NCBI GenBank assembly: GCA_964447755.1
Contig: CAYUTM010000002.1
Span: 8,992-41,448 of the forward strand
Reading direction: 5' to 3'
Length of the DNA stretch: 32,457 nucleotides
From: an uncultured Gammaproteobacteria bacterium
GTDB taxonomy: Bacteria > Patescibacteriota > Patescibacteriia > Magasanikbacterales > GWA2-37-8
Shown: in pieces, positions 1 to 32,457 of the stretch
How the letters are laid out: the number at the start of each line of letters is the position of its first letter
How positions within the stretch are numbered: position 1 is the stretch's first letter
Program-made: the position numbers and the translations under genes
The notes under the pieces: generated by a model
What the model saw: the letters and a program-made list of their open reading frames with translations, nothing else
Database searches by the model: none
What the model was told of the DNA's origin: nothing

Positions 1-357
1 CAAGCTCTTAAAAATTCTGGTATCACACTTTATGGCTCGGGTGAGCAAACAAGAAGCTTTTGTTATGTAGATGACTTGGTGGGTGGGTTAATTAAAATGA
101 TGGAATCCGACGAAAAAATTGTTGGACCTATTAATTTGGGAAATCCAGAAGAGCGGACGATTAAATATTTAGCTGAGAAAATTGTAGAATTAGTGGGTTC
201 GCATAGTTTGATTGAGTATAAAAAATTGCCACAGGATGATCCAGAAAGAAGAATGCCAAATATTGAAAAGGCGCGTACAATTTTAAGTTGGAAACCTGAA
301 GTTGATCTCAATATGGGGTTAGAAAAAACAATTGCTTATTTTAGAAAAATAATATGA
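1..357 (+). CDS. UDP-glucuronate decarboxylase (UXS-type SDR), C-terminal part; 5' end lies outside the window
   Basis: Frame 1 is open from base 1 (QALKNSGITLYGSGEQTRSFCYVDDLVGGL...). The C-terminal motifs are typical of UDP-xylose synthases (GxQTRSFCYVDDLV, PQDDPxRRxPNI). The stop overlaps the next start as ATGA at 354-357. Confidence 0.8.
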   Translation, partial: QALKNSGITLYGSGEQTRSFCYVDDLVGGLIKMMESDEKIVGPINLGNPEERTIKYLAEKIVELVGSHSLIEYKKLPQDDPERRMPNIEKARTILSWKPEVDLNMGLEKTIAYFRKII

Positions 358-1742
358 AACTAGCATACATAGGAGGAGGTTTTGTTGGTACTTGCTCAGC
401 CGCTGTTTCTGCAGATTCTGGTCACGAAGTGGTGGTTTTTGATATTGATGAAAAAAAAATTGGTTTACTTGGTTCGCAAGATCGTGATGTGATAGAGAGC
501 TGTCTTTATGAAGAAGGTTTGGGTGATTTAATAGTTCGTAATAAAGAGAGAATTAAATTTACTACAGACCGCAAAGAGTTAGCCTTATTTTTGGATACTG
601 CTGACGCAGTTTTTATGTGTTTACCAACTCCAGAAATAGGGGAAACTGGTGAAAGTAATTTAACCTACTACATGACGGCGGCACGCGAGGTAGGGGCGGT
701 TTTAGCTCATCGAAATAATGGAGAGCAGTCTCGTTATGTTGTGGTAGTGAATAAAAGCACAGTTCCCATTGATATGATTAGTCGAACAGGAGCAGTTTTA
801 GAGGAAGCTGGAGTCAAAAATTTTGGCGTAGTTTCAAACCCAGAATTTTTGGTTGAAGGTAAGGCGGTTAAAGATTCTTTAAAACCAGACCGTGTTGTTA
901 TTGGCGCCCAGTTTGAGAAGGATTTTAAAATAATGCGTCAAATATATCAGCGTTTTTATGATTCACCAACTGTTCAGTATATCGAAGTAGCTCCGGAAGA
1001 GGCGGAGGCAGGAAAATTATTAGCTAACTTTTATTTATTTAACAAATTGGCTATTTGTTTTGATGTCATTGGGCGAACGTGTGAAGCCTTCCCTGGTTTA
1101 CGTTTTGAGAATTTGCGACGTGTCTTGACTAGTGATGCGCGCATTGGTGGGTGGGGATTTTATGATAGTTTGTATGCGGGAGGAAGTTGTTTTATTAAAG
1201 ATGCTCGGTCACTCTCATATCAACTTCAAACAAAAGGATTTAATACTGTGTTGGTTAACGAAACATATTTAGCAAACAAAAGGCAGTTAGAACTATTTTT
1301 GTCTCGGGCCGAGAAGGAAGCATTGTGTGATTGGAAAAATAAAAATGTCGCTATTCTTGGGTTAGCTTTTAAGCGCGATAGTAATGATATACGTAATTCT
1401 CCGAGTATTGAGATAACCAGATTTCTTCTTGAAAAACAAGTAAAAAAAATTTGTGTGTATGATCCGGTGGCACAAGAGAATTTTAAACACATTTTTTCCA
1501 AGCAACCTGCTGTGGAATATGCTCTACATGAATTTGATGCGTTACGTGATGTGGATGTAATTATTGTAGCGACAGATTGGCCGCAATTTCGTGGATTGGC
1601 CGACAGCTTGATTTTAGAATTAAAAAATCGCCCTTTAATTATGGATGGTCGACGTATGTTGCAGCATCGATATGAAGATTTGGTGCAGAATGGATTTTCG
1701 GTTGTTGCGGTAGGTTCACCTTTTTATAAAGCGGCTGTTTAA
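354..1742 (+). CDS. ugd: UDP-glucose 6-dehydrogenase
   Basis: 462 aa. N-terminal Rossmann motif GGGFVG and a catalytic Cys region (GGSCFIKD), with UDP-glucose/GDP-mannose dehydrogenase family length and layout. Translationally coupled to the upstream UXS gene. Confidence 0.85.
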   Translation: MKLAYIGGGFVGTCSAAVSADSGHEVVVFDIDEKKIGLLGSQDRDVIESCLYEEGLGDLIVRNKERIKFTTDRKELALFLDTADAVFMCLPTPEIGETGESNLTYYMTAAREVGAVLAHRNNGEQSRYVVVVNKSTVPIDMISRTGAVLEEAGVKNFGVVSNPEFLVEGKAVKDSLKPDRVVIGAQFEKDFKIMRQIYQRFYDSPTVQYIEVAPEEAEAGKLLANFYLFNKLAICFDVIGRTCEAFPGLRFENLRRVLTSDARIGGWGFYDSLYAGGSCFIKDARSLSYQLQTKGFNTVLVNETYLANKRQLELFLSRAEKEALCDWKNKNVAILGLAFKRDSNDIRNSPSIEITRFLLEKQVKKICVYDPVAQENFKHIFSKQPAVEYALHEFDALRDVDVIIVATDWPQFRGLADSLILELKNRPLIMDGRRMLQHRYEDLVQNGFSVVAVGSPFYKAAV

Positions 1743-1752
1743 TTTGATATAT

Positions 1753-2667
1753 ATGTCTACATATTTAGTAACTGGTGGGGCTGGTTTTATCGGAACCAAT
1801 CTGGTTAAAAAACTTCTTGAGGAGGGGCATGTTGTGCGTATTTTAGATAATTTTAGTGCTGGTAAGTTTGAGGAAAGAATACGGCCTGGTGCTGAGTACC
1901 AGGTTGGGGATATTCGATCTGTAGAAGATATAAAGCGTGCGGCAAAGGATGTAGATGGAATTTTTCACCTAGCAGCACTTCCCCGAGTGCTTTTTTCTGT
2001 TGAAAATCCGCAACTCACTCATGATGTTAATGTAAATGGAACCATGAATGTTCTTTTGGTTTCCAAAGAACTTGGTATAAAAAGGGTTGTTTTTGCAACT
2101 TCCTCTGCTGCTTATGGTGATCAGGGTAATTCTGCGTTGGAAGAAGACGGTATGGTAAAAAAACCTTTAAGTCCTTATGCGCTTCATAAATTCATTGGTG
2201 AACAATATTGCCGAATATTTTTCGAATTATATGGAGTGGAAACAGTATCACTTTGCTATTTTAACGTGTATGGACCATTTTTGGACCCAGAAGGTGCCTA
2301 CGCATTGGTTATTGGCAGGTTTTTAAAATTACGAAGAGAAGGTAGTCCGCTCACCATTAGAGGTGACGGTGAAATGTATAGAGATTTTACACATGTTGAC
2401 GATATTGTAAGAGGAACCATGTTGGCGATGCAATCCCAACAGGTTGGACATGGTGAAGTAATTAATCTTGGTTATGGCAGTCCACGTTCAGTCAATCAGC
2501 TTGCAGCGCTTGTTGGGGGAGAAATTGTTTTTGTTCCAGCTCTTACAGGAGAGATGAAATATACTTGTGCGAATAATCAAAAAGCCAAAAAACTTTTGGG
2601 ATGGGAGCCAGTAATTGCGTTTGAAGAGGGTGTAGATCAGCTTAAAAAGCTGTACGGAATTAGTTGA
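1753..2667 (+). CDS. NAD-dependent nucleotide-sugar epimerase/dehydratase (UDP-hexose or UDP-pentose 4-epimerase-like)
   Basis: GGAGFIGTNLV Rossmann motif and a YxxxK catalytic motif (SPYALHK). The ORF track starts at TTG 1744; the ATG at 1753 (MSTYLVTGG) is the more likely start. Confidence 0.75.
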   Translation: MSTYLVTGGAGFIGTNLVKKLLEEGHVVRILDNFSAGKFEERIRPGAEYQVGDIRSVEDIKRAAKDVDGIFHLAALPRVLFSVENPQLTHDVNVNGTMNVLLVSKELGIKRVVFATSSAAYGDQGNSALEEDGMVKKPLSPYALHKFIGEQYCRIFFELYGVETVSLCYFNVYGPFLDPEGAYALVIGRFLKLRREGSPLTIRGDGEMYRDFTHVDDIVRGTMLAMQSQQVGHGEVINLGYGSPRSVNQLAALVGGEIVFVPALTGEMKYTCANNQKAKKLLGWEPVIAFEEGVDQLKKLYGIS

Positions 2668-2701
2668 TAATAAGAGTTTAAAACTTGGGTTTCTCAAAAA
2701 T

Positions 2702-2729
2702 AAAAATACCGCATTTAGGCGGTATTTTT
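2702..2729. terminator. Bidirectional intrinsic terminator between convergent genes
   Basis: Stem ATACCGC (2706-2712) pairs with GCGGTAT (2719-2725). It is flanked by an A-run and a T-run (aaaaataccgc-atttag-gcggtattttt). Confidence 0.7.
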
Positions 2730-2740
2730 ATTTTTTGTTA

Positions 2741-3016
2741 TTAAGGTAGAACATTTACAACAGTGCTCATTTTGAGTGTGCCGTCGAAACGTTGTCTCTT
2801 TTTGTGAGTGAATTTGATTTTTCCAGGTGCTGCTGCAAATAAGGTGTCATCTTTACCCTTTTTAACGTTTTTTCCAGGAAAGATTTTAGTTCCTCGTTGT
2901 CTTACGATAATCATTCCGGTTTTTGCCAATTCACCATCATGAAGTTTTGTTCCAAGACGTTGAGCATTAGAGTCTCGGCCCAAATGTGTAGCTCCACCTG
3001 CTTTTTTATGTGACAT
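2741..3016 (-). CDS. rpmA: 50S ribosomal protein L27
   Basis: 91 aa. [24 protein letters not shown]...[13 protein letters not shown] matches the conserved L27 N-terminus and core. Confidence 0.95.
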
Positions 3017-3095
3017 AAATAATTTTGCTATGAGAGAGTTAATGCCTCTCTTGGTATTGGTTAAGGTGGGTTTAGTATATGCTCTTTTTAAAAGA

Positions 3096-3124
3096 TTGTC
3101 AAGTCGGTTGAAGCATGCTAAAAT
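3096..3124 (+). promoter_or_regulatory. Sigma70-like promoter candidate (TTGTCA-17-TAAAAT)
   Basis: TTGTCA at 3096-3101, a 17-nt spacer, and TAAAAT at 3119-3124. It lies about 20 nt upstream of the ATG at 3146. Confidence 0.45.
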
Positions 3125-3145
3125 AGCTCAGCTTACTTAAATAAT

Positions 3146-3499
3146 ATGCGCTACTCATTCAAAAATTACTTCTTAGATTGGTGGATATTCGGTCCGTGTA
3201 TAGTCTCACTTGTACTTGAAGTTTTTATGGTTATCTATGGTATTAAACATATAAGGGCAGTAGAAAGTGGAGTTTTTCTAAGATATTCAGTACTGGTGGG
3301 GCCTAGTTTGCACGGCAGTTGGTGGCGTTTGTACGGCATGCCTTTATTGGGATTTTTAATGCTTTTAATACACATGATATTTTGGTTTTTTGTCTACAAA
3401 CAAGATCGAATTCTTGCGCGTATTATGGCCTTTGCTTTGGTGCCTTTGCACATATTTTTGATGGTTTCTTTCGTGTTAATTATAGGTATAAATTATTAA
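3146..3499 (+). CDS. Small integral membrane protein, unknown function
   Basis: 117 aa with 3-4 hydrophobic helices. The stop abuts the FtsW/RodA start (TAA then GTG at 3497-3502). The promoter candidate lies just upstream. Confidence 0.55.
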   Translation: MRYSFKNYFLDWWIFGPCIVSLVLEVFMVIYGIKHIRAVESGVFLRYSVLVGPSLHGSWWRLYGMPLLGFLMLLIHMIFWFFVYKQDRILARIMAFALVPLHIFLMVSFVLIIGINY

Positions 3500-4603
3500 G
3501 TGTGTATGATTCAATCTATTGGGCATAGGACTGATCGTCTACTGGTTTATTGCCTGGGGGTTTTGATAATTTTTGGTCTAGTTGTTTTGAGTTCAGCGAG
3601 CTCACCTCTCGGCTATACAAGATTTCAAGATGCATATTTTTTCGTTAAAAAACAGGTGTTTTATGGCCTTATTCCTGGTTTGCTACTTGCTTTTATTGTT
3701 TCAAGGGTTAATTACCAATGGTGGAGGAAAGTAGCATGGTTAGTTTACGGTGGAGCATTGTTTTTATTAAGTTTAGTTTCTATAAAAGGTATTGGTGTTG
3801 TTATTAATGGCTCTCGCAGCTGGTTTAGGATTGGCGGGGTTAGTTTTCAGCCTTCAGAAATAGCAAAAATAGCCATTATTTTGTTTCTAGCTTATATTTT
3901 AACGAGTAAAAAATTTGATTGGACAGATTGGAAATCAAGTTTTTTGCCGATTATGATTTTCCTTGCTCCAATTTTTATTCTTGTACTTTTGCAAGACGTG
4001 GGCACTTTTTCGATTATTGGCTGCATTTTTTTTGTAATGTTGTATGTGTCGCGCATCCCTTCTTCATATTTAATGATGGTTGGTTTGGCGGGGATAACAG
4101 TTTTTGCAGTTTTAGTTTTATTGGCTCCATACCGTGTGAATCGTTTAAATACCTTTTTGCACCCCGAGATTGACCCGTTGGGTAAAGGCTACCAAGTGAA
4201 CCAGGCATTTCTAGCAGTCGGTTCTGGTGGTTTTTTTGGACTTGGTTTGGGAAATTCAAGGCAGAAGTTTCAATATTTGCCTGAAGTGAATGCTGATTCC
4301 ATTTTTGCGGTTTTAGCTGAGGAAATGGGTTTTTTATTTGCCGCAGGAACAATTGTGCTTGTTTTAATAATCGGTTGGAGAGGAATCATTATATCATCTA
4401 CAGCATCTGATGAATATGGAGCTTTGGTTTCAGTAGGTGTTACTACATGGTTTGTGTACCAGTCTTTCCTAAATATAGGAGCAATGGTAGGAGCGCTGCC
4501 TTTAACAGGGGTGCCACTTCCATTTATTAGTCATGGAGGGTCGGCTTATATCGCTATGCTTACATCTTTTGGTATTTTGGCCAATGTAAGTAAATATTCT
4601 TAA
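3500..4603 (+). CDS. SEDS-family peptidoglycan glycosyltransferase (FtsW/RodA/SpoVE)
   Basis: 367 aa polytopic membrane protein. It has SEDS motifs (QPSEIAKI, GLGNSRQKFQYLPEVNADSIFAVLAEEMGF, PLTGVPLPFISHGGS). The start is GTG 3500 or ATG 3506. Confidence 0.9.
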   Translation: MCMIQSIGHRTDRLLVYCLGVLIIFGLVVLSSASSPLGYTRFQDAYFFVKKQVFYGLIPGLLLAFIVSRVNYQWWRKVAWLVYGGALFLLSLVSIKGIGVVINGSRSWFRIGGVSFQPSEIAKIAIILFLAYILTSKKFDWTDWKSSFLPIMIFLAPIFILVLLQDVGTFSIIGCIFFVMLYVSRIPSSYLMMVGLAGITVFAVLVLLAPYRVNRLNTFLHPEIDPLGKGYQVNQAFLAVGSGGFFGLGLGNSRQKFQYLPEVNADSIFAVLAEEMGFLFAAGTIVLVLIIGWRGIIISSTASDEYGALVSVGVTTWFVYQSFLNIGAMVGALPLTGVPLPFISHGGSAYIAMLTSFGILANVSKYS

Positions 4604-4611
4604 GCATACAT

Positions 4612-5616
4612 ATGAAATTACTTATTTGTGGAGGAGCAGGATTCATGGGTTCGCACTTTATTAAATATGTTTTAGAAAAGTATCCGAAATACGAAGTGGT
4701 TAATTTTGACAGCCTTACTTACGCAGGAAATTTAGACAATTTAAAAGAACTAGAAAAAAACGAACGCTATGTTTTTGTAAAAGGAGATATTGCAAATGAA
4801 AAAGATGTAAAGGATGTCATAGAAAAGTACCACCCAGACATGATTGTCAACTATGCTGCGGAGACCCATGTTGACCGTTCGATACTCGATCCGAAAGCTT
4901 TTTTATTGACTGACGTTTTAGGGAGTTATAATTTGCTTGAAGCAACCAAGAAATTTGGAATTAAAAAAATGGTACAAGTTTCTACAGATGAAGTTTTTGG
5001 AAGCATAGAAACAGGCGCGTTTACCGAAGAATCAAATTTTTTGCCAAATAGCCCCTATGCTGCGGCCAAAGCCGGTGGCGATTTACTTTGTCGGGCATTT
5101 TTTAAAACCTATCAAACTCCTGTGGTGGTCACCCATAGTTGTAATTTTTATGGTACACACCAATATCCCGAAAAATTAATTCCACTTTTTATTACCAATT
5201 TGCTAGAAGGTAAAAAAGTTCCGCTTTACGGAGATGGTCACCAAGTGCGGGAATGGATTCATACGAGCGATCATTGTAGGGCAATAGATATTATTTTGCA
5301 CCAAGGTGTCGTGGGTGAGGTTTATAACATTGGTTCTGGAATAGAAAAAACCAATCTTGAAATTACAAACTTAATTTTGTCAGCATTTGGCCTTGGAGAA
5401 CAAATGATCGAACGTGTAAAAGACCGACCAGGTCATGATGAGCGCTATGCCATCGATCATTCCAAATTAACAAAAGATTTGGGATGGAAACCAGAAAAAG
5501 ATTTTGAAACAGGTTTGAAAGAAACCGTCGAATGGTACAAAGAAAATGAATGGTGGTGGAAGAAATTAAAAAGTGGAGAGTATCTGGAATATTATAAGAA
5601 GCAGTACCAAGTTTAG
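4612..5616 (+). CDS. rfbB: dTDP-glucose 4,6-dehydratase
   Basis: 334 aa. Motifs GGAGFMGS, DSLTYAGNLDNL, STDEVFG and YAAAKAGGD (YxxxK), plus the RPGHDERYAID C-terminal motif typical of RmlB. Confidence 0.9.
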   Translation: MKLLICGGAGFMGSHFIKYVLEKYPKYEVVNFDSLTYAGNLDNLKELEKNERYVFVKGDIANEKDVKDVIEKYHPDMIVNYAAETHVDRSILDPKAFLLTDVLGSYNLLEATKKFGIKKMVQVSTDEVFGSIETGAFTEESNFLPNSPYAAAKAGGDLLCRAFFKTYQTPVVVTHSCNFYGTHQYPEKLIPLFITNLLEGKKVPLYGDGHQVREWIHTSDHCRAIDIILHQGVVGEVYNIGSGIEKTNLEITNLILSAFGLGEQMIERVKDRPGHDERYAIDHSKLTKDLGWKPEKDFETGLKETVEWYKENEWWWKKLKSGEYLEYYKKQYQV

Positions 5617-5638
5617 ATTAAAAGTAAATTGTTTATTT

Positions 5639-6808
5639 ATGCGTAAGTATTTAGGATTACTCTTGATTTTACTGGTGATTTCCGGTTGTGGAAAATCTCA
5701 GCTAGCTTTTCCGGTATCAGAAATAAATCCTCCAGCATTGAATGGAAAAGTGGTAATAAAAGAAATCAAAGTTTTACCTGTACCCGGTTTTAAAACATTC
5801 GATCCAGACGTTGAAAAATTTGTTCCAAAATTTGATTCATATGGCTCCTATGATTTATTAGTAAGGAATGGTAATTATTTATTACGGGTTGTTAATCGAA
5901 AAGGAGAATTGGTATTAGTCCACAATGGAAAACAAGTTTATCTTGGTAAAGAAATACCTCACTATGAGCTTAGCGAAGATGGCACGTATGTAATCTATTA
6001 TTTTGATACGTATAGTCGTGGTCTTTATGAAGGTAAACTTCATGATTATAGTCAAAGGGATTATTATATTGATGGAAAGAAAGTTGGTTATTCGAAAAGT
6101 TCGTCTTGTGTTTCCGAAAATGAAAATGAAGAATGTATTGAGCGTATAGAAAATTATCTAAATGACAATTTGGTTACCTCAACACCTTATTTTTTATCCA
6201 TAATTTTATCATCCTCGGAAAAACCTGAGTTCTACAAGCCAAATAGCTTAGGTGAAACCTGTGCTAATCGAGGAGAACTCATACAAAAATTTGAAAAGGA
6301 ATGTAGCATGGTGCATATGGTGCGACAGTCTACTGATTGTTTGCATTATATCGTTATTACTACTGAATCAAAAATTAAATCAAATAATCTGGAACCAGTT
6401 GATTGTGATCAGAGTAAGATATTTAAAAACTATTGGCATGACGGTCAACTTATTAAAAGCGAATCACTCAGTCCGGGCGCTGCTTTAGGGTGGGGAGCAA
6501 TAAGTGCGAATGGTCGACAATATATTTTTAATAGTAGCGTGGATATTAAAATAGGAGATTCTGGTGCGTGGATTTTAAACAATACAAATAGCTCAAAAGA
6601 CTGGAAAATTAATGGTAAGCTTGTTGATGCGGATAGTCGAATTGGTGATTTGTATAAAGTTGAGATGAATGATGAGGGTACGGCTTATTTATTAAGTGGG
6701 TCAAAAGGATGGTTAACTAACGACGGTCAGTTTATTGCTAAAAATAATGCATCGGTTGCTGAGTTAGATGGAAACACTGTTTATCATTATATTTTTGAAA
6801 GTGACTAA
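5639..6808 (+). CDS. Lipoprotein of unknown function
   Basis: The internal ATG at 5639 gives MRKYLGLLLILLVISG|CGK, a classic lipobox. The 22 codons upstream in the track ORF overlap the rfbB 3' end. I recognised no family. Confidence 0.6.
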   Translation: MRKYLGLLLILLVISGCGKSQLAFPVSEINPPALNGKVVIKEIKVLPVPGFKTFDPDVEKFVPKFDSYGSYDLLVRNGNYLLRVVNRKGELVLVHNGKQVYLGKEIPHYELSEDGTYVIYYFDTYSRGLYEGKLHDYSQRDYYIDGKKVGYSKSSSCVSENENEECIERIENYLNDNLVTSTPYFLSIILSSSEKPEFYKPNSLGETCANRGELIQKFEKECSMVHMVRQSTDCLHYIVITTESKIKSNNLEPVDCDQSKIFKNYWHDGQLIKSESLSPGAALGWGAISANGRQYIFNSSVDIKIGDSGAWILNNTNSSKDWKINGKLVDADSRIGDLYKVEMNDEGTAYLLSGSKGWLTNDGQFIAKNNASVAELDGNTVYHYIFESD

Positions 6809-6833
6809 AAAAATAATTATCGACTGTTTTAGT

Positions 6834-7280
6834 ATGAACAATATGAACGAAGAACAGAAACAAAAGATTTTGAAAGTTTTACATGAAAATGAGTTTGGAG
6901 TTGTAGCAACTTTTCCGGTCAACAAAGATGGTGTGCCTGAGTCTGCTGTTGTGGCAATTTCAGAAACTCCTGATTTGGAAATTATTTTTGGTTCATTTGT
7001 TTCTTCTAGGAAGAATGGGAATATAAGAAATAATTCGAAAGTCTCTGTAGTAGTTGGCTGGAATAAGCAGGCAAAGACAACGGTTCAGATTGAAGGGTCG
7101 GCACGTTTAGCTGTAGGTTCTGAACGTAGTTCGCTAGAAGCGGTTCATTGCATAAAAAATCCTGAGTCAGAAAAGTTTAAAAACGATTCTCGCCAAGAAT
7201 ATTTTAAAATTACTCCGTGCTGGATTCGTTATTCAGATTTTTCCAAAGATCCACAAGAAGTTTGGGAAATAATTTTATAA
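6834..7280 (+). CDS. Pyridoxamine 5'-phosphate oxidase-like FMN-binding split-barrel protein (tentative)
   Basis: About 148 aa starting at MNNMNEEQKQKILKVL...FGVVAT. Size and N-terminal pattern resemble PNPOx-like/general stress protein 26 family members. The upstream 22 codons of the track ORF overlap the previous gene. Confidence 0.45.
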   Translation: MNNMNEEQKQKILKVLHENEFGVVATFPVNKDGVPESAVVAISETPDLEIIFGSFVSSRKNGNIRNNSKVSVVVGWNKQAKTTVQIEGSARLAVGSERSSLEAVHCIKNPESEKFKNDSRQEYFKITPCWIRYSDFSKDPQEVWEIIL

Positions 7281-7284
7281 AAAT

Positions 7285-8127
7285 ATGAAAATTCTAATTA
7301 TCGGTGCTGGTTATGTTGGTAAAAAATGTCTCGACACATGGAAAGATGAAGCGGTTTTGGCGGAGACAAAAATTTATTCTACCGAAGACGCACTAAATTT
7401 GTTAAATAAACATCAACCCGATGTAGTTTTAAATGCAGCTGGAGTGCGTGGTAAGCCAAATGTAGATTGGTGTGAAACCCATCAGTTAGAAACTATCCAA
7501 GGCAACACCAAACTACCTATTATGATCGCCGAAGCTTGCCAGCAGAAAAACATTTATTTACTCCATATTGGTTCAGGCTGCGTTTTCTATGGAGAGTCTC
7601 CTGATCCAAAAGGTTGGAAAGAAGATGATTTTGCCAATCCGCTTGCGGTTTATTCCAAAGCTAAATATGCGGCAGATTTAGCTTTATCTACCTTGCCCAA
7701 TGTTGGTATCGCGCGTATTCGCATGCCCATGGATGAAATTCCATCTTCATTCAATATTATTGATAAGCTTGCAGCTTATGAAAAAATAATTGATGTAGAA
7801 AATAGCCTAACTGTGATTGAAGACATGGTAAATGTTTTTTACCAACTTTTGCAAAAACATGCCGCTGGAGTTTTTCATGTTACAAATCCAGGAGTTTTAA
7901 AACATAGGGAAATAATCGAGTTGTATAAAGAATTTATCGATGAAAGCATCAATCCTACCTGGATTACGCCCGAGGAAATGGTAAAAGATGGATTGGTTAA
8001 AAAAATGCGCTCAAATAACAAATTACAATCAGAAAACTTAGAAAAATTGGGAATTACAATGCGAGAAGTACATGAAGCAGCGAGAGAGACAATGATTAAG
8101 TACGCGGTTTATAAAAAAAAATCATAA
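7285..8127 (+). CDS. NRS/ER-type 4-keto-6-deoxyglucose 3,5-epimerase/4-reductase (RmlD-like SDR)
   Basis: 280 aa. NAAGVRGKPNVDWCETHQLETIQGN, YSKAKYAAD (YxxxK), RIRMPMD and VTNPGVLKHREIIELYKEFID align closely, from memory, with plant NRS/ER (NAAGVTGRPNVDWCESHKVETIRTN ... LRVRMPIS ... FTNPGVVSHNEILEMY). Confidence 0.75.
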   Translation: MKILIIGAGYVGKKCLDTWKDEAVLAETKIYSTEDALNLLNKHQPDVVLNAAGVRGKPNVDWCETHQLETIQGNTKLPIMIAEACQQKNIYLLHIGSGCVFYGESPDPKGWKEDDFANPLAVYSKAKYAADLALSTLPNVGIARIRMPMDEIPSSFNIIDKLAAYEKIIDVENSLTVIEDMVNVFYQLLQKHAAGVFHVTNPGVLKHREIIELYKEFIDESINPTWITPEEMVKDGLVKKMRSNNKLQSENLEKLGITMREVHEAARETMIKYAVYKKKS

Positions 8128-8131
8128 AAAT

Positions 8132-9208
8132 ATGAACAAAAATATTTTAGACAATATAGCTTATATAACCAAAAAAGATTCAAAGCAGATGTTAAAAAGT
8201 TTGGAGCTGGTTGGTAGGCAGGTTGAAGATGTTGTCCAAGATGCTAAAAAATTAACCACCCCATCTTCATATAAAAAATTTAAGAATATAGTTTTTTTAG
8301 GCATGGGTGGTTCCACGCTTGGTAGCCATGTAATTAAAGCGCTGTATTTTTCCACTTTAAAAATCCCTGTAGAAATTGTAAATGGGTATCATATTCCTAA
8401 TTTTGTTGATAAGGATAGTCTCGTTGTTGTTTCGAGCTACTCTGGTACTACGGAGGAACCTCTTGCCGAAATGAAAGAAGCTAAAAACAAAAAAGCAAAG
8501 CTGATGAGCATTTCCTCAGGAGGTGAGTTGGCTAGTTGGAGTAAGAAAAATAAAATACCTGTACTTATTTTTGATACTAAAAATAATCCATGCGGATCGC
8601 CGAGGATGGGTTTGGGTTATTCTATTGTGGGTCAAATTTTACTTCTGGCAAAAGTAGATGCTTTAAGTTTTTCGACTGCTGAAATTAGTTCGTTTATAAA
8701 AACTCTAAATACGTATGAAAATAAGTGGGGGGTAAACTCTGTGGTAAGTAAAAATTTTGCCAAACAATTAGCGGCAGATACTAGTGAGCGAAGTGTGTGG
8801 TATGTAGGGTCTGAGCATTTGGGTGGCAATGTCCATATTGGTGCTAACCAAATGAATGAAAATGCTAAACGATTTGCAGGATATTTTTTAATTCCAGAGT
8901 TAAATCATCATTTGCTAGAAGGGGGAATGTTTCCAAAATCAAATACCAAAAATGTTTTATTTGTTCTGTTGGAATCAGGTTTGTATGATAAAAAAGTGCA
9001 AAAAAGATATGAAATTACGAAACAAATTTTAACAAAAAATAAAATAAGCTTCCAATCATATAAATGCGTAGAAAAAAACGCTTTAAACCAAGTAGCTGAA
9101 TTATTAGTGTTAACAAGTTATACCAGTTTTTACTCGGCAATTTTGGAAGGAATTGATCCGACTGCAATACCATTTGTAGATTTTTTTAAACAGCAACTAA
9201 AGAAATAG
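8132..9208 (+). CDS. SIS-domain bifunctional phosphoglucose/phosphomannose isomerase
   Basis: 358 aa with the motifs GMGGSTLG, VVVSSYSGTTEEPL and SGGELA. Size and layout fit the PGI/PMI family. Confidence 0.7.
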   Translation: MNKNILDNIAYITKKDSKQMLKSLELVGRQVEDVVQDAKKLTTPSSYKKFKNIVFLGMGGSTLGSHVIKALYFSTLKIPVEIVNGYHIPNFVDKDSLVVVSSYSGTTEEPLAEMKEAKNKKAKLMSISSGGELASWSKKNKIPVLIFDTKNNPCGSPRMGLGYSIVGQILLLAKVDALSFSTAEISSFIKTLNTYENKWGVNSVVSKNFAKQLAADTSERSVWYVGSEHLGGNVHIGANQMNENAKRFAGYFLIPELNHHLLEGGMFPKSNTKNVLFVLLESGLYDKKVQKRYEITKQILTKNKISFQSYKCVEKNALNQVAELLVLTSYTSFYSAILEGIDPTAIPFVDFFKQQLKK

Positions 9209-9226
9209 CGCCTCACAATCAAAATT

Positions 9227-10105
9227 ATGGATCTCTCGATTATTACTGTTACTTGGAATTCAGAAAAATTTATTGCTGAACAAATTCGCTCAGTACAAAG
9301 TGCTTGTAGGAGGATTTCCTATGAGCATTTTGTGGTTGATAATGCTTCAACGGATAAAACCTTTGAAATTATTGAACAGAATTTCCCACAGATAAAATTA
9401 ATAAAAAATAACTCAAACCATGGTTTTGCTAAAGCGAATAATTTGGCAACCAAAATTGCTTCAGGAAAATATTTTTTATTTTTGAATCCAGATATGAGGC
9501 TTGAACCAGTCAGTTTGGACCTTTTCATTTCTTGGATGGAAAAACATCTCAATGTTGGGATTGCTGGTCCTAAGTTAATTTCTACTGAAGACAAAATGAG
9601 GGTGATTCATAAACCAACAAAATTCCCAACCTTCTCTTCACTTGCTTTGTCTGCTCTAAAAATTCCCGTTATATTCCCAAGTATTTTAAACCGATACTCA
9701 TACTCTGACGAAGAATTAAAAAATGATGCAGAAGTAGATACTGTGCGTGGGTCATGTCTTTTGATGAAGAAGGAACTGTATCAAAAACTTGGTTTTGCTT
9801 TTGATGAACGATACTTCATTTGGTTTGAAGATGTGGATATTTGTCGGGAGGCCAAAAAAATGGGATACAAAGTAATGTTTGCTCCAGTAATTTCGGTTTT
9901 CGACTTTGCCGGACAAAGTTTTAAAAATATAGATTGGTTAAAACGCCAAAAGCAGTTTTTTAAAAGCGCGAGAATTTATTTACAAAAATGGGAGCCTCGT
10001 TATAAAAGTATTCTACTTTGGTTTTTACAATGGCCAGGATTATTATTGATTTCGGTTTACCAAAAAATAGGAGGAAAAAAATTTAAAAATGCTATTGAAA
10101 GATAA
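9227..10105 (+). CDS. Family 2 glycosyltransferase (rhamnosyltransferase-like)
   Basis: SIITVTWNSEKF, VVDNASTDKT, NHGFAKANN, FLNPDM and WFEDVDIC motifs. Confidence 0.8.
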   Translation: MDLSIITVTWNSEKFIAEQIRSVQSACRRISYEHFVVDNASTDKTFEIIEQNFPQIKLIKNNSNHGFAKANNLATKIASGKYFLFLNPDMRLEPVSLDLFISWMEKHLNVGIAGPKLISTEDKMRVIHKPTKFPTFSSLALSALKIPVIFPSILNRYSYSDEELKNDAEVDTVRGSCLLMKKELYQKLGFAFDERYFIWFEDVDICREAKKMGYKVMFAPVISVFDFAGQSFKNIDWLKRQKQFFKSARIYLQKWEPRYKSILLWFLQWPGLLLISVYQKIGGKKFKNAIER

Positions 10106-10108
10106 GAT

Positions 10109-11152
10109 ATGACGAAAGTAACCCTCCAATTAGTAACTTGGAACGCGGAAAAATATTTAGCAACATTTTTTTTATCTCTTAAAAATCAATCGTTTACCGA
10201 TTGGGAGCTTTTGGTTTGGGATAATGCCTCTAGTGATAGGACCGTAGAAATTATTCAAAAAAACATCAAAGAATTTTCTCAAAATATTCAGCTAGTAACT
10301 TCGGTAGAAAATAAAGGATTCGCCTATGGTCACAATCAACTATTTGAGAAATCAAATGCGGAACTAGTAGCTCTCCTAAGCTCCGATATTTATATGGAGC
10401 GTGATTGTTTGGAAAAGCTGGTAGATGTTTTAAATGTGCATAAAGATTTTGCAGTTGCAGCACCACGCTTGATGCGGTGGAATTTTAGTGTTTTAGAAAA
10501 TAGTAATTTAAATTTGAGTAACATAAAAAAAAGTTTCACCAATAAAATTGATTCTGTAGGTTTAAAAGTTTTACGGAATAGACGAGTTGTAGAGTTAGGT
10601 CAAGGAGAAGAATGGGTAGAGAAAAAAACCTCTGGATTTAGCGAGGTATTTGGTGTTTCGGGTGCGTTGGCACTATATAGGCGTTCGGCGGTTAAAAAAC
10701 AGGTAGAGTTTTTTGACCCACTGTTTCAAAGCTATCAAGAAGATGTTGATTTGGCTTTTCGTTTAAGACAGGTGGGGGATAGAGCATTAGTTGTTTTGAA
10801 TAGTGTTGCCCACCATGATCGACAAGCTGTAGGCACAAGATCTCTTGGTGATATTTCTGCTGTTTTAAACAAAAAGAAACAAAATAAAATGATCCGTTCG
10901 TTGAGTTATCGAAATCACTTAATGGTTTTGATTAAAAATGAGTATTGGCAAAATGTTGTTTTTGACTTGCCCTGGATTTTTTGGTATGAATTGAAAAAAT
11001 TTGCTTATTTCTTGCTATTTGATAGGCTTGTATTAGCGAGTCTACTATATGTATACCGAAATGCTTTTTTGTTGAAAAATAAGCGCAAAGAAATCATTTA
11101 TTCACGTCAAAAAAAATGGAAAGAAATTAGAATATGGTGGAACAAGAAGTAG
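10109..11152 (+). CDS. Family 2 glycosyltransferase with C-terminal membrane-associated tail
   Basis: LQLVTWNAEKYL, WDNASSDRT, NKGFAYGHN and YQEDVDLAFR motifs, with a hydrophobic C-terminus. Confidence 0.8.
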   Translation: MTKVTLQLVTWNAEKYLATFFLSLKNQSFTDWELLVWDNASSDRTVEIIQKNIKEFSQNIQLVTSVENKGFAYGHNQLFEKSNAELVALLSSDIYMERDCLEKLVDVLNVHKDFAVAAPRLMRWNFSVLENSNLNLSNIKKSFTNKIDSVGLKVLRNRRVVELGQGEEWVEKKTSGFSEVFGVSGALALYRRSAVKKQVEFFDPLFQSYQEDVDLAFRLRQVGDRALVVLNSVAHHDRQAVGTRSLGDISAVLNKKKQNKMIRSLSYRNHLMVLIKNEYWQNVVFDLPWIFWYELKKFAYFLLFDRLVLASLLYVYRNAFLLKNKRKEIIYSRQKKWKEIRIWWNKK

Positions 11153-12003
11153 TTAAAAAAAAAGATCTAAATATAGTTTTTCTCAATCATTTTTGTAAAG
11201 ATGATATTTTTCAGGCTATTGAATCAACATTATTTGAAATTTCTACATCAGTTTTTAGTATTCAGATAACCGTGGTTGACAATTCTTCAAACAAAGATGG
11301 AATTAAGCAAGGTTTAGAAAAATATGGTTCTCATGTTCAGTATATTGATTCAGGTGGAAATATAGGTTTTGGACAAGGCAATGCTGTGGGGTTTAAAGCA
11401 GTTCCTGCTCGGTATTATTTTGCTTTAAATCGAGATACTGTTGTTATATCCGGAAGTAAAACATTTGATCGGTTGATTGAGTTTATGGATAAAAATCCTA
11501 AAATCGGATGTGTTGGGCCGAAACTGGTTCATATGGATGGTACTTTGCAACATTCATGTTTTCGTTTCGATTTGTCTTCAATACTTATAAAACCATTAAA
11601 GCAAATTAGTTGGGATAAAAAATATAAATGGGTAAAAAAACATACTGATCGATTGATGATGAATGATTTTGATCATAATGAAACTTTGCCAGTAGATTGG
11701 GTTCTTGGAGCTGCTATGGTAGTGCGCCATGAAGTAGTTGAGATGATTGGTTGGTTTGATGAGCGTTATTTCATGTATTTAGAAGATTGTGATTGGTGTA
11801 AAACAATGTGGGAAAAAGGTTGGCCCGTATACTATGTTCACGATATTGTTATCAAGCACCGACATACTCGTGAGTCGGCCAAAATTCCTGGGCTTTTACG
11901 GGCTTTATTAAAAAATAAATTGGCGCGAATTCACTTGGTAAGCTGGTTTAAATATATGTGGAAATGGAAAGCCAGTCATCGTTTTTATGGAAAATTATCC
12001 TAA
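11134..12003 (+). CDS. Family 2 glycosyltransferase
   Basis: VVDNSSNKDG, NIGFGQGNA and YLEDCDWC motifs. It overlaps the previous gene by 19 nt. Confidence 0.75.
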   Translation: MVEQEVVKKKDLNIVFLNHFCKDDIFQAIESTLFEISTSVFSIQITVVDNSSNKDGIKQGLEKYGSHVQYIDSGGNIGFGQGNAVGFKAVPARYYFALNRDTVVISGSKTFDRLIEFMDKNPKIGCVGPKLVHMDGTLQHSCFRFDLSSILIKPLKQISWDKKYKWVKKHTDRLMMNDFDHNETLPVDWVLGAAMVVRHEVVEMIGWFDERYFMYLEDCDWCKTMWEKGWPVYYVHDIVIKHRHTRESAKIPGLLRALLKNKLARIHLVSWFKYMWKWKASHRFYGKLS

Positions 12004-13093
12004 AGTAGCTATTATTTATCTAACGTATTATCACGATCAGTCATACATTGACGATGCTCTTCAGGCACTTCAAAAAAGTTCCTACCCTAAAGAATATATT
12101 GAATTTATTATTGTCGATAACCCACATCCAGAATTGGGTTTGTCACAAACTTATATTGAACAATTTGTATTGCCGCGCTCTCAAAAGGATTTACCAAAAA
12201 TATCATATTTGCCACAAAGTGAAAACAAAGGCTTTTGTGGTGGTAATAATGTAGGGTTAGTTTGGGCAATGGAGCATGGGTTTGAGTATGCTTATTTGCA
12301 TAATCAAGATGGATTCATGGCCCCCGATTGTTTAAAAAATTTAGTTGAAGCTTTAGAAAAAGATTCCAAAATTGGATGCGCACAATCAGTGGTTATGCTA
12401 CATCCCGATACAACACTCATTAACAGTACCGGAAATTCTTATCATTATCTTGGTTTTGGTCATATTAGAAATTTTGGTAAAAAATTAACGGATCAGCCTC
12501 TCCAGGATTCTGTTGAAGAAACGGGATATGCTACTGGTGCTTCATTGATTATGCGTGTTTCACTGCTAAAGAAATTTGGATTACTAGAAGAAAGTTTTTT
12601 TGCTTATCATGAAGATGTAGAATATTCATTACGACTTAAATTGGCGGGTTATTTGGTGGTTGTGATCCATAAAGCTATTTTTTTTCATAAGTATATTTTT
12701 AATCGAAACAGCAGTAAATTTTATTACATGGAACGTAATCGATATGCCCTTATTATCATGTATTATAAATGGAAAACTATTCTACTTTTGATGCCAATGC
12801 TTATTGTGATGGAAATTGGTTTGTTGTATTTCTTTGTAAGAAATGGTTGGTTTAAAGAAAAAATGAAATTATATTTTTATTGGTTGCGTCCCAAAAATTG
12901 GCTCTTTTGGCTTTCAAAAAGAAAACAAATTCAGAGTTTCAGGGTAGTGTCTGACAAAAATTTATTGAATACTACAGTTACAGATGTGGTGTTTGGAGAA
13001 AAGGAAGATATGAACAGCCCATTACTTGTATATGTTGCAAATCCATTACTTCGATTGTATGGATTCTTAATTAAAAAGTTTATTTTTTGGTAG
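11987..13093 (+). CDS. Family 2 glycosyltransferase with C-terminal transmembrane segments
   Basis: VAIIYLTYYH, IVDNPHPE, NKGFCGGNN and YHEDVEYSLR motifs. It overlaps the previous gene by 17 nt. Confidence 0.75.
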   Translation: MENYPKVAIIYLTYYHDQSYIDDALQALQKSSYPKEYIEFIIVDNPHPELGLSQTYIEQFVLPRSQKDLPKISYLPQSENKGFCGGNNVGLVWAMEHGFEYAYLHNQDGFMAPDCLKNLVEALEKDSKIGCAQSVVMLHPDTTLINSTGNSYHYLGFGHIRNFGKKLTDQPLQDSVEETGYATGASLIMRVSLLKKFGLLEESFFAYHEDVEYSLRLKLAGYLVVVIHKAIFFHKYIFNRNSSKFYYMERNRYALIIMYYKWKTILLLMPMLIVMEIGLLYFFVRNGWFKEKMKLYFYWLRPKNWLFWLSKRKQIQSFRVVSDKNLLNTTVTDVVFGEKEDMNSPLLVYVANPLLRLYGFLIKKFIFW

Positions 13094-13102
13094 TATCATT
13101 TT

Positions 13103-14188
13103 ATGTTTAAAGTTAAAAAAGCACTCCTAACAGGTGGAGGAAGAGCGACACGTTTGCGTCCGATTACCACGACCATAAATAAACATCTCATTCCATTGGC
13201 TGGCAAACCTATGATTGTGCATGCCATTGAAAAAGTTGTTGAGGCAGGAGTGGAAGAAATTTTTATTAACACTAACCCAGGAGAAACACAAATTCAAGAC
13301 ACTGTTGGAAGCGGAGAAAAGTGGGGTGTGCGCATTACTTACTTTGAACAGACTGGAGGACCACAAGGTATTGCACATGTTGTAAAATGTGCAGAGAAAT
13401 TTATGGGTACCGATCCATTTATTTTTTATTTATCCGATAACATTATTTTGGGGAGTATAACTTCGCTTGTAGAAAATTTTGAGAAGAAAGAATTAGATTG
13501 TATGTTGGCTTTGGCCGAAGTTCCTGATCCTGAACGTTTTGGAGTGCCTCAGTTTGATGTCAATGGAAATTTGGTGGACGTGTTTGAAAAACCACGTAAC
13601 CCAACTAGTAGCTTGGCAGTGACCGGAATCTATTTATATAATGTCAATTTTTTTAAAGCATTTGATCATATACAAAAATCATCTCGCGGAGAATACGAAA
13701 TTTCTGACATTCATTCATTTTTTTTAAAAAATAACTTTAAAGTTGGGTATAAAGAAATTACTGGCTGGTGGAAAGATACAGGTAAGCCGAATGATTTATT
13801 GCTTGCAAACAAATTATTACTGGATGAGTTTAAAAAAGAAAACATTGAAAAAAATCCGGAAATAAAAAAAGAGATAGAATGGGTAGATAATATTAAATTC
13901 GGAAAAAATGTAAATTTATATAAAGATGTAGTATTACTAGCTCCGGTTATGATTGGGGATGACTGTGTTTTGGAAAATTGTACTGTAGGGCCCTACGTAA
14001 CTATTGGAAATAAAACTAAAATTTCTGAAGCGGAAATTAAGGAGTCGATTATTTTTGGTAATTGTACTATTGAAGCACCGCTAAAAATAGCGGATAGCAT
14101 TATTGGTGAAAACACAAAAATTTTTAAAAACGACGTTGATGTTTTTCATCGATTTATTCTCGGTGATTTTACGCAGTTAGAATTTTAA
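13103..14188 (+). CDS. Sugar-1-phosphate nucleotidylyltransferase, long form with C-terminal beta-helix (glucose-1-phosphate thymidylyl/uridylyltransferase-like)
   Basis: 361 aa. N-terminal GGGRATRLRPIT nucleotidyltransferase loop and a GPQGIAH motif. The C-terminal part has hexapeptide-like repeats (IGDDCVLENCTVGPYVTIGNKTKI). Confidence 0.75.
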   Translation: MFKVKKALLTGGGRATRLRPITTTINKHLIPLAGKPMIVHAIEKVVEAGVEEIFINTNPGETQIQDTVGSGEKWGVRITYFEQTGGPQGIAHVVKCAEKFMGTDPFIFYLSDNIILGSITSLVENFEKKELDCMLALAEVPDPERFGVPQFDVNGNLVDVFEKPRNPTSSLAVTGIYLYNVNFFKAFDHIQKSSRGEYEISDIHSFFLKNNFKVGYKEITGWWKDTGKPNDLLLANKLLLDEFKKENIEKNPEIKKEIEWVDNIKFGKNVNLYKDVVLLAPVMIGDDCVLENCTVGPYVTIGNKTKISEAEIKESIIFGNCTIEAPLKIADSIIGENTKIFKNDVDVFHRFILGDFTQLEF

Positions 14189-14228
14189 TAGTAATTTTAG
14201 TCTAATAAAGTTGATAATTTTTACTTAT

Positions 14229-16931
14229 ATGGAGGAAAAAATTCTTTCCAAACAATTAATGAATGAACCGTGGTATGGATTTGAAGTCGATGATGTTATG
14301 AAGCATCTGCTTACCGATAAGACAGTGGGTTTAAAAAGTGAAGAAGCGGCAAAGCGATGGGCTACTTTTGGTCCAAATATGCTGACTGCCACGAAAACCA
14401 TTTCTTGGATGGTGTTGCTTCTAAACCAGTTTAAAAATATTTTGATTTTAATATTGCTTTTTGCTAGCGTACTTTCCGGATTTCTCGGTCATGTTACTGA
14501 GGCAGTGGCTATTGCAGTTATTGTGCTTTTTGCGGTGATTCTGGGGTTTGTACAAGAGTTTAGAGCAGAGAGGGCCATGGAGGCGCTTAGTAAAATGGCT
14601 TCACCGACAGCCAACGTAATTCGTGATGGAAAAGAGATGGAAATTCCGGCGTCAGAGGTAGTGGTAGGAGATATCGTGGTTATTGTGACTGGAGATAAAA
14701 TTCCAGCTGATGCAAGGTTGATAGAAAGTATAAATTTGAAAGTTGATGAGGCATCTTTAACAGGGGAATCACTCTCTGCAGAAAAACATGATCATATTAT
14801 AAATGGAAATGAAATTCCGCTGGGCGATAGAAAAAATATGGTGTATGCGGGCACGAGTGCTACCTATGGACGTGCCAGGGCTGTGGTCACCGGTACTGGC
14901 AACGATACCGAGTTTGGAAAAATCGCGGGCATGCTTCAATCTGTAGAAAGTAGTGAAACCCCCTTGCAAAAAAACTTAGATAAGGTGGGTAAAAATTTGG
15001 CCGTTGCTGCAATGGTTATTATTTCTATAATCGTCGCTATTGGTTTATTCCGCGGCCAACCATTTTTGGAGTTATTTATTTTTGGAATCGCGCTTGCTGT
15101 GGCAGTTGTGCCGGAGGCGCTGCCAGCGGTAGTTACTATTTCTCTAGCTATAGGTGTGCAGCGCATGGTGAAACGCAATGCGCTGGTGCGTCGTTTGCCG
15201 GCTGTTGAAACATTAGGTAGTACTACAGTTATTTGTACCGATAAAACAGGTACATTAACAAAAGATGAAATGACTGTGCGTAAAGTATATTTGCCGGCAG
15301 GTAATCTGATTCTGGAAATTGGTGGTTCTGGGTATGAACCAGTTGGAAGTTTTACTTTGAATCAACAAAATTTTAACCCCAGCAAATTGCTATTAGATTT
15401 TTTGAAAGCAGGTGTGCTTTGCTCTGATGCGACTATTATTGAAAATAATGGTTCGTGGGATGTAAAAGGTGACCCCACTGAAGGGGCGTTGGTAGTATTG
15501 GGGTTAAAATCTAAAATAAACAAGGAAGTGATGGATGAAGAATCTCCTCGGGTAGCAGAAATTCCCTTTAGTTCTGAAACCAAAAGAATGACCACGATTC
15601 ATAAAGCAGTGGGAGATAAACAAGTTGCCTATAGCAAAGGAGCTGTAGAAGTAATTTTGTCTTCATGTACTAAATTTGCTACGGAAAATGGGATCGAAAA
15701 TCTTACGGATGAAATGCGGAATACTATTTTGGCTCAGGCGCATACTTTTGCCAAAGAAGCTTTGCGGGTTATTGGTATTTCTTCTAAGCCCGATGCAGTT
15801 TTGGAAAGTGTTGAAAAAGAAATGGTTTTCCTTGGTTTTGTAGGAATGATCGATCCACCACGCTTAGAAGCTAAAGAGGCAATTGAAAAATGTAAAAGCG
15901 CTGGTATTCGAGTGCTGATGATTACGGGAGACCATCCAATTACCGCTGAAGCAATCGCGAGGGAATTGGGAATTTTGCATGAAGGTAAAAAAGTTTTAAC
16001 CGGTGTAGAGATAGATAAAATTAGTGATACTGATTTTGCCAAAGAATTGGAACATGTTGATGTCTGCGCACGTGTGACTCCGGCTCACAAACTCCGTATC
16101 GTGAAAGCTTTGCAAGAACAGGGTCAGGTTGTGGCCATGACGGGTGACGGAGTGAATGACGCGCCAGCATTGAAAAAAGCAGATATCGGTATTGCAATGG
16201 GAATTACGGGAACAGATGTAAGCAAAGAAGCGGCCGCAATGACTTTGATAGATGATAATTTTACCTCGATTGTTTCCGCAATCGAAGAGGGGAGAATTAT
16301 TTTTAGCAACATCAAAAAATATTTAATGTATTTGCTTTCATCTAACATTGGAGAAATCGGTCTGATGGTTGGTTCGACAATTTTGGGCTTGCCGCTACCA
16401 CTTAGTGCTGTACAAATTCTGTATGTGAATTTGGCAACTGATGGCTTGCCGGCATTAGCGCTTGCTGTGGACCCACCGGAGAATGATATTATGAAACACC
16501 AACCACGCAAAACAAGTGCAAATATTTTTTCTCGTCCGGTTGTGATTTTGATGCTAACAGGTGGAATTTGGTCGACGTTAATAAATATATTTTTATTTAT
16601 CTGGGCTAAAAATTCTGGTCGTACCACTGCCGAAACAATGACCATGGTGTTCGTTTCGTTAGTTATGGTTCAGTTTATCAAAGCTTACAACTTCCGTTCT
16701 GATCACAAATCGGTCTTCCGTGGTTTTTTTGCCAATAAATGGTTGAACCGCGCGGTGCTTTGGGAATTACTCCTTTTGTTGTTGGTTATTTATGTACCAT
16801 TTTTACACAAACCATTTGGTACATACAGTTTGCCGGTAAAAGATTGGGTGATTATTCTACTTCTCGCCTTTAGTGTTGCGCCAGTTTTGGAATTAGCGAA
16901 GTGGATTTTGAGGAAAAAGAAATATTCTTAA
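14229..16931 (+). CDS. P-type cation-transporting ATPase (type II, Ca2+/Mg2+-ATPase-like)
   Basis: TGES, ICTDKTGTLT, MITGDHPITA, TGDGVNDAPALKKADIGIAMG and the PEALPAV TM4 motif. The start is probably ATG 14229 rather than TTG 14211. Confidence 0.9.
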   Translation: MEEKILSKQLMNEPWYGFEVDDVMKHLLTDKTVGLKSEEAAKRWATFGPNMLTATKTISWMVLLLNQFKNILILILLFASVLSGFLGHVTEAVAIAVIVLFAVILGFVQEFRAERAMEALSKMASPTANVIRDGKEMEIPASEVVVGDIVVIVTGDKIPADARLIESINLKVDEASLTGESLSAEKHDHIINGNEIPLGDRKNMVYAGTSATYGRARAVVTGTGNDTEFGKIAGMLQSVESSETPLQKNLDKVGKNLAVAAMVIISIIVAIGLFRGQPFLELFIFGIALAVAVVPEALPAVVTISLAIGVQRMVKRNALVRRLPAVETLGSTTVICTDKTGTLTKDEMTVRKVYLPAGNLILEIGGSGYEPVGSFTLNQQNFNPSKLLLDFLKAGVLCSDATIIENNGSWDVKGDPTEGALVVLGLKSKINKEVMDEESPRVAEIPFSSETKRMTTIHKAVGDKQVAYSKGAVEVILSSCTKFATENGIENLTDEMRNTILAQAHTFAKEALRVIGISSKPDAVLESVEKEMVFLGFVGMIDPPRLEAKEAIEKCKSAGIRVLMITGDHPITAEAIARELGILHEGKKVLTGVEIDKISDTDFAKELEHVDVCARVTPAHKLRIVKALQEQGQVVAMTGDGVNDAPALKKADIGIAMGITGTDVSKEAAAMTLIDDNFTSIVSAIEEGRIIFSNIKKYLMYLLSSNIGEIGLMVGSTILGLPLPLSAVQILYVNLATDGLPALALAVDPPENDIMKHQPRKTSANIFSRPVVILMLTGGIWSTLINIFLFIWAKNSGRTTAETMTMVFVSLVMVQFIKAYNFRSDHKSVFRGFFANKWLNRAVLWELLLLLLVIYVPFLHKPFGTYSLPVKDWVIILLLAFSVAPVLELAKWILRKKKYS

Positions 16932-16941
16932 AATATAAAGA

Positions 16942-16958
16942 CACTTCGATCAGAAGTG
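16942..16958. terminator. Hairpin between convergent genes (possible terminator)
   Basis: CACTTC-gatca-GAAGTG. On the minus strand it is followed by a T-rich tract (tctttatatttt). Confidence 0.35.
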
Positions 16959-16981
16959 CCGAAAAATACATGGTTGATTTT

Positions 16982-17590
16982 CTACTTTTTCCAATTATCA
17001 CAGCTAAGCTTGTTTCCTAGGAAGCAAGATTGCCTTAAAAGTTCTTGGGGATCGGCAATTTTATTGTTTCTAAACGAAACTTCGCCTAATTTTGCTTCTT
17101 TCATGAGCAAAGCCAATTCATAGCATGATCCACTGATATTGGCACTACATTGATCTTGCAAGAAGTTCTTTATTTCTTGGCATTTACTGTTATCATCAAG
17201 GCATTTCTGGTGATCTTCTAGTTGTCTAATATCCATTTGAAAATAAAAATCCGACGAACAGGATACCTTATATCCATAAGCGCACCCTAAAGTACGCAAG
17301 CTTATGCCACTCTGTTTTATTCCATTGAAGTAGATATCTTTTTTTTCTGCATGTTCGCTTAGTTTAAAGCAGTAGTAGCCAAGTTTTTTCTCAAAGCATT
17401 CTGCTGTATAAGCATATATCATCTCGCCACAATTTTGGGGCTTACGTTCGCAAGAATTGGAAAGTGCGACAAGTTTACCACCATGCTTTTTGTTGTTGTG
17501 TGAACAATATCCAATTAAAGCACAAAATATTAGTGCCAAAATTAGGAAAATTGTGCTATTTTTTCTGCCTGCTGAAAAGATCGTTTTCAT
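16982..17590 (-). CDS. Exported paired-cysteine repeat protein (Sel1/Hcp-like spacing), unknown function
   Basis: 202 aa with an AAGGAG SD 7 nt upstream and an N-terminal hydrophobic segment. It carries five Cys pairs (C-x9-C, three C-x8-C and one C-x7-C): ECFEKKLGYYC, GCAYGYKVSC, KCLDDNSKC, QCSANISGSC, SCFLGNKLSC. Confidence 0.6.
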   Translation of the reverse strand: MKTIFSAGRKNSTIFLILALIFCALIGYCSHNNKKHGGKLVALSNSCERKPQNCGEMIYAYTAECFEKKLGYYCFKLSEHAEKKDIYFNGIKQSGISLRTLGCAYGYKVSCSSDFYFQMDIRQLEDHQKCLDDNSKCQEIKNFLQDQCSANISGSCYELALLMKEAKLGEVSFRNNKIADPQELLRQSCFLGNKLSCDNWKK

Positions 17591-17696
17591 GTACCACTCC
17601 TTGCTTTTTGCAATTAAAAGCCCTAAAAACTATCATAACCTCCGTGTTTTGTAAAGAATTGCCGGGGAATGGTGGTAAAACCGCGCTGAATTAAAT

Positions 17697-17730
17697 AAAA
17701 AAACATCTCGATATAATCAAGATGTTTTTT
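17697..17730 (-). terminator. Intrinsic terminator (A-tract/T-tract flanked, bidirectional in form)
   Basis: Stem ACATCT (17702-17707) pairs with AGATGT (17719-17724). It is flanked by A6 and T7 and lies downstream of the minus-strand gene 17788-18036. Confidence 0.6.
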
Positions 17731-17732
17731 TG

Positions 17733-17770
17733 TCCCCGGAGTTTTCATGTGTGGCACCGGGAGTTCACAT
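17733..17770 (-). repeat. GC-stem hairpin element, copy A (3' UTR position)
   Basis: CCCCGG (17733-17738) pairs with CCGGGG (17756-17761) around a 17-nt loop, followed by AGTTCAC. It is 28/38 identical to copy B at 20052-20089 with one compensatory stem change. Confidence 0.5.
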
Positions 17771-17787
17771 ATTTAAGATTTTTGGGT

Positions 17788-18036
17788 CTATTTGTGCTCG
17801 GTAGTTACTGGGTTTAGTGTGTATTGAATTTGGATAGTTGCGCGGTAAGACCAATTATATCCGCTTTTATAATCTCGTTCTATTTCAATTTCAAGAACTG
17901 TAAAGGTTGGATTTTCTATACCAAATTTTCTAACCATATCTCTGATTTGTTGATTACAGTCCGTTTCATTAATGCCACAACAGGAAGTATAATAAAAATC
18001 AAATGTTTTTAAGTCTGAACCTTTTACGCCGGTCAT
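17788..18036 (-). CDS. Hypothetical small protein
   Basis: 82 aa with a strong SD (AAGGAGAAACAG-ATG). I recognised no family and no signal peptide. Confidence 0.6.
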   Translation of the reverse strand: MTGVKGSDLKTFDFYYTSCCGINETDCNQQIRDMVRKFGIENPTFTVLEIEIERDYKSGYNWSYRATIQIQYTLNPVTTEHK

Positions 18037-18228
18037 CTGTTTCTCCTTTTTTCTGTTTAATATAACAGATGGTTCTATTTTTGATTTTCAAAAGTATAAC
18101 AATCTATTATATTCCAACAAACAGTTATGTGTGGGCTTAAAAGAACTATTTCAGACTAAACAAGTTTATTGTGATTGTCAACATTAAGAAAAATTATTTA
18201 AATAACCTGTAATTTTTTTAGGATACGA

Positions 18229-18252
18229 AGGCACCTGGTGAGACAGGTGCCT
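18229..18252. other. Perfect 9-bp hairpin overlapping the stop codon of the 18251-18619 gene
   Basis: AGGCACCTG-gtgaga-CAGGTGCCT. The T-rich run is on the plus-strand side only, so a terminator role is uncertain. Confidence 0.35.
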
Positions 18253-18619
18253 ATCTTTTCTTTTGATATGAATCTTTGCAGGCTATTTGGAAGCCATGGT
18301 GACAGCCAGTATTCGGCAAGTTTGATGTGTTAAACTCAACCCCTCTACGGCTTTTTATTTTTTGGTACATTTGATCAAAATACTCGCACGCTTTTTCGAT
18401 TTTGCCCCGAAAGCAATTTCGAGCATAAAAATCTACAATCGCCGCACAATTATCATTGAGGAGGCATGTCTTAAAATTTTCATATTCCTTAGTCTGTTCT
18501 TCACTACGAAAAATTCTTTCGCGCTCTTCTTCTTGATAACAATAGCGATCAAGTTTGTACAACACAAGTATGGCTCCGATACCAATCAGCACCCGAAAAA
18601 TTTTCATGAGATTTTTCAT
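18251..18619 (-). CDS. Membrane-anchored/exported paired-cysteine protein, short paralog of the 16982-17590 product
   Basis: The internal ATG at 18619 is preceded by GAGGAGGATACC and by a TTGACA-17-TATATT promoter. N-terminal TM segment (IFRVLIGIGAILVLY). Cys pairs TCLLNDNC, NCFRGKIEKAC and GCHHGFQIAC; compare GCAYGYKVSC in the larger protein. Confidence 0.6.
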   Translation of the reverse strand: MKNLMKIFRVLIGIGAILVLYKLDRYCYQEEERERIFRSEEQTKEYENFKTCLLNDNCAAIVDFYARNCFRGKIEKACEYFDQMYQKIKSRRGVEFNTSNLPNTGCHHGFQIACKDSYQKKR

Positions 18620-18668
18620 GGTATCCTCCTCTTCTGTTTGTGTGCTTGAGCTTCGCAAAGAGTTTGGA

Positions 18669-18697
18669 AATATATAGTATTTTTGAATTTCTGTCAA
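18669..18697 (-). promoter_or_regulatory. Sigma70-like promoter candidate (TTGACA-17-TATATT on the minus strand)
   Basis: The reverse complement of 18692-18697 is TTGACA and that of 18669-18674 is TATATT, with a 17-nt spacer. It lies about 50 nt upstream of the ATG at 18619. Confidence 0.45.
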
Positions 18698-18794
18698 GAT
18701 GGATTGTTGTTTATATATATAGAGTGGAGCTTGAAGAAATTTGATTATGCCTATGTTAATTATTGAGATACATTTTAAAATATATATCGTTGAA

Positions 18795-19127
18795 TCATTC
18801 TTCATCTGTATATTCCAAAAAAAGTCTTTTTTCAAAAGCGCCGCGCTCTTGTTTTTTCTCTTCTTTTCGTTTGATAATTTCCCGAGAAGTTATATTGCTA
18901 TTTTTAGCAATCGTTTCAATTACTTCCAAAATATCTGCTAATTCGTTAAGAATTTCTTCGTTAGATTTTGCTTCCGCGAGTTCATGCGCTTCCTCGGTCA
19001 ATTTTTTATTGAGAGCAATTCTAAATTCCTCAGTGCTTAACACAGAAATTTTTGGTGTAGCGTTGTTGTTTGTGATTATTTCTGGGATTTTATCGCGGAT
19101 TAATTTGTTGTAGATTTTGCGTGGCAT
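18795..19127 (-). CDS. MazG-like all-alpha NTP pyrophosphohydrolase (house-cleaning NTP-PPase family)
   Basis: 110 aa. IYNKLIRDKIPEII ... EEAHEL ... LNELADILEVIETIA ... RGAFEKRLFLEY matches the KLVRDKIPEII/ELADILEV pattern of this family. Confidence 0.7.
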   Translation of the reverse strand: MPRKIYNKLIRDKIPEIITNNNATPKISVLSTEEFRIALNKKLTEEAHELAEAKSNEEILNELADILEVIETIAKNSNITSREIIKRKEEKKQERGAFEKRLFLEYTDEE

Positions 19128-19376
19128 ATTCTAGTTTTTTATTTGAACAACCTTCTCCGTTAGATAGTAGCAGTTTGTCTTATTGGCAGCAATATTTTGA
19201 GTAAAATATTAGATGGTTTTTTGTGAGGTAGGGTAGTTTTTTGAAAATCATGGCTTTTTTGTCATACTCTTGACGAAATGAGTGTCTGGTGACACAATAA
19301 TTGCTCCTATCAACGCCAAGGTAAAACTTGGCACAAAGCCGCTTTGTAGCGGATAGTAGCAAGGGAGAGTGCTCGA

Positions 19377-19943
19377 ATGATGAAACTGATGGCTCTGGCT
19401 TTTGTGGGTTTGCTGATCACTGTTGGATGTGGTCCGGTTGAAAAATCCCTACCTGTGCAACAGGTGGATATGGGGCAGAAACTTCCAAGCTGCCCAGACC
19501 TTAAGGTTGTGGTGGCTGAGACTGGCAATCCGGTGGGGCGTTTGGTTCAACCAGGTGAACCGGGTTTTGTTGCTTTGAAAAGCACATTTCAAGGCTCTGG
19601 TGACCCAAAGTGTGGTGTGAGGGTTACCCGATTGAAGCTTATCGTCGATGGCACTGCCAATAGTAATGGCATGGCTTGGCAGCAAGATTCGGGGGGTGGA
19701 TCATTTGCATCGAGCGGAATTGTCACCAACAACAAAGTCGATGCTCAGCCTGGGCATCTGGCTCATTTGGGCAATGGAATGTTGGACATGTACTTCCACG
19801 TCATCCCAGATCCGAACGGGGTTGAGGGAACGACATTCCAGTTTGAGTTGGTGGAAGTGGAGTACACCAATCTCACAACTGGCGACAGTCACCTGCTCAA
19901 TGTCGCGATTTACGGAGGTAACTTCATTTACTCGCGGCCATAA
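19377..19943 (+). CDS. Lipoprotein, unknown function (GC-rich island gene 1)
   Basis: 188 aa. N-terminus MMKLMALAFVGLLITVG|CG is a lipobox-like signal. GGGAGAG SD 7 nt upstream. It has its own hairpin terminator at 19979-20005. Confidence 0.6.
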   Translation: MMKLMALAFVGLLITVGCGPVEKSLPVQQVDMGQKLPSCPDLKVVVAETGNPVGRLVQPGEPGFVALKSTFQGSGDPKCGVRVTRLKLIVDGTANSNGMAWQQDSGGGSFASSGIVTNNKVDAQPGHLAHLGNGMLDMYFHVIPDPNGVEGTTFQFELVEVEYTNLTTGDSHLLNVAIYGGNFIYSRP

Positions 19944-19978
19944 GAGCATTCTGCTCGGTCCGTTCTGTTCGCATTTAA

Positions 19979-20005
19979 GCGCCTCCCTCGAGGTGCTGTT
20001 TTATT
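19979..20005 (+). terminator. Intrinsic terminator candidate
   Basis: GCGCCTC-cctc-GAGGTGC (one G.T pair) followed by tgttttatt. Confidence 0.45.
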
Positions 20006-20012
20006 ACGGCAT

Positions 20013-20047
20013 AAAAAAGCAGTCGGTGTTAAACTGACTGCTTTTTT
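20013..20047 (-). terminator. Intrinsic terminator (A-tract/T-tract flanked)
   Basis: GCAGTCGG (20019-20026) pairs with CTGACTGC (20034-20041), flanked by A6 and T6. It lies downstream of the minus-strand gene 20119-20883 and of hairpin copy B. Confidence 0.6.
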
Positions 20048-20051
20048 GTTG

Positions 20052-20089
20052 CCCCGAAGTTGTCACGTGTAGCGTCGGGGGATTCACGG
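20052..20089 (-). repeat. GC-stem hairpin element, copy B (3' UTR position)
   Basis: CCCCGA (20052-20057) pairs with TCGGGG (20075-20080) around a 17-nt loop, followed by GATTCAC. The architecture matches copy A. Confidence 0.5.
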
Positions 20090-20118
20090 CACGAATACGT
20101 GCGTTTGGTAGGAGATGG

Positions 20119-20883
20119 CTATGGCGTCTTGCCGAGCAGTTCGCGGATGTTGATAGTCATAGAGCCTTGCTTTCCACCACGCTCACCACAGATGAGCAGC
20201 TCTTTGGCCATCTCGTGACCGTCCGCGTCGTACATCGGCTCCGCCCATGAGGTGCACCTGAAGGACGGCTCGTTGTCGAATGGACCAAACTTGGTCTGGT
20301 CGATAACGCAGTACCATTCGAAGGTGCCCTCATCGCCTGTCTCGTAGTTCTGCTCCCCTGCGGCATAGACGAGCACGCCCGAGTAGATACGGGCGCTCTC
20401 CGGGTTAACACAATCCCAGTGGAGCATGTGACGCCCGCCATGCACGGCCCCCCACACCTGATCATTATCTTCATTGGTCATCCCGATGAAGAGGGGGTGC
20501 CCGCCAGAGATGCCAACGATCTTCCGAACGAATTCTGGGCCACCATACTCGGTCGTGCCGTAGACCACCACGTTGTTGGTGAAGTAGTCAGTCTCGTCAC
20601 CAGGGAGCTTGGCAACATAGAGCGGCTTACCACCAACAATGTTGACATCGCGGACATCGGGGAAGTACCTCCCTGTGAACTCAGCATAATCCACACGGAT
20701 ACCTCTCTTGGTGGGCACGATCTGGACGCCCTGGATGGGTTTTGCCGGAGAATCGTCCTTTCTGACTTTCATGGAATGGTTGTTTTCGTAATGGTAGATC
20801 CAGTAGGAAAAGCCTCCCAGCTCTTTGAAGTTTGGCTCGGGGTTACGAGAAATGGGGTGGGTAGTAGCATCCGTCGTGGTCAT
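20119..20883 (-). CDS. Orphan 254-aa protein, no recognisable family (GC-rich island gene 2)
   Basis: Strong C/G third-position bias in this frame only. GGAGGA SD 6 nt from the ATG and a TTGACA-17-TATGTT promoter about 100 nt upstream. No signal peptide. Confidence 0.7.
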   Translation of the reverse strand: MTTTDATTHPISRNPEPNFKELGGFSYWIYHYENNHSMKVRKDDSPAKPIQGVQIVPTKRGIRVDYAEFTGRYFPDVRDVNIVGGKPLYVAKLPGDETDYFTNNVVVYGTTEYGGPEFVRKIVGISGGHPLFIGMTNEDNDQVWGAVHGGRHMLHWDCVNPESARIYSGVLVYAAGEQNYETGDEGTFEWYCVIDQTKFGPFDNEPSFRCTSWAEPMYDADGHEMAKELLICGERGGKQGSMTINIRELLGKTP

Positions 20884-20890
20884 GTTTATT

Positions 20891-20959
20891 CCTCCAATTG
20901 GTATTACGGGTGGTTCCAGTCTTTTCCAAAGACTTGAATCACCCGTTTACATAAGGAGG
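20891..20959 (-). promoter_or_regulatory. Structured 5' leader with candidate anti-SD/SD pairing
   Basis: Composite hairpin at 20901-20950: GTA/TAC, ACGGGTG/CACCCGT and AGTCTTT/AAAGACT around a tcc loop. It is bracketed by CCTCC (20891-20895, the SD on the minus strand) and GGAGG (20955-20959, the anti-SD on the minus strand). Confidence 0.35.
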
Positions 20960-20982
20960 TATTTCACTTTAAAGAACTAGAC

Positions 20983-21011
20983 AACATATCACAAAATTAC
21001 AGCTTTGTCAA
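20983..21011 (-). promoter_or_regulatory. Sigma70-like promoter candidate (TTGACA-17-TGaTATGTT on the minus strand)
   Basis: The reverse complement of 21006-21011 is TTGACA and that of 20983-20988 is TATGTT, with a 17-nt spacer and a TG extension. Confidence 0.5.
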
Positions 21012-21185
21012 CCTTGATCTGTGGCTAAAATTAGCCAAATAGCTAGGTATGGTGTTTTACCACCATCAGCATCTCCGCCAACCTTAGTCATCAACCACTG
21101 AACAAAAAAGCGAATTTGCTCACGCACTGACGCGAAACCTGGTCTTGAAAGACAAAAAGTCAGTTTTTCCAAGCCAAAAACGGCC

Positions 21186-21214
21186 TTGACAAATCATCAA
21201 ATTTGTACTAAAAT
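21186..21214 (+). promoter_or_regulatory. Sigma70-like promoter candidate (TTGACA-17-TAAAAT)
   Basis: TTGACA at 21186-21191, an exact 17-nt spacer, and TAAAAT at 21209-21214. It lies about 110 nt upstream of the ATG at 21327. Confidence 0.55.
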
Positions 21215-21326
21215 TAGATGTTATTTTAACAATTATGTTCGTTGTAATTAGCGAATTTACTTGTGAAAGTAACGTTATCTGGTAATACATCAATGCCGAT
21301 AAAATCGGTAGAAAGGTTTCCGAAAC

Positions 21327-21764
21327 ATGCGTTCATTCATTGGCGCTCTCATCCTGGCTGTTCTCACCTTCTTCAGCGCCCCTCGCGCCCATGCCGCCAC
21401 TCAGGCCGATGTGGCTCGGGTGGTGATGCTGGTGAAGAAACACCGCGACCGAGGTGGAGACTACCAGATGGTTTTCCACAATGGAGGTAAGAAGTACACC
21501 CTCTGGTATGCTGAGGGTGGTACGGTGGCAAAAGTGCTGTCGATCTGGGTCAAGTCGGCGGGGGGTCAAGAGGTGAATTTTTCCGACCGTGGTACAGACG
21601 GCGTCGTTGACTTCGGCGTCAATGGGAAAAGGACCCAGAAAGTGGTGGAAATGCAACTTTGTGATTCTGAGCGTCAGATCGGGAGTGAGTTCTGCCACTA
21701 CTGGCAGGATCAATATGACCAGGCCATCAGCGCCGCGCTGGCGAGCCTAGCTCGCCAAAAGTAA
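21327..21764 (+). CDS. Secreted small protein, unknown function (GC-rich island gene 3)
   Basis: 145 aa with a signal peptide (MRSFIGALILAVLTFFSAPRAHA|AT). Coding lines are very GC-rich. Confidence 0.65.
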   Translation: MRSFIGALILAVLTFFSAPRAHAATQADVARVVMLVKKHRDRGGDYQMVFHNGGKKYTLWYAEGGTVAKVLSIWVKSAGGQEVNFSDRGTDGVVDFGVNGKRTQKVVEMQLCDSERQIGSEFCHYWQDQYDQAISAALASLARQK

Positions 21765-21865
21765 GCGCGAACCACCGCCTACAAACAAGCGGGTGGGGGC
21801 GCTTGCACTTGGCCTCTACTCGTTATAGTTATAAAATATTGTAGCCATAACGAGGACCATGTGCA

Positions 21866-21900
21866 AAAACAAAAATACCACAATTAATGTGGTATTTTTG
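21866..21900. terminator. Bidirectional intrinsic terminator between island gene 3 and tRNA-Pro
   Basis: ATACCACA (21875-21882) pairs with TGTGGTAT (21888-21895), flanked by A-rich and T-rich runs. Confidence 0.65.
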
Positions 21901-21926
21901 TTTGTAAATCAATATTTTTTGATCCG

Positions 21927-22000
21927 TCGGGCTGACAGGACTTGAACCTGCGATCTCTTGCACCCCATGCAAGCGCGATAGCCAACTTCGCTACAGCCCG
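21927..22000 (-). tRNA. tRNA-Pro (anticodon GGG)
   Basis: The 74-nt reverse complement folds by hand as a cloverleaf: acceptor CGGGCTG/CAGCCCG, D stem GCGA/TCGC, anticodon stem CTTGC/GCAAG with loop AT-GGG-GT (U33, G37), T stem GCAGG/CCTGT with loop TTCAAGT, and discriminator A. No CCA is encoded. Confidence 0.9.
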
Positions 22001-22269
22001 ATGTTAATATTTTCATCTATAATTTTGAAAAAACCATTTTTAATATCTCTTTCCAATGCACCATGACTTCGTTTATATTTATGCTCAATTACTCGTGCTT
22101 CTCCCAAAGACTCTGTCTCGCGGTAACCAATCAGCTTGAGCGGTCTTCGATATTTTGTTGATTCAACTTTTCCATTTTCATGTAATTTAAAACGGGCAAA
22201 TACATCCGGGGTTGAGCCGATGTAGTTTTTAAGATCCTTTAAACTTTTGAGCAAATAAACGTATGCCAT
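21991..22269 (-). CDS. Small GIY-YIG (URI domain) nuclease
   Basis: 92 aa from the ATG at 22269. YVYLLKS-x11-YIGST, R..LHENG and E in IEHKYK match the GIY-YIG signature. The last three codons and the TAG stop lie inside the first 10 nt of tRNA-Pro. Confidence 0.75.
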   Translation of the reverse strand: MAYVYLLKSLKDLKNYIGSTPDVFARFKLHENGKVESTKYRRPLKLIGYRETESLGEARVIEHKYKRSHGALERDIKNGFFKIIDENINIGL

Positions 22270-22276
22270 ATTTTTT

Positions 22277-22354
22277 TTGCACCCCGCCGGGCAGAGCCCT
22301 CTGGGCGGCGCCCTCTTAGGCAGAGCCCTCTGGGCGGCGCCCGCCGGGCAGAGC
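22277..22354. repeat. Tandem GC-rich palindromic repeats (2.5 copies)
   Basis: The 24-nt core ggcagagccctctgggcggcgccc occurs at 22290-22313 and 22319-22342, with a partial copy at 22343-22354. CAGAG/CTCTG and GGCGG/CCGCC segments can form hairpins. Confidence 0.8.
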
Positions 22355-22427
22355 AGCCAGTATGAAGGCGTCCTATAGAGGATGAATTCGTTGAGCTCAT
22401 TTAGACTATAATAACCAAAGAATCTTA

Positions 22428-22498
22428 TTGCACCCCTCCGGGCAGAGCCCTCTGGGCGGCGCCCATGCAAGCGCGATAGCCAACTTCGCTACAGCCCG
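22428..22498 (-). pseudogene. Disrupted tRNA-Pro copy: 5' half plus anticodon stem, with a GC-rich repeat inserted in the anticodon
   Basis: In tRNA sense it reads CGGGCTGTAGCGAAGTTGGCTATCGCGCTTGCATGGG, then the insert CGCCGCCCAGAGGGCTCTGCCCGGA, then GGGGTGCAA. The insert is flanked by a CCC/GGG microduplication. The sequence downstream resembles a T-arm only weakly. Confidence 0.6.
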
Positions 22499-22555
22499 GT
22501 ATGTCTTTCTATAGAACATGAAGAATACTACGTATCACATTAAAATAGGCAAAAT

Positions 22556-22810
22556 TTATTTTTTTAAAACCTGATTTTTATTTTGTGTCTTAATGATAAA
22601 CAAAATAGTTACGTAAATAATTAATGCTGCCAAGATTAGTAGTGTTATAGGGAAACCCCAGCAACCCAAAAGGTTTGTTTGACAACCATTCATATTTTTT
22701 ATATCTGCTTCATATCCGGCTCTGAAGTTTTCGCCCGCAGTTAATATTAACATAATCAATAGAACTGAAATGATAATAGAATGTTTTTTTGTATTTTTAG
22801 TCAAATTCAT
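22556..22810 (-). CDS. Small two-helix membrane protein, unknown function
   Basis: 84 aa with two clear hydrophobic helices and only a weak SD. Confidence 0.4.
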   Translation of the reverse strand: MNLTKNTKKHSIIISVLLIMLILTAGENFRAGYEADIKNMNGCQTNLLGCWGFPITLLILAALIIYVTILFIIKTQNKNQVLKK

Positions 22811-22884
22811 AGATTCCGTTTTAAAAACTTTATTTTCCCAGCAAGTCTATCATATTAAAACCGGCTTTTCAAGCCAAAAATGAT

Positions 22885-24393
22885 ATGATAGAGTATCTTA
22901 AATTAAGAGTTATTAATTTTTGCGTTGTGTCTTCCTCCTTATCTACCATCCTCAAAAAAATCACCACACTCTCCAAAAAAGAGAAAACTCCTGTGTACAT
23001 CGTTGGTGGGTACGTGCGGGATTTTTTATTACAGCGTTTGCAGAAAAAAGATCTGGATTTTGTCGTGCTCGGCAGCGGGCTGGAATTTGCCAAAAAATTG
23101 GATGAAACCTTAAAGCAAGCGGGGAGTTTAATAGAGTTCCCGGACTTTGATACTGCGCGTTATTTAATTGGGGAAGGCGAGGATAGGGTAGAGCTAGAAT
23201 TTGCCGGAGCGCGCACCGAGTCATATTCGCCGGATTCAAGAAAGCCAAAAGTAGAACAAACTACCTTGGACGAAGATTTGAAGCGTCGTGATTTTACCGT
23301 CAATGCCATGGCTTTGCCAATAGATGTGTTGGAAAAAATGTTGTCTGGTAAATCATCGATAGAAACATTCCAAAAACATCTCATCGACCCATTTGATGGG
23401 CAAAAAGATTTGGCTGAAAAGATTTTACGAACTCCACTTGACCCTGACGTTACTTTTAAAGAAGACCCGCTGCGCATGTTTCGTGCTATTCGTTTTGCGG
23501 CACAGCTAAATTTTTCTATTGAATTAAAAACCTTGGAATCAATTTACCAAAATCGTGAGCGAATAAAAATTGTGTCCATGGAGCGCGTGCAAGAAGAATT
23601 ACTAAAACTATTTTCATGCGCTCAACCATCTATTGGCTTGGTACTTTTATTCCAAACCCAACTGATGGACATAATCTTGCCCGAAATTTCTGCTCTTGAT
23701 GGAGTAGAGGATGTGTACGGCCATTCGCACAAAAACAATTTAACTCATACGTTCAAAGTTGTAGACAACATTGCGGAGCGCTCGAATAACGTGTGGTTGC
23801 GTTTGGCTGGTTTTTTTCATGACATTGGCAAACCGCCTACCAAAAAATTTCTACCCAAAATCGGCTGGACCTTCCATGCCCATGAATTTGTGGGAAGAAA
23901 AATGATGCGCGTGATTGGTAAACGATTGCGTTTGGCAAATGATAAAACTGATTACTTGTCAAAACTCATTCGTTGGCACATGCAACCTATTAGCTTAATG
24001 GATAAAGGAATTACCGATTCTGCGGTGCGCCGATTGATTGTAAATGTGGGTGAGGAGATTGAAGATTTGTTAGTTTTGGGTCGCAGCGACATTACCACCG
24101 GCAACCCATTTAAAAAAGAAAATCGTTTAAAGAATTATGATTGGCTTGAAACACGAGTAGCGGAAGTAATTGAAAAAGATAAGCTCCGCGCATTCCAATC
24201 ACCGGTGCGGGGCGAGGAAATTATGGCAGTTTGTGGTCTCAAACCAGGGCCAACGGTAGGAAAAATTAAAAAAGCCATTGAGGAGGCAATTTTGAACGGT
24301 GTGGTGCCCAATGATCACGACCCGGCTTTTGAATATTTTGCCTCAATAAAAGACTCTTTTTTAAAAAACATTGCAGCGTGGGAAAAGGCTTAA
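22885..24393 (+). CDS. cca: CCA-adding tRNA nucleotidyltransferase with HD domain
   Basis: 502 aa. VYIVGGYVRDFLL, KDLDFVV, RRDFTVNA and the HD motif FFHDIGKP. This fits the neighbouring tRNA lacking an encoded CCA. Confidence 0.8.
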   Translation: MIEYLKLRVINFCVVSSSLSTILKKITTLSKKEKTPVYIVGGYVRDFLLQRLQKKDLDFVVLGSGLEFAKKLDETLKQAGSLIEFPDFDTARYLIGEGEDRVELEFAGARTESYSPDSRKPKVEQTTLDEDLKRRDFTVNAMALPIDVLEKMLSGKSSIETFQKHLIDPFDGQKDLAEKILRTPLDPDVTFKEDPLRMFRAIRFAAQLNFSIELKTLESIYQNRERIKIVSMERVQEELLKLFSCAQPSIGLVLLFQTQLMDIILPEISALDGVEDVYGHSHKNNLTHTFKVVDNIAERSNNVWLRLAGFFHDIGKPPTKKFLPKIGWTFHAHEFVGRKMMRVIGKRLRLANDKTDYLSKLIRWHMQPISLMDKGITDSAVRRLIVNVGEEIEDLLVLGRSDITTGNPFKKENRLKNYDWLETRVAEVIEKDKLRAFQSPVRGEEIMAVCGLKPGPTVGKIKKAIEEAILNGVVPNDHDPAFEYFASIKDSFLKNIAAWEKA

Positions 24394-24406
24394 TATAGCG
24401 CTTTTA

Positions 24407-24436
24407 TTTGACAAAATAGTCAAAGTATGATAAATA
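24407..24436 (+). promoter_or_regulatory. Promoter candidate (TTGACA-17-TAAATA) overlapped by the inverted repeat TTTGAC-N6-GTCAAA
   Basis: TTGACA at 24408-24413 and TAAATA at 24431-24436. The perfect 6-bp inverted-repeat arms are at 24407-24412 and 24419-24424. Confidence 0.35.
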
Positions 24437-24461
24437 TGAATAATCATACTTTTATTATTTT

Positions 24462-24677
24462 ATGACCAAAAAAATTGACCAAACTTTGGGTACGGTATGT
24501 GGAACAGCTACAGTTGGGCCACGTGGTCAAATCGTTATTCCCAAAGATGCGCGCAGTAGGTTAAATTTAAAAAATGGAGACCAGTTTTTAGTTATTGAGC
24601 ATTTTGGTAAACTTATTTTTATACCAGAAAAAAACATGCGCGACATAATTAAAGAAATTACTAAACATTTATCTTAA
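24462..24677 (+). CDS. AbrB/SpoVT/MazE-family DNA-binding protein
   Basis: 71 aa. GQIVIPKDARSRLNLKNGDQFLV is the looped-hinge-helix signature. Confidence 0.7.
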   Translation: MTKKIDQTLGTVCGTATVGPRGQIVIPKDARSRLNLKNGDQFLVIEHFGKLIFIPEKNMRDIIKEITKHLS

Positions 24678-24687
24678 TTCCTATTTT

Positions 24688-26436
24688 ATGAAATTAGCAT
24701 TTATCAAAAAAAAGAAGTTTTATATCCCGTTTATTATCGTGCTTATCATTTTGTTTTTTGTATACCGTAGTTATAAAAAATCACACCAGCCCCCTACATA
24801 TGAAACCGTTGCGGTTTCACGCGGTAACTTAGTGCAAACAGTTCAGGCTACGGGAAAAATTGAAGCAGTGGATGATTTAGCGTTACGTTTTGAAATACCA
24901 GGAACTGTTGGGTCGGTAATGGTAAAGGACGGTCAATCTGTTAAACAAGGTACTGTTTTAGCTACCCTTAAGTTAGGTGAGCTTAACGCAGCTGTTTCTC
25001 AGGCAAAAGCAAATTTAGATAAACAATTAGCTGGCGCAACAAATGAAGATCGTCGTTATTATGAAGCAGCCATGACCTCAGCAAAAGTCTCGCTTGAACA
25101 GGCTAAAATTGACGCACAAAATAATGTTGCTACTGCCGAAGCAAACGTAGCTAGTGCTAAAAATAATTTAAAGTTAGCAGAGGGTGACGATCAGAGTCAG
25201 ATTGTGGTTCAGGCGTATCAAACAGCGCTTTCACGTTTAAGTGCAAGCATGACAAAGTTAGATGAAGCTCTTTCACAAGCTGATACTATTTTAGGAATGG
25301 ATAATACTATTGCTAATGGTGATATCAAAAATTATTTATCAATTACCGATCCGAATAAATTAGCTGCGGCTAAAGCGAGCTATTTGGAAACAAAACAAGC
25401 TAAAAATCAGGCTAAGCAACAAGTTTCAATTCTTAGCAATTCTAGTGCTCGTGCTGATGTGGATACTGCGCTTTTAACAACTGAAGATGCTCTTGCAAAA
25501 GCAAATATTCTTTTAGCAAATGTGGGTGAAACTCTTATAGCCACTCCTGCTATTGGTTCGCTTACGCAAACAAGTCTGGATGCTAAAAAAAGTGTTATCG
25601 ATGCCACACGGACTTCAGTAAATACAGAATATTCCAGTGTTATCACTCAAAAACAAGCTATTTCTAATGCTAAAAATAGCTTAACAACTTACACTATTGC
25701 TTATAGCAAGGCCTTGAATGATTTGGCTCAAGTACAGGCTAATGCGGATACTTCTATAAAATTAAAGCAGGCAATATACGATCAATCTTTGGCAACCTAC
25801 CAATCAAAAGTTAATCCACCGCGTGATGTGGATGTAGCTTCTTACCGTGCTGCTCTCGCGCAAGCAGTAGCTAGTAGAGATAGGGCTATTATTCGGGCTC
25901 CGATTGATGGCGTGATTGCTACTATTGCTAAAAAACCCGGTGAACTCGTTTCTTCAGTTGATTCGATGATGAGTATTTTATCTCCTCACTATGAAATCAA
26001 AGTTGATATTTCTGAAGTAGATGTACACAAAACAAAATTACAAGATACTGTTTCTGTAACGCTTGATGCGTTTGGTCAAGAAAATAAATTTTCAGGTAAA
26101 GTTTTACTCATTGATTCCGGTCCTACTATTATTCAAGACGTGGTTTATTATAAAGTACGCATTTCTTTAGATGATTCTACTTCAACTCTGGAGGTAAAAT
26201 CTGGAATGACGGCTAATATCACTATTACCACCAATCAAAAACAAAACGTTTTATTTGTACCAGCTCGAAGTGTTAAGGTTAATTCGGATGGTGAACGATA
26301 TGTTACGGTGCTTGAAAATGGTGTAGAACATGATTATGTGGTTAAAATTGGTTTACGAGCCGATGAAGGTAAGCAAGAAATTGTTGAGGGTGTAAACGAA
26401 GGTCAGCAGGTAGTTTTGAGTAAGAAAACAGCGTAA
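24688..26436 (+). CDS. HlyD/MacA-family periplasmic adaptor with very long coiled-coil
   Basis: 582 aa with an N-terminal TM segment. It has a lipoyl-like motif (GTVGSVMVKDGQSVKQGTVLATL ... RAPIDGVIATI) and about 300 aa of A/Q/K/N-rich helical region. Confidence 0.8.
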   Translation: MKLAFIKKKKFYIPFIIVLIILFFVYRSYKKSHQPPTYETVAVSRGNLVQTVQATGKIEAVDDLALRFEIPGTVGSVMVKDGQSVKQGTVLATLKLGELNAAVSQAKANLDKQLAGATNEDRRYYEAAMTSAKVSLEQAKIDAQNNVATAEANVASAKNNLKLAEGDDQSQIVVQAYQTALSRLSASMTKLDEALSQADTILGMDNTIANGDIKNYLSITDPNKLAAAKASYLETKQAKNQAKQQVSILSNSSARADVDTALLTTEDALAKANILLANVGETLIATPAIGSLTQTSLDAKKSVIDATRTSVNTEYSSVITQKQAISNAKNSLTTYTIAYSKALNDLAQVQANADTSIKLKQAIYDQSLATYQSKVNPPRDVDVASYRAALAQAVASRDRAIIRAPIDGVIATIAKKPGELVSSVDSMMSILSPHYEIKVDISEVDVHKTKLQDTVSVTLDAFGQENKFSGKVLLIDSGPTIIQDVVYYKVRISLDDSTSTLEVKSGMTANITITTNQKQNVLFVPARSVKVNSDGERYVTVLENGVEHDYVVKIGLRADEGKQEIVEGVNEGQQVVLSKKTA

Positions 26437-26449
26437 AAAATCATTTTTT

Positions 26450-27175
26450 ATGGCAACTCTTATTGAGATTAAAAATGTAGAAAAAAACTACGAAATTGCT
26501 GAGGTTGTTACACCTGTGTTAAAAGGTCTTAATTTTTCTATTCAAAAAGGGGAGTTTGTCTCTATAATGGGGCCAAGTGGTTCAGGAAAATCAACCTTAA
26601 TGCATATTTTGGGTTTTTTAGATGTGTTGAGTAGTGGTACGTATTTATTTGATGGCAAAGATGTAAGCACATTAACCGATGATGAGTTAGCGCTTATGCG
26701 CAATGAAAAAGTTGGATTTGTATTTCAGGCCTTTAATTTGCTAGCTCGTTCTAGTGCTTTAGAAAATGTGGCTTTACCGCTTTTGTATAGCAAAGTTCCT
26801 AAAGAAAACCGAAATAAAATAGCCAAAGATTTATTAGAAGCAGTTGGATTGTCGCACCGCTTAGAATATTCACCAAATAAATTGTCTGGAGGAGAAAAAC
26901 AACGTGTGGCTATTGCTCGTGCTTTGGTAAATAATCCTCAAATTATTTTTGCCGATGAGCCTACCGGTAATCTTGACTCAAAATCTGGTTTACAGGTGAT
27001 GAAAATTTTGCAAGGTTTAAACGATGATGGACATACCATTGTATTGGTTACACATGAGCGCTCTACTGCTGAACATGCTAAAAGAATTTTAGAAATGAAA
27101 GATGGGGTGCTTATTAAAGATGAAAAAGTTGTTCATCGACAAATTGCTAAAGATAAGGAAGAATTAAAAAAATAA
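26450..27175 (+). CDS. ABC transporter ATP-binding protein (MacB/LolD-type)
   Basis: Walker A GPSGSGKST, signature LSGGEKQRVAIARAL, Walker B IIFADEPTGNLD. Confidence 0.9.
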   Translation: MATLIEIKNVEKNYEIAEVVTPVLKGLNFSIQKGEFVSIMGPSGSGKSTLMHILGFLDVLSSGTYLFDGKDVSTLTDDELALMRNEKVGFVFQAFNLLARSSALENVALPLLYSKVPKENRNKIAKDLLEAVGLSHRLEYSPNKLSGGEKQRVAIARALVNNPQIIFADEPTGNLDSKSGLQVMKILQGLNDDGHTIVLVTHERSTAEHAKRILEMKDGVLIKDEKVVHRQIAKDKEELKK

Positions 27176-27224
27176 TTTTCTTAAAATAAAGAAGCCGACG
27201 ATTCTTTGAACAGTTGACTGTTCA

Positions 27225-27600
27225 TTAAATCGCCGGCCAGATGGCCTTCGTGATGGGGTTAGCCGTGCTCGTCCGCCAGGTCCTTGTAGAAAGCCTTGGC
27301 TTCCGGCAGGTTCGTGTGCCTGAACACATTCCCCATGAAACCGTCCATTTCTTCACGGATGAACTGGACCCTCCCGCCCTGCAGCGCCTTTCGGGCGGTG
27401 TCCTGCGCGGCCTGTGGGAGCTCAGCGATCGCGGCTTGGATCTTGCCACTCCTGAGGAGGTCGAGATACGTAGCCATCTCCTGCTCCAGAGCCTCAATGG
27501 TTCCGGGTCTGAAGAGCGGGTTGACGGTCGGTAGTTTGACTGTATTCATTGAATTGCTCCTTGATACGTCCTCACCGTGGAGGAACAAAATACTATAAGC
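27225..27600. other. Very GC-rich insert inside the efflux operon
   Basis: A hand count gives 44/60 G+C at 27361-27420. AT-rich flanks lie on both sides. Confidence 0.75.
27259..27549 (-). CDS. Orphan 96-aa helical protein encoded antisense to the efflux operon
   Basis: The ATG at 27549 is preceded by AAGGAG (8-nt spacing). There is strong G/C third-position bias in this frame. A TTAACA-17-TATAGT promoter lies upstream. I recognised no family. Confidence 0.6.
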   Translation of the reverse strand: MNTVKLPTVNPLFRPGTIEALEQEMATYLDLLRSGKIQAAIAELPQAAQDTARKALQGGRVQFIREEMDGFMGNVFRHTNLPEAKAFYKDLADEHG

Positions 27601-27619
27601 TACCCTACCACTCTTGTTA
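27591..27619 (-). promoter_or_regulatory. Sigma70-like promoter candidate (TTAACA-17-TATAGT on the minus strand)
   Basis: The reverse complement of 27614-27619 is TTAACA and that of 27591-27596 is TATAGT, with a 17-nt spacer. Confidence 0.45.
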
Positions 27620-27683
27620 ATAGTAAAAAGCCAATTTTCGGCTAAAATTAAAGCAAATAAACAGAAATATTGTTTATAGAGGT

Positions 27684-28922
27684 ATGAATTTCTTCGAAAA
27701 TATTAAAAATGCCTGGGAAATTTTGCGCCGTAATAAAATACGCTCTTTTTTAACCATGCTTGGCATTATCATTGGTGTTATGTCCATGATTGTCATCCTC
27801 TCTGTTGGCGCTGGAGCACAAAGCCTTATTTTAAATCAAGTTAAAAGTCTGGGTTCAAATTTAGTTGGGGTGCTTCCAGGAAAATCTGATGATAAAGGCC
27901 CGCCAGTTGCGGTATTTGGAGTAGTAATTACTTCGTTAACGTATGAAGATGGAAAAGCGCTAATGAATGGAGAATTTCCTGCAATAGAAGCAATGGCTGC
28001 CTATGTGCGAGGCGCAGATTTGGTAACCTGGCAAGAAAATAAGACGGACACAACATTTGTGGGAACTAATGCTGGTTATTTGGAAGTTGAAGACACTAAA
28101 GTTGCTCAGGGTCGTTTTTTTAGTGAAGATGAAGAGCGAAGCTTGAGTCGGGTAGTTGTAATTGGTAGTGATGTAGCCAAGAATTTATTTGGAGACAATT
28201 CAGCTCTTGGAGAAATTATTAAAATAAAAAAACAAAATTTTACGGTTGTTGGAGTAATGCGTTCACGTGGAGTGAGTGGTTTTCAAAATCAAGATAACCA
28301 AGTTTTTGTACCCATAACAACAGCTCAAAAATTGTTGCTCGGTATTAACCATGTAAGTTTTTTACGTGTTAAAATTGCTCGTGCCGATCAGGTAGATTCG
28401 GCAGTTGAGTATATTAAAAATACTTTACGTGATCGTCATAATATTTCTAATGCTGATAACGATGATTTTACTGTTCGTTCGACAAATGAAGGTTTGGATG
28501 TATTAACTTCTATTACTAATGCTCTACGTTTTTTCTTGGCGGCTATTGCAGCAGTATCATTGGTGGTGGGTGGAATTGGCATTATGAATATAATGTTAGC
28601 AGCTGTACAAGAGCGAACCAAAGAGATTGGTTTGCGTAAAGCACTTGGTGCCAGAAGCTCACAAATTACTCTTCAATTTTTAATAGAAACAATTTTTATT
28701 ACTTTTACAGGTGGTGTTATTGGTATTGGGCTCGGAATTATAATTTCAGTTGCGACTGCTAAAATTGCTCAATCGATGGAATATAGCTGGGACTTAGTTA
28801 TTTCTCCTCTTTCTATTATAGTTGGCTGCGGAGTTTCTGTTTTTATTGGCTTATTATTTGGTATTAACCCAGCACGCCGTGCTAGTTCACTTAGCCCTAT
28901 CGAAGCTTTGAGGTATGAATAA
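27684..28922 (+). CDS. ABC transporter permease, FtsX/MacB family
   Basis: 412 aa. N-terminal TM segment, a large extracytoplasmic domain, and a C-terminal FtsX 3-TM bundle (GGIGIMNIMLAAVQERTKEIGLRKALGA). Confidence 0.85.
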   Translation: MNFFENIKNAWEILRRNKIRSFLTMLGIIIGVMSMIVILSVGAGAQSLILNQVKSLGSNLVGVLPGKSDDKGPPVAVFGVVITSLTYEDGKALMNGEFPAIEAMAAYVRGADLVTWQENKTDTTFVGTNAGYLEVEDTKVAQGRFFSEDEERSLSRVVVIGSDVAKNLFGDNSALGEIIKIKKQNFTVVGVMRSRGVSGFQNQDNQVFVPITTAQKLLLGINHVSFLRVKIARADQVDSAVEYIKNTLRDRHNISNADNDDFTVRSTNEGLDVLTSITNALRFFLAAIAAVSLVVGGIGIMNIMLAAVQERTKEIGLRKALGARSSQITLQFLIETIFITFTGGVIGIGLGIIISVATAKIAQSMEYSWDLVISPLSIIVGCGVSVFIGLLFGINPARRASSLSPIEALRYE

Positions 28923-28947
28923 GTAAGCCTTGCACACACACAACATT

Positions 28948-30174
28948 ATGTTTTCCACATACTTACAACTAGTTTTTGATTCACTGAAAAGGCAAAAAAG
29001 CCGTACTGTTTTAACAATGCTCGCCATTAGTATCGGTATTGCTATTGTTATTGTAATTATGGCTGCGGGAAAAGGCATTGAACGGTTAATTATGGGTCAG
29101 CTTGATGTATATGGTGCGGATACTATTAGCATTACTGCTCGGCCACCAAATAAAAGTTCTGGTAGTGGAGATGTGGGCATTACCATTACAAGTTTAAAAG
29201 ATAAAGATATTCAACAAATTGAGCGTTTACCAAATATTAGTGCGGCTTATGGTTCAATTATAAGCCAAGAAGCAGTGAGTTATAATGGTCAGATTAAAAA
29301 AGTATTCGTAATGGGTGAGGGGGCTCGTGCTAGTGATATTGAAAAAATAACGTTTACTAGTGGCAATTTTTTTACACAAGATGACGAAAATTCTTTAAAT
29401 AATGTGGTTGTTTTGGGTTCTGCGGCAAAAGAAAAACTGTTTGGACAACAAGAAGCGGTTGGTCAAATAATGTATATACGCGGGAAAACATTTCGAGTGA
29501 TTGGAGTGTTGGCTCCGCGCGGTTCCGCACTTTTCTTTGATATGGACAACATTCTTATAATCCCCACCAAAACAATGCAAAAAAAATTACTTGGCATTGA
29601 TTATGTAAGTACAGTGAATGCTAAAATGAAAAACGCTTCCGAATCTATTCGCACTAAAGAAGATATAGTTGAAATTTTAAGAGAAAATCATTCTATTAGT
29701 GATCCAAATCGAGATGATTTTGAGGTAAGTACTATGGCTGAAGCGGCCGGTTTAATAGCCAATGTTGCCAGTGGAATTACCTTATTACTGGTTGCTTTGG
29801 TTGGTATTTCACTTGTTGTTGGTGGTGTTGGAATTATGAACATTATGTACGTTTCCGTAGCCGAAAGAACCTTTGAGATTGGTTTGCGCAAATCTCTTGG
29901 TGCCAAAAGAAAAGATATCGTATGGCAATTTTTATTAGAAGCAATAGTGATGACAGTGGGTGGGGGTATAATTGGAGTTCTGGTTGGGGCTTTGCTTGCA
30001 CTGGCTGTTTATGCACTAGCTGTTTCAAGCGGTTTTGCGTGGGTGTACGAAGTTACGTTGTCATCAATTGTTTTATCTGTTGGGTTTTCTGCAATTATTG
30101 GACTCGTTTTTGGACTATATCCAGCACGCAAGGCTTCGCTACTTAGCCCTATTGATGCCTTAAGAAGAGAGTAA
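28948..30174 (+). CDS. ABC transporter permease, FtsX/MacB family (second paralog)
   Basis: Same architecture (GGVGIMNIMYVSVAERTFEIGLRKSLGA). The ATG at 28948 is preferred over the TTG at 28930. Confidence 0.85.
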   Translation: MFSTYLQLVFDSLKRQKSRTVLTMLAISIGIAIVIVIMAAGKGIERLIMGQLDVYGADTISITARPPNKSSGSGDVGITITSLKDKDIQQIERLPNISAAYGSIISQEAVSYNGQIKKVFVMGEGARASDIEKITFTSGNFFTQDDENSLNNVVVLGSAAKEKLFGQQEAVGQIMYIRGKTFRVIGVLAPRGSALFFDMDNILIIPTKTMQKKLLGIDYVSTVNAKMKNASESIRTKEDIVEILRENHSISDPNRDDFEVSTMAEAAGLIANVASGITLLLVALVGISLVVGGVGIMNIMYVSVAERTFEIGLRKSLGAKRKDIVWQFLLEAIVMTVGGGIIGVLVGALLALAVYALAVSSGFAWVYEVTLSSIVLSVGFSAIIGLVFGLYPARKASLLSPIDALRRE

Positions 30175-30222
30175 AACCCTACCTCTTGCCCTAATAGTAC
30201 GGGAGTGTTAGATTTATTTCGT

Positions 30223-32013
30223 ATGACCGATACTCAAACAATCAAAGATCGCATAGACTTGGTGCAATTCATTCAAGAATATTTGCCTTTAAAAAAAACC
30301 GGGGCAAATTGGAAGGCAAATTGTCCGTTTCATCAAGAAAAATCTCCTTCTTTCATGGTGCATCCAGAAAAACAAATTTGGCATTGTTTTGGTTGTAGTA
30401 AGGGTGGTGATATTTTTACATTTGTTCAAGAAATGGAGGGGCTTGGTTTTCCCGAAACTTTAAAAATGTTGGCAGACCGTGCGGGTGTAAAAATTGATGT
30501 AAAAAATTCAGAGATAAAAAATAGTCAACGAAATAGATTGCTAGAAATAACTAAAAAAGCAGCATATTTTTTTCACAATTTTTTATTAGAAGTTCCAGCT
30601 AATAAACCTGCTCGAGATTATTTAGAACAACGTGGTTTAAAACCAGGAACAATTATAGATTGGCAGATTGGTTTTAGCCCAGATCAATGGGATCTTTTAA
30701 CAAAATATTTGGTAAAGCATGGATTTTTGATCAATGATTTGGTAGATGCTGGTTTAACTATAAAAAAACAGGATGAACATTCCGGATCTGTTCGATACTA
30801 CGATCGTTTCCGAGGTCGGATAATGTTTCCTTTAAGTGATGTGCATGGAAATGTAATTGGCTTTACTGGGCGCATATTGGTTGAAAAACCAGATACAGGG
30901 GGAAAATATATCAATTCGCCACAAACCATGCTCTATGATAAATCTAGAATGTTATATGGTTTGCATAAAGCAAAAACTAACATAAAGATACACAATAAAG
31001 TCTTGATTGTGGAAGGTCAAATGGATGTGGTAACGTCTCATCAAGAAGGGATGGGTTATGTGGTAGCAGCTTCAGGAACGGCCTTAACGGGCGAGCAAGT
31101 GCGACTATTAAAACGCTATACAACTGAAATTATAATGGCTTTTGACGGTGACAATGCGGGAGAAAATGCTGGTAAAAGGGGGATAGAGGTGGCTGTGGAA
31201 GAAGGAATGCATGTAAAGGTAGTTAAAATACCTGCTGGTTTGGGAAAGGATGCTGATGAGTGTATTAAAAAAGATAAAAAGAAATGGTTTGACTGTGTTG
31301 AACATGCGGTTGATAGTATGGATTGGTATTTTGATGTTGCCACGAATCATTTGAATAGTAACGATCCTCGAAGCAAACAAAAAGCGAGTGAGTTTTTGTT
31401 GGGGCACATTGCGCGAATACCTCATGTTGTTGAACAAGAGCATTGGTTGGAAAAATTAGCCCAACTTATTTTTATTGATGCTAGTATTCTTCGAGAAGAA
31501 CTAGTGAAAATTAGAAATAAGCCAAAACAACAGACCCATTACAATGACCGAAATAACAAAGCTGTGGTTTTAAAAAAGCCGGATGTAACAGATAGTTATA
31601 CATTTTTGGTGCAAATGTTTTGGTCGCTTTTGTGTAAATTTCCCACACTTTATGCTTCGTTTCAAAAAGATATACGGGCAGAGTATTTTGAGGAAACAAC
31701 CCTCAAGTCCCTTTACGAGATTTGGCAAAGGTACTATAATAAACCTGCGTTCACCATAAAAGACGTCTCTTTAGGCTTTTTACAGGCAAATCTTGAGGAT
31801 ATGACCGATTTTTTGCTTATGCTAGCCGACAAAGAATACGAGGAAATCACAAGTAAAGATGCAGCTGAGGAGCTTGCTAAACTACTTCAACGTATTAGTC
31901 TTGAATGGACCAAAAAGAGGCGTAAGTTTATTGAATTTTCACTGAAAAAATCGGAAAAAGAAAAAAATGTGACCGAAACAACGCGGCTTTTACATTATTT
32001 ACAATCTTTATAA
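30223..32013 (+). CDS. dnaG: DNA primase
   Basis: CHC2 zinc finger (CPFHQEKSPSFMV...WHCFGCSKGGD) and TOPRIM motifs (LIVEGQMDV, AFDGDNAG). The ATG at 30223 is preferred over the GTG at 30205. Confidence 0.9.
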   Translation: MTDTQTIKDRIDLVQFIQEYLPLKKTGANWKANCPFHQEKSPSFMVHPEKQIWHCFGCSKGGDIFTFVQEMEGLGFPETLKMLADRAGVKIDVKNSEIKNSQRNRLLEITKKAAYFFHNFLLEVPANKPARDYLEQRGLKPGTIIDWQIGFSPDQWDLLTKYLVKHGFLINDLVDAGLTIKKQDEHSGSVRYYDRFRGRIMFPLSDVHGNVIGFTGRILVEKPDTGGKYINSPQTMLYDKSRMLYGLHKAKTNIKIHNKVLIVEGQMDVVTSHQEGMGYVVAASGTALTGEQVRLLKRYTTEIIMAFDGDNAGENAGKRGIEVAVEEGMHVKVVKIPAGLGKDADECIKKDKKKWFDCVEHAVDSMDWYFDVATNHLNSNDPRSKQKASEFLLGHIARIPHVVEQEHWLEKLAQLIFIDASILREELVKIRNKPKQQTHYNDRNNKAVVLKKPDVTDSYTFLVQMFWSLLCKFPTLYASFQKDIRAEYFEETTLKSLYEIWQRYYNKPAFTIKDVSLGFLQANLEDMTDFLLMLADKEYEEITSKDAAEELAKLLQRISLEWTKKRRKFIEFSLKKSEKEKNVTETTRLLHYLQSL

Positions 32014-32032
32014 AAGCTTAATCCACTCTCCA

Positions 32033-32457
32033 TGCCTGCAAAAAAGACCTCTAAAAAACCTAGCAAGCATACTGTTTTAAAAAATAGTAAATCGCTAAAA
32101 AATAAACCCAAAACGCAAGCTTCCGTTAAGAAAAAAGTTTCTAAAAAAGTTGTTCCCAAAACTTCAGCGATTAAAAAAATAAAAAAAACTCCTAAGAGTT
32201 CGCTTGTTAAAAAAACCAAAAACACACCTGCTCAGGTGGTGCACCAACCTATTGTTGAGCCGACCCTAGAAGCTATCTGGGATCTCCTTATAAAAGGACG
32301 TAATCGTGGATTTATTACCGATATAGAACTAGATCGCGTTATGCCATTTCCAGAATATTACCTTGATTTACATGAAGGTTTTTTGGATTTAATCGACAAG
32401 CATGGGGTTTCACTTGTAGATAGTTCCACAGCACTACTTGGGGTTCACAAAGAGAGA
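32033..32457 (+). CDS. rpoD: RNA polymerase primary sigma factor, N-terminal part with lysine-rich extension (3' end outside the window)
   Basis: Open frame from the ATG at 32033 to the window edge. Classical dnaG-rpoD synteny. After a lysine-rich tail of about 65 aa, the segment GFITDIELDRVMP...LDLIDKHGVSLVD resembles the region 1.1/1.2 entry of sigma70 proteins. Confidence 0.6.

Follow-up and report, generated by a model that had tools for sequence, protein, structure and literature searches.

Within a window of 32,457 nucleotides – the whole stretch of DNA analysed here – two unrelated minus-strand genes are each followed by a similar GC-rich hairpin and then by a terminator. What is this hairpin, and at what level, DNA or RNA, does it matter? 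The earlier note described the pair, copy A and copy B, as 28/38 identical without gaps, each with a 6-bp stem around a 17-nt loop. The letters of copy B (20052-20089) are exactly those it quoted. Copy A was quoted with one base wrong: the true string, CCCCGGAGTTTTCATGTGTGGCACCGGGAGTTCACAT, occupies 17734-17770 (37 nt), position 17733 is a T, and the 3′ arm reads CCGGG followed by A rather than CCGGGG. This one-base error changes the identity figure, the stem length on the plus strand and the strand on which the sixth pair forms. The hairpins agree at 22 of 28 ungapped positions and the tails require a 1-nt gap; the stem of copy A comprises only five Watson-Crick pairs on the plus strand, and reaches six on the minus (RNA) strand by way of a U·G wobble. 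The 17-nt loops are as described, and so is the compensatory exchange of G for A and C for T between the copies (17739/17757 versus 20057/20075). The context is likewise confirmed: a minus-strand stop codon (17788-17790 for copy A, 20119-20121 for copy B), a spacer (17 and 29 nt), the element, and then the A-tract, stem and T-tract of a terminator.

The hairpin, however, is part of the element only. In both copies the tail (..TTCACAT in A, ..TTCACGG in B) is complementary to the hairpin loop (ATGTG and CGTG, respectively), which makes the element an H-type pseudoknot that often has one more hairpin upstream (20089-20102 in copy B); neither this pairing nor the genome-wide family described below had been recognised. 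Read along the RNA of the minus strand, the order is helix S1 (CGYG/CRCG), helix S2 (CCCCGA/UCGGGG) and an A-rich third loop, with a further hairpin, P0, often ahead; P0-like hairpins also occur in C4, C7b, C15, C44 and the G001 copy L027. S1 measures 4-6 bp, loop 1 2-5 nt, S2 5-6 G-C-rich bp, loop 2 0-5 nt and loop 3 4-10 nt (GACAACU, GAAAACU, AAAAAAGU and similar). The terminator – A-tract, stem, U-tract – begins 2-5 nt past the pseudoknot, and the motif is compact, at about 45 nt plus terminator. The features in the window are as follows.

17788..18036, minus strand: gene before copy A, from the open reading frame list; 82-aa AT-rich orphan protein, stop TAG
17766..17771, minus strand: copy A, S1 5′ arm, UAUGUG (core UGUG, 17766-17769), pairing with 17746-17751 by the pair counts
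17757..17762, minus strand: copy A, S2 5′ arm, UCCCGG, first pair U·G, from the RNAfold minimum-free-energy structure
17746..17751, minus strand: copy A, S1 3′ arm, CACAUG, within the S2 loop, from covariation; the metagenome ortholog L101 has a U·G intermediate
17740-17745/47, minus strand: copy A, A-rich loop 3, GAAAACU, 5′ of the S2 3′ arm on the RNA
17734..17739, minus strand: copy A, S2 3′ arm, CCGGGG, from sequence and RNAfold
17697..17731, minus strand: copy A, intrinsic terminator with A7, 9-bp stem, 5-nt loop and U7, bidirectional, from the terminator scan (RNAfold z-score -4.8)
20983..21044, minus strand: promoter of the copy B unit, TTGACA, 17 nt, TATGTT, with a GGCTAATTTTAGCC-type palindrome ahead, from the promoter scan
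20119..20883, minus strand: gene before copy B, 254-aa GC-rich (56%) orphan protein, stop TAG
20089..20102, minus strand: copy B, hairpin P0, GCACG uauu CGUGC, abutting S1, from sequence and RNAfold
20085..20088, minus strand: copy B, S1 5′ arm, CGUG, from the pair counts
20075..20080, minus strand: copy B, S2 5′ arm, CCCCGA, from sequence and RNAfold
20066..20069, minus strand: copy B, S1 3′ arm, CACG, within the S2 loop, from the pair counts
20058-20065, minus strand: copy B, loop 3, UGACAACU, 5′ of the S2 3′ arm on the RNA
20052..20057, minus strand: copy B, S2 3′ arm, UCGGGG, from sequence and RNAfold
20013..20047, minus strand: copy B, intrinsic terminator with A6, stem GCAGUC../..GACUGC and U6, from RNAfold

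The terminator scan called that of copy A, and RNAfold predicts both A and B as minimum-free-energy hairpins with A-tract and U-tract; every family member has a terminator, and that of copy B is common to a convergent lipoprotein gene (19377-19943, plus strand).

Is the resemblance of the two copies more than chance? Identity had been considered borderline for a window of this size; for a degenerate 28-mer built from both copies the number of matches expected in shuffled sequence is 0, which places the similarity well above chance. Beyond the pair in the window, a genome-wide search found eight further copies in the same context: the 1.03-Mb genome (G000) thus holds ten, all arranged as stop codon, spacer of 8-97 nt, pseudoknot and terminator. 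When about 978 terminator-like sites were scanned with a pseudoknot descriptor 13 were found, eight distinct sites among them belonging to the family; shuffled upstream sequences gave two. Further copies occur in the same-genus genome G001, in the metagenome contig L101, and in genera g4, g59 and g16 of the same taxonomic family. For one pseudoknot of different sequence (C10 in G000) an ortholog was sought, and only its terminator recurs elsewhere. On this evidence the motif is best explained as a set of at least ten small pseudoknots fused to terminators, apparently specific to this lineage of Magasanikbacteria (CPR) and sporadic in related genera.

Wider searches agree on a narrow distribution. 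An exact-pattern scan of GTDB genomes returned true matches in the same genus only, the 16 other matches being ordinary hairpin terminators; a scan of metagenome contigs gave just two true contigs, both identical to this genome; and an order-wide model search found, beyond the taxonomic family, only plain long hairpins ahead of terminators. Matches among IMG/VR viral contigs were chance ones in high-GC viruses, and a phage origin is therefore unsupported. Comparison of 17500-20400 with 4227 Rfam families (cmscan, E <= 10) produced only spurious miRNA and leader matches, on the terminators, and a search of the literature found no description of such a motif. Two other explanations were discarded along the way: a coding one, given that the differences in loop length do not come in multiples of three, and a tRNA fragment or att repeat, given that a T arm would need a shorter loop than this hairpin has and that direct repeats are missing from the G001 island.

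Evidence that the pseudoknot is a real fold comes from covariation, which the earlier note had correctly detected at one pair and which extends to many more pairs and copies. Pair counts were taken from N-padded alignments (A4, A8) fitted by hand to the structure; these replaced MAFFT alignments of the raw copies (A1-A3), in which the helices were misplaced, and two model-made alignments (A5, A6) that misplaced the loop helix were left out of the counts. Across 11 sequences, 98.2% of cells are paired, with changes on both sides at 4/4 S1 pairs and at 5/5 counted terminator pairs; on four of five measures none of 500 shuffles does as well as the real alignment, on the fifth at most one does, and pairing drops to 26-50% in slid controls. 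With 16 sequences S1 is 100% paired and all four of its pairs covary, as do three of six in S2. Orthologs tell the same story: a C-G pair has become U-A between C7a and its counterpart in G001, and the consensus, L101 and copy A trace a stepwise path from C-G through U·G to U-A. Among the cells of the pair tables, moreover, ten are G·U and none is A·C, such that the complementary strand would carry ten mismatches. S2 and the terminator form the minimum-free-energy fold in RNAfold; for copies A, B and C7a the z-scores lie between -4 and -5. These data show selection on the fold, folding of the sense strand, and a fixed place for the pseudoknot beside the terminator.

Not every observation points to a pseudoknot with its own function. 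When the register is left free, an S1 of at least 4 bp is unremarkable for single copies (p 0.01-0.47 for each copy against shuffles). The weakest member of the family is C5, S1 is broken in a presumed ortholog pair from genus g24 (L052/L054), and hairpin-only relatives exist (C8 in G000, L029 and L035 in G001), which means that S1 may be dispensable. Plain tandems of GC hairpin and terminator are, besides, common behind GC-rich units in this order. One could thus suppose that these are paralogous terminators of common ancestry whose second helix is a by-product, the copies in the window being alike by descent or by chance. Against this stand the compensatory double changes at every aligned S1 column, including between orthologs, the strong conservation of the element relative to its flanks, and the shuffled controls for both 28-mer and descriptor; we consider the supposition highly improbable.

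The genes that precede the copies have little in common. They are unrelated orphans, mostly in GC-rich islets: 7 of the 10 touch islands with a GC content of 50% or more, and such islands cover about 10% of the genome. The upstream proteins show no mutual homology and no Pfam family, those before copies A and B included, and the protein before copy B has only one homologue cluster among 5.8 billion proteins. That a conserved structured element lies between stop codon and terminator behind unrelated genes, as had been proposed, is thus supported. At orthologous loci the contrast between element and gene is marked. Copy A is identical at 75/75 positions in G001, where the upstream protein is 63% identical; compared with L101 the gene is 60-70% and the pseudoknot 90-93% identical; and P0 plus pseudoknot of copy B match L101 at 62/62 positions. 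In these comparisons conservation of the element greatly exceeds that of the gene it follows.

The module also persists, on comparison of the islets holding C7 in G000 and C5 in G001, through exchange of the cargo gene. Promoter and leader are 78% identical between these islets, and pseudoknot and terminator 95.5%, whereas the cargo is unrelated and the chromosomal sites differ, one lying beside tRNA-Leu. At the C44/C32 locus cargo and pseudoknot have both been replaced between conserved flanks. Such exchanges, together with the position of the element 3′ of genes with a foreign composition and a structure more conserved than its sequence, would suit a mark at the DNA level: an attC-like recombination or boundary site for capture or exchange of foreign genes, close to the earlier suggestion of a recombination site linking the two cassettes. 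That suggestion finds no support. The ten wobbles fit the transcribed strand only – as expected of RNA, folding of that strand as DNA being formally possible – and the helices that covary, in the manner of RNA, cross each other; we know of no single-stranded-DNA recombination site with crossing helices. In the copies, read directly, the attC cores R″ (RYYYAAC) and R′ (GTTRRRY) are absent, the nearest strings (GTTGTCA, GTTTTCA, GACAACT) breaking the purine/pyrimidine pattern. The copies are dispersed over nine contigs and not arrayed, each unit has its own promoter, copy B sits inside its GC-rich island and not at the edge, and the G001 island is without flanking direct repeats. We regard a DNA site as quite unlikely. 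A weaker version of the cassette idea can be kept: accessory genes would come in exchangeable units, with the element as their 3′ module.

The promoter of the copy B unit matches the 5′ module of the C7 unit (nhmmer/blastn), and motif scans place the same type at the head of the C7a, C7b and C44 units; a TTAGCC-type promoter heads only 4/10 units, and was rejected as a universal partner. It is conceivable, if doubtful, that pseudoknot and terminator are one side, the 3′ one, of an expression cassette specific to the lineage, with a host-type promoter (TTAGCCA-N9-11-TTGACA) and structured leader on the other side and GC-rich cargo, open to exchange, between them. In that case the pseudoknot would serve as a recognised signal, either in swapping cargo or in a control at the RNA level dedicated to horizontally acquired genes, and would be more than a passive structure at the 3′ end.

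The reading we prefer, to which we give an even chance, is that pseudoknot and terminator together constitute a cis-acting 3′-end module, or cap, of accessory-gene mRNAs; the structure is established by the pairing data, the mechanism we infer. It agrees with the 3′-UTR role put forward earlier, which is the best reading of the element. The module would be transcribed as the final 70-95 nt of mRNAs from accessory genes that are mostly GC-rich, horizontally acquired orphans. A pre-folded pseudoknot could shield folding of the terminator from the foreign sequence upstream, acting as insulation, and pseudoknot plus terminator would make a compact, nuclease-resistant 3′ end.

What such an end would achieve depends on the decay machinery. 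RNase J, which works 5′ to 3′, is present and is the sole processive exoribonuclease detected; single-domain searches of the genome, a 97%-complete draft, gave no match to RNB, the PNPase domain, Hfq or ProQ (RNase II/R likewise went undetected). With RNase J as the main exonuclease, the coding part of the mRNA could not be shielded by a structure at its 3′ end, and a simple role as mRNA stabiliser is weakened accordingly; the 3′ end itself would survive as a stable fragment of ~75-95 nt. Might that fragment, of P0, pseudoknot and terminator, be the functional product – a set of sibling 3′-UTR sRNAs, or a protein-bound decoy or tag that acts in trans or marks accessory transcripts for an RNA-binding factor? 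There are about 10 paralogous copies with a conserved core (CCCCGA .. ACAACUUCGGGG), unpaired positions are conserved too in the perfect matches of copies A and B noted above, and RNase J, halting at such a fold, would leave exactly that fragment. The absence of Hfq and ProQ from the matches counts against it, as does the lack of an obvious conserved single-stranded seed other than the short A-rich loop 3, which is expected to lie in the S1 groove. We think a product of this kind unlikely. Near-perfect conservation of the copy A loops, which counts against the cap, suggests sequence-specific recognition, by a protein or RNA partner, as against a purely structural role.

A pseudoknot directly ahead of a terminator also invites comparison with an attenuator, riboswitch-like or protein-dependent, in which the pseudoknot would act as a sensor that sets read-through into the next gene. 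The topology resembles that of small transcriptional riboswitches, and 7/10 copies have a co-directional downstream gene. Yet for the remaining three (B, C15, C5) the neighbouring gene is convergent, a separate promoter lies downstream of C4, and the downstream genes are mutually unrelated. No Rfam family matches at the threshold given above, reading of the sequences revealed no conserved antiterminator pairing, and a 6-bp G-C-rich S2 is expected to fold without ligand. This explanation we hold to be very improbable.

The value of the element lies partly in its tractability: unusually clear covariation, including between orthologs, and compactness make it directly testable by mutation and compensation. 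To our knowledge structured RNAs have hardly been explored in bacteria of the candidate phyla radiation, and the tie to foreign orphan genes and swappable cassettes bears on how minimally regulated, ultra-small symbionts domesticate and express the genes they acquire. If it proved to halt RNase J, or to adjust termination, the pseudoknot would be the bacterial analogue of the nuclease-resistant structures of viral 3′-UTRs, and a portable part for synthetic terminators.

Several known systems share features with the element. Small aptamers (preQ1-I, fluoride/crcB, SAM-II/V) resemble it in topology and size, with two short helices that cross each other, loop 1 short and loop 3 A-rich, and a terminator adjoining; in the preQ1-I and fluoride riboswitches an H-type pseudoknot with A-rich loop 3 has the terminator immediately 3′. 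Their site, however, is the 5′ leader, whereas ours lies 8-97 nt past a stop codon. Three of ten copies here have no downstream gene to regulate, the class of downstream gene is inconsistent, S2 is long and G-C-rich, and neither an antiterminator nor an Rfam match is evident.

Integron attC sites, like our element, are structured, stand at the 3′ end of compositionally foreign cassettes and are conserved in structure more than in sequence. An attC site is an imperfect hairpin in single-stranded DNA, with R and L core sites and extrahelical bases, and occurs in arrays beside intI/attI; the element is instead a pseudoknot whose wobbles fit the RNA-sense strand, is scattered over many contigs, and belongs to units with their own sigma-70-type promoters as opposed to promoterless tandem cassettes. 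REP/BIME and other intergenic 3′ stem-loop repeats have in common with it that they are repeated, structured and non-coding, and stand behind genes, at the end of the transcript or ahead of it. A REP is a simple palindrome that occurs in hundreds of copies and is a barrier to 3′ to 5′ exonucleases; here there are about ten copies, compensatory changes have driven them apart outside the core, the helices cross at a fixed spacing from the terminator, and the genome yields no match to RNB or PNPase.

Sibling sRNAs derived from 3′-UTRs similarly join a structured region to the terminator of the mRNA itself, with several paralogs per genome and a conserved core; they differ in that Hfq and ProQ were not found here, and that the conserved nucleotides of the element lie mostly in helices. 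Viral xrRNAs, finally, encircle their own 5′ end and resist the eukaryotic Xrn1; the element has no sequence or demonstrated fold similarity to them, and its resistance is a possibility that we infer. What the two share is a compact, pseudoknotted 3′-UTR fold that could stop a 5′ to 3′ exonuclease – in this genome RNase J – and leave a 3′ fragment behind.

The two minus-strand elements of the window, copy A and copy B, had been read as GC-stem hairpins between a stop codon and a terminator. Both exist, copy B exactly as quoted; the string given for copy A carried one extra G, the true sequence being CCCCGGAGTTTTCATGTGTGGCACCGGGAGTTCACAT. The 17-nt loops and the paired G-to-A/C-to-T change between the copies hold, as does the arrangement on the minus strand, in which a stop codon is followed by a short spacer, the element and a terminator of A-tract, stem and T-tract. 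A degenerate 28-mer spanning both copies is expected to have zero chance matches in the window. The earlier note had called for a search for further copies, and scans of the source genome (G000, a 1.03-Mb draft of 38.8% GC in 77 contigs, the window being C2:8992-41448) combined with a covariance model raised the number to ten.

Copies of the pseudoknot-terminator in the source genome (C-numbers are its contigs)
17734-17770 (-), copy A, in the window
20052-20089 (-), copy B, in the window
C6:33581, C7:30638, C7:6712, C15:16269 and C39:1734, found genome-wide, first with an ungapped scan and next with a gapped regular expression
C5:32186 and C44:1346, found by a scan anchored on YCGGG..AAAAA
C4:34876, found by the covariance model
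C8:31093, outside the ten, a relative with the hairpin only

A pseudoknot descriptor run over some 978 terminator-like sites made 13 finds, with 8 distinct sites belonging to this family, against 2 matches in shuffled upstream sequences.

The tail quoted in the earlier note (..TTCACAT, ..TTCACGG) pairs with the hairpin loop, which makes the element a classical H-type pseudoknot of two crossing helices, S1 and S2. In the direction of the upstream gene, all copies show one order: an optional hairpin (P0), the pseudoknot, the terminator.

Consensus of the pseudoknot-terminator, 5′ to 3′
S1 5′ arm: CGYG, then 2-5 nt
S2 5′ arm: CCCCGA, then 0-5 nt
S1 3′ arm: CRCG
Loop 3: A-rich, 4-10 nt (..ACAACU)
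S2 3′ arm: UCGGGG, then 2-5 nt
Terminator: A-tract, stem-loop, U-tract

The alignment was made to fit the structure, its register kept fixed by N padding that the pair count ignores. With 11 sequences 98.2% of cells are paired, and both-side changes occur in 4/4 S1 pairs and in all five terminator pairs counted. On each measure the observed value was attained by at most one of 500 shuffles (by none on four of the five), and sliding one partner by 1-3 columns reduces pairing to 26-50%. In an alignment of 16 sequences, enlarged by the C4 copy, three other genera and one metagenome ortholog, S1 pairing is 100%, and 4/4 S1 pairs and 3/6 S2 pairs covary. The S1 variants are CGUG/CACG, CGCG/CGCG, CGCA/UGCG, UGUG/CACA, CAUG/CAUG, CCGC/GCGG and CGUC/GACG; a C-G to U-A change separates copy C7a from its ortholog in the same-genus genome G001, and the metagenome ortholog of copy A holds a U·G intermediate. 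Ten cells of the pair tables are G·U and none is A·C, so that the fold is good on the sense strand only; the short loop 1 and longer A-rich loop 3 match H-type geometry in this orientation alone. In free register the 4-bp S1 is weak for each copy by itself (p 0.01-0.47 per copy), C5 is the least secure member, and S1 is broken in one ortholog pair, in genus g24. The comparisons between copies show a pseudoknot, selected on the RNA strand and at fixed spacing from the terminator, that closes the predicted transcripts of accessory genes.

The same architecture in unrelated sequence stands before the terminator of another GC-rich unit (C10:~13190-13260; P0 CCCCA..UGGGG, then AGUG a UGCCUAG CACU auau CUAGGCG); a search of relatives turned up no ortholog of this pseudoknot, its terminator alone recurring. 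A near-identical terminator hairpin (CAGCTTT, loop, AAGGCTG, then Ts) follows unrelated genes in many genomes, with numerous loci across family and order (L029, L052, L059, L064, L065, L108, L109; C10 and C11 of the source genome). About 15 nt before the bidirectional terminator that it shares, at 19978-19997 (+), the convergent lipoprotein gene of the window (19377-19943) has a terminator-like hairpin of its own, AGCGCCTCCCTCGAGGTGCT then GTTTTATT.

As had been claimed for the two genes of the window, the genes upstream of the copies are mutually unrelated; none belongs to a Pfam family, and a search of 5.8 billion proteins gave one homologue cluster for the copy-B protein. Islands of at least 50% GC, which make up ~10% of the genome, are touched by 7/10 copies. 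The distance of 8-97 nt from upstream stop codon to element indicates no coupling to translation termination, and convergent genes lie opposite three copies (B, C15, C5), which disfavours a leader or riboswitch role.

The module is better conserved than what precedes it. Copy A is identical in G001 at 75/75 positions, against 63% for the preceding protein. In the comparison with metagenome contig L101, identity is 60-70% for the copy-A gene and 90-93% for the pseudoknot, and copy B matches there without a difference over P0 and pseudoknot. Between the islet at C7:28937-30703 and a 2-kb G001 islet at a different site, promoter and leader share 78% and pseudoknot plus terminator 95.5%, while the cargo ORFs are unrelated (a scaffold gap of 10 N in the C7 cargo before copy C7a, L002 ~2400, leaves that islet's ORF structure uncertain). 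The G001 islet adjoins tRNA-Leu(GAG), and the matching site in the source genome is empty. At the C44/C32 locus flanks and promoter are kept, and cargo and pseudoknot both differ. From these comparisons, the module behaves like the 3′ portion of accessory-gene units that can be exchanged. Several features speak against its being itself a DNA recombination site, as the earlier note had entertained: the wobble pairs are asymmetric between strands, the helices cross, the copies are dispersed, and attC core sites are lacking.

Outside the window, C20:~3146-3200 holds a tRNA-Leu(GAG) remnant without ~37 nt from anticodon arm to T arm; at the same place in G001 (compare L080:5506-5590) the tRNA is intact and followed by the 2-kb islet ending in a pseudoknot-terminator. 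Past the ortholog of the copy-A gene, the end of G001 C13 (L081:6747-6858) carries a second stretch resembling that gene (C2:26794-26905 in the source genome), which suggests a tandem duplicate cut by the contig end. A TTAGCCA-N9-11-TTGACA promoter, often as the palindrome GGCTAATTTTAGCC, stands at the start of most islets with 50% GC or more (~17 sites, among them window 20983-21044 (-), C7:28964, C47:835, C11:12912 and C44:~2850). This promoter heads only 4/10 pseudoknot units and may provide acquired genes with a common regulator site. The source genome has at least six copies of a palindromic repeat, 29-33 nt long (CCTGCCCAGATAGACATCTGTCTAGGCGGGC; C71:3592, C22:12350, C17:15569, C5:11442, C1:6219, C1:11473), and a G001 cassette leader has one (L012:1328-1360).

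On the favoured reading the module would serve in cis as a 3′-end cap that insulates the terminator, withstands nucleases, or both. In the 97% complete assembly, where absences are provisional, there is no match to RNB (RNase II/R), Hfq, ProQ or the PNPase domain PF03726, and RNase J is encoded at C1:13775-14080. A 5′-to-3′ enzyme would spare the P0-pseudoknot-terminator piece, so that the main rival, in which this fragment acts in trans or binds protein, may apply.

A sequence pattern was positive in 1/60 relatives, the same-genus G001, and across GTDB records the other 16 matches were ordinary terminators. Model searches added clear members in three more genera of the family (L059, L065, L069) and possible members in another three; in 240 genomes of the order, what matched beyond the family was plain hairpins ahead of terminators. 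Viral contigs gave chance matches only, and just two metagenome contigs were positive, both identical to the source genome. Rfam holds no matching family, and the motif is undescribed in the literature searched. Set against these collections, the copies form a genuine family of structured RNAs with a narrow distribution, clear covariation and a putative function, and their genomic link to foreign gene cassettes is of interest.

Follow-up and report, generated by a model that had tools for sequence, protein, structure and literature searches.

A GC-rich three-gene island, probably acquired horizontally, at the tRNA-Pro(GGG) slot of a Candidatus Magasanikbacteria lineage

Results

Gene content and composition of the locus

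The DNA analysed here (the window, i.e., the whole stretch of 32,457 nt) carries an island of ~2.6 kb with three genes, located directly past the 3′ end of tRNA-Pro(GGG) (Table 1). When read in steps of 500 nt, the GC content reaches 0.49–0.56 over 19501–21000 and 21501–22000 and 0.44 over 21001–21500, where an AT-rich spacer is covered, with 0.30–0.34 in the island flanks and 0.30–0.44 in most of the window. The island genes (188, 254 and 145 aa) show GC values of 0.51–0.56 and GC3 values of 0.52–0.70, compared to a GC3 of 0.24–0.41 for the other 27 ORFs, and they display the three lowest codon-usage log-likelihoods of all 30 (−1.31 to −1.49 vs −0.88 to −1.18). These GC profiles, GC3 values and codon usages bear out the sharp composition jump and the three ORFs described in the first-pass annotation. 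Its view that the coding DNA is foreign also agrees with the atypical composition and with the absence of the genes from the 80 related genomes, as none of the three island proteins is encoded in any of the 80 related loci. In addition, the same window contains a second GC-rich insertion of one gene, which separates two ABC-transporter genes that would otherwise be tightly packed. The island could also be read as a native cluster of highly expressed genes, a reading rejected on account of the third-position bias, the absence in relatives and this separate insertion at 27.3 kb.

The CCA-adding enzyme flanking the slot shares 57–72% identity with its counterparts in 80 genomes, mostly labelled as Magasanikbacteria or Patescibacteria, and on these sequence grounds we assign the host to Candidatus Magasanikbacteria (CPR/Patescibacteria), i.e., to AT-rich, ultra-small groundwater bacteria. 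Note that the host genes of the left flank (MazG-like, 123 aa, 82 aa and 202 aa) are encoded in none of the 80 relatives either, so that no empty site is available for comparison.

Table 1. Features of the island, its borders and its surroundings (positions in the window)
Feature	Position	Strand	Properties	Context
MazG-like host gene	18795-19127	minus		borders the island on the left
Left border spacer	19128-19376		249 nt, GC 0.38	MazG-like gene start to lipoprotein gene
188-aa predicted lipoprotein gene	19377-19943	plus	GC 0.51, GC3 0.52
Convergent spacer	19944-20118		GC 0.51
Hairpin, 15 bp	20013-20047		A-run and T-run flanks	between the convergent 188-aa and 254-aa genes
254-aa protein gene	20119-20883	minus	GC 0.56, GC3 0.70; no signal peptide
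Divergent control region	20884-21326		443 nt, GC 0.37
TTGACA-17-TATGTT	21011-20983	minus		assigned to the 254-aa gene
TTGACA-17-TAAAAT	21186-21214	plus		assigned to the 145-aa gene
145-aa secreted protein gene	21327-21764	plus	GC 0.56, GC3 0.65
Hairpin, perfect, 16 bp	21867-21903		kept in L004	between the 145-aa gene and the tRNA
tRNA-Pro(GGG)	21926-22000	minus	Rfam tRNA, 61.9 bits	3′ end toward the island
tRNA repeat, perfect, 37 nt	21964-22000 and 22462-22498		5′ half of the tRNA
GIY-YIG gene	21991-22269		predicted nuclease	abuts tRNA-Pro(GGG)
Second GC-rich insertion, one gene	27259-27549		GC3 0.76	within the ABC-transporter gene pair

Intergenic regions and expression signals

The left border spacer contains weak promoter-like sites together with a Shine-Dalgarno sequence (AAGGGAGAG), and is colinear in three other contigs (L001, L002 and L090). 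The island region has 12 promoter-like sites vs 4.6 ± 2.6 in shuffled sequences. The divergent control region carries the two TTGACA promoters of Table 1, and GGAGGA precedes the ATG of the 254-aa gene. When compared to L001, this control region displays 72–95% identity (counted per 100 columns), and the −35 boxes of the two promoters are kept. The hairpin of the convergent spacer is likely a bidirectional terminator for the 188-aa and 254-aa genes, and the one next to the tRNA is likely a terminator shared by the 145-aa gene and the tRNA, judging from their sequences and positions. Divergent TTGACA promoters, a GGAGGA motif and A-tract/T-tract terminators had all been announced by the first-pass annotation, and all were found. 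Its description of the inter-gene DNA as AT-rich fits the divergent spacer and not the convergent one. In contrast, there is no need to suppose, as it did, that foreign cargo was placed into native expression cassettes, since AT-rich spacers precede homologues of the 254-aa gene elsewhere and one of the island spacers has 51% GC. Indeed, on three unrelated contigs (flanks of ~47–62% GC), these homologues have a GC3 of 0.69–0.86 and preceding spacers of 38–43% GC, suggesting that an AT-rich promoter spacer is usual for genes of this kind or is carried along with them.

The three island proteins

The 188-aa product starts with a signal peptide, MMKLMALAFVGLLITVG|C, whose lipobox ITVGC was read directly from the sequence; that is, the signal peptide ends in a lipobox with the invariant cysteine by which lipoproteins are recognized. 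Its mature part is beta-rich in appearance. The sole relative (P0003, 92% identical) belongs to the sister lineage and reads LLITAG|C at the lipobox. The 145-aa product displays a signal peptide ending in AHA|A and two cysteines in the mature part, and its relatives are P0005 (67% identical) and a fusion product, P0006. Neither of these exported proteins has relatives beyond the sister lineage, and searches with each of them returned no family (Pfam, NCBIfam, PHROGs, PADLOC) and no PDB match. The first-pass annotation had described one intracellular and two exported components, which is what the sequences indicate (lipobox ITVGC, cleavable AHA|A and a third protein with neither), and it could assign none of the three proteins to a family, in line with the lack of any match in Pfam, NCBIfam, PHROGs or PADLOC. 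Confident hits to ordinary housekeeping families, which it had named as evidence against its view, did not appear in these searches.

The 254-aa protein is built from roughly four to five copies of a degenerate beta-hairpin repeat, GKPLY...VV(Y/W)G, and appears from sequence comparison to be a member of a very small, undescribed family, with 13 relatives in 1.84 billion representatives, all of them on metagenome contigs. Its AF2 model is all-beta with a pLDDT of 85.6 and a pTM of 0.83 when ten sequences were used as input, compared to a pLDDT of 41 with two sequences. The model has no PDB match and no structural neighbour above noise in Foldseek (best TM 0.38), where the best matches are mostly beta-propellers (sortilin, TolB, AIP1; E ≥ 0.04, TM ≤ 0.38), and the search of viral folds in BFVD returned nothing under E = 0.06. 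Likewise, the PDB sequence search gave no match, and Pfam, WG repeat models included, returned no family, with cut-offs of E ≤ 0.1 for the protein and E ≤ 1 for its relatives. At the profile level, the family is homologous to repeat proteins of 400–450 aa (P0015–P0018) with the unit GKPLY-x-A...VVWG-x2-E-x3-YD (hhalign 97.6%, E = 2.9e-12 over 164 columns; HMMER E values of 5e-6 to 9e-4), compared to which the island protein is the shorter one, with only its few degenerate repeats. By eye, we take the P0015–P0018 repeats to resemble beta-hairpin repeats of the WG/KWG type, with no Pfam WG match. We infer that the 254-aa protein would act by binding something and not as an enzyme. For all three proteins, the functional readings given here are predictions, drawn from signal peptides, family size and a single structure model.

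Among the 254-aa homologues, one lies on a contig of 51% GC with a small-genome gene set (RecA, FtsK, ComEC, DnaA). P0012, the only distant homologue seen on a long contig, is located between the genes of a YchF-type GTPase and trigger factor, alongside an unrelated 188-aa protein, and the other two island genes are missing. A metagenome scan with the family profile returned no match, from a collection that evidently holds no samples with L001.

Distribution, junctions and selection

The island was found in independent contigs (L001, L002, L003, L090 and L091). Among them, L001, L002 and L090 come from three separate samples and cross the left junction into low-GC host genes, and L001 and L002 extend ~1.4–1.6 kb into these genes at 85% identity, the same as in the island. 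At the right junction, L001 and L002 end short of the tRNA, and L004 diverges ~7 nt into the tRNA 3′ end. The latter, 1.1 kb long, may be misassembled: at its other end it is fused, through a shared FQNKDG stretch, to a fragment of seryl-tRNA synthetase. A chimeric assembly, which the first-pass annotation had proposed to check for, is therefore excluded for the island body and its left junction, which are colinear in independent contigs, and not for the right junction, for which there is no independent copy. The co-occurrence of the three genes, which it had proposed to look for, was found in one closely related lineage, and only there.

The order and orientation of the trio are kept across two lineages that differ by ~15% in DNA. 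The dN/dS values relative to the sister lineage, of 0.24–0.44 (0.24 for the 188-aa, 0.28 for the 254-aa and 0.44 for the 145-aa gene), with dS values similar to those of the host genes on the flanks, indicate that the three genes are under purifying selection. Among the island genes, GC3 (0.52 vs 0.65–0.70) and dS to the sister lineage (0.16 vs 0.50–0.60) differ, which suggests different histories. In addition, GC3 does not differ between the two lineages (0.70 in each) and shows no drift toward the host composition, which for foreign DNA of some age is mildly unexpected.

The tRNA-Pro slot

As noted in the first-pass annotation, the island lies beside a tRNA 3′ end, here that of tRNA-Pro(GGG), which was the only Rfam match between 18.5 and 23 kb. 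Its finding of no integrase and no att repeat is upheld by our searches: Pfam scans of the listed ORFs of the window revealed no recombinase or transposase domain, and neither the repeat search nor BLAST of tRNA-Pro sequences against the window found a repeat of the tRNA 3′ end at the left border (~19.1–19.4 kb). The sole tRNA repeat in the window (Table 1) lies on the side of the tRNA away from the island and belongs to the GIY-YIG cassette, not to the island. The proteins showed no significant PHROGs match, IMG/VR scans with all three were negative, and none of the three matched the anti-phage defence systems of PADLOC.

In the relatives, tRNA-Pro(GGG) and tRNA-Pro(CGG) occur in tandem ~1.3 kb upstream of the CCA gene, with variable surroundings. 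As examples, two lipoprotein genes with a GC3 of 0.78–0.97 lie between both tRNA-Pro genes in L006, an IS1595 transposase occupies the slot in L039, and a BglII-type restriction-modification pair is found there in L061. Moreover, of the 36 GC-rich segments in relatives, 17 are located no more than 1 kb from a tRNA gene, a zone that makes up 12% of the sequence. No homology was detected between the island proteins and the GC-rich cargo of relatives, nor among most of that cargo. Comparison of these loci points to the tRNA-Pro(GGG) slot as a hypervariable, recurrent landing site in Magasanikbacteria.

The neighbouring GIY-YIG cassette and the 30-nt element

At 23 of the 26 metagenome loci carrying a homologue of the GIY-YIG gene, it lies immediately upstream of a tRNA gene, in most cases Pro(GGG), and L061 carries the same cassette with an adjacent GC-rich orphan gene. 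The data do not support a general co-transfer of such cassettes with GC-rich DNA: when 22 GIY-YIG loci were profiled, a clear nearby GC-rich segment was seen only in L061, with a small or marginal GC rise in four others, and most relatives with GC-rich cargo at the tRNA-Pro slot have no GIY-YIG gene. The gene, which codes for a predicted nuclease of ~90 aa, is tightly linked to a 30-nt element, a GC-rich near-palindrome found in-frame in many protein genes across CPR metagenomes with a net insertion of 27 nt. This element folds no better than shuffled sequence and was not found in viral contigs. The literature searched held no description of the cassette or of the element.

Discussion

Our results suggest that the island is probably a horizontally acquired accessory patch, devoid of an integrase and fixed in one Magasanikbacteria lineage at the hypervariable tRNA-Pro(GGG) slot. 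As expected for a horizontal islet, its composition and codon usage are distinct and its distribution is patchy, within a variable region. The genes would form three independent transcription units of one gene, each with its own sigma-70-like promoter and with shared hairpin terminators. The donor or donors may have been one or more organisms of roughly 50–60% GC, most plausibly other Patescibacteria, from which the DNA would have entered by uptake and illegitimate or homology-assisted recombination, not by site-specific integration. The acquisition would predate the split from the sister lineage (dS of about 0.2–0.6), with retention by purifying selection, and the two exported proteins may work at the envelope of a presumably episymbiotic cell.

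The first-pass annotation went further and proposed that the trio is one acquired functional module, two parts of it exported and one intracellular, which would serve the envelope or the interaction with a partner. The conserved gene order and orientation in two lineages ~15% apart in DNA, the purifying selection on all three genes, the export signals on two of them and the frequent presence of lipoproteins in the GC-rich cargo of relatives would fit such a module. However, it remains doubtful, since the genes are arranged as three separate units, divergent and convergent, with unequal GC3 and dS values that suggest different histories; moreover, P0012 occurs without the other two genes, the exported proteins have no relatives beyond the sister lineage, and the trio as a whole is known from one close lineage only.

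The position immediately 3′ of a tRNA gene also recalls a site-specific integrative element (tRNA-targeting island or prophage) that has decayed and lost its integrase and att sites, and L004, which keeps the right end of the island with the last ~7–10 nt of the tRNA, is att-like in appearance. We consider this improbable, as the window has no recombinase, no tRNA 3′-end repeat occurs at the left border or elsewhere in it, neither a phage family nor a viral contig matched, and L004, with its seryl-tRNA synthetase fusion, may be a misassembly. Somewhat less probable still is the capture or co-conversion of the island during double-strand-break repair at tRNA-Pro(GGG), with breaks made by the resident predicted GIY-YIG nuclease. 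Such a process would account for a GIY-YIG gene abutting the same tRNA, for the tRNA-linked homologues in 23 of 26 loci and for the cassette beside a GC-rich orphan gene in L061; nevertheless, L061 is the only one of 22 GIY-YIG loci with a clear GC-rich neighbour, and the cargo at the slot mostly lacks the gene in relatives. If true, the slot would be a nuclease-driven hot spot, kept recombinogenic by a mobile system not described before, made up of the ~90-aa GIY-YIG gene, which would settle just upstream of tRNA genes, and the 30-nt element, and CPR bacteria would have a way to gain islands that needs no integrase. Finally, the abrupt composition change and the ends of L001 and L002 near the right junction could recall an assembly or binning chimera between DNA of a GC-rich organism and a Magasanikbacteria contig. 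This explanation is refuted for the left junction, crossed at 85% identity by contigs from three samples (L001, L002 and L090), and is extremely improbable overall, given that the AT-rich spacers and the tRNA-proximal hairpin are common to L004.

Altogether, the acquired patch at the tRNA-Pro(GGG) slot is fairly ordinary: such acquisition is common in these bacteria and the island leaves current understanding unchanged. CPR bacteria, with their tiny genomes, presumably depend on partner cells. Genes gained and kept despite streamlining are good candidates for surface or interaction functions in CPR; the island supplies three such selected candidates, among which the 254-aa protein, with a confident model and no PDB or viral neighbour, is a reasonable structural target. 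In contrast, the adjacent GIY-YIG cassette and 30-nt element are more unusual than the island itself and might change current understanding.

Comparison with known systems

The cassette and its element are best compared with the Rickettsia palindromic elements (RPEs), REP/RAYT and the free-standing GIY-YIG homing endonucleases (T4 Seg). Like RPEs, the 30-nt element is a short GC-rich near-palindrome inserted in-frame in many protein genes; like REP sequences and their RAYT, it is tightly tied to one small predicted nuclease gene; and like Seg-type genes, the GIY-YIG gene is located at tRNA genes. Unlike RPEs and REP/RAYT, the element measures only 30 nt, its partner is a GIY-YIG protein of ~90 aa (an HUH transposase in REP/RAYT), and the system is known from sequence alone.

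Classical tRNA-linked islands, such as pathogenicity islands and P4-type elements, are integrase-mediated. The island described here shares with them its location directly downstream of a tRNA 3′ end, its foreign GC content and its accessory cargo, but differs by the lack of a tyrosine or serine recombinase and of a direct repeat of the tRNA 3′ end, and by its size of only 2.6 kb.

A further comparison is with the Patescibacteria themselves, where a survey of 125 genomes reported hundreds of genomic islands and transferred genes, with exchange mostly among Patescibacteria and up to 13% of the genome length ascribed to transfer (mSystems 2025, PMC12455944). The present island is likewise compositionally atypical, patchily spread accessory DNA in a streamlined CPR genome; its three gene families were not described in that study, and its place in a tRNA-Pro slot common to many Magasanikbacteria and its retention under selection in two lineages are documented here.

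Composition and integrity of the island

Our results clearly indicate that the island, a set of three orphan genes in a CPR genome, is an accessory islet acquired horizontally. Indeed, the sharp jump in composition reported in the first-pass annotation was borne out by the 500-nt GC profile. The value is 0.34 for 18.5-19.0 kb, then 0.51, 0.56 and 0.49 across 19.5-21.0 kb; the interval 21.0-21.5 kb, which covers a spacer, gives 0.44, the next one (21.5-22.0 kb) 0.51, and 22.5-23.0 kb only 0.30, with values of 0.30-0.44 for most of the 32-kb window. The 188-, 254- and 145-aa ORFs were present as described; they have a GC3 of 0.52, 0.70 and 0.65 (0.24-0.41 in the 27 other ORFs) and are the poorest match to the synonymous codon usage of the window. 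Both near-consensus promoters that had been noted lie in the divergent spacer, hairpins with A and T runs, likely terminators, occur at two sites, and promoter-like sites number 12 in the island region versus 4.6 +/- 2.6 expected. The accompanying description of AT-rich inter-gene DNA holds for only two of the three spacers, since the convergent one has a GC content of 0.51 (0.37 in the divergent one).

Concerning the 254-aa gene, its 5' leader is almost unchanged in L001 (the sister lineage) and L003, another metagenome contig with island sequence, which suggests a possible role in translational control; no Rfam match to this leader was found. The leader carries a conserved long hairpin, GGGTGATTCAAGTCTTTGGAAAAGACTGGAACCACCC, and the GGAGG Shine-Dalgarno sequence has a potential pairing partner in an upstream CCTCC.

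A chimeric assembly would also place GC-rich genes beside a low-GC host. Two JGI contigs of 4.2 kb each, L001 and L002, are colinear with window positions 21881-17707 and 21822-17649 at 85% identity and include about 1.4-1.6 kb of the low-GC host genes left of the island. A third JGI sample and a Logan run yielded shorter contigs that agree, and identity per 100 columns spans the same range within and beyond the island. The left junction and the island body are thus reproduced in independent contigs and are not assembly artefacts, whereas the right junction has no independent copy, as L001 and L002 stop short of the tRNA. Note that contig L004 (1-1125, JGI 3300045345) matches the window over the 3' part of the 145-aa gene and the hairpin, diverges about 7 nt into the tRNA 3' end and then enters another GC-rich segment. 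At its other end, a common FQNKDG stretch joins a C-terminal fragment of seryl-tRNA synthetase to the final ~98 codons of the 145-aa gene, so that L004 could reflect either misassembly or a real rearrangement (or rearranged second copy).

Compared with the L001 orthologues, the three genes (188, 254 and 145 aa) show dN/dS values of 0.24, 0.28 and 0.44 and dS values of 0.16, 0.50 and 0.60, the latter being 0.14-0.62 in flanking host genes. These substitution patterns show that the island predates the split of the two lineages and is under purifying selection; its GC3 is the same in both.

Coordinates of the features (window positions unless a contig is named)
Feature	Position	Strand	Remarks
202-aa Cys-rich lipoprotein-like, 82-aa, 123-aa and 110-aa MazG/PRA-PH-like genes	16982-19127		host composition
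188-aa ORF	19377-19943	+	
Convergent spacer	19944-20118		
Hairpin	20013-20047		A and T runs either side
254-aa ORF	20119-20883	-	
Divergent spacer	20884-21326		
5' leader with hairpin, 254-aa gene	20896-20960	-	
145-aa ORF	21327-21764	+	
Hairpin	21867-21903		A and T runs either side
tRNA-Pro(GGG)	21926-22000	-	
GIY-YIG gene, 92 aa	21991-22269	-	Pfam E = 1.7e-8
GC-rich element copies	22283-22310, 22312-22339, 22434-22461		upstream of GIY-YIG gene
Perfect 37-nt copy of tRNA-Pro(GGG) 5' half	22462-22498		upstream of GIY-YIG gene
Interval with GIY-YIG cassette and 84-aa membrane ORF, compared with L005, L039 and L061	22000-22885		
84-aa membrane ORF	22556-22810		
CCA-adding enzyme gene	22885-24393		flanking
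Gap between ABC ATPase and MacB permease genes	27176-27683		508 nt
96-aa ORF	27259-27549	-	
Compared interval with PilT-like (T2SSE) ATPase gene, L005	8924-9964		
Compared interval with PilT-like (T2SSE) ATPase gene, L039	8817-9890		
Compared interval with PilT-like (T2SSE) ATPase gene, L061	8880-9983		
Element copy, L061	5261-5288		
GIY-YIG plus element loci			L105, L108, L111, L123, L128, L134, L138, L144, L154, L155, L164, L168, L169, L174, L184, L189, L194, L200, L209, L210 and others

Lineage-specific content beside tRNA-Pro(GGG)

The CCA-adding enzyme shares 57-72% identity with that of 80 genomes, most of which bear the label Candidatus Magasanikbacteria, Magasanikiibacteriota or Patescibacteria; many TPA record titles give other names. 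The remaining gene content (sugar-nucleotide and glycosyltransferase genes, FtsW/RodA, a P-type Ca-ATPase, an HlyD/MacB-type ABC exporter and DnaG) fits a genome of the Magasanikbacteria/Patescibacteria type. Each of the three island proteins is missing from all 80 related loci. The four small host genes left of the island are also absent from all 80, hence everything from 17.0 to 22.8 kb is lineage-specific. Among these four, the 82-aa gene has only 40% identity to its L001 counterpart and a dN/dS of 0.79.

The tRNA-Pro gene that the island adjoins, as first stated, is tRNA-Pro(GGG). In the relatives, tRNA-Pro(GGG) and tRNA-Pro(CGG) usually form a tandem pair situated ~1.3 kb upstream of the CCA gene, and a PilT-like ATPase gene often lies between tRNA-Pro(GGG) and the CCA gene. 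In the window, tRNA-Pro(CGG) is absent, no PilT-type gene was seen, and a GIY-YIG cassette with an 84-aa membrane ORF occupies the place of the PilT-like gene. The relatives have varied content near these tRNA genes: two lipoprotein genes with GC3 of 0.78 and 0.97 between the two tRNA-Pro genes (L006), an IS1595 transposase (L039), and a BglII-type restriction-modification pair with a GC-rich orphan gene (L061); L029 and L050 have another GC-rich orphan in common. Taking all relatives together, a tRNA gene is found within 1 kb of 17 of the 36 GC-rich segments, versus 12% of the sequence. Leaving out six of these 17 that coincide with tRNA genes, whose own GC content is high, gives the cleaner figure of 11 of 30. 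The cargo of the segments is diverse, with DUF3455, an SPFH protein, an acetyl-CoA hydrolase and orphans.

In addition, the window holds a second GC-rich insertion like the island, namely a 96-aa ORF (GC 0.59, GC3 0.76) equipped with an SD and a terminator of its own, encoding a helical orphan without a Pfam match. It sits between ABC ATPase and MacB permease genes that are less than 50 nt apart in most of 52 relatives.

A GIY-YIG gene and its 30-nt element

The GIY-YIG gene lies on the opposite side of tRNA-Pro(GGG) from the island, and its stop codon overlaps the tRNA 5' end. Past the element that follows the upstream tRNA fragment of the window, the 3' strand of the anticodon stem resumes. 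L061 has the same layout; its upstream tRNA fragment is closer to the one in the window than to the resident tRNA, and its anticodon stem contains a compensatory change. Since GC-rich DNA is not a general companion of GIY-YIG cassettes, cassette and island are treated as independent tenants of one slot.

For the 20-nt element core, metagenome contigs (L092-L211) contain at least 120 exact matches and viral contigs none, and alignment of 108 distinct contexts (at least 108 were seen) delimits a sharply bounded 30-nt unit, GGCGCCGCCCAGAGGGCTCTGCCCGGCGGG. Long ORFs contain 60 of 110 copies, 45 of these 60 in one phase and read as GAAQRALPGG or PAGQSPLGGA; homologous proteins without the element have exact 9-residue gaps at the site, which gives a net in-frame insertion of 27 nt. 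Two proteins, release-factor-like by sequence reading, each carry the element at a different position. The element also occurs in tRNA D-loops, one anticodon loop and tRNA 5' ends. Among the matches listed, 26 of 120 element-bearing loci encode a GIY-YIG homologue (39-60% identity), with the element 9-27 nt before its ATG in 14 loci, just past its stop codon in nine, and on both sides in L134. A tRNA gene almost always follows directly (Pro-GGG 16, Ala 3, Lys 2, Leu 1, Pro-TGG 1). This looks like a nuclease and mini-element system settling at tRNA genes, no description of which was found in the literature searched.

Island proteins, origin and arrival

None of the three proteins has a match in Pfam, NCBIfam, PHROGs or PADLOC, and nothing resembling them was found in a PDB sequence search. 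The 188-aa product has a predicted signal peptide with a lipobox (LLITVG|C) and a sister-lineage orthologue as its sole relative; the 145-aa product has a predicted signal peptide ending AHA|A and relatives in the sister lineage only. The 254-aa product lacks a signal peptide. A word-indexed search of 5.8 billion clusters returned only this protein and its orthologue, and an exhaustive profile search of 1.84 billion representatives gave 13 proteins, eight of 135-264 aa (E = 2.5e-46 to 2.6e-10) and four of 400-450 aa with many GKPLY...VVWG...YD units, to which hhalign links the family at 97.6%. Its AlphaFold2 model, built from ten sequences, is confident and all-beta with ~20 strands in hairpins (pLDDT 85.6, pTM 0.83). 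Foldseek gave no significant match in BFVD or in the PDB (best E = 0.04, TM 0.38, top PDB matches mostly propellers).

Homologues of the 254-aa gene have GC3 of 0.69-0.86 behind spacers of 38-43% GC, in contigs otherwise of ~47-62% GC. The proposal that foreign cargo was re-housed in native cassettes is therefore unneeded. Just one of these contigs is long, L086 (51% GC); it combines a small-genome gene set with a homologue without the other two island genes, the neighbouring 188-aa product being unrelated to the island lipoprotein. A three-gene functional module, as suggested earlier, is a possibility with weak support.

As already reported in the first-pass annotation, the window contains no integrase or att repeat; neither a transposase in it nor a phage signal for the island was found. 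DNA uptake followed by recombination into a permissive intergenic slot would be the most economical reading of its arrival. The GC3 of the homologues, their AT-rich spacers, the contig GC and the gene set of L086 fit donors of moderate GC, plausibly other Patescibacteria; most transfers in Patescibacteria are reported to be exchanges among Patescibacteria (PMC12455944).

Follow-up and report, generated by a model that had tools for sequence, protein, structure and literature searches.

A small GIY-YIG nuclease cassette carrying a replacement tRNA 5' part interrupts a tRNA-Pro gene in Patescibacteria and may spread by homing-type gene conversion

Mobile open reading frames (mORFs) that bear a replacement gene end have been described in fungal mitochondria, in atp6 of Allomyces macrogynus and in atp6, atp9, cox2 and nad3 of Glomus (PMC3630166). 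In phage T4, the free-standing GIY-YIG homing endonuclease SegB lies in a tRNA gene cluster, where it recognises a motif of the tRNA-gene T-psi-C stem-loop, leaves a 2-nt 3' stagger on cutting, and promotes the inheritance of both its gene and the neighbouring tRNA genes (PMC2330249). GIY-YIG ORFs also occur in the rRNA genes of CPR bacteria, within insertion sequences that are not introns (PMC11270868). Our literature search recovered no paper joining GIY-YIG, tRNA genes and CPR, and none describing the palindrome reported below. Here we describe a tRNA-Pro(GGG) gene that has received a 498-bp insertion, made up of a 26-nt palindrome (hp) with a short leader, a gene for a 92-aa GIY-YIG protein, and tRNA nucleotides (nt) 1–43 in a second copy.

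All coordinates below follow the numbering of the analysed stretch of DNA (the window; 32,457 nt, positions 8,992–41,448 of the forward strand of contig CAYUTM010000002.1, assembly GCA_964447755.1). The tRNA-Pro(GGG) gene and the GIY-YIG ORF both lie on the minus strand, in which direction the whole locus reads, and ARAGORN called a single tRNA there. In reading order, the features are:

22462–22498 (−): dead fragment, tRNA nt 1–37, upstream copy of the 37/37 repeat; its upstream flank is that of the uninterrupted tRNA in L188, L189 and L190
22436–22461 (−): hp copy 1 (CGCCGCCCAGAGGGCTCTGCCCGGAG), within the fragment's anticodon GGG (repeat search)
22428–22435 (−): continuation of the dead fragment, GGGTGCAA, equal to tRNA nt 36–43 and including the GG duplication (comparison with the intact tRNA)
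22354–22427 (−): unique 74-nt spacer between two hp + GGGTGCAA units, where blastn-short matched parts of hp only and gave no similarity to any related locus compared
22340–22353 (−): half copy of hp (repeat search, sequence)
22314–22339 (−): degenerate hp copy, one arm changed to TAAGA (repeat search, sequence)
22285–22310 (−): hp copy 3, 26-nt CGCCGCCCAGAGGGCTCTGCCCGGCG, 15 nt 5' of the ATG (repeat search)
22270–22284 (−): leader from hp to the ATG, GGGTGCAA (tRNA nt 36–43, 22277–22284) followed by AAAAAAT (22270–22276)
21991–22269 (−): GIY-YIG nuclease ORF, 92 aa, ATG at 22269 (Pfam PF01541, E=1.7e-8)
21926–22000 (−): intact tRNA-Pro(GGG) (ARAGORN; Rfam tRNA, 61.9 bits over 21927–22000)
21867–21903 (−): terminator-like hairpin directly 3' of the tRNA, an inverted repeat whose perfect 16-bp stem precedes a run of T

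The first-pass annotation of this DNA had reported the first 37 nt of the tRNA as perfect direct repeats, at 21964–22000 and 22462–22498, with 461 bp between them. A repeat search confirmed this (100% identity, spacing 498), and the ORF, its PF01541 match and three repeat copies bear out the GIY-YIG gene and GC-rich palindromic repeats that had been placed between the two. Its assignment of the downstream copy to an intact tRNA and of the upstream copy to a dead remnant holds when the locus is read on the minus strand, where the fragment (22498→22462) lies upstream and the other copy (22000→21964) starts the intact tRNA. The true duplication is nevertheless longer than 37 nt: it spans tRNA nt 1–43 and is split by a 28-nt insertion comprising the 26-nt hp and a GG duplication. 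Insertion, as the annotation had proposed, is retained, but its join site is moved from the anticodon to about nt 43/44, the break at nt 37 being due to the separate palindrome. Joined to the old 3' part, the second copy of nt 1–43 makes the tRNA whole again, and the old 5' part persists as a dead fragment whose anticodon loop contains hp; nt 1–43 of the intact tRNA would be the replacement part borne by the cassette, and nt 44–75 the ancestral 3' part. The tRNA 3' half occurs only once in the window; a further copy would have indicated insertion of a larger block. At the junction with the tRNA, the stop codon of the nuclease ORF (TAG, 21991–21993) is formed by tRNA nt 8–10 (U8-A9-G10), giving a 10-nt overlap of ORF and tRNA. 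The arrangement ahead of the ORF (hp, GGGGTGCR, a short A/T spacer, ATG) is common to L001, L045, L048, L074, L077 and L115.

Empty sites, which the annotation had suggested seeking, were found in two close relatives, one at 89.5% nucleotide identity (L188 and L189) and the other at 92.6% (L190). In all three loci, an uninterrupted tRNA-Pro(GGG) occupies the same position and both flanks are syntenic with the window, and the 498 bp in the window are therefore an insertion. Upstream of the empty-site tRNA, the DNA resembles what precedes the window's fragment (82% over 60 nt) and not what precedes the window's intact tRNA (23%), which places the dead fragment at the ancestral position of the tRNA 5' part. 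The nuclease ORF thus sits within a conserved gene and is present or absent at the same site among close relatives, although this polymorphism could reflect loss through recombination of the repeats instead of gain. The window's intact tRNA and that of the empty-site relatives are identical as far as the discriminator base, and because the cassette's 5' part does not differ from the host's, a foreign origin of this particular cassette is unsupported. The window's lineage is the only one with a verified empty site; for the L001 lineage none was found, its ABC-F neighbours at 85–86% identity not being syntenic. An extra ~720 bp on the 3' side of the tRNA is a separate indel.

More than 20 CPR/Patescibacteria lineages show the order 5' tRNA fragment, hp, GIY-YIG gene, intact tRNA, each with the 5' part duplicated and the native part retained. 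The presence of the same architecture in dozens of independent assemblies argues against an assembly artefact, and the duplicated 5'-part structure that the annotation had recommended looking for in related genomes is accordingly widespread. Targets are mostly tRNA-Pro(GGG), with Pro(UGG), Ala, Lys and Val also represented. The annotation had reasoned that GIY-YIG orthologs unlinked to tRNA genes would count against the idea of a tRNA-targeting element; instead, the stop codon coincides with tRNA nt 8–10 in 22 distinct loci (Pro(GGG), Pro(UGG), Lys(CUU) and Val(CAC)), and for 33 of the 93 ORFs in the family a tRNA begins at −15 to +60 nt. Cognate 5' fragments also accompany Ala(GGC) (L163) and Lys(UUU) (L181). 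The length of the duplicated part varies by lineage (about 9, 28 or 43 nt), so recombination through a fixed 37-bp att core, which the annotation had also entertained, is unlikely. We considered the fragment as an RNA element in its own right and rejected this, since by manual reading the anticodon stem is not maintained in most loci.

In several lineages, the fragment differs from the resident tRNA (matches of 37/46 in L001, 30/39 in L077, 34/43 in L115 and 28/38 in L125; mismatches also in L118, L127, L149 and L196). These differences, with a foreign part either carried in or left behind, point to transfer between lineages in one direction or the other; in mobile ORFs, too, the carried part can be foreign. 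The L001 fragment is of the window's tRNA type and has one stem pair changed in a compensated way (CCTGC/GCAGG versus CTTGC/GCAAG), despite saturation of the adjacent ORFs at silent sites. At L115, one tRNA type lies to the left of hp and the resident type to the right; at L196, the cassette's CGGGCTGTAG is retained on a different tRNA body; and L140 is a tandem array of GIY, fragment, GIY and tRNA. The cassette family is distributed over CPR/Patescibacteria in several tRNA genes.

The palindrome itself (CGCCG-CC-CAGAG-GG-CTCTG-CC-CGGCG) is a discrete element at the fragment's anticodon. The GC-rich repeat occurs three times at the locus and nowhere else in the window (0 expected from shuffles). 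Across all 15 of the 15 mapped loci, hp is situated at tRNA nt 5, 16–19 or 35–37 and the fragment ends 2–12 nt beyond it, which suggests that hp marks the entry site. Three types of hp (A, B and C) carry compensatory differences in both stems, and each is paired with its own nuclease clade. Within genomes, 17 of ~89 hp sites adjoin a GIY ORF, an enrichment of roughly 400-fold relative to an expectation that is a rough estimate. Regenerated tRNAs are free of hp: among the loci examined, the only otherwise complete tRNA interrupted by hp is that of L089, directly behind a GIY gene.

Beyond these cassettes, hp is dispersed in CPR genomes, often in frame within essential genes, at lengths of 26–30 nt that are conserved to the base between CPR phyla. 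Long ORFs run through it in L017 (695 aa), L082 (ValRS, 739 aa), L066 (GyrB) and L031 (TopA), and removing 26 or 28 nt at hp disrupts them. Of 25 copies, 15 read PAGQSPLGGA or a one-residue variant, and the copy in ValRS falls in an insertion relative to solved ValRS structures. In the manner of Rickettsia palindromic elements (RPEs), hp is inserted in genes for proteins, where it keeps the frame, as well as in genes for RNAs, and is stop-free in every frame. The complete genome CP011213 has two copies of hp. The MAGs richest in hp (JAUSJK01, CAZKYX01, CAYPSA01 and CAYTKF01) have no clade-A GIY gene beside an exact hp, and other routes of hp spread may therefore exist.

The 92-aa protein matched PF01541 over residues 1–71 (35.1 bits, cut-off 22.6, E=1.7e-8), which places it in the GIY-YIG superfamily; an NCBIfam search matched no family. 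Among 23 homologues, Y5, Y16, R26 and H30 never vary and at least 90% keep E62, which covers the catalytic set known from I-TevI (the Tyr residues of GIY and of YIG, Arg, His and Glu). An AF2 model (pLDDT 92.4) folds as one domain throughout, and its best Foldseek matches were HIGLE (7wme, At-HIGLE), UPF0213 (1zg2, BH0048) and Slx1 (7cq2, 6sei and 4xm5), all with probability 1.0 and TM up to 0.64, at a sequence identity of only 24–34%; I-TevI reached a probability of only 0.3–0.5. The fold is therefore nearer to Slx1/UPF0213 than to homing enzymes, and the single domain lacks a DNA-binding module. On this modelled structure, the nuclease resembles Slx1/UPF0213 proteins and is a putative structure-selective enzyme; Slx1, At-HIGLE and UPF0213 enzymes act on branched or hairpin DNA. 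Nonsynonymous divergence among nuclease homologues is low (pN ~0.2) and pS is saturated, indicating that the gene is kept by purifying selection. Together with the retained catalytic residues and the confident model, this leads us to predict that the nuclease is active. Classical recognition of a long site by a 92-aa protein is doubtful because it has no DNA-binding domain.

We compared the locus with several further element types and rejected each. For a group I intron, Rfam returned no intron or RNA family in the 461 bp even at E<=1, and ARAGORN found the tRNA to be contiguously encoded. A REP/RAYT system would require an HUH (Y1) protein, in place of which there is a GIY-YIG protein, and only the clustering of palindromes at a gene is similar. 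Regarding a phage or plasmid vector, tblastn detected no nuclease homologue in phage (50,697) or plasmid (72,556) records, and hp was absent from IMG/VR contigs.

We propose that the cassette probably spreads by homing-type gene conversion. A break in the target tRNA gene would be mended by copying from an allele that already holds the cassette, in which the dead fragment would provide homology on the left and the intact tRNA homology on the right; as tRNA-derived arms are present on both sides, homology in the flanks would be unnecessary. The logic would be that of the fungal mitochondrial mobile ORFs bearing a replacement gene end, and the nuclease would be the driver of movement. Less firmly, hp may be the cognate site of this Slx1/UPF0213-like nuclease. 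It might land first at a GG in a loop of the tRNA gene (the acceptor GGGG, the D-loop G18G19 or the GGG anticodon), after which the nuclease would cut within a few nt on the downstream side of hp, and the cassette would be copied in during repair; the restored tRNA, being hp-free, would therefore be immune to repeat cutting. At 2 nt, the GG duplication is as long as the stagger published for the GIY-YIG enzyme SegB. Several observations weigh against homing. A target within the tRNA itself would be expected to leave the occupied allele cleavable, a difficulty that the hp-guided version would avoid. The 92-aa protein is without the DNA-binding domain of characterised homing GIY-YIG enzymes. Moreover, the resident acceptor stem is self-consistent in L001, L077 and L115; the expected chimera of donor 5' and recipient 3' parts was not seen there, and either long co-conversion or compensatory change must therefore be assumed. 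A bolder version, which we advance tentatively as possible rather than probable, treats hp and the small GIY-YIG protein as a two-part selfish system of a hitherto undescribed kind, in which the palindrome would settle at GG sites, among them loops of tRNA genes and, in frame, essential protein genes across CPR phyla, its cognate structure-specific nuclease would cut next to it and copy its own gene in, the spare 5' part would repair the tRNA, and the host would come to depend on the invader.

Other explanations draw on some of the same observations. The cassette could be passive, moving solely by natural transformation and ordinary homologous recombination via the tRNA repeats, with an Slx1/YhbQ-like repair nuclease, useful to the host or neutral, that has no specific cutting target, and with an unrelated hp that landed there by chance. 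Such a view would accommodate a bare catalytic domain nearest to repair-type structure-specific nucleases, a very large protein family (18,579 representatives at E<=1e-3) in which many members have no link to tRNA, and the dispersal of hp independently of GIY in many MAGs. We nonetheless judge it unlikely given the perfect positional coupling of hp to the fragment end, the covariation of hp type with nuclease clade and the roughly estimated hp enrichment at GIY loci, and the recurrent stop at tRNA nt 8–10 argues for a dedicated, co-evolving unit. That covariation would equally suit a system centred on hp, analogous to REP/RAYT, in which the GIY-YIG protein mobilises the palindrome genome-wide and the tRNA duplication is a by-product of hp inserting repeatedly near the nuclease gene and of the ensuing repair, and no homing device. 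The flanking of GIY genes by hp clusters (three copies in the window; 3' of the gene in L076, L108, L116, L120, L122 and L124), the nesting of other DNA at the hp centre (L113, L127, L157 and L197), and a 2-nt duplication compatible with a GIY-YIG stagger all fit this reading. Alone, though, it leaves the regenerated tRNA, the 498-bp empty/occupied polymorphism and the foreign fragments unexplained, and the hp-richest MAGs lack such a GIY gene at exact hp; we also know of no experiment in which a GIY-YIG enzyme moved a palindrome, and consider this account rather improbable.

The remaining two alternatives have far less in their favour. tRNA genes are classic integration sites, and direct repeats of the tRNA flank the insert like attL and attR, as they would in a remnant or cis-mobilisable island served in trans by a tyrosine or serine recombinase with the tRNA 5' part as att core. 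The absence of an integrase noted in the first-pass annotation extends to the wider family: no tyrosine or serine recombinase was found among the window ORFs scanned or at the cassette of the more than 20 related loci, where the only rve-type integrase genes (L011 and L015) are over 1 kb distant. The repeats, furthermore, vary in length, are interrupted by hp and are often unlike in sequence, and the part replaced is on the 5' rather than the 3' side, a departure from classic tRNA islands that the annotation had noted. We accordingly rejected an integrase-mediated tRNA island and hold the version with a recombinase in trans to be very improbable. Hardly credible, in our estimation, is an immobile origin, i.e. 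an old, vertically inherited nuclease–tRNA operon with a local slippage duplication, in which the 'empty' relatives are losses. Three Microgenomates lineages do share recA-[GIY]-tRNA-Pro synteny, and precise loss via the repeats is possible, yet the same cassette family resides in different tRNA species and neighbourhoods, with fragments from other tRNA types, a tandem array (L140), a patchy distribution among near relatives, and the incongruence already observed.

If spread by homing-type gene conversion is correct, the organellar mobile ORF with a replacement gene end would gain in this cassette its first counterpart on a bacterial chromosome, one that needs no integrase to target tRNA genes from their 5' side. 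At ~0.35–0.5 kb and with one protein of 85–92 aa, the cassette would also rank among the smallest conceivable autonomous mobile units. The 26-nt palindrome beside a tRNA gene offers a concrete candidate substrate for the large and functionally obscure UPF0213/YhbQ-like family of small GIY-YIG proteins, and the nuclease, if guided by hairpins, might be developed into a small programmable or structure-directed tool for cutting DNA. For annotation, MAG binning and the dynamics of reduced genomes, it further matters that CPR phyla share a base-perfect 30-nt repeat, in frame in genes such as ValRS, GyrB and TopA.

Among known systems, tRNA islands and prophages share with the cassette a tRNA target, an own copy that restores the displaced part, and flanking direct repeats; the cassette differs in having no integrase, in measuring 0.5 kb rather than kilobases, in replacing the 5' and not the 3' part, and in a repeat that is variable and interrupted. 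UPF0213 proteins share the small single-domain size, and we know of nothing that connects Slx1, At-HIGLE or UPF0213 proteins (YhbQ, BH0048) with tRNA genes or with a cognate palindrome. RPEs (~100–150 nt) resemble hp as short dispersed palindromes located in frame in protein genes and also in RNA genes, and hp clusters at one nuclease gene as REPs do around RAYT. In contrast to both, hp is only 26–30 nt and base-conserved across CPR phyla, and the associated protein is a GIY-YIG enzyme rather than an HUH transposase. The rRNA gene insertions of CPR involve the same bacterial group and GIY-YIG ORFs within stable RNA genes, but neither duplication of a gene part nor a palindrome has been reported for them (PMC11270868). 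SegB is likewise a GIY-YIG enzyme adjoining tRNA genes; it is, however, larger and sequence-specific, and the window protein is nearer to Slx1/UPF0213 than to I-TevI, the homing enzyme that the structure comparison took in rather than SegB. SegB also lies between tRNA genes and not within one, is accompanied by neither a duplicated tRNA part nor a palindrome, and belongs to a phage, whereas the window protein has no homologue in the phage records searched. The fungal mORFs share the most: an endonuclease ORF (GIY-YIG in atp9) within a conserved gene, a displaced gene part supplied as a copy fused to the host gene with the native part left as a dead duplicate, and presence or absence in close relatives with a carried part that can be foreign (PMC3630166). 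The cassette departs from them in residing in a bacterial chromosome and a tRNA gene rather than in protein genes, in replacing the 5' part rather than the 3' end, in a nuclease that is a 92-aa bare catalytic domain whose ORF ends in U8-A9-G10, and in a dead piece that always holds the cognate 26-nt palindrome. Of the systems compared, the fungal mitochondrial mobile ORFs are the closest known relatives of the cassette.

The first-pass annotation had described a tRNA-Pro(GGG) gene whose first 37 nt recur, 37/37, as direct repeats around a GIY-YIG nuclease gene and palindromic repeats, and the repeat search, the ORF and its Pfam match confirmed this arrangement. The 37-nt duplication is real, and the full duplication covers tRNA nt 1–43, with a 26-nt palindrome splitting the 5' copy. 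The tRNA and nuclease genes are laid out as described; all lie on the minus strand and the ORF overlaps the tRNA, its stop codon TAG being tRNA nt 8–10.

Features of the window locus, in minus-strand order after the repeat pair
22462–22498 and 21964–22000: perfect direct repeat of 37 nt (repeat search of the window)
22498 to 22462, minus: tRNA fragment, nt 1–37
22461 to 22436, minus: palindrome, 26 nt, GC-rich and imperfect, directly after fragment nt 37
22435 to 22428, minus: GGGTGCAA, tRNA nt 36–43, after the first palindrome
minus: 74 nt of unique sequence between the first GGGTGCAA and the further palindrome copies
22353 to 22285, minus: a half copy, then a degenerate copy, then a full copy of the palindrome
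minus: second GGGTGCAA, then AAAAAAT, between the full palindrome copy and the ORF
22269 to 21991, minus: 92-aa ORF with GIY-YIG domain (Pfam E=1.7e-8)
21926–22000, minus: intact tRNA-Pro(GGG), the sole tRNA of the window (Rfam 61.9 bits)
minus: terminator-like hairpin 3' of the intact tRNA (22000 to 21926)

Within the 32-kb window the palindrome is confined to this locus (0 copies expected by chance), and its two units of palindrome plus GGGTGCAA form a pattern suggesting either two successive insertions or a duplication in place.

Empty tRNA-Pro sites, which the first-pass annotation had proposed to look for, were found with synteny in relatives identified through the neighbouring CCA-adding enzyme (at least 90% identity): contigs L188 (GCA_031973555.1), L189 (the L188 sequence from a different sample) and L190 (a second relative, 92.6% nt identity). 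In each of these contigs the identical tRNA-Pro(GGG) is uninterrupted, and the palindrome is absent. Both sides are syntenic by blastn, with L188 3539–5509 corresponding to window 22462–24434 (89.5%) and further L188 blocks at window 17.6, 18.8 and 20.9 kb. The 60 nt 5' of the L188 tRNA match the flank of the window fragment at 82%, versus 23%, or no match, for the DNA preceding the intact window tRNA. Together with the synteny, this flank match places 498 extra bp inside the window tRNA gene as compared with these alleles, and the dead fragment is the original 5' part of the tRNA. A second copy of the tRNA 3' half was not found anywhere in the window. For the window alone, the polymorphism might instead reflect loss of the cassette through its repeats.

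The sequence at window 19000–22000, on the 3' flank of the tRNA, is variable: it is GC-rich (45–52% versus 33–39% elsewhere), is shared with L188 in part only, and consists of ORFs lacking a Pfam match. Homology with L188 stops directly after the tRNA discriminator base, and the CCA end is encoded in L188, not in the window. The adjoining ~720 bp (21190–21910) are missing from L188, a separate indel, and hold a 145-aa ORF (21327–21764, plus strand; GC >50%) whose hydrophobic N-terminus looks signal-peptide-like by eye.

The structure recurs in related genomes, where the first-pass annotation had likewise proposed to search. Most homologues of the ORF belong to CPR/Patescibacteria, and in each of the first contexts, within otherwise differing gene neighbourhoods, a 5' tRNA-Pro piece and the palindrome precede the ORF, which runs into an intact tRNA-Pro(GGG) with nt 8–10 as stop. 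A metagenome scan with protein alignment gave 479 relatives; among the 80 fetched, the clade closest to the window is tRNA-linked. In 22 distinct loci among all those fetched, tRNA nt 8–10 serve as the stop codon (Pro(GGG), Pro(UGG), Lys(CUU), Val(CAC)); other loci have an Ala(GGC), Leu(CAG) or Lys(UUU) gene no more than 60 nt away, and cognate fragments also occur for Ala (L163) and Lys (L181, L149). More distant members have no tRNA link, and the whole nuclease family comprises 18,579 cluster representatives at E≤1e-3. The finding is real and extends to a whole family of minimal nuclease cassettes residing in tRNA genes of CPR bacteria, and the first-pass reading of an element that targets and restores a tRNA gene was essentially right. 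One tandem array (L140, ~1200–1900), apparently a tRNA gene invaded more than once, runs from a GIY-YIG ORF through a fragment carrying a type-B palindrome and another GIY-YIG ORF to an intact tRNA-Pro(UGG). Contigs with the cassette or palindrome also appear under Gammaproteobacteria, Pseudomonadales or Bathyarchaeia labels (L026, L045, L048 and other TPA MAGs); these MAGs are probably mislabelled or misbinned, and the palindrome could serve as a CPR marker.

In the homologue alignment Y5, Y16, R26 and H30 are invariant and E62 nearly so, corresponding to the GIY-YIG catalytic set known from I-TevI. Synonymous sites are saturated between cassette lineages (pS 0.67–1.0) at a pN of ~0.2, implying purifying selection on the nuclease. 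Its confident AlphaFold model (pLDDT 92.4) best matches the plant Slx1-like HIGLE, the UPF0213 protein BH0048 and yeast Slx1, with I-TevI a weaker match. These matches point to a structure-selective nuclease reduced to its catalytic domain, with no DNA-binding module; on the model, the nuclease is predicted to belong to the Slx1/UPF0213 branch, not the I-TevI/Seg type.

Scanning 185,579 species genomes for exact 20-mer matches returned 91 palindrome stretches, nearly all in CPR MAGs, two of them apparent chance matches in GC-rich genomes. Conservation spans exactly 30 nt, GG-CGCCGCCCAGAGGGCTCTGCCCGGCG-GG, and ends there; this unit, GGCGCCGCCCAGAGGGCTCTGCCCGGCGGG, is base-identical across many CPR phyla and stop-free in all six frames. 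At tRNA fragments and heptamer repeats, for which an uninterrupted form is known, the palindrome adds 26 nt and duplicates a GG. Clean evidence of this duplication comes from MAG CAZKYX01 (L019, L041, L055, L070, L090, L097, L100), with palindromes inside heptamer tandem runs (GGTTGTA, GGTTTCA, GGTTTTA). Orientation is set by the GG-bearing strand, the L011 copy being inverted at CC. A second type, CTCCG-CC-CGTAG-GG-CTACG-CC-CGGAG, has compensatory changes in both stems; it lies, as CTCCGCCCGTAGGGCTACGCCCGGAG, upstream of ORFs of a separate GIY-YIG clade in L129, L138, L140 and L147, and a third, looser type (GGCC...GGCCTCTGGCC) accompanies another clade in L015, L133, L146 and L163. There is one nuclease clade per palindrome type.

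Of ~89 genomic sites, about 17 have a GIY ORF no more than 100 nt away, far above our estimated expectation at one such locus per ~1-Mb genome. Most copies are away from GIY ORFs, many of them in frame within long ORFs and usually read PAGQSPLGGA; the host genes are often essential ones, such as ValRS (in the complete Berkelbacteria genome CP011213), GyrB and TopA (zinc finger). A few copies disrupt an ORF that is made whole again by deleting 28 nt (L104 5146, L024 7327, L044 6954), the L104 ORF growing from 237 to 373 aa. The gain of 28 nt at tRNA sites conflicts with the 30 nt needed by frame-preserving gene copies. In MAG JAUSJK01 the palindrome sits mid-way in a larger ~150-nt repeat, with at least 15 copies in this one MAG. 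Elsewhere it is placed precisely on the G-run at the 5' end of tRNA genes that are otherwise intact (Ala-GGC, Lys-CUU, Pro-GGG); a GIY-YIG gene was not found near that of L029. At L113, L127, L157 and L197, other DNA (12–27 nt) with short duplications occupies the exact palindrome centre, which suggests that breaks or insertions concentrate at the hairpin tip itself.

Palindrome copies in fetched loci
30-nt unit in L017–L107, often in frame, for example: L082 2595–2614; L066 2404–2423; L031 3952–3971
JAUSJK01 repeat: L028, L032, L043, L052, L054, L056, L059, L061, L063, L067, L071, L085, L086, L088, L092, L095
tRNA 5' G-run: L029 1–110; L064 ~5079–5178; L116; L120

In the mapped loci the palindrome interrupts the tRNA fragment at nt 5, nt 16–19 or nt 35–37, and the fragment ends 2–12 nt past it in 15 of 15, across all position classes. 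A long fragment with the palindrome solely in the D-loop, expected often if palindrome and junction were independent, occurred in 0 of 15. This coupling is suggestive, the lineages being partly non-independent and no formal probability attaching to it. Fragments often differ from the resident tRNA (L001, L077, L115, L118, L125, L127, L149, L196) and often appear foreign, and in L115 the two sides of the palindrome derive from different tRNA types. The L001 fragment nearly equals the window tRNA, with one compensated stem pair, although silent sites have reached saturation in the ORFs next to it; the fragment must accordingly be a recent copy of a functional tRNA. Foreign fragments bounded exactly at tRNA ends would be the expected trace of gene conversion between tRNA-homologous arms. 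Regenerated tRNAs are palindrome-free; the sole complete tRNA with a palindrome follows the GIY gene in L089 (~7223–7340), a full-length tRNA-Pro(GGG) right behind the ORF with the insert in its anticodon loop (net +31 nt). ARAGORN detects this tRNA only with the insert removed; it could represent an intermediate, or the gene could be dead. The GIY-YIG enzyme SegB cleaves with a 2-nt stagger (PMC2330249), and the GG duplication equals that stagger.

Coupling, mixed origin, palindrome-free tRNAs, stagger and foreign fragments together favour a model in which the palindrome would mark the cassette's entry point: the nuclease would cut beside it, and repair from an occupied allele would copy in the leader, ORF and tRNA 5' part. 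Re-cutting would then be prevented, since the regenerated tRNA lacks the palindrome. Against this model, the palindrome-richest MAGs have no matching GIY gene next to the exact palindrome, and resident acceptor stems are self-consistent where a simple donor/recipient chimera predicts mismatch.

A literature search of incomplete coverage found no description of the cassette or palindrome. In behaviour the palindrome is similar to Rickettsia palindromic elements, and in layout to REPs; it falls outside both families. The absence of an integrase noted at first pass held up: there is no recombinase in the window or at the cassette in related loci and the 5'-side repeats vary in length, so the cassette is not an integrase island; an RNA family search of the locus found no intron family, and it is not a tRNA intron either. 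Palindrome and a cognate structure-specific nuclease might form a two-component system, a more novel reading than a cassette of mobile ORF type, to which we give a fairly low probability. In function, the cassette probably acts as free-standing homing endonuclease genes of the "mobile ORF" kind do, with a putative enzyme specificity. Like that class, it interrupts a conserved gene, is polymorphic at one and the same site, brings along a replacement part and shows foreign segments; the mobile ORFs of fungal mitochondria bring a replacement C-terminus, and the same gene-conversion logic has been described for them (PMC3630166).

Follow-up and report, generated by a model that had tools for sequence, protein, structure and literature searches.

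Between the ATPase and permease genes of an efflux operon in an AT-rich, Patescibacteria-like bacterium lies a small gene that is read in the opposite direction and has a foreign composition. The reading that we favor, with a probability of about two in three, is that it is an ordinary, horizontally acquired and self-contained accessory gene of a new and rare protein family, which splits the operon without any new mechanism being involved. The stretch of DNA analyzed here (the window) is 32,457 nucleotides long and has about 36% G+C, except at 19.2-22.5 kb and in one 300-nt bin (27301-27600, up to 56%). Its host operon is of the HlyD/MacB type with the order MFP-ATPase-permease-permease and is otherwise compact, yet the spacer from the ATPase stop at 27175 to the start of the first permease gene at 27684 measures 508 bp. 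An earlier note on this DNA had placed a minus-strand open reading frame (ORF) of 96 aa at 27259-27549 in this gap, and these coordinates are correct, with the ATG at 27549 and the stop at 27259. Its description of an antisense gene that interrupts an otherwise compact efflux operon is borne out as well, the gene being self-contained and compositionally foreign (Table 1).

Table 1. Features of the ATPase-permease spacer and its flanking genes, as positions of the window.
Feature	Position	Strand	Basis and remarks
ABC ATPase gene	26450..27175	+	Pfam ABC_tran, E 4e-32; lies before the insertion and converges on the small gene
Two-tier hairpin; with the U-run at 27183-27193, predicted intrinsic terminator of the small gene	27194..27237	-	Fold, conservation
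Hyper-divergent block: 3' spacer, ORF, ribosome-binding-site region	27238..27566	-	L081 alignment
96-aa ORF (stop included in the coordinates)	27259..27549	-	Codon-position G+C, substitutions, homologues P0001-P0005
5' leader: small CCUC/GAGG hairpin (27567-27583) and AAGGAG (27559-27564)	27550..27586	-	Sequence, L081 comparison
Predicted sigma-70-like promoter, TTAACA-17-TATAGT	27592..27620	-	10/12 consensus positions; conserved in L081
Weak hairpin resembling a terminator, just 5' of the predicted promoter	27629..27643	-	6 pairs, 3 of them G-C, then a T-run; uncertain significance
MacB-type permease 1	27684..28922	+	Pfam MacB_PCD and FtsX; divergent from the promoter region of the small gene

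Coding evidence for the small gene

The small ORF is a real protein-coding gene. It has 59.1% G+C against 35-38% for the genes of the operon, and over the three codon positions its G+C fraction is 0.63/0.38/0.76 where that of the operon genes is about 0.50/0.38/0.24. The strong G/C bias at third positions that had been described earlier is thus genuine (GC3 of 0.76 against 0.24 in the host), and the line with 44 G+C in 60 nucleotides, then counted by hand, was found again at 27370-27429 (two 30-mers, at 0.77 and 0.70). Codon usage of the ORF runs against that of the host genes, with an RSCU correlation of r = -0.35. The plus strand does not show better coding statistics; its 97-aa ORF is the mirror frame (GC1 0.77, GC3 0.67) and has poorer periodicity. 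The AAGGAG Shine-Dalgarno sequence reported before is present 7 nt 5' of the ATG, and strong ribosome-binding sites precede the ATG in the family loci that were read. An alternative TTG start at 27588, giving a product of 109 aa, has no ribosome-binding site.

A second allele of the gene, encoding protein P0001, is found on Logan contig L081, from a strain about 95% identical; the ATPase and permease genes there are the same, and the allele occupies the identical position between them. Differences between the two alleles fall 19/13/33 over the codon positions, with dN at 0.21, dS at 0.50-0.59 and omega at 0.35-0.44, and this pattern is that of a translated sequence under moderate constraint. 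The corresponding counts for the flanks are 1/0/12 in the ATPase gene and 2/2/28 in the permease gene, with dN at 0.005, dS at 0.21-0.24 and omega at 0.02-0.045 (ATPase alone: dN 0.005, dS 0.24).

In an AT-rich genome, DNA rich in G+C has many open frames, and this gap holds five overlapping ORFs of 90-109 aa; the protein of the small gene has no known family. One could therefore suppose that the block is a repeat element, a structured RNA rich in G+C or a chimera of the assembly, open in several frames by accident. The probability of this is close to negligible. Substitutions are distributed over the codon positions as in coding DNA, with an omega of 0.4, and homologues of the protein were recovered both by exhaustive HMMER search (E 1.5e-36, 6.6e-5 and 1.3e-4) and by profile search (E down to 1e-24). 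The junctions are common to seven independent assemblies, the block has no second copy in the window, and an Rfam scan of the gap returned nothing at the gathering threshold or at E values up to 10. The coding pattern, the protein homologues and the repeated junctions effectively refute the idea that there is no gene here.

Insertion into the operon

A scan for the permease in one genome per species gave 80 homologous loci, 60 of them with an ATPase gene before the permease gene. Uninterrupted junctions are indeed the rule among these relatives, as the spacer lies between -29 and +108 bp in 58 of the 60 (median -4); several values near -1215 bp were read as ATPase-permease fusions with no intervening stop and counted as uninterrupted. 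The two exceptions, L005 and L063, each have a different small gene on the same strand as the operon. In the four closest loci with the same MFP-ATPase-permease-permease order, the spacers are 35, -1, 25 and 13 bp long, and none of the 80 loci encodes a member of the small gene's family. From the spacers of these homologous operons it follows that the 508-bp gap is an insertion and represents the derived state.

The host has no close sequenced species, its closest permease homologues being 50-56% identical and coming from Patescibacteria-type metagenome-assembled genomes. Absence of the gene from the orthologous position in other lineages is accordingly seen at this distance of 50-56% permease identity, while the relative at about 95% identity carries the gene. 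Since this strain also has it, the insertion predates the split of the two strains. The presence of the same gene at the same position in relatives, which had been named earlier as an observation that would refute the reading, is thus found at strain level (about 95% identity), though no further than this shallow clade.

The L081-type allele with the same junctions is also present in five JGI assemblies (L217-L221), so that the junctions are supported by six assemblies besides the window and an assembly chimera is excluded. The small gene was inserted and is heritable across strains. A candidate target-site duplication (27165-27191 against 27624-27653) was rejected for lack of significance (p about 0.07). 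What the locus shows, cleanly and with well-defined bounds, is one foreign gene placed between an ATPase gene and a permease gene that are normally coupled in translation, in a genome that is ultra-small and streamlined.

Putative promoter, leader and terminator

The TTAACA-17-TATAGT promoter proposed in the earlier note is present as a motif at 27620..27592 on the minus strand and matches the consensus at 10 of 12 positions, which makes it a predicted promoter. The motif alone proves little, since promoter-like sites in this region (four in 1.6 kb) are not above the shuffled mean of 2.9. Its conservation in L081, where the -35 element reads TTGACA and the -10 element is identical to that of the window, adds weight to the prediction. 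Upstream of it, terminator-like hairpins of the kind found at 27629..27643 number one in 1.6 kb, below the shuffled mean of 1.8.

The leader region is identical in L081 from 27567 to 27602 and has diverged, with an indel, from 27550 to 27566; over the longer stretch of 27567-27683 there are five mismatches. A riboswitch or thermosensor in the leader was considered and set aside. The leader folds no better than its shuffles (z -1.0), and no regulatory structure is claimed for that reason.

At the other end of the gene is a 44-nt imperfect palindrome (27194-27237), a hairpin that the earlier note had missed. On the minus strand it folds with a dG of -28.9 kcal/mol (z -5.3), none of 200 shuffles folding as well, and the minus-strand tail that follows it is UUCUUUAUUUU. 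A stable, G+C-containing stem-loop followed by a U-run, as in an intrinsic terminator, is therefore found on the minus strand; the plus strand has no U-run after the hairpin. A simple consensus scan for terminators overlooked it because the stem has more than 20 pairs with an internal loop. The hairpin differs from that of L081 by one mismatch (98% identity) and its motif occurs once in the window. The contig of the distant homologue P0002 (L082) has a hairpin that shares with the window the lower stem (GCCGGCG/CGTCGGC), the position of the internal loop and the tail (UUCUU.AUUU), the remaining stem having changed in a compensatory manner. This likeness suggests that ORF and terminator travel together, and we take the hairpin with its U-run as the predicted intrinsic terminator of the small gene. 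Scanning metagenome and viral contigs for the pattern GCCGGCG-N25-35-TCGTCGGCTTCTT gave 128 matches, essentially all within GC-rich coding DNA and attributable to chance, and none adjoining a family member.

A rare family of small helical proteins

A word-index protein search with the single sequence gave no matches, and exact-sequence look-ups of the 96-aa, 109-aa and ATPase products of the window found none on record. An exhaustive HMMER pass over 1.84 billion representative proteins, with the product of the small gene as query, recovered P0001 (96 aa, 70% identical, E 1.5e-36), P0002 (86 aa, 35% identical, E 6.6e-5) and P0003 (90 aa, 38% identical, E 1.3e-4), to which a profile search added P0004 and P0005 (E down to 1e-24). 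The four homologues beyond P0001 are about 33-36% identical to the window protein, and their DNA barely aligns. All six sequences align end to end and share an invariant DEHG at the C-terminus. The gene had been called an orphan. It is not one in the strict sense, as five other clusters exist, although it does lack a recognizable family. It defines a new, very rare and unannotated protein family, with six clusters in a recovery drawn from about 15 billion predicted proteins, and no more members turned up when metagenome and viral contigs were scanned for the protein pattern.

Searches of Pfam, NCBIfam, PHROGs and PADLOC gave no significant match for the family. A match to the DprA_N helix-hairpin-helix was rejected, being below threshold (best E 0.0056) and limited to two of the six members. 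The prediction of an all-helical protein of no recognized family holds in an AF2 model from a four-sequence alignment, which has five helices at moderate confidence (pLDDT 81, pTM 0.52; a single-sequence model reaches pLDDT 59). No match went below E about 0.15 in sequence-profile searches of the PDB, or below about 1.2 when Foldseek was run on PDB and BFVD, so that neither the family nor the structure is matched. The family is acidic (pI 5.0-5.6), soluble and not strongly hydrophobic overall, and the product in the window, of about 10 kDa, is mildly acidic.

Wherever both neighbors are visible, the family gene is monocistronic. For this reason, and because Pfam, NCBIfam and PADLOC gave no match, a component of a type II toxin-antitoxin or defence system was rejected as an identity. 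The DEHG protein does resemble orphan immunity or antitoxin-like proteins in being small, acidic, helical, fast-evolving, patchily distributed and solitary. It differs from them in that no toxin-antitoxin, immunity or defence model in Pfam or PADLOC matches the family, no toxin gene lies near the small gene, and in GC-rich hosts the gene keeps a stable synteny between housekeeping genes. Our guess, held with low confidence, is a small protein-binding factor that acts in trans and is unrelated to efflux, because the gene is solitary, its neighborhoods are unrelated and its product is acidic and not basic. With similarly low confidence, the conserved DEHG C-terminus may be a putative docking or metal-binding tail.

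Origin of the gene

P0003, P0004 and P0005 are encoded in genomes of about 63% G+C, where the composition of the gene is native. In these hosts an epmA-like tRNA-synt_2 gene and efp enclose it, both on the opposite strand, and rpsF-ssb-rpsR precedes them. P0002 comes from a short contig with AT-richer flanks, L082, on which the only called neighbor of the family gene is a different, convergent ORF. The family is therefore known from three contexts, namely the MacB operon, the epmA-efp pair and this third contig.

The small gene deviates from its host in both composition and codon usage (59% against 35-38% G+C, GC3 of 0.76 against 0.24), and the occurrence of P0003-P0005 in 63% G+C genomes fits a foreign, GC-rich origin. 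Horizontal acquisition from a GC-rich pool is the best explanation, with an inferred direction of transfer. A search of 1.84 billion representative proteins turned up no close donor, and the nearest homologues in GC-rich hosts are only 33-36% identical, so that the direction and timing of the transfer are read from composition alone.

Under the favored reading of an ordinary acquired accessory gene, the unit would be monocistronic and comprise a promoter, leader, ribosome-binding site, 96-codon ORF and intrinsic terminator. It would have come from a GC-rich pool and lodged in the short ATPase-permease spacer, in an ancestor shared by at least two strains of about 95% identity of an AT-rich, Patescibacteria-like bacterium. 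Its product, of about 10 kDa, would be soluble and mildly acidic, fold into five helices, end in DEHG and act in trans. Fast divergence would then follow from a weak purifying selection that belongs to the family itself, with omega at about 0.4-0.5 in hosts of both types.

Such an acquisition is not without precedent. Patescibacteria genomes from aquifers contain hundreds of genomic islands as well as individually transferred genes, and horizontal transfer, including that of individual genes, is already well documented in this group (PMC12455944). Like single-gene 'islets' or individually transferred genes, the small gene is atypical in composition and codon usage, patchily distributed, absent from the homologous loci of other lineages and without an assigned function. 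It differs from the islets in lying antisense in an operon spacer instead of in an island or by a tRNA gene, in having brought or acquired its own predicted promoter and terminator, and in having two alleles only 70% identical at one site in strains of about 95% identity. As known now, the locus is a modest curiosity and opens no new question.

Relation to the GC-rich island

The earlier note had further seen the gap gene as having the same style as three GC-rich genes of an island in the window, and had proposed a recurrent mechanism of cassette acquisition. Neither claim is supported. The three island ORFs (188, 254 and 145 aa) are GC-rich, but their GC3 values of 0.52, 0.70 and 0.65 put the four genes over a range of 0.52 to 0.76, and their codon usage is weakly correlated with that of the small ORF (r 0.11-0.33). 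Flanking motifs are not shared, the hairpin and leader motifs of the gap gene being unique in the window, and no recombinase, integrase, transposase or reverse transcriptase is present among the window ORFs scanned. The island adjoins tRNA-Pro in the style of a classical island, whereas the gap gene has no adjoining tRNA gene, and the divergence of the island genes from the relative is dominated by transitions, unlike that of the gap gene. We see in the island and the gap gene two separate acquisitions, and a shared mechanism is not supported.

The island proteins match no family in Pfam, NCBIfam or PHROG. The 254-aa protein, the sole island protein searched for homologues, has just two clusters; an exact look-up of P0006, which is 100% identical to it, did not find this sequence on record. 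A viral origin of the 254-aa protein was rejected, since a search for viral relatives found none.

The gap gene might also be compared with integron cassettes, in which a small ORF is likewise followed by an imperfect palindromic hairpin, here with a structure conserved between distant copies (window and L082). Read directly, however, the hairpin lacks the RYYYAAC/GTTRRRY cores of attC and is followed by a U-run, so that it reads as a terminator. In further contrast to integron cassettes, the small gene has a promoter-like site of its own, is not part of a cassette array, and has no integrase among the window ORFs scanned. An integron gene cassette was rejected on these grounds, as there are neither attC cores nor a promoterless array beside intI.

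Hyper-divergence between strains

The sole unusual aspects of the locus are a sharp-edged zone of hyper-divergence and an odd substitution spectrum within it. When positions 24262-32456 are compared with L081 in 150-nt bins, all are 85-99% identical except the three bins of the ORF, at 73-82%. Nucleotide identity is 77% in the ORF, 95% in the ATPase and permease genes and 54% in the 3' spacer, which has two indels. The divergent block (27238-27566) ends sharply at the hairpin with its single mismatch on one side and at the identical segment 27567-27602 on the other.

Much of this has a simple explanation. Among the family members in GC-rich hosts omega is 0.44-0.55, as against 0.11-0.16 for the adjoining epmA-like gene, and such weak constraint, intrinsic to the family, accounts for most of the excess amino-acid divergence and largely explains the hyper-divergent block. 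It leaves two things. Compared with a dS of 0.22 in the flanks, that of the window ORF (0.5-0.6) is raised about 2.5-fold, while in GC-rich hosts the relation is reversed, with a dS of 0.29-0.42 for the ORF and 0.74-1.0 for the epmA-like gene. The differences between the gap ORF and its L081 allele (n = 66) comprise 44% transitions and 29% G<->C changes. In the flanks these figures are 74% and 4% (Fisher test of the G<->C fraction against the gap ORF, p = 5e-9), in two GC-rich island genes of similar divergence 63% and 12% (p = 0.002), and among the homologues in GC-rich hosts about 60-70% and 10-20%. Simple amelioration in situ does not predict the raised dS and the excess of G<->C changes. 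The latter may possibly reflect allele replacement between the conserved arms, selection for G/C-ending codons or, with n = 66, small-sample noise.

Allele replacement could mean that the locus is an exchangeable micro-cassette, in which the promoter-leader and the hairpin serve as homology arms or recognition sites and the enclosed ORF is exchanged time and again for divergent alleles from a wider pool. Such exchange, whether by allelic replacement or through balancing selection, would fit an immunity- or anti-toxin-type protein under diversifying selection. The abrupt shifts in identity, from 98% in the hairpin to 54% in the 3' spacer, 77% in the ORF and 100% at 27567-27602, are what one would expect of it, as are the 2.5-fold dS and a G<->C-rich spectrum that resembles neither the flanks (p = 5e-9) nor the other GC-rich genes (p = 0.002). 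L082, too, combines the same lower stem and tail of the hairpin (an exact match of 13 nt plus 7 nt) with an ORF only 31-36% identical. We nevertheless consider it unlikely. Only two alleles are known at the locus, and their omega, below 1 and equal to the family baseline of 0.44-0.55, implies that weak constraint alone covers most of the excess divergence. A raised dS is expected for a GC-rich gene under AT-biased mutation, by about 1.8-fold in our own estimate. Chance matches within GC-rich coding sequence were all that the scan for the hairpin pattern produced, with no member added to the family; the putative direct repeat at the flanks fails to reach significance (p about 0.07), and the window ORFs scanned include no recombinase. 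A fuller form of the idea is quite improbable. It would have a minimal exchangeable cassette, with conserved promoter-leader and hairpin, sitting antisense between co-transcribed genes, its DEHG cargo being swapped under diversifying selection (for example as an orphan immunity-like protein) and the downstream genes depending on read-through. Should the sharp-edged hyper-divergence be due to allele replacement after all, one could conveniently use the locus to follow recombination between strains of uncultured Patescibacteria.

A target of a diversity-generating retroelement was also considered for the divergent ORF and rejected. The 32-kb window has no template repeat and no reverse transcriptase domain, and the differences are of all types and not adenine-specific, G<->C changes being the largest class of transversions.

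Probable consequences for the operon

As an ordinary acquired gene, the insertion would have removed the tight juxtaposition of ATPase and permease, and the permeases would now be read through the antisense gene. No promoter-like site was detected on the plus strand in 27550-27683, before the first permease gene. Together with the lack of a plus-strand U-run, this makes it plausible that transcription reads through, and the permeases are probably transcribed in this way across the antisense gene. Convergent transcription and pairing of sense and antisense transcripts at the small gene are plausible consequences, and the collision with read-through that the earlier note had suggested may uncouple permease expression.

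It could then be asked whether this effect is what the insert is kept for, the selected role being antisense or convergent transcription that insulates or tunes the downstream gene (the permeases here, efp elsewhere), with the protein secondary. The same forward-reverse-forward topology, with a spacer of about 440-520 bp, is found in two unrelated pairs of functionally coupled genes, ATPase-permease and epmA-like-efp. In addition, with a terminator hairpin on the minus strand only and no separate permease promoter detected, the predicted sense and antisense transcripts should overlap. However, by our own arithmetic the topology would arise in two contexts by chance about once in 16, which is neither significant nor compelling. 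The protein is also conserved between members only 33-36% identical, its C-terminus does not vary and its omega is below 1, so that the protein itself is under selection. A primarily cis-regulatory insert is for us a very unlikely reading; if the antisense topology does matter, we would have here an operon rewired in nature by an insertion.

A known parallel in layout is excludon-type regulation, in which an oppositely oriented transcription unit lies between co-directional genes and read-through transcripts overlap. Like such units, the small gene stands opposite between co-directional genes, a likeness known here from sequence. It differs from them in having a conserved protein as its product and in being a foreign insert.

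Small genes at other ATPase-permease junctions and in other genomes

The junction between the ABC ATPase and the MacB-type permease gains small genes now and then. Among 60 homologous loci of MacB type that were compared, two (L005 and L063) have a small extra gene in this spacer, and in both cases it shares the strand of the operon. The one in L005 is hydrophobic and probably encodes a membrane protein. Homologues of the 96-aa GC-rich gap gene are also found at a different kind of site, in "bacterium" MAGs of 63% G+C (loci L084 and L222). There, synonymous divergence is lower for the homologue (0.29-0.42) than for the adjacent epmA-like gene (0.74-1.0), which is the reverse of the pattern seen in the window lineage.

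Features in the window and in the compared loci
Feature	Location	Strand	Context
Region with 98-aa hydrophobic ORF	L005 4353-4755	operon strand	ATPase-permease spacer
Region with 127-aa ORF	L063 5544-6000	operon strand	ATPase-permease spacer
Region with gap-gene homologue	L084 5464-7712; L222 9395-11645	antisense	between epmA-like gene and efp; 63% G+C MAGs
82-aa AT-rich ORF	window 17788-18036	minus
Perfect hairpin, A and T runs on its flanks (aaaaaagcagtc...gactgctttttt)	window 20010-20050		read from sequence
tRNA-Pro(GGG)	window 21926-22000	minus
71-aa MazE/AbrB-type (SpoVT-AbrB fold) gene	window 24462-24677

Accessory genes elsewhere in the window

The GC-rich island (window 19200-21800; L214-L216) has a counterpart in the relative, a strain of ~95% identity. 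Its three ORFs of 188, 254 and 145 aa belong to no known family, and the 254-aa protein is represented by just two clusters among 5.8 billion. Divergence of the island from the relative is mosaic, with 99% identity at 19502-19701 and a fall to 65-75% within parts of the 254-aa and 145-aa genes. The hairpin separates two convergent island genes (19377-19943, plus strand; 20119-20883, minus strand) and, from its sequence, looks like a bidirectional terminator.

Fast-evolving accessory genes in the window are not limited to GC-rich ones, since the AT-rich 82-aa ORF, likewise without a known family, is hyper-divergent from the relative at 67% nucleotide identity.

The first 37 nt of the tRNA-Pro(GGG) gene recur as a perfect second copy at window 22462-22498, and the two copies enclose a 461-bp insert. 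Within this insert are a GIY-YIG ORF (Pfam E-value 7e-8) and three GC-rich repeats of ~40 nt each (22274-22464). To judge by this arrangement, the region 21926-22498 looks like a small GIY-YIG element at the tRNA-Pro gene.

The MazE/AbrB-type gene lies immediately upstream of the efflux operon's membrane-fusion gene and may regulate the operon; it is 98-99% identical to its counterpart in the relative.
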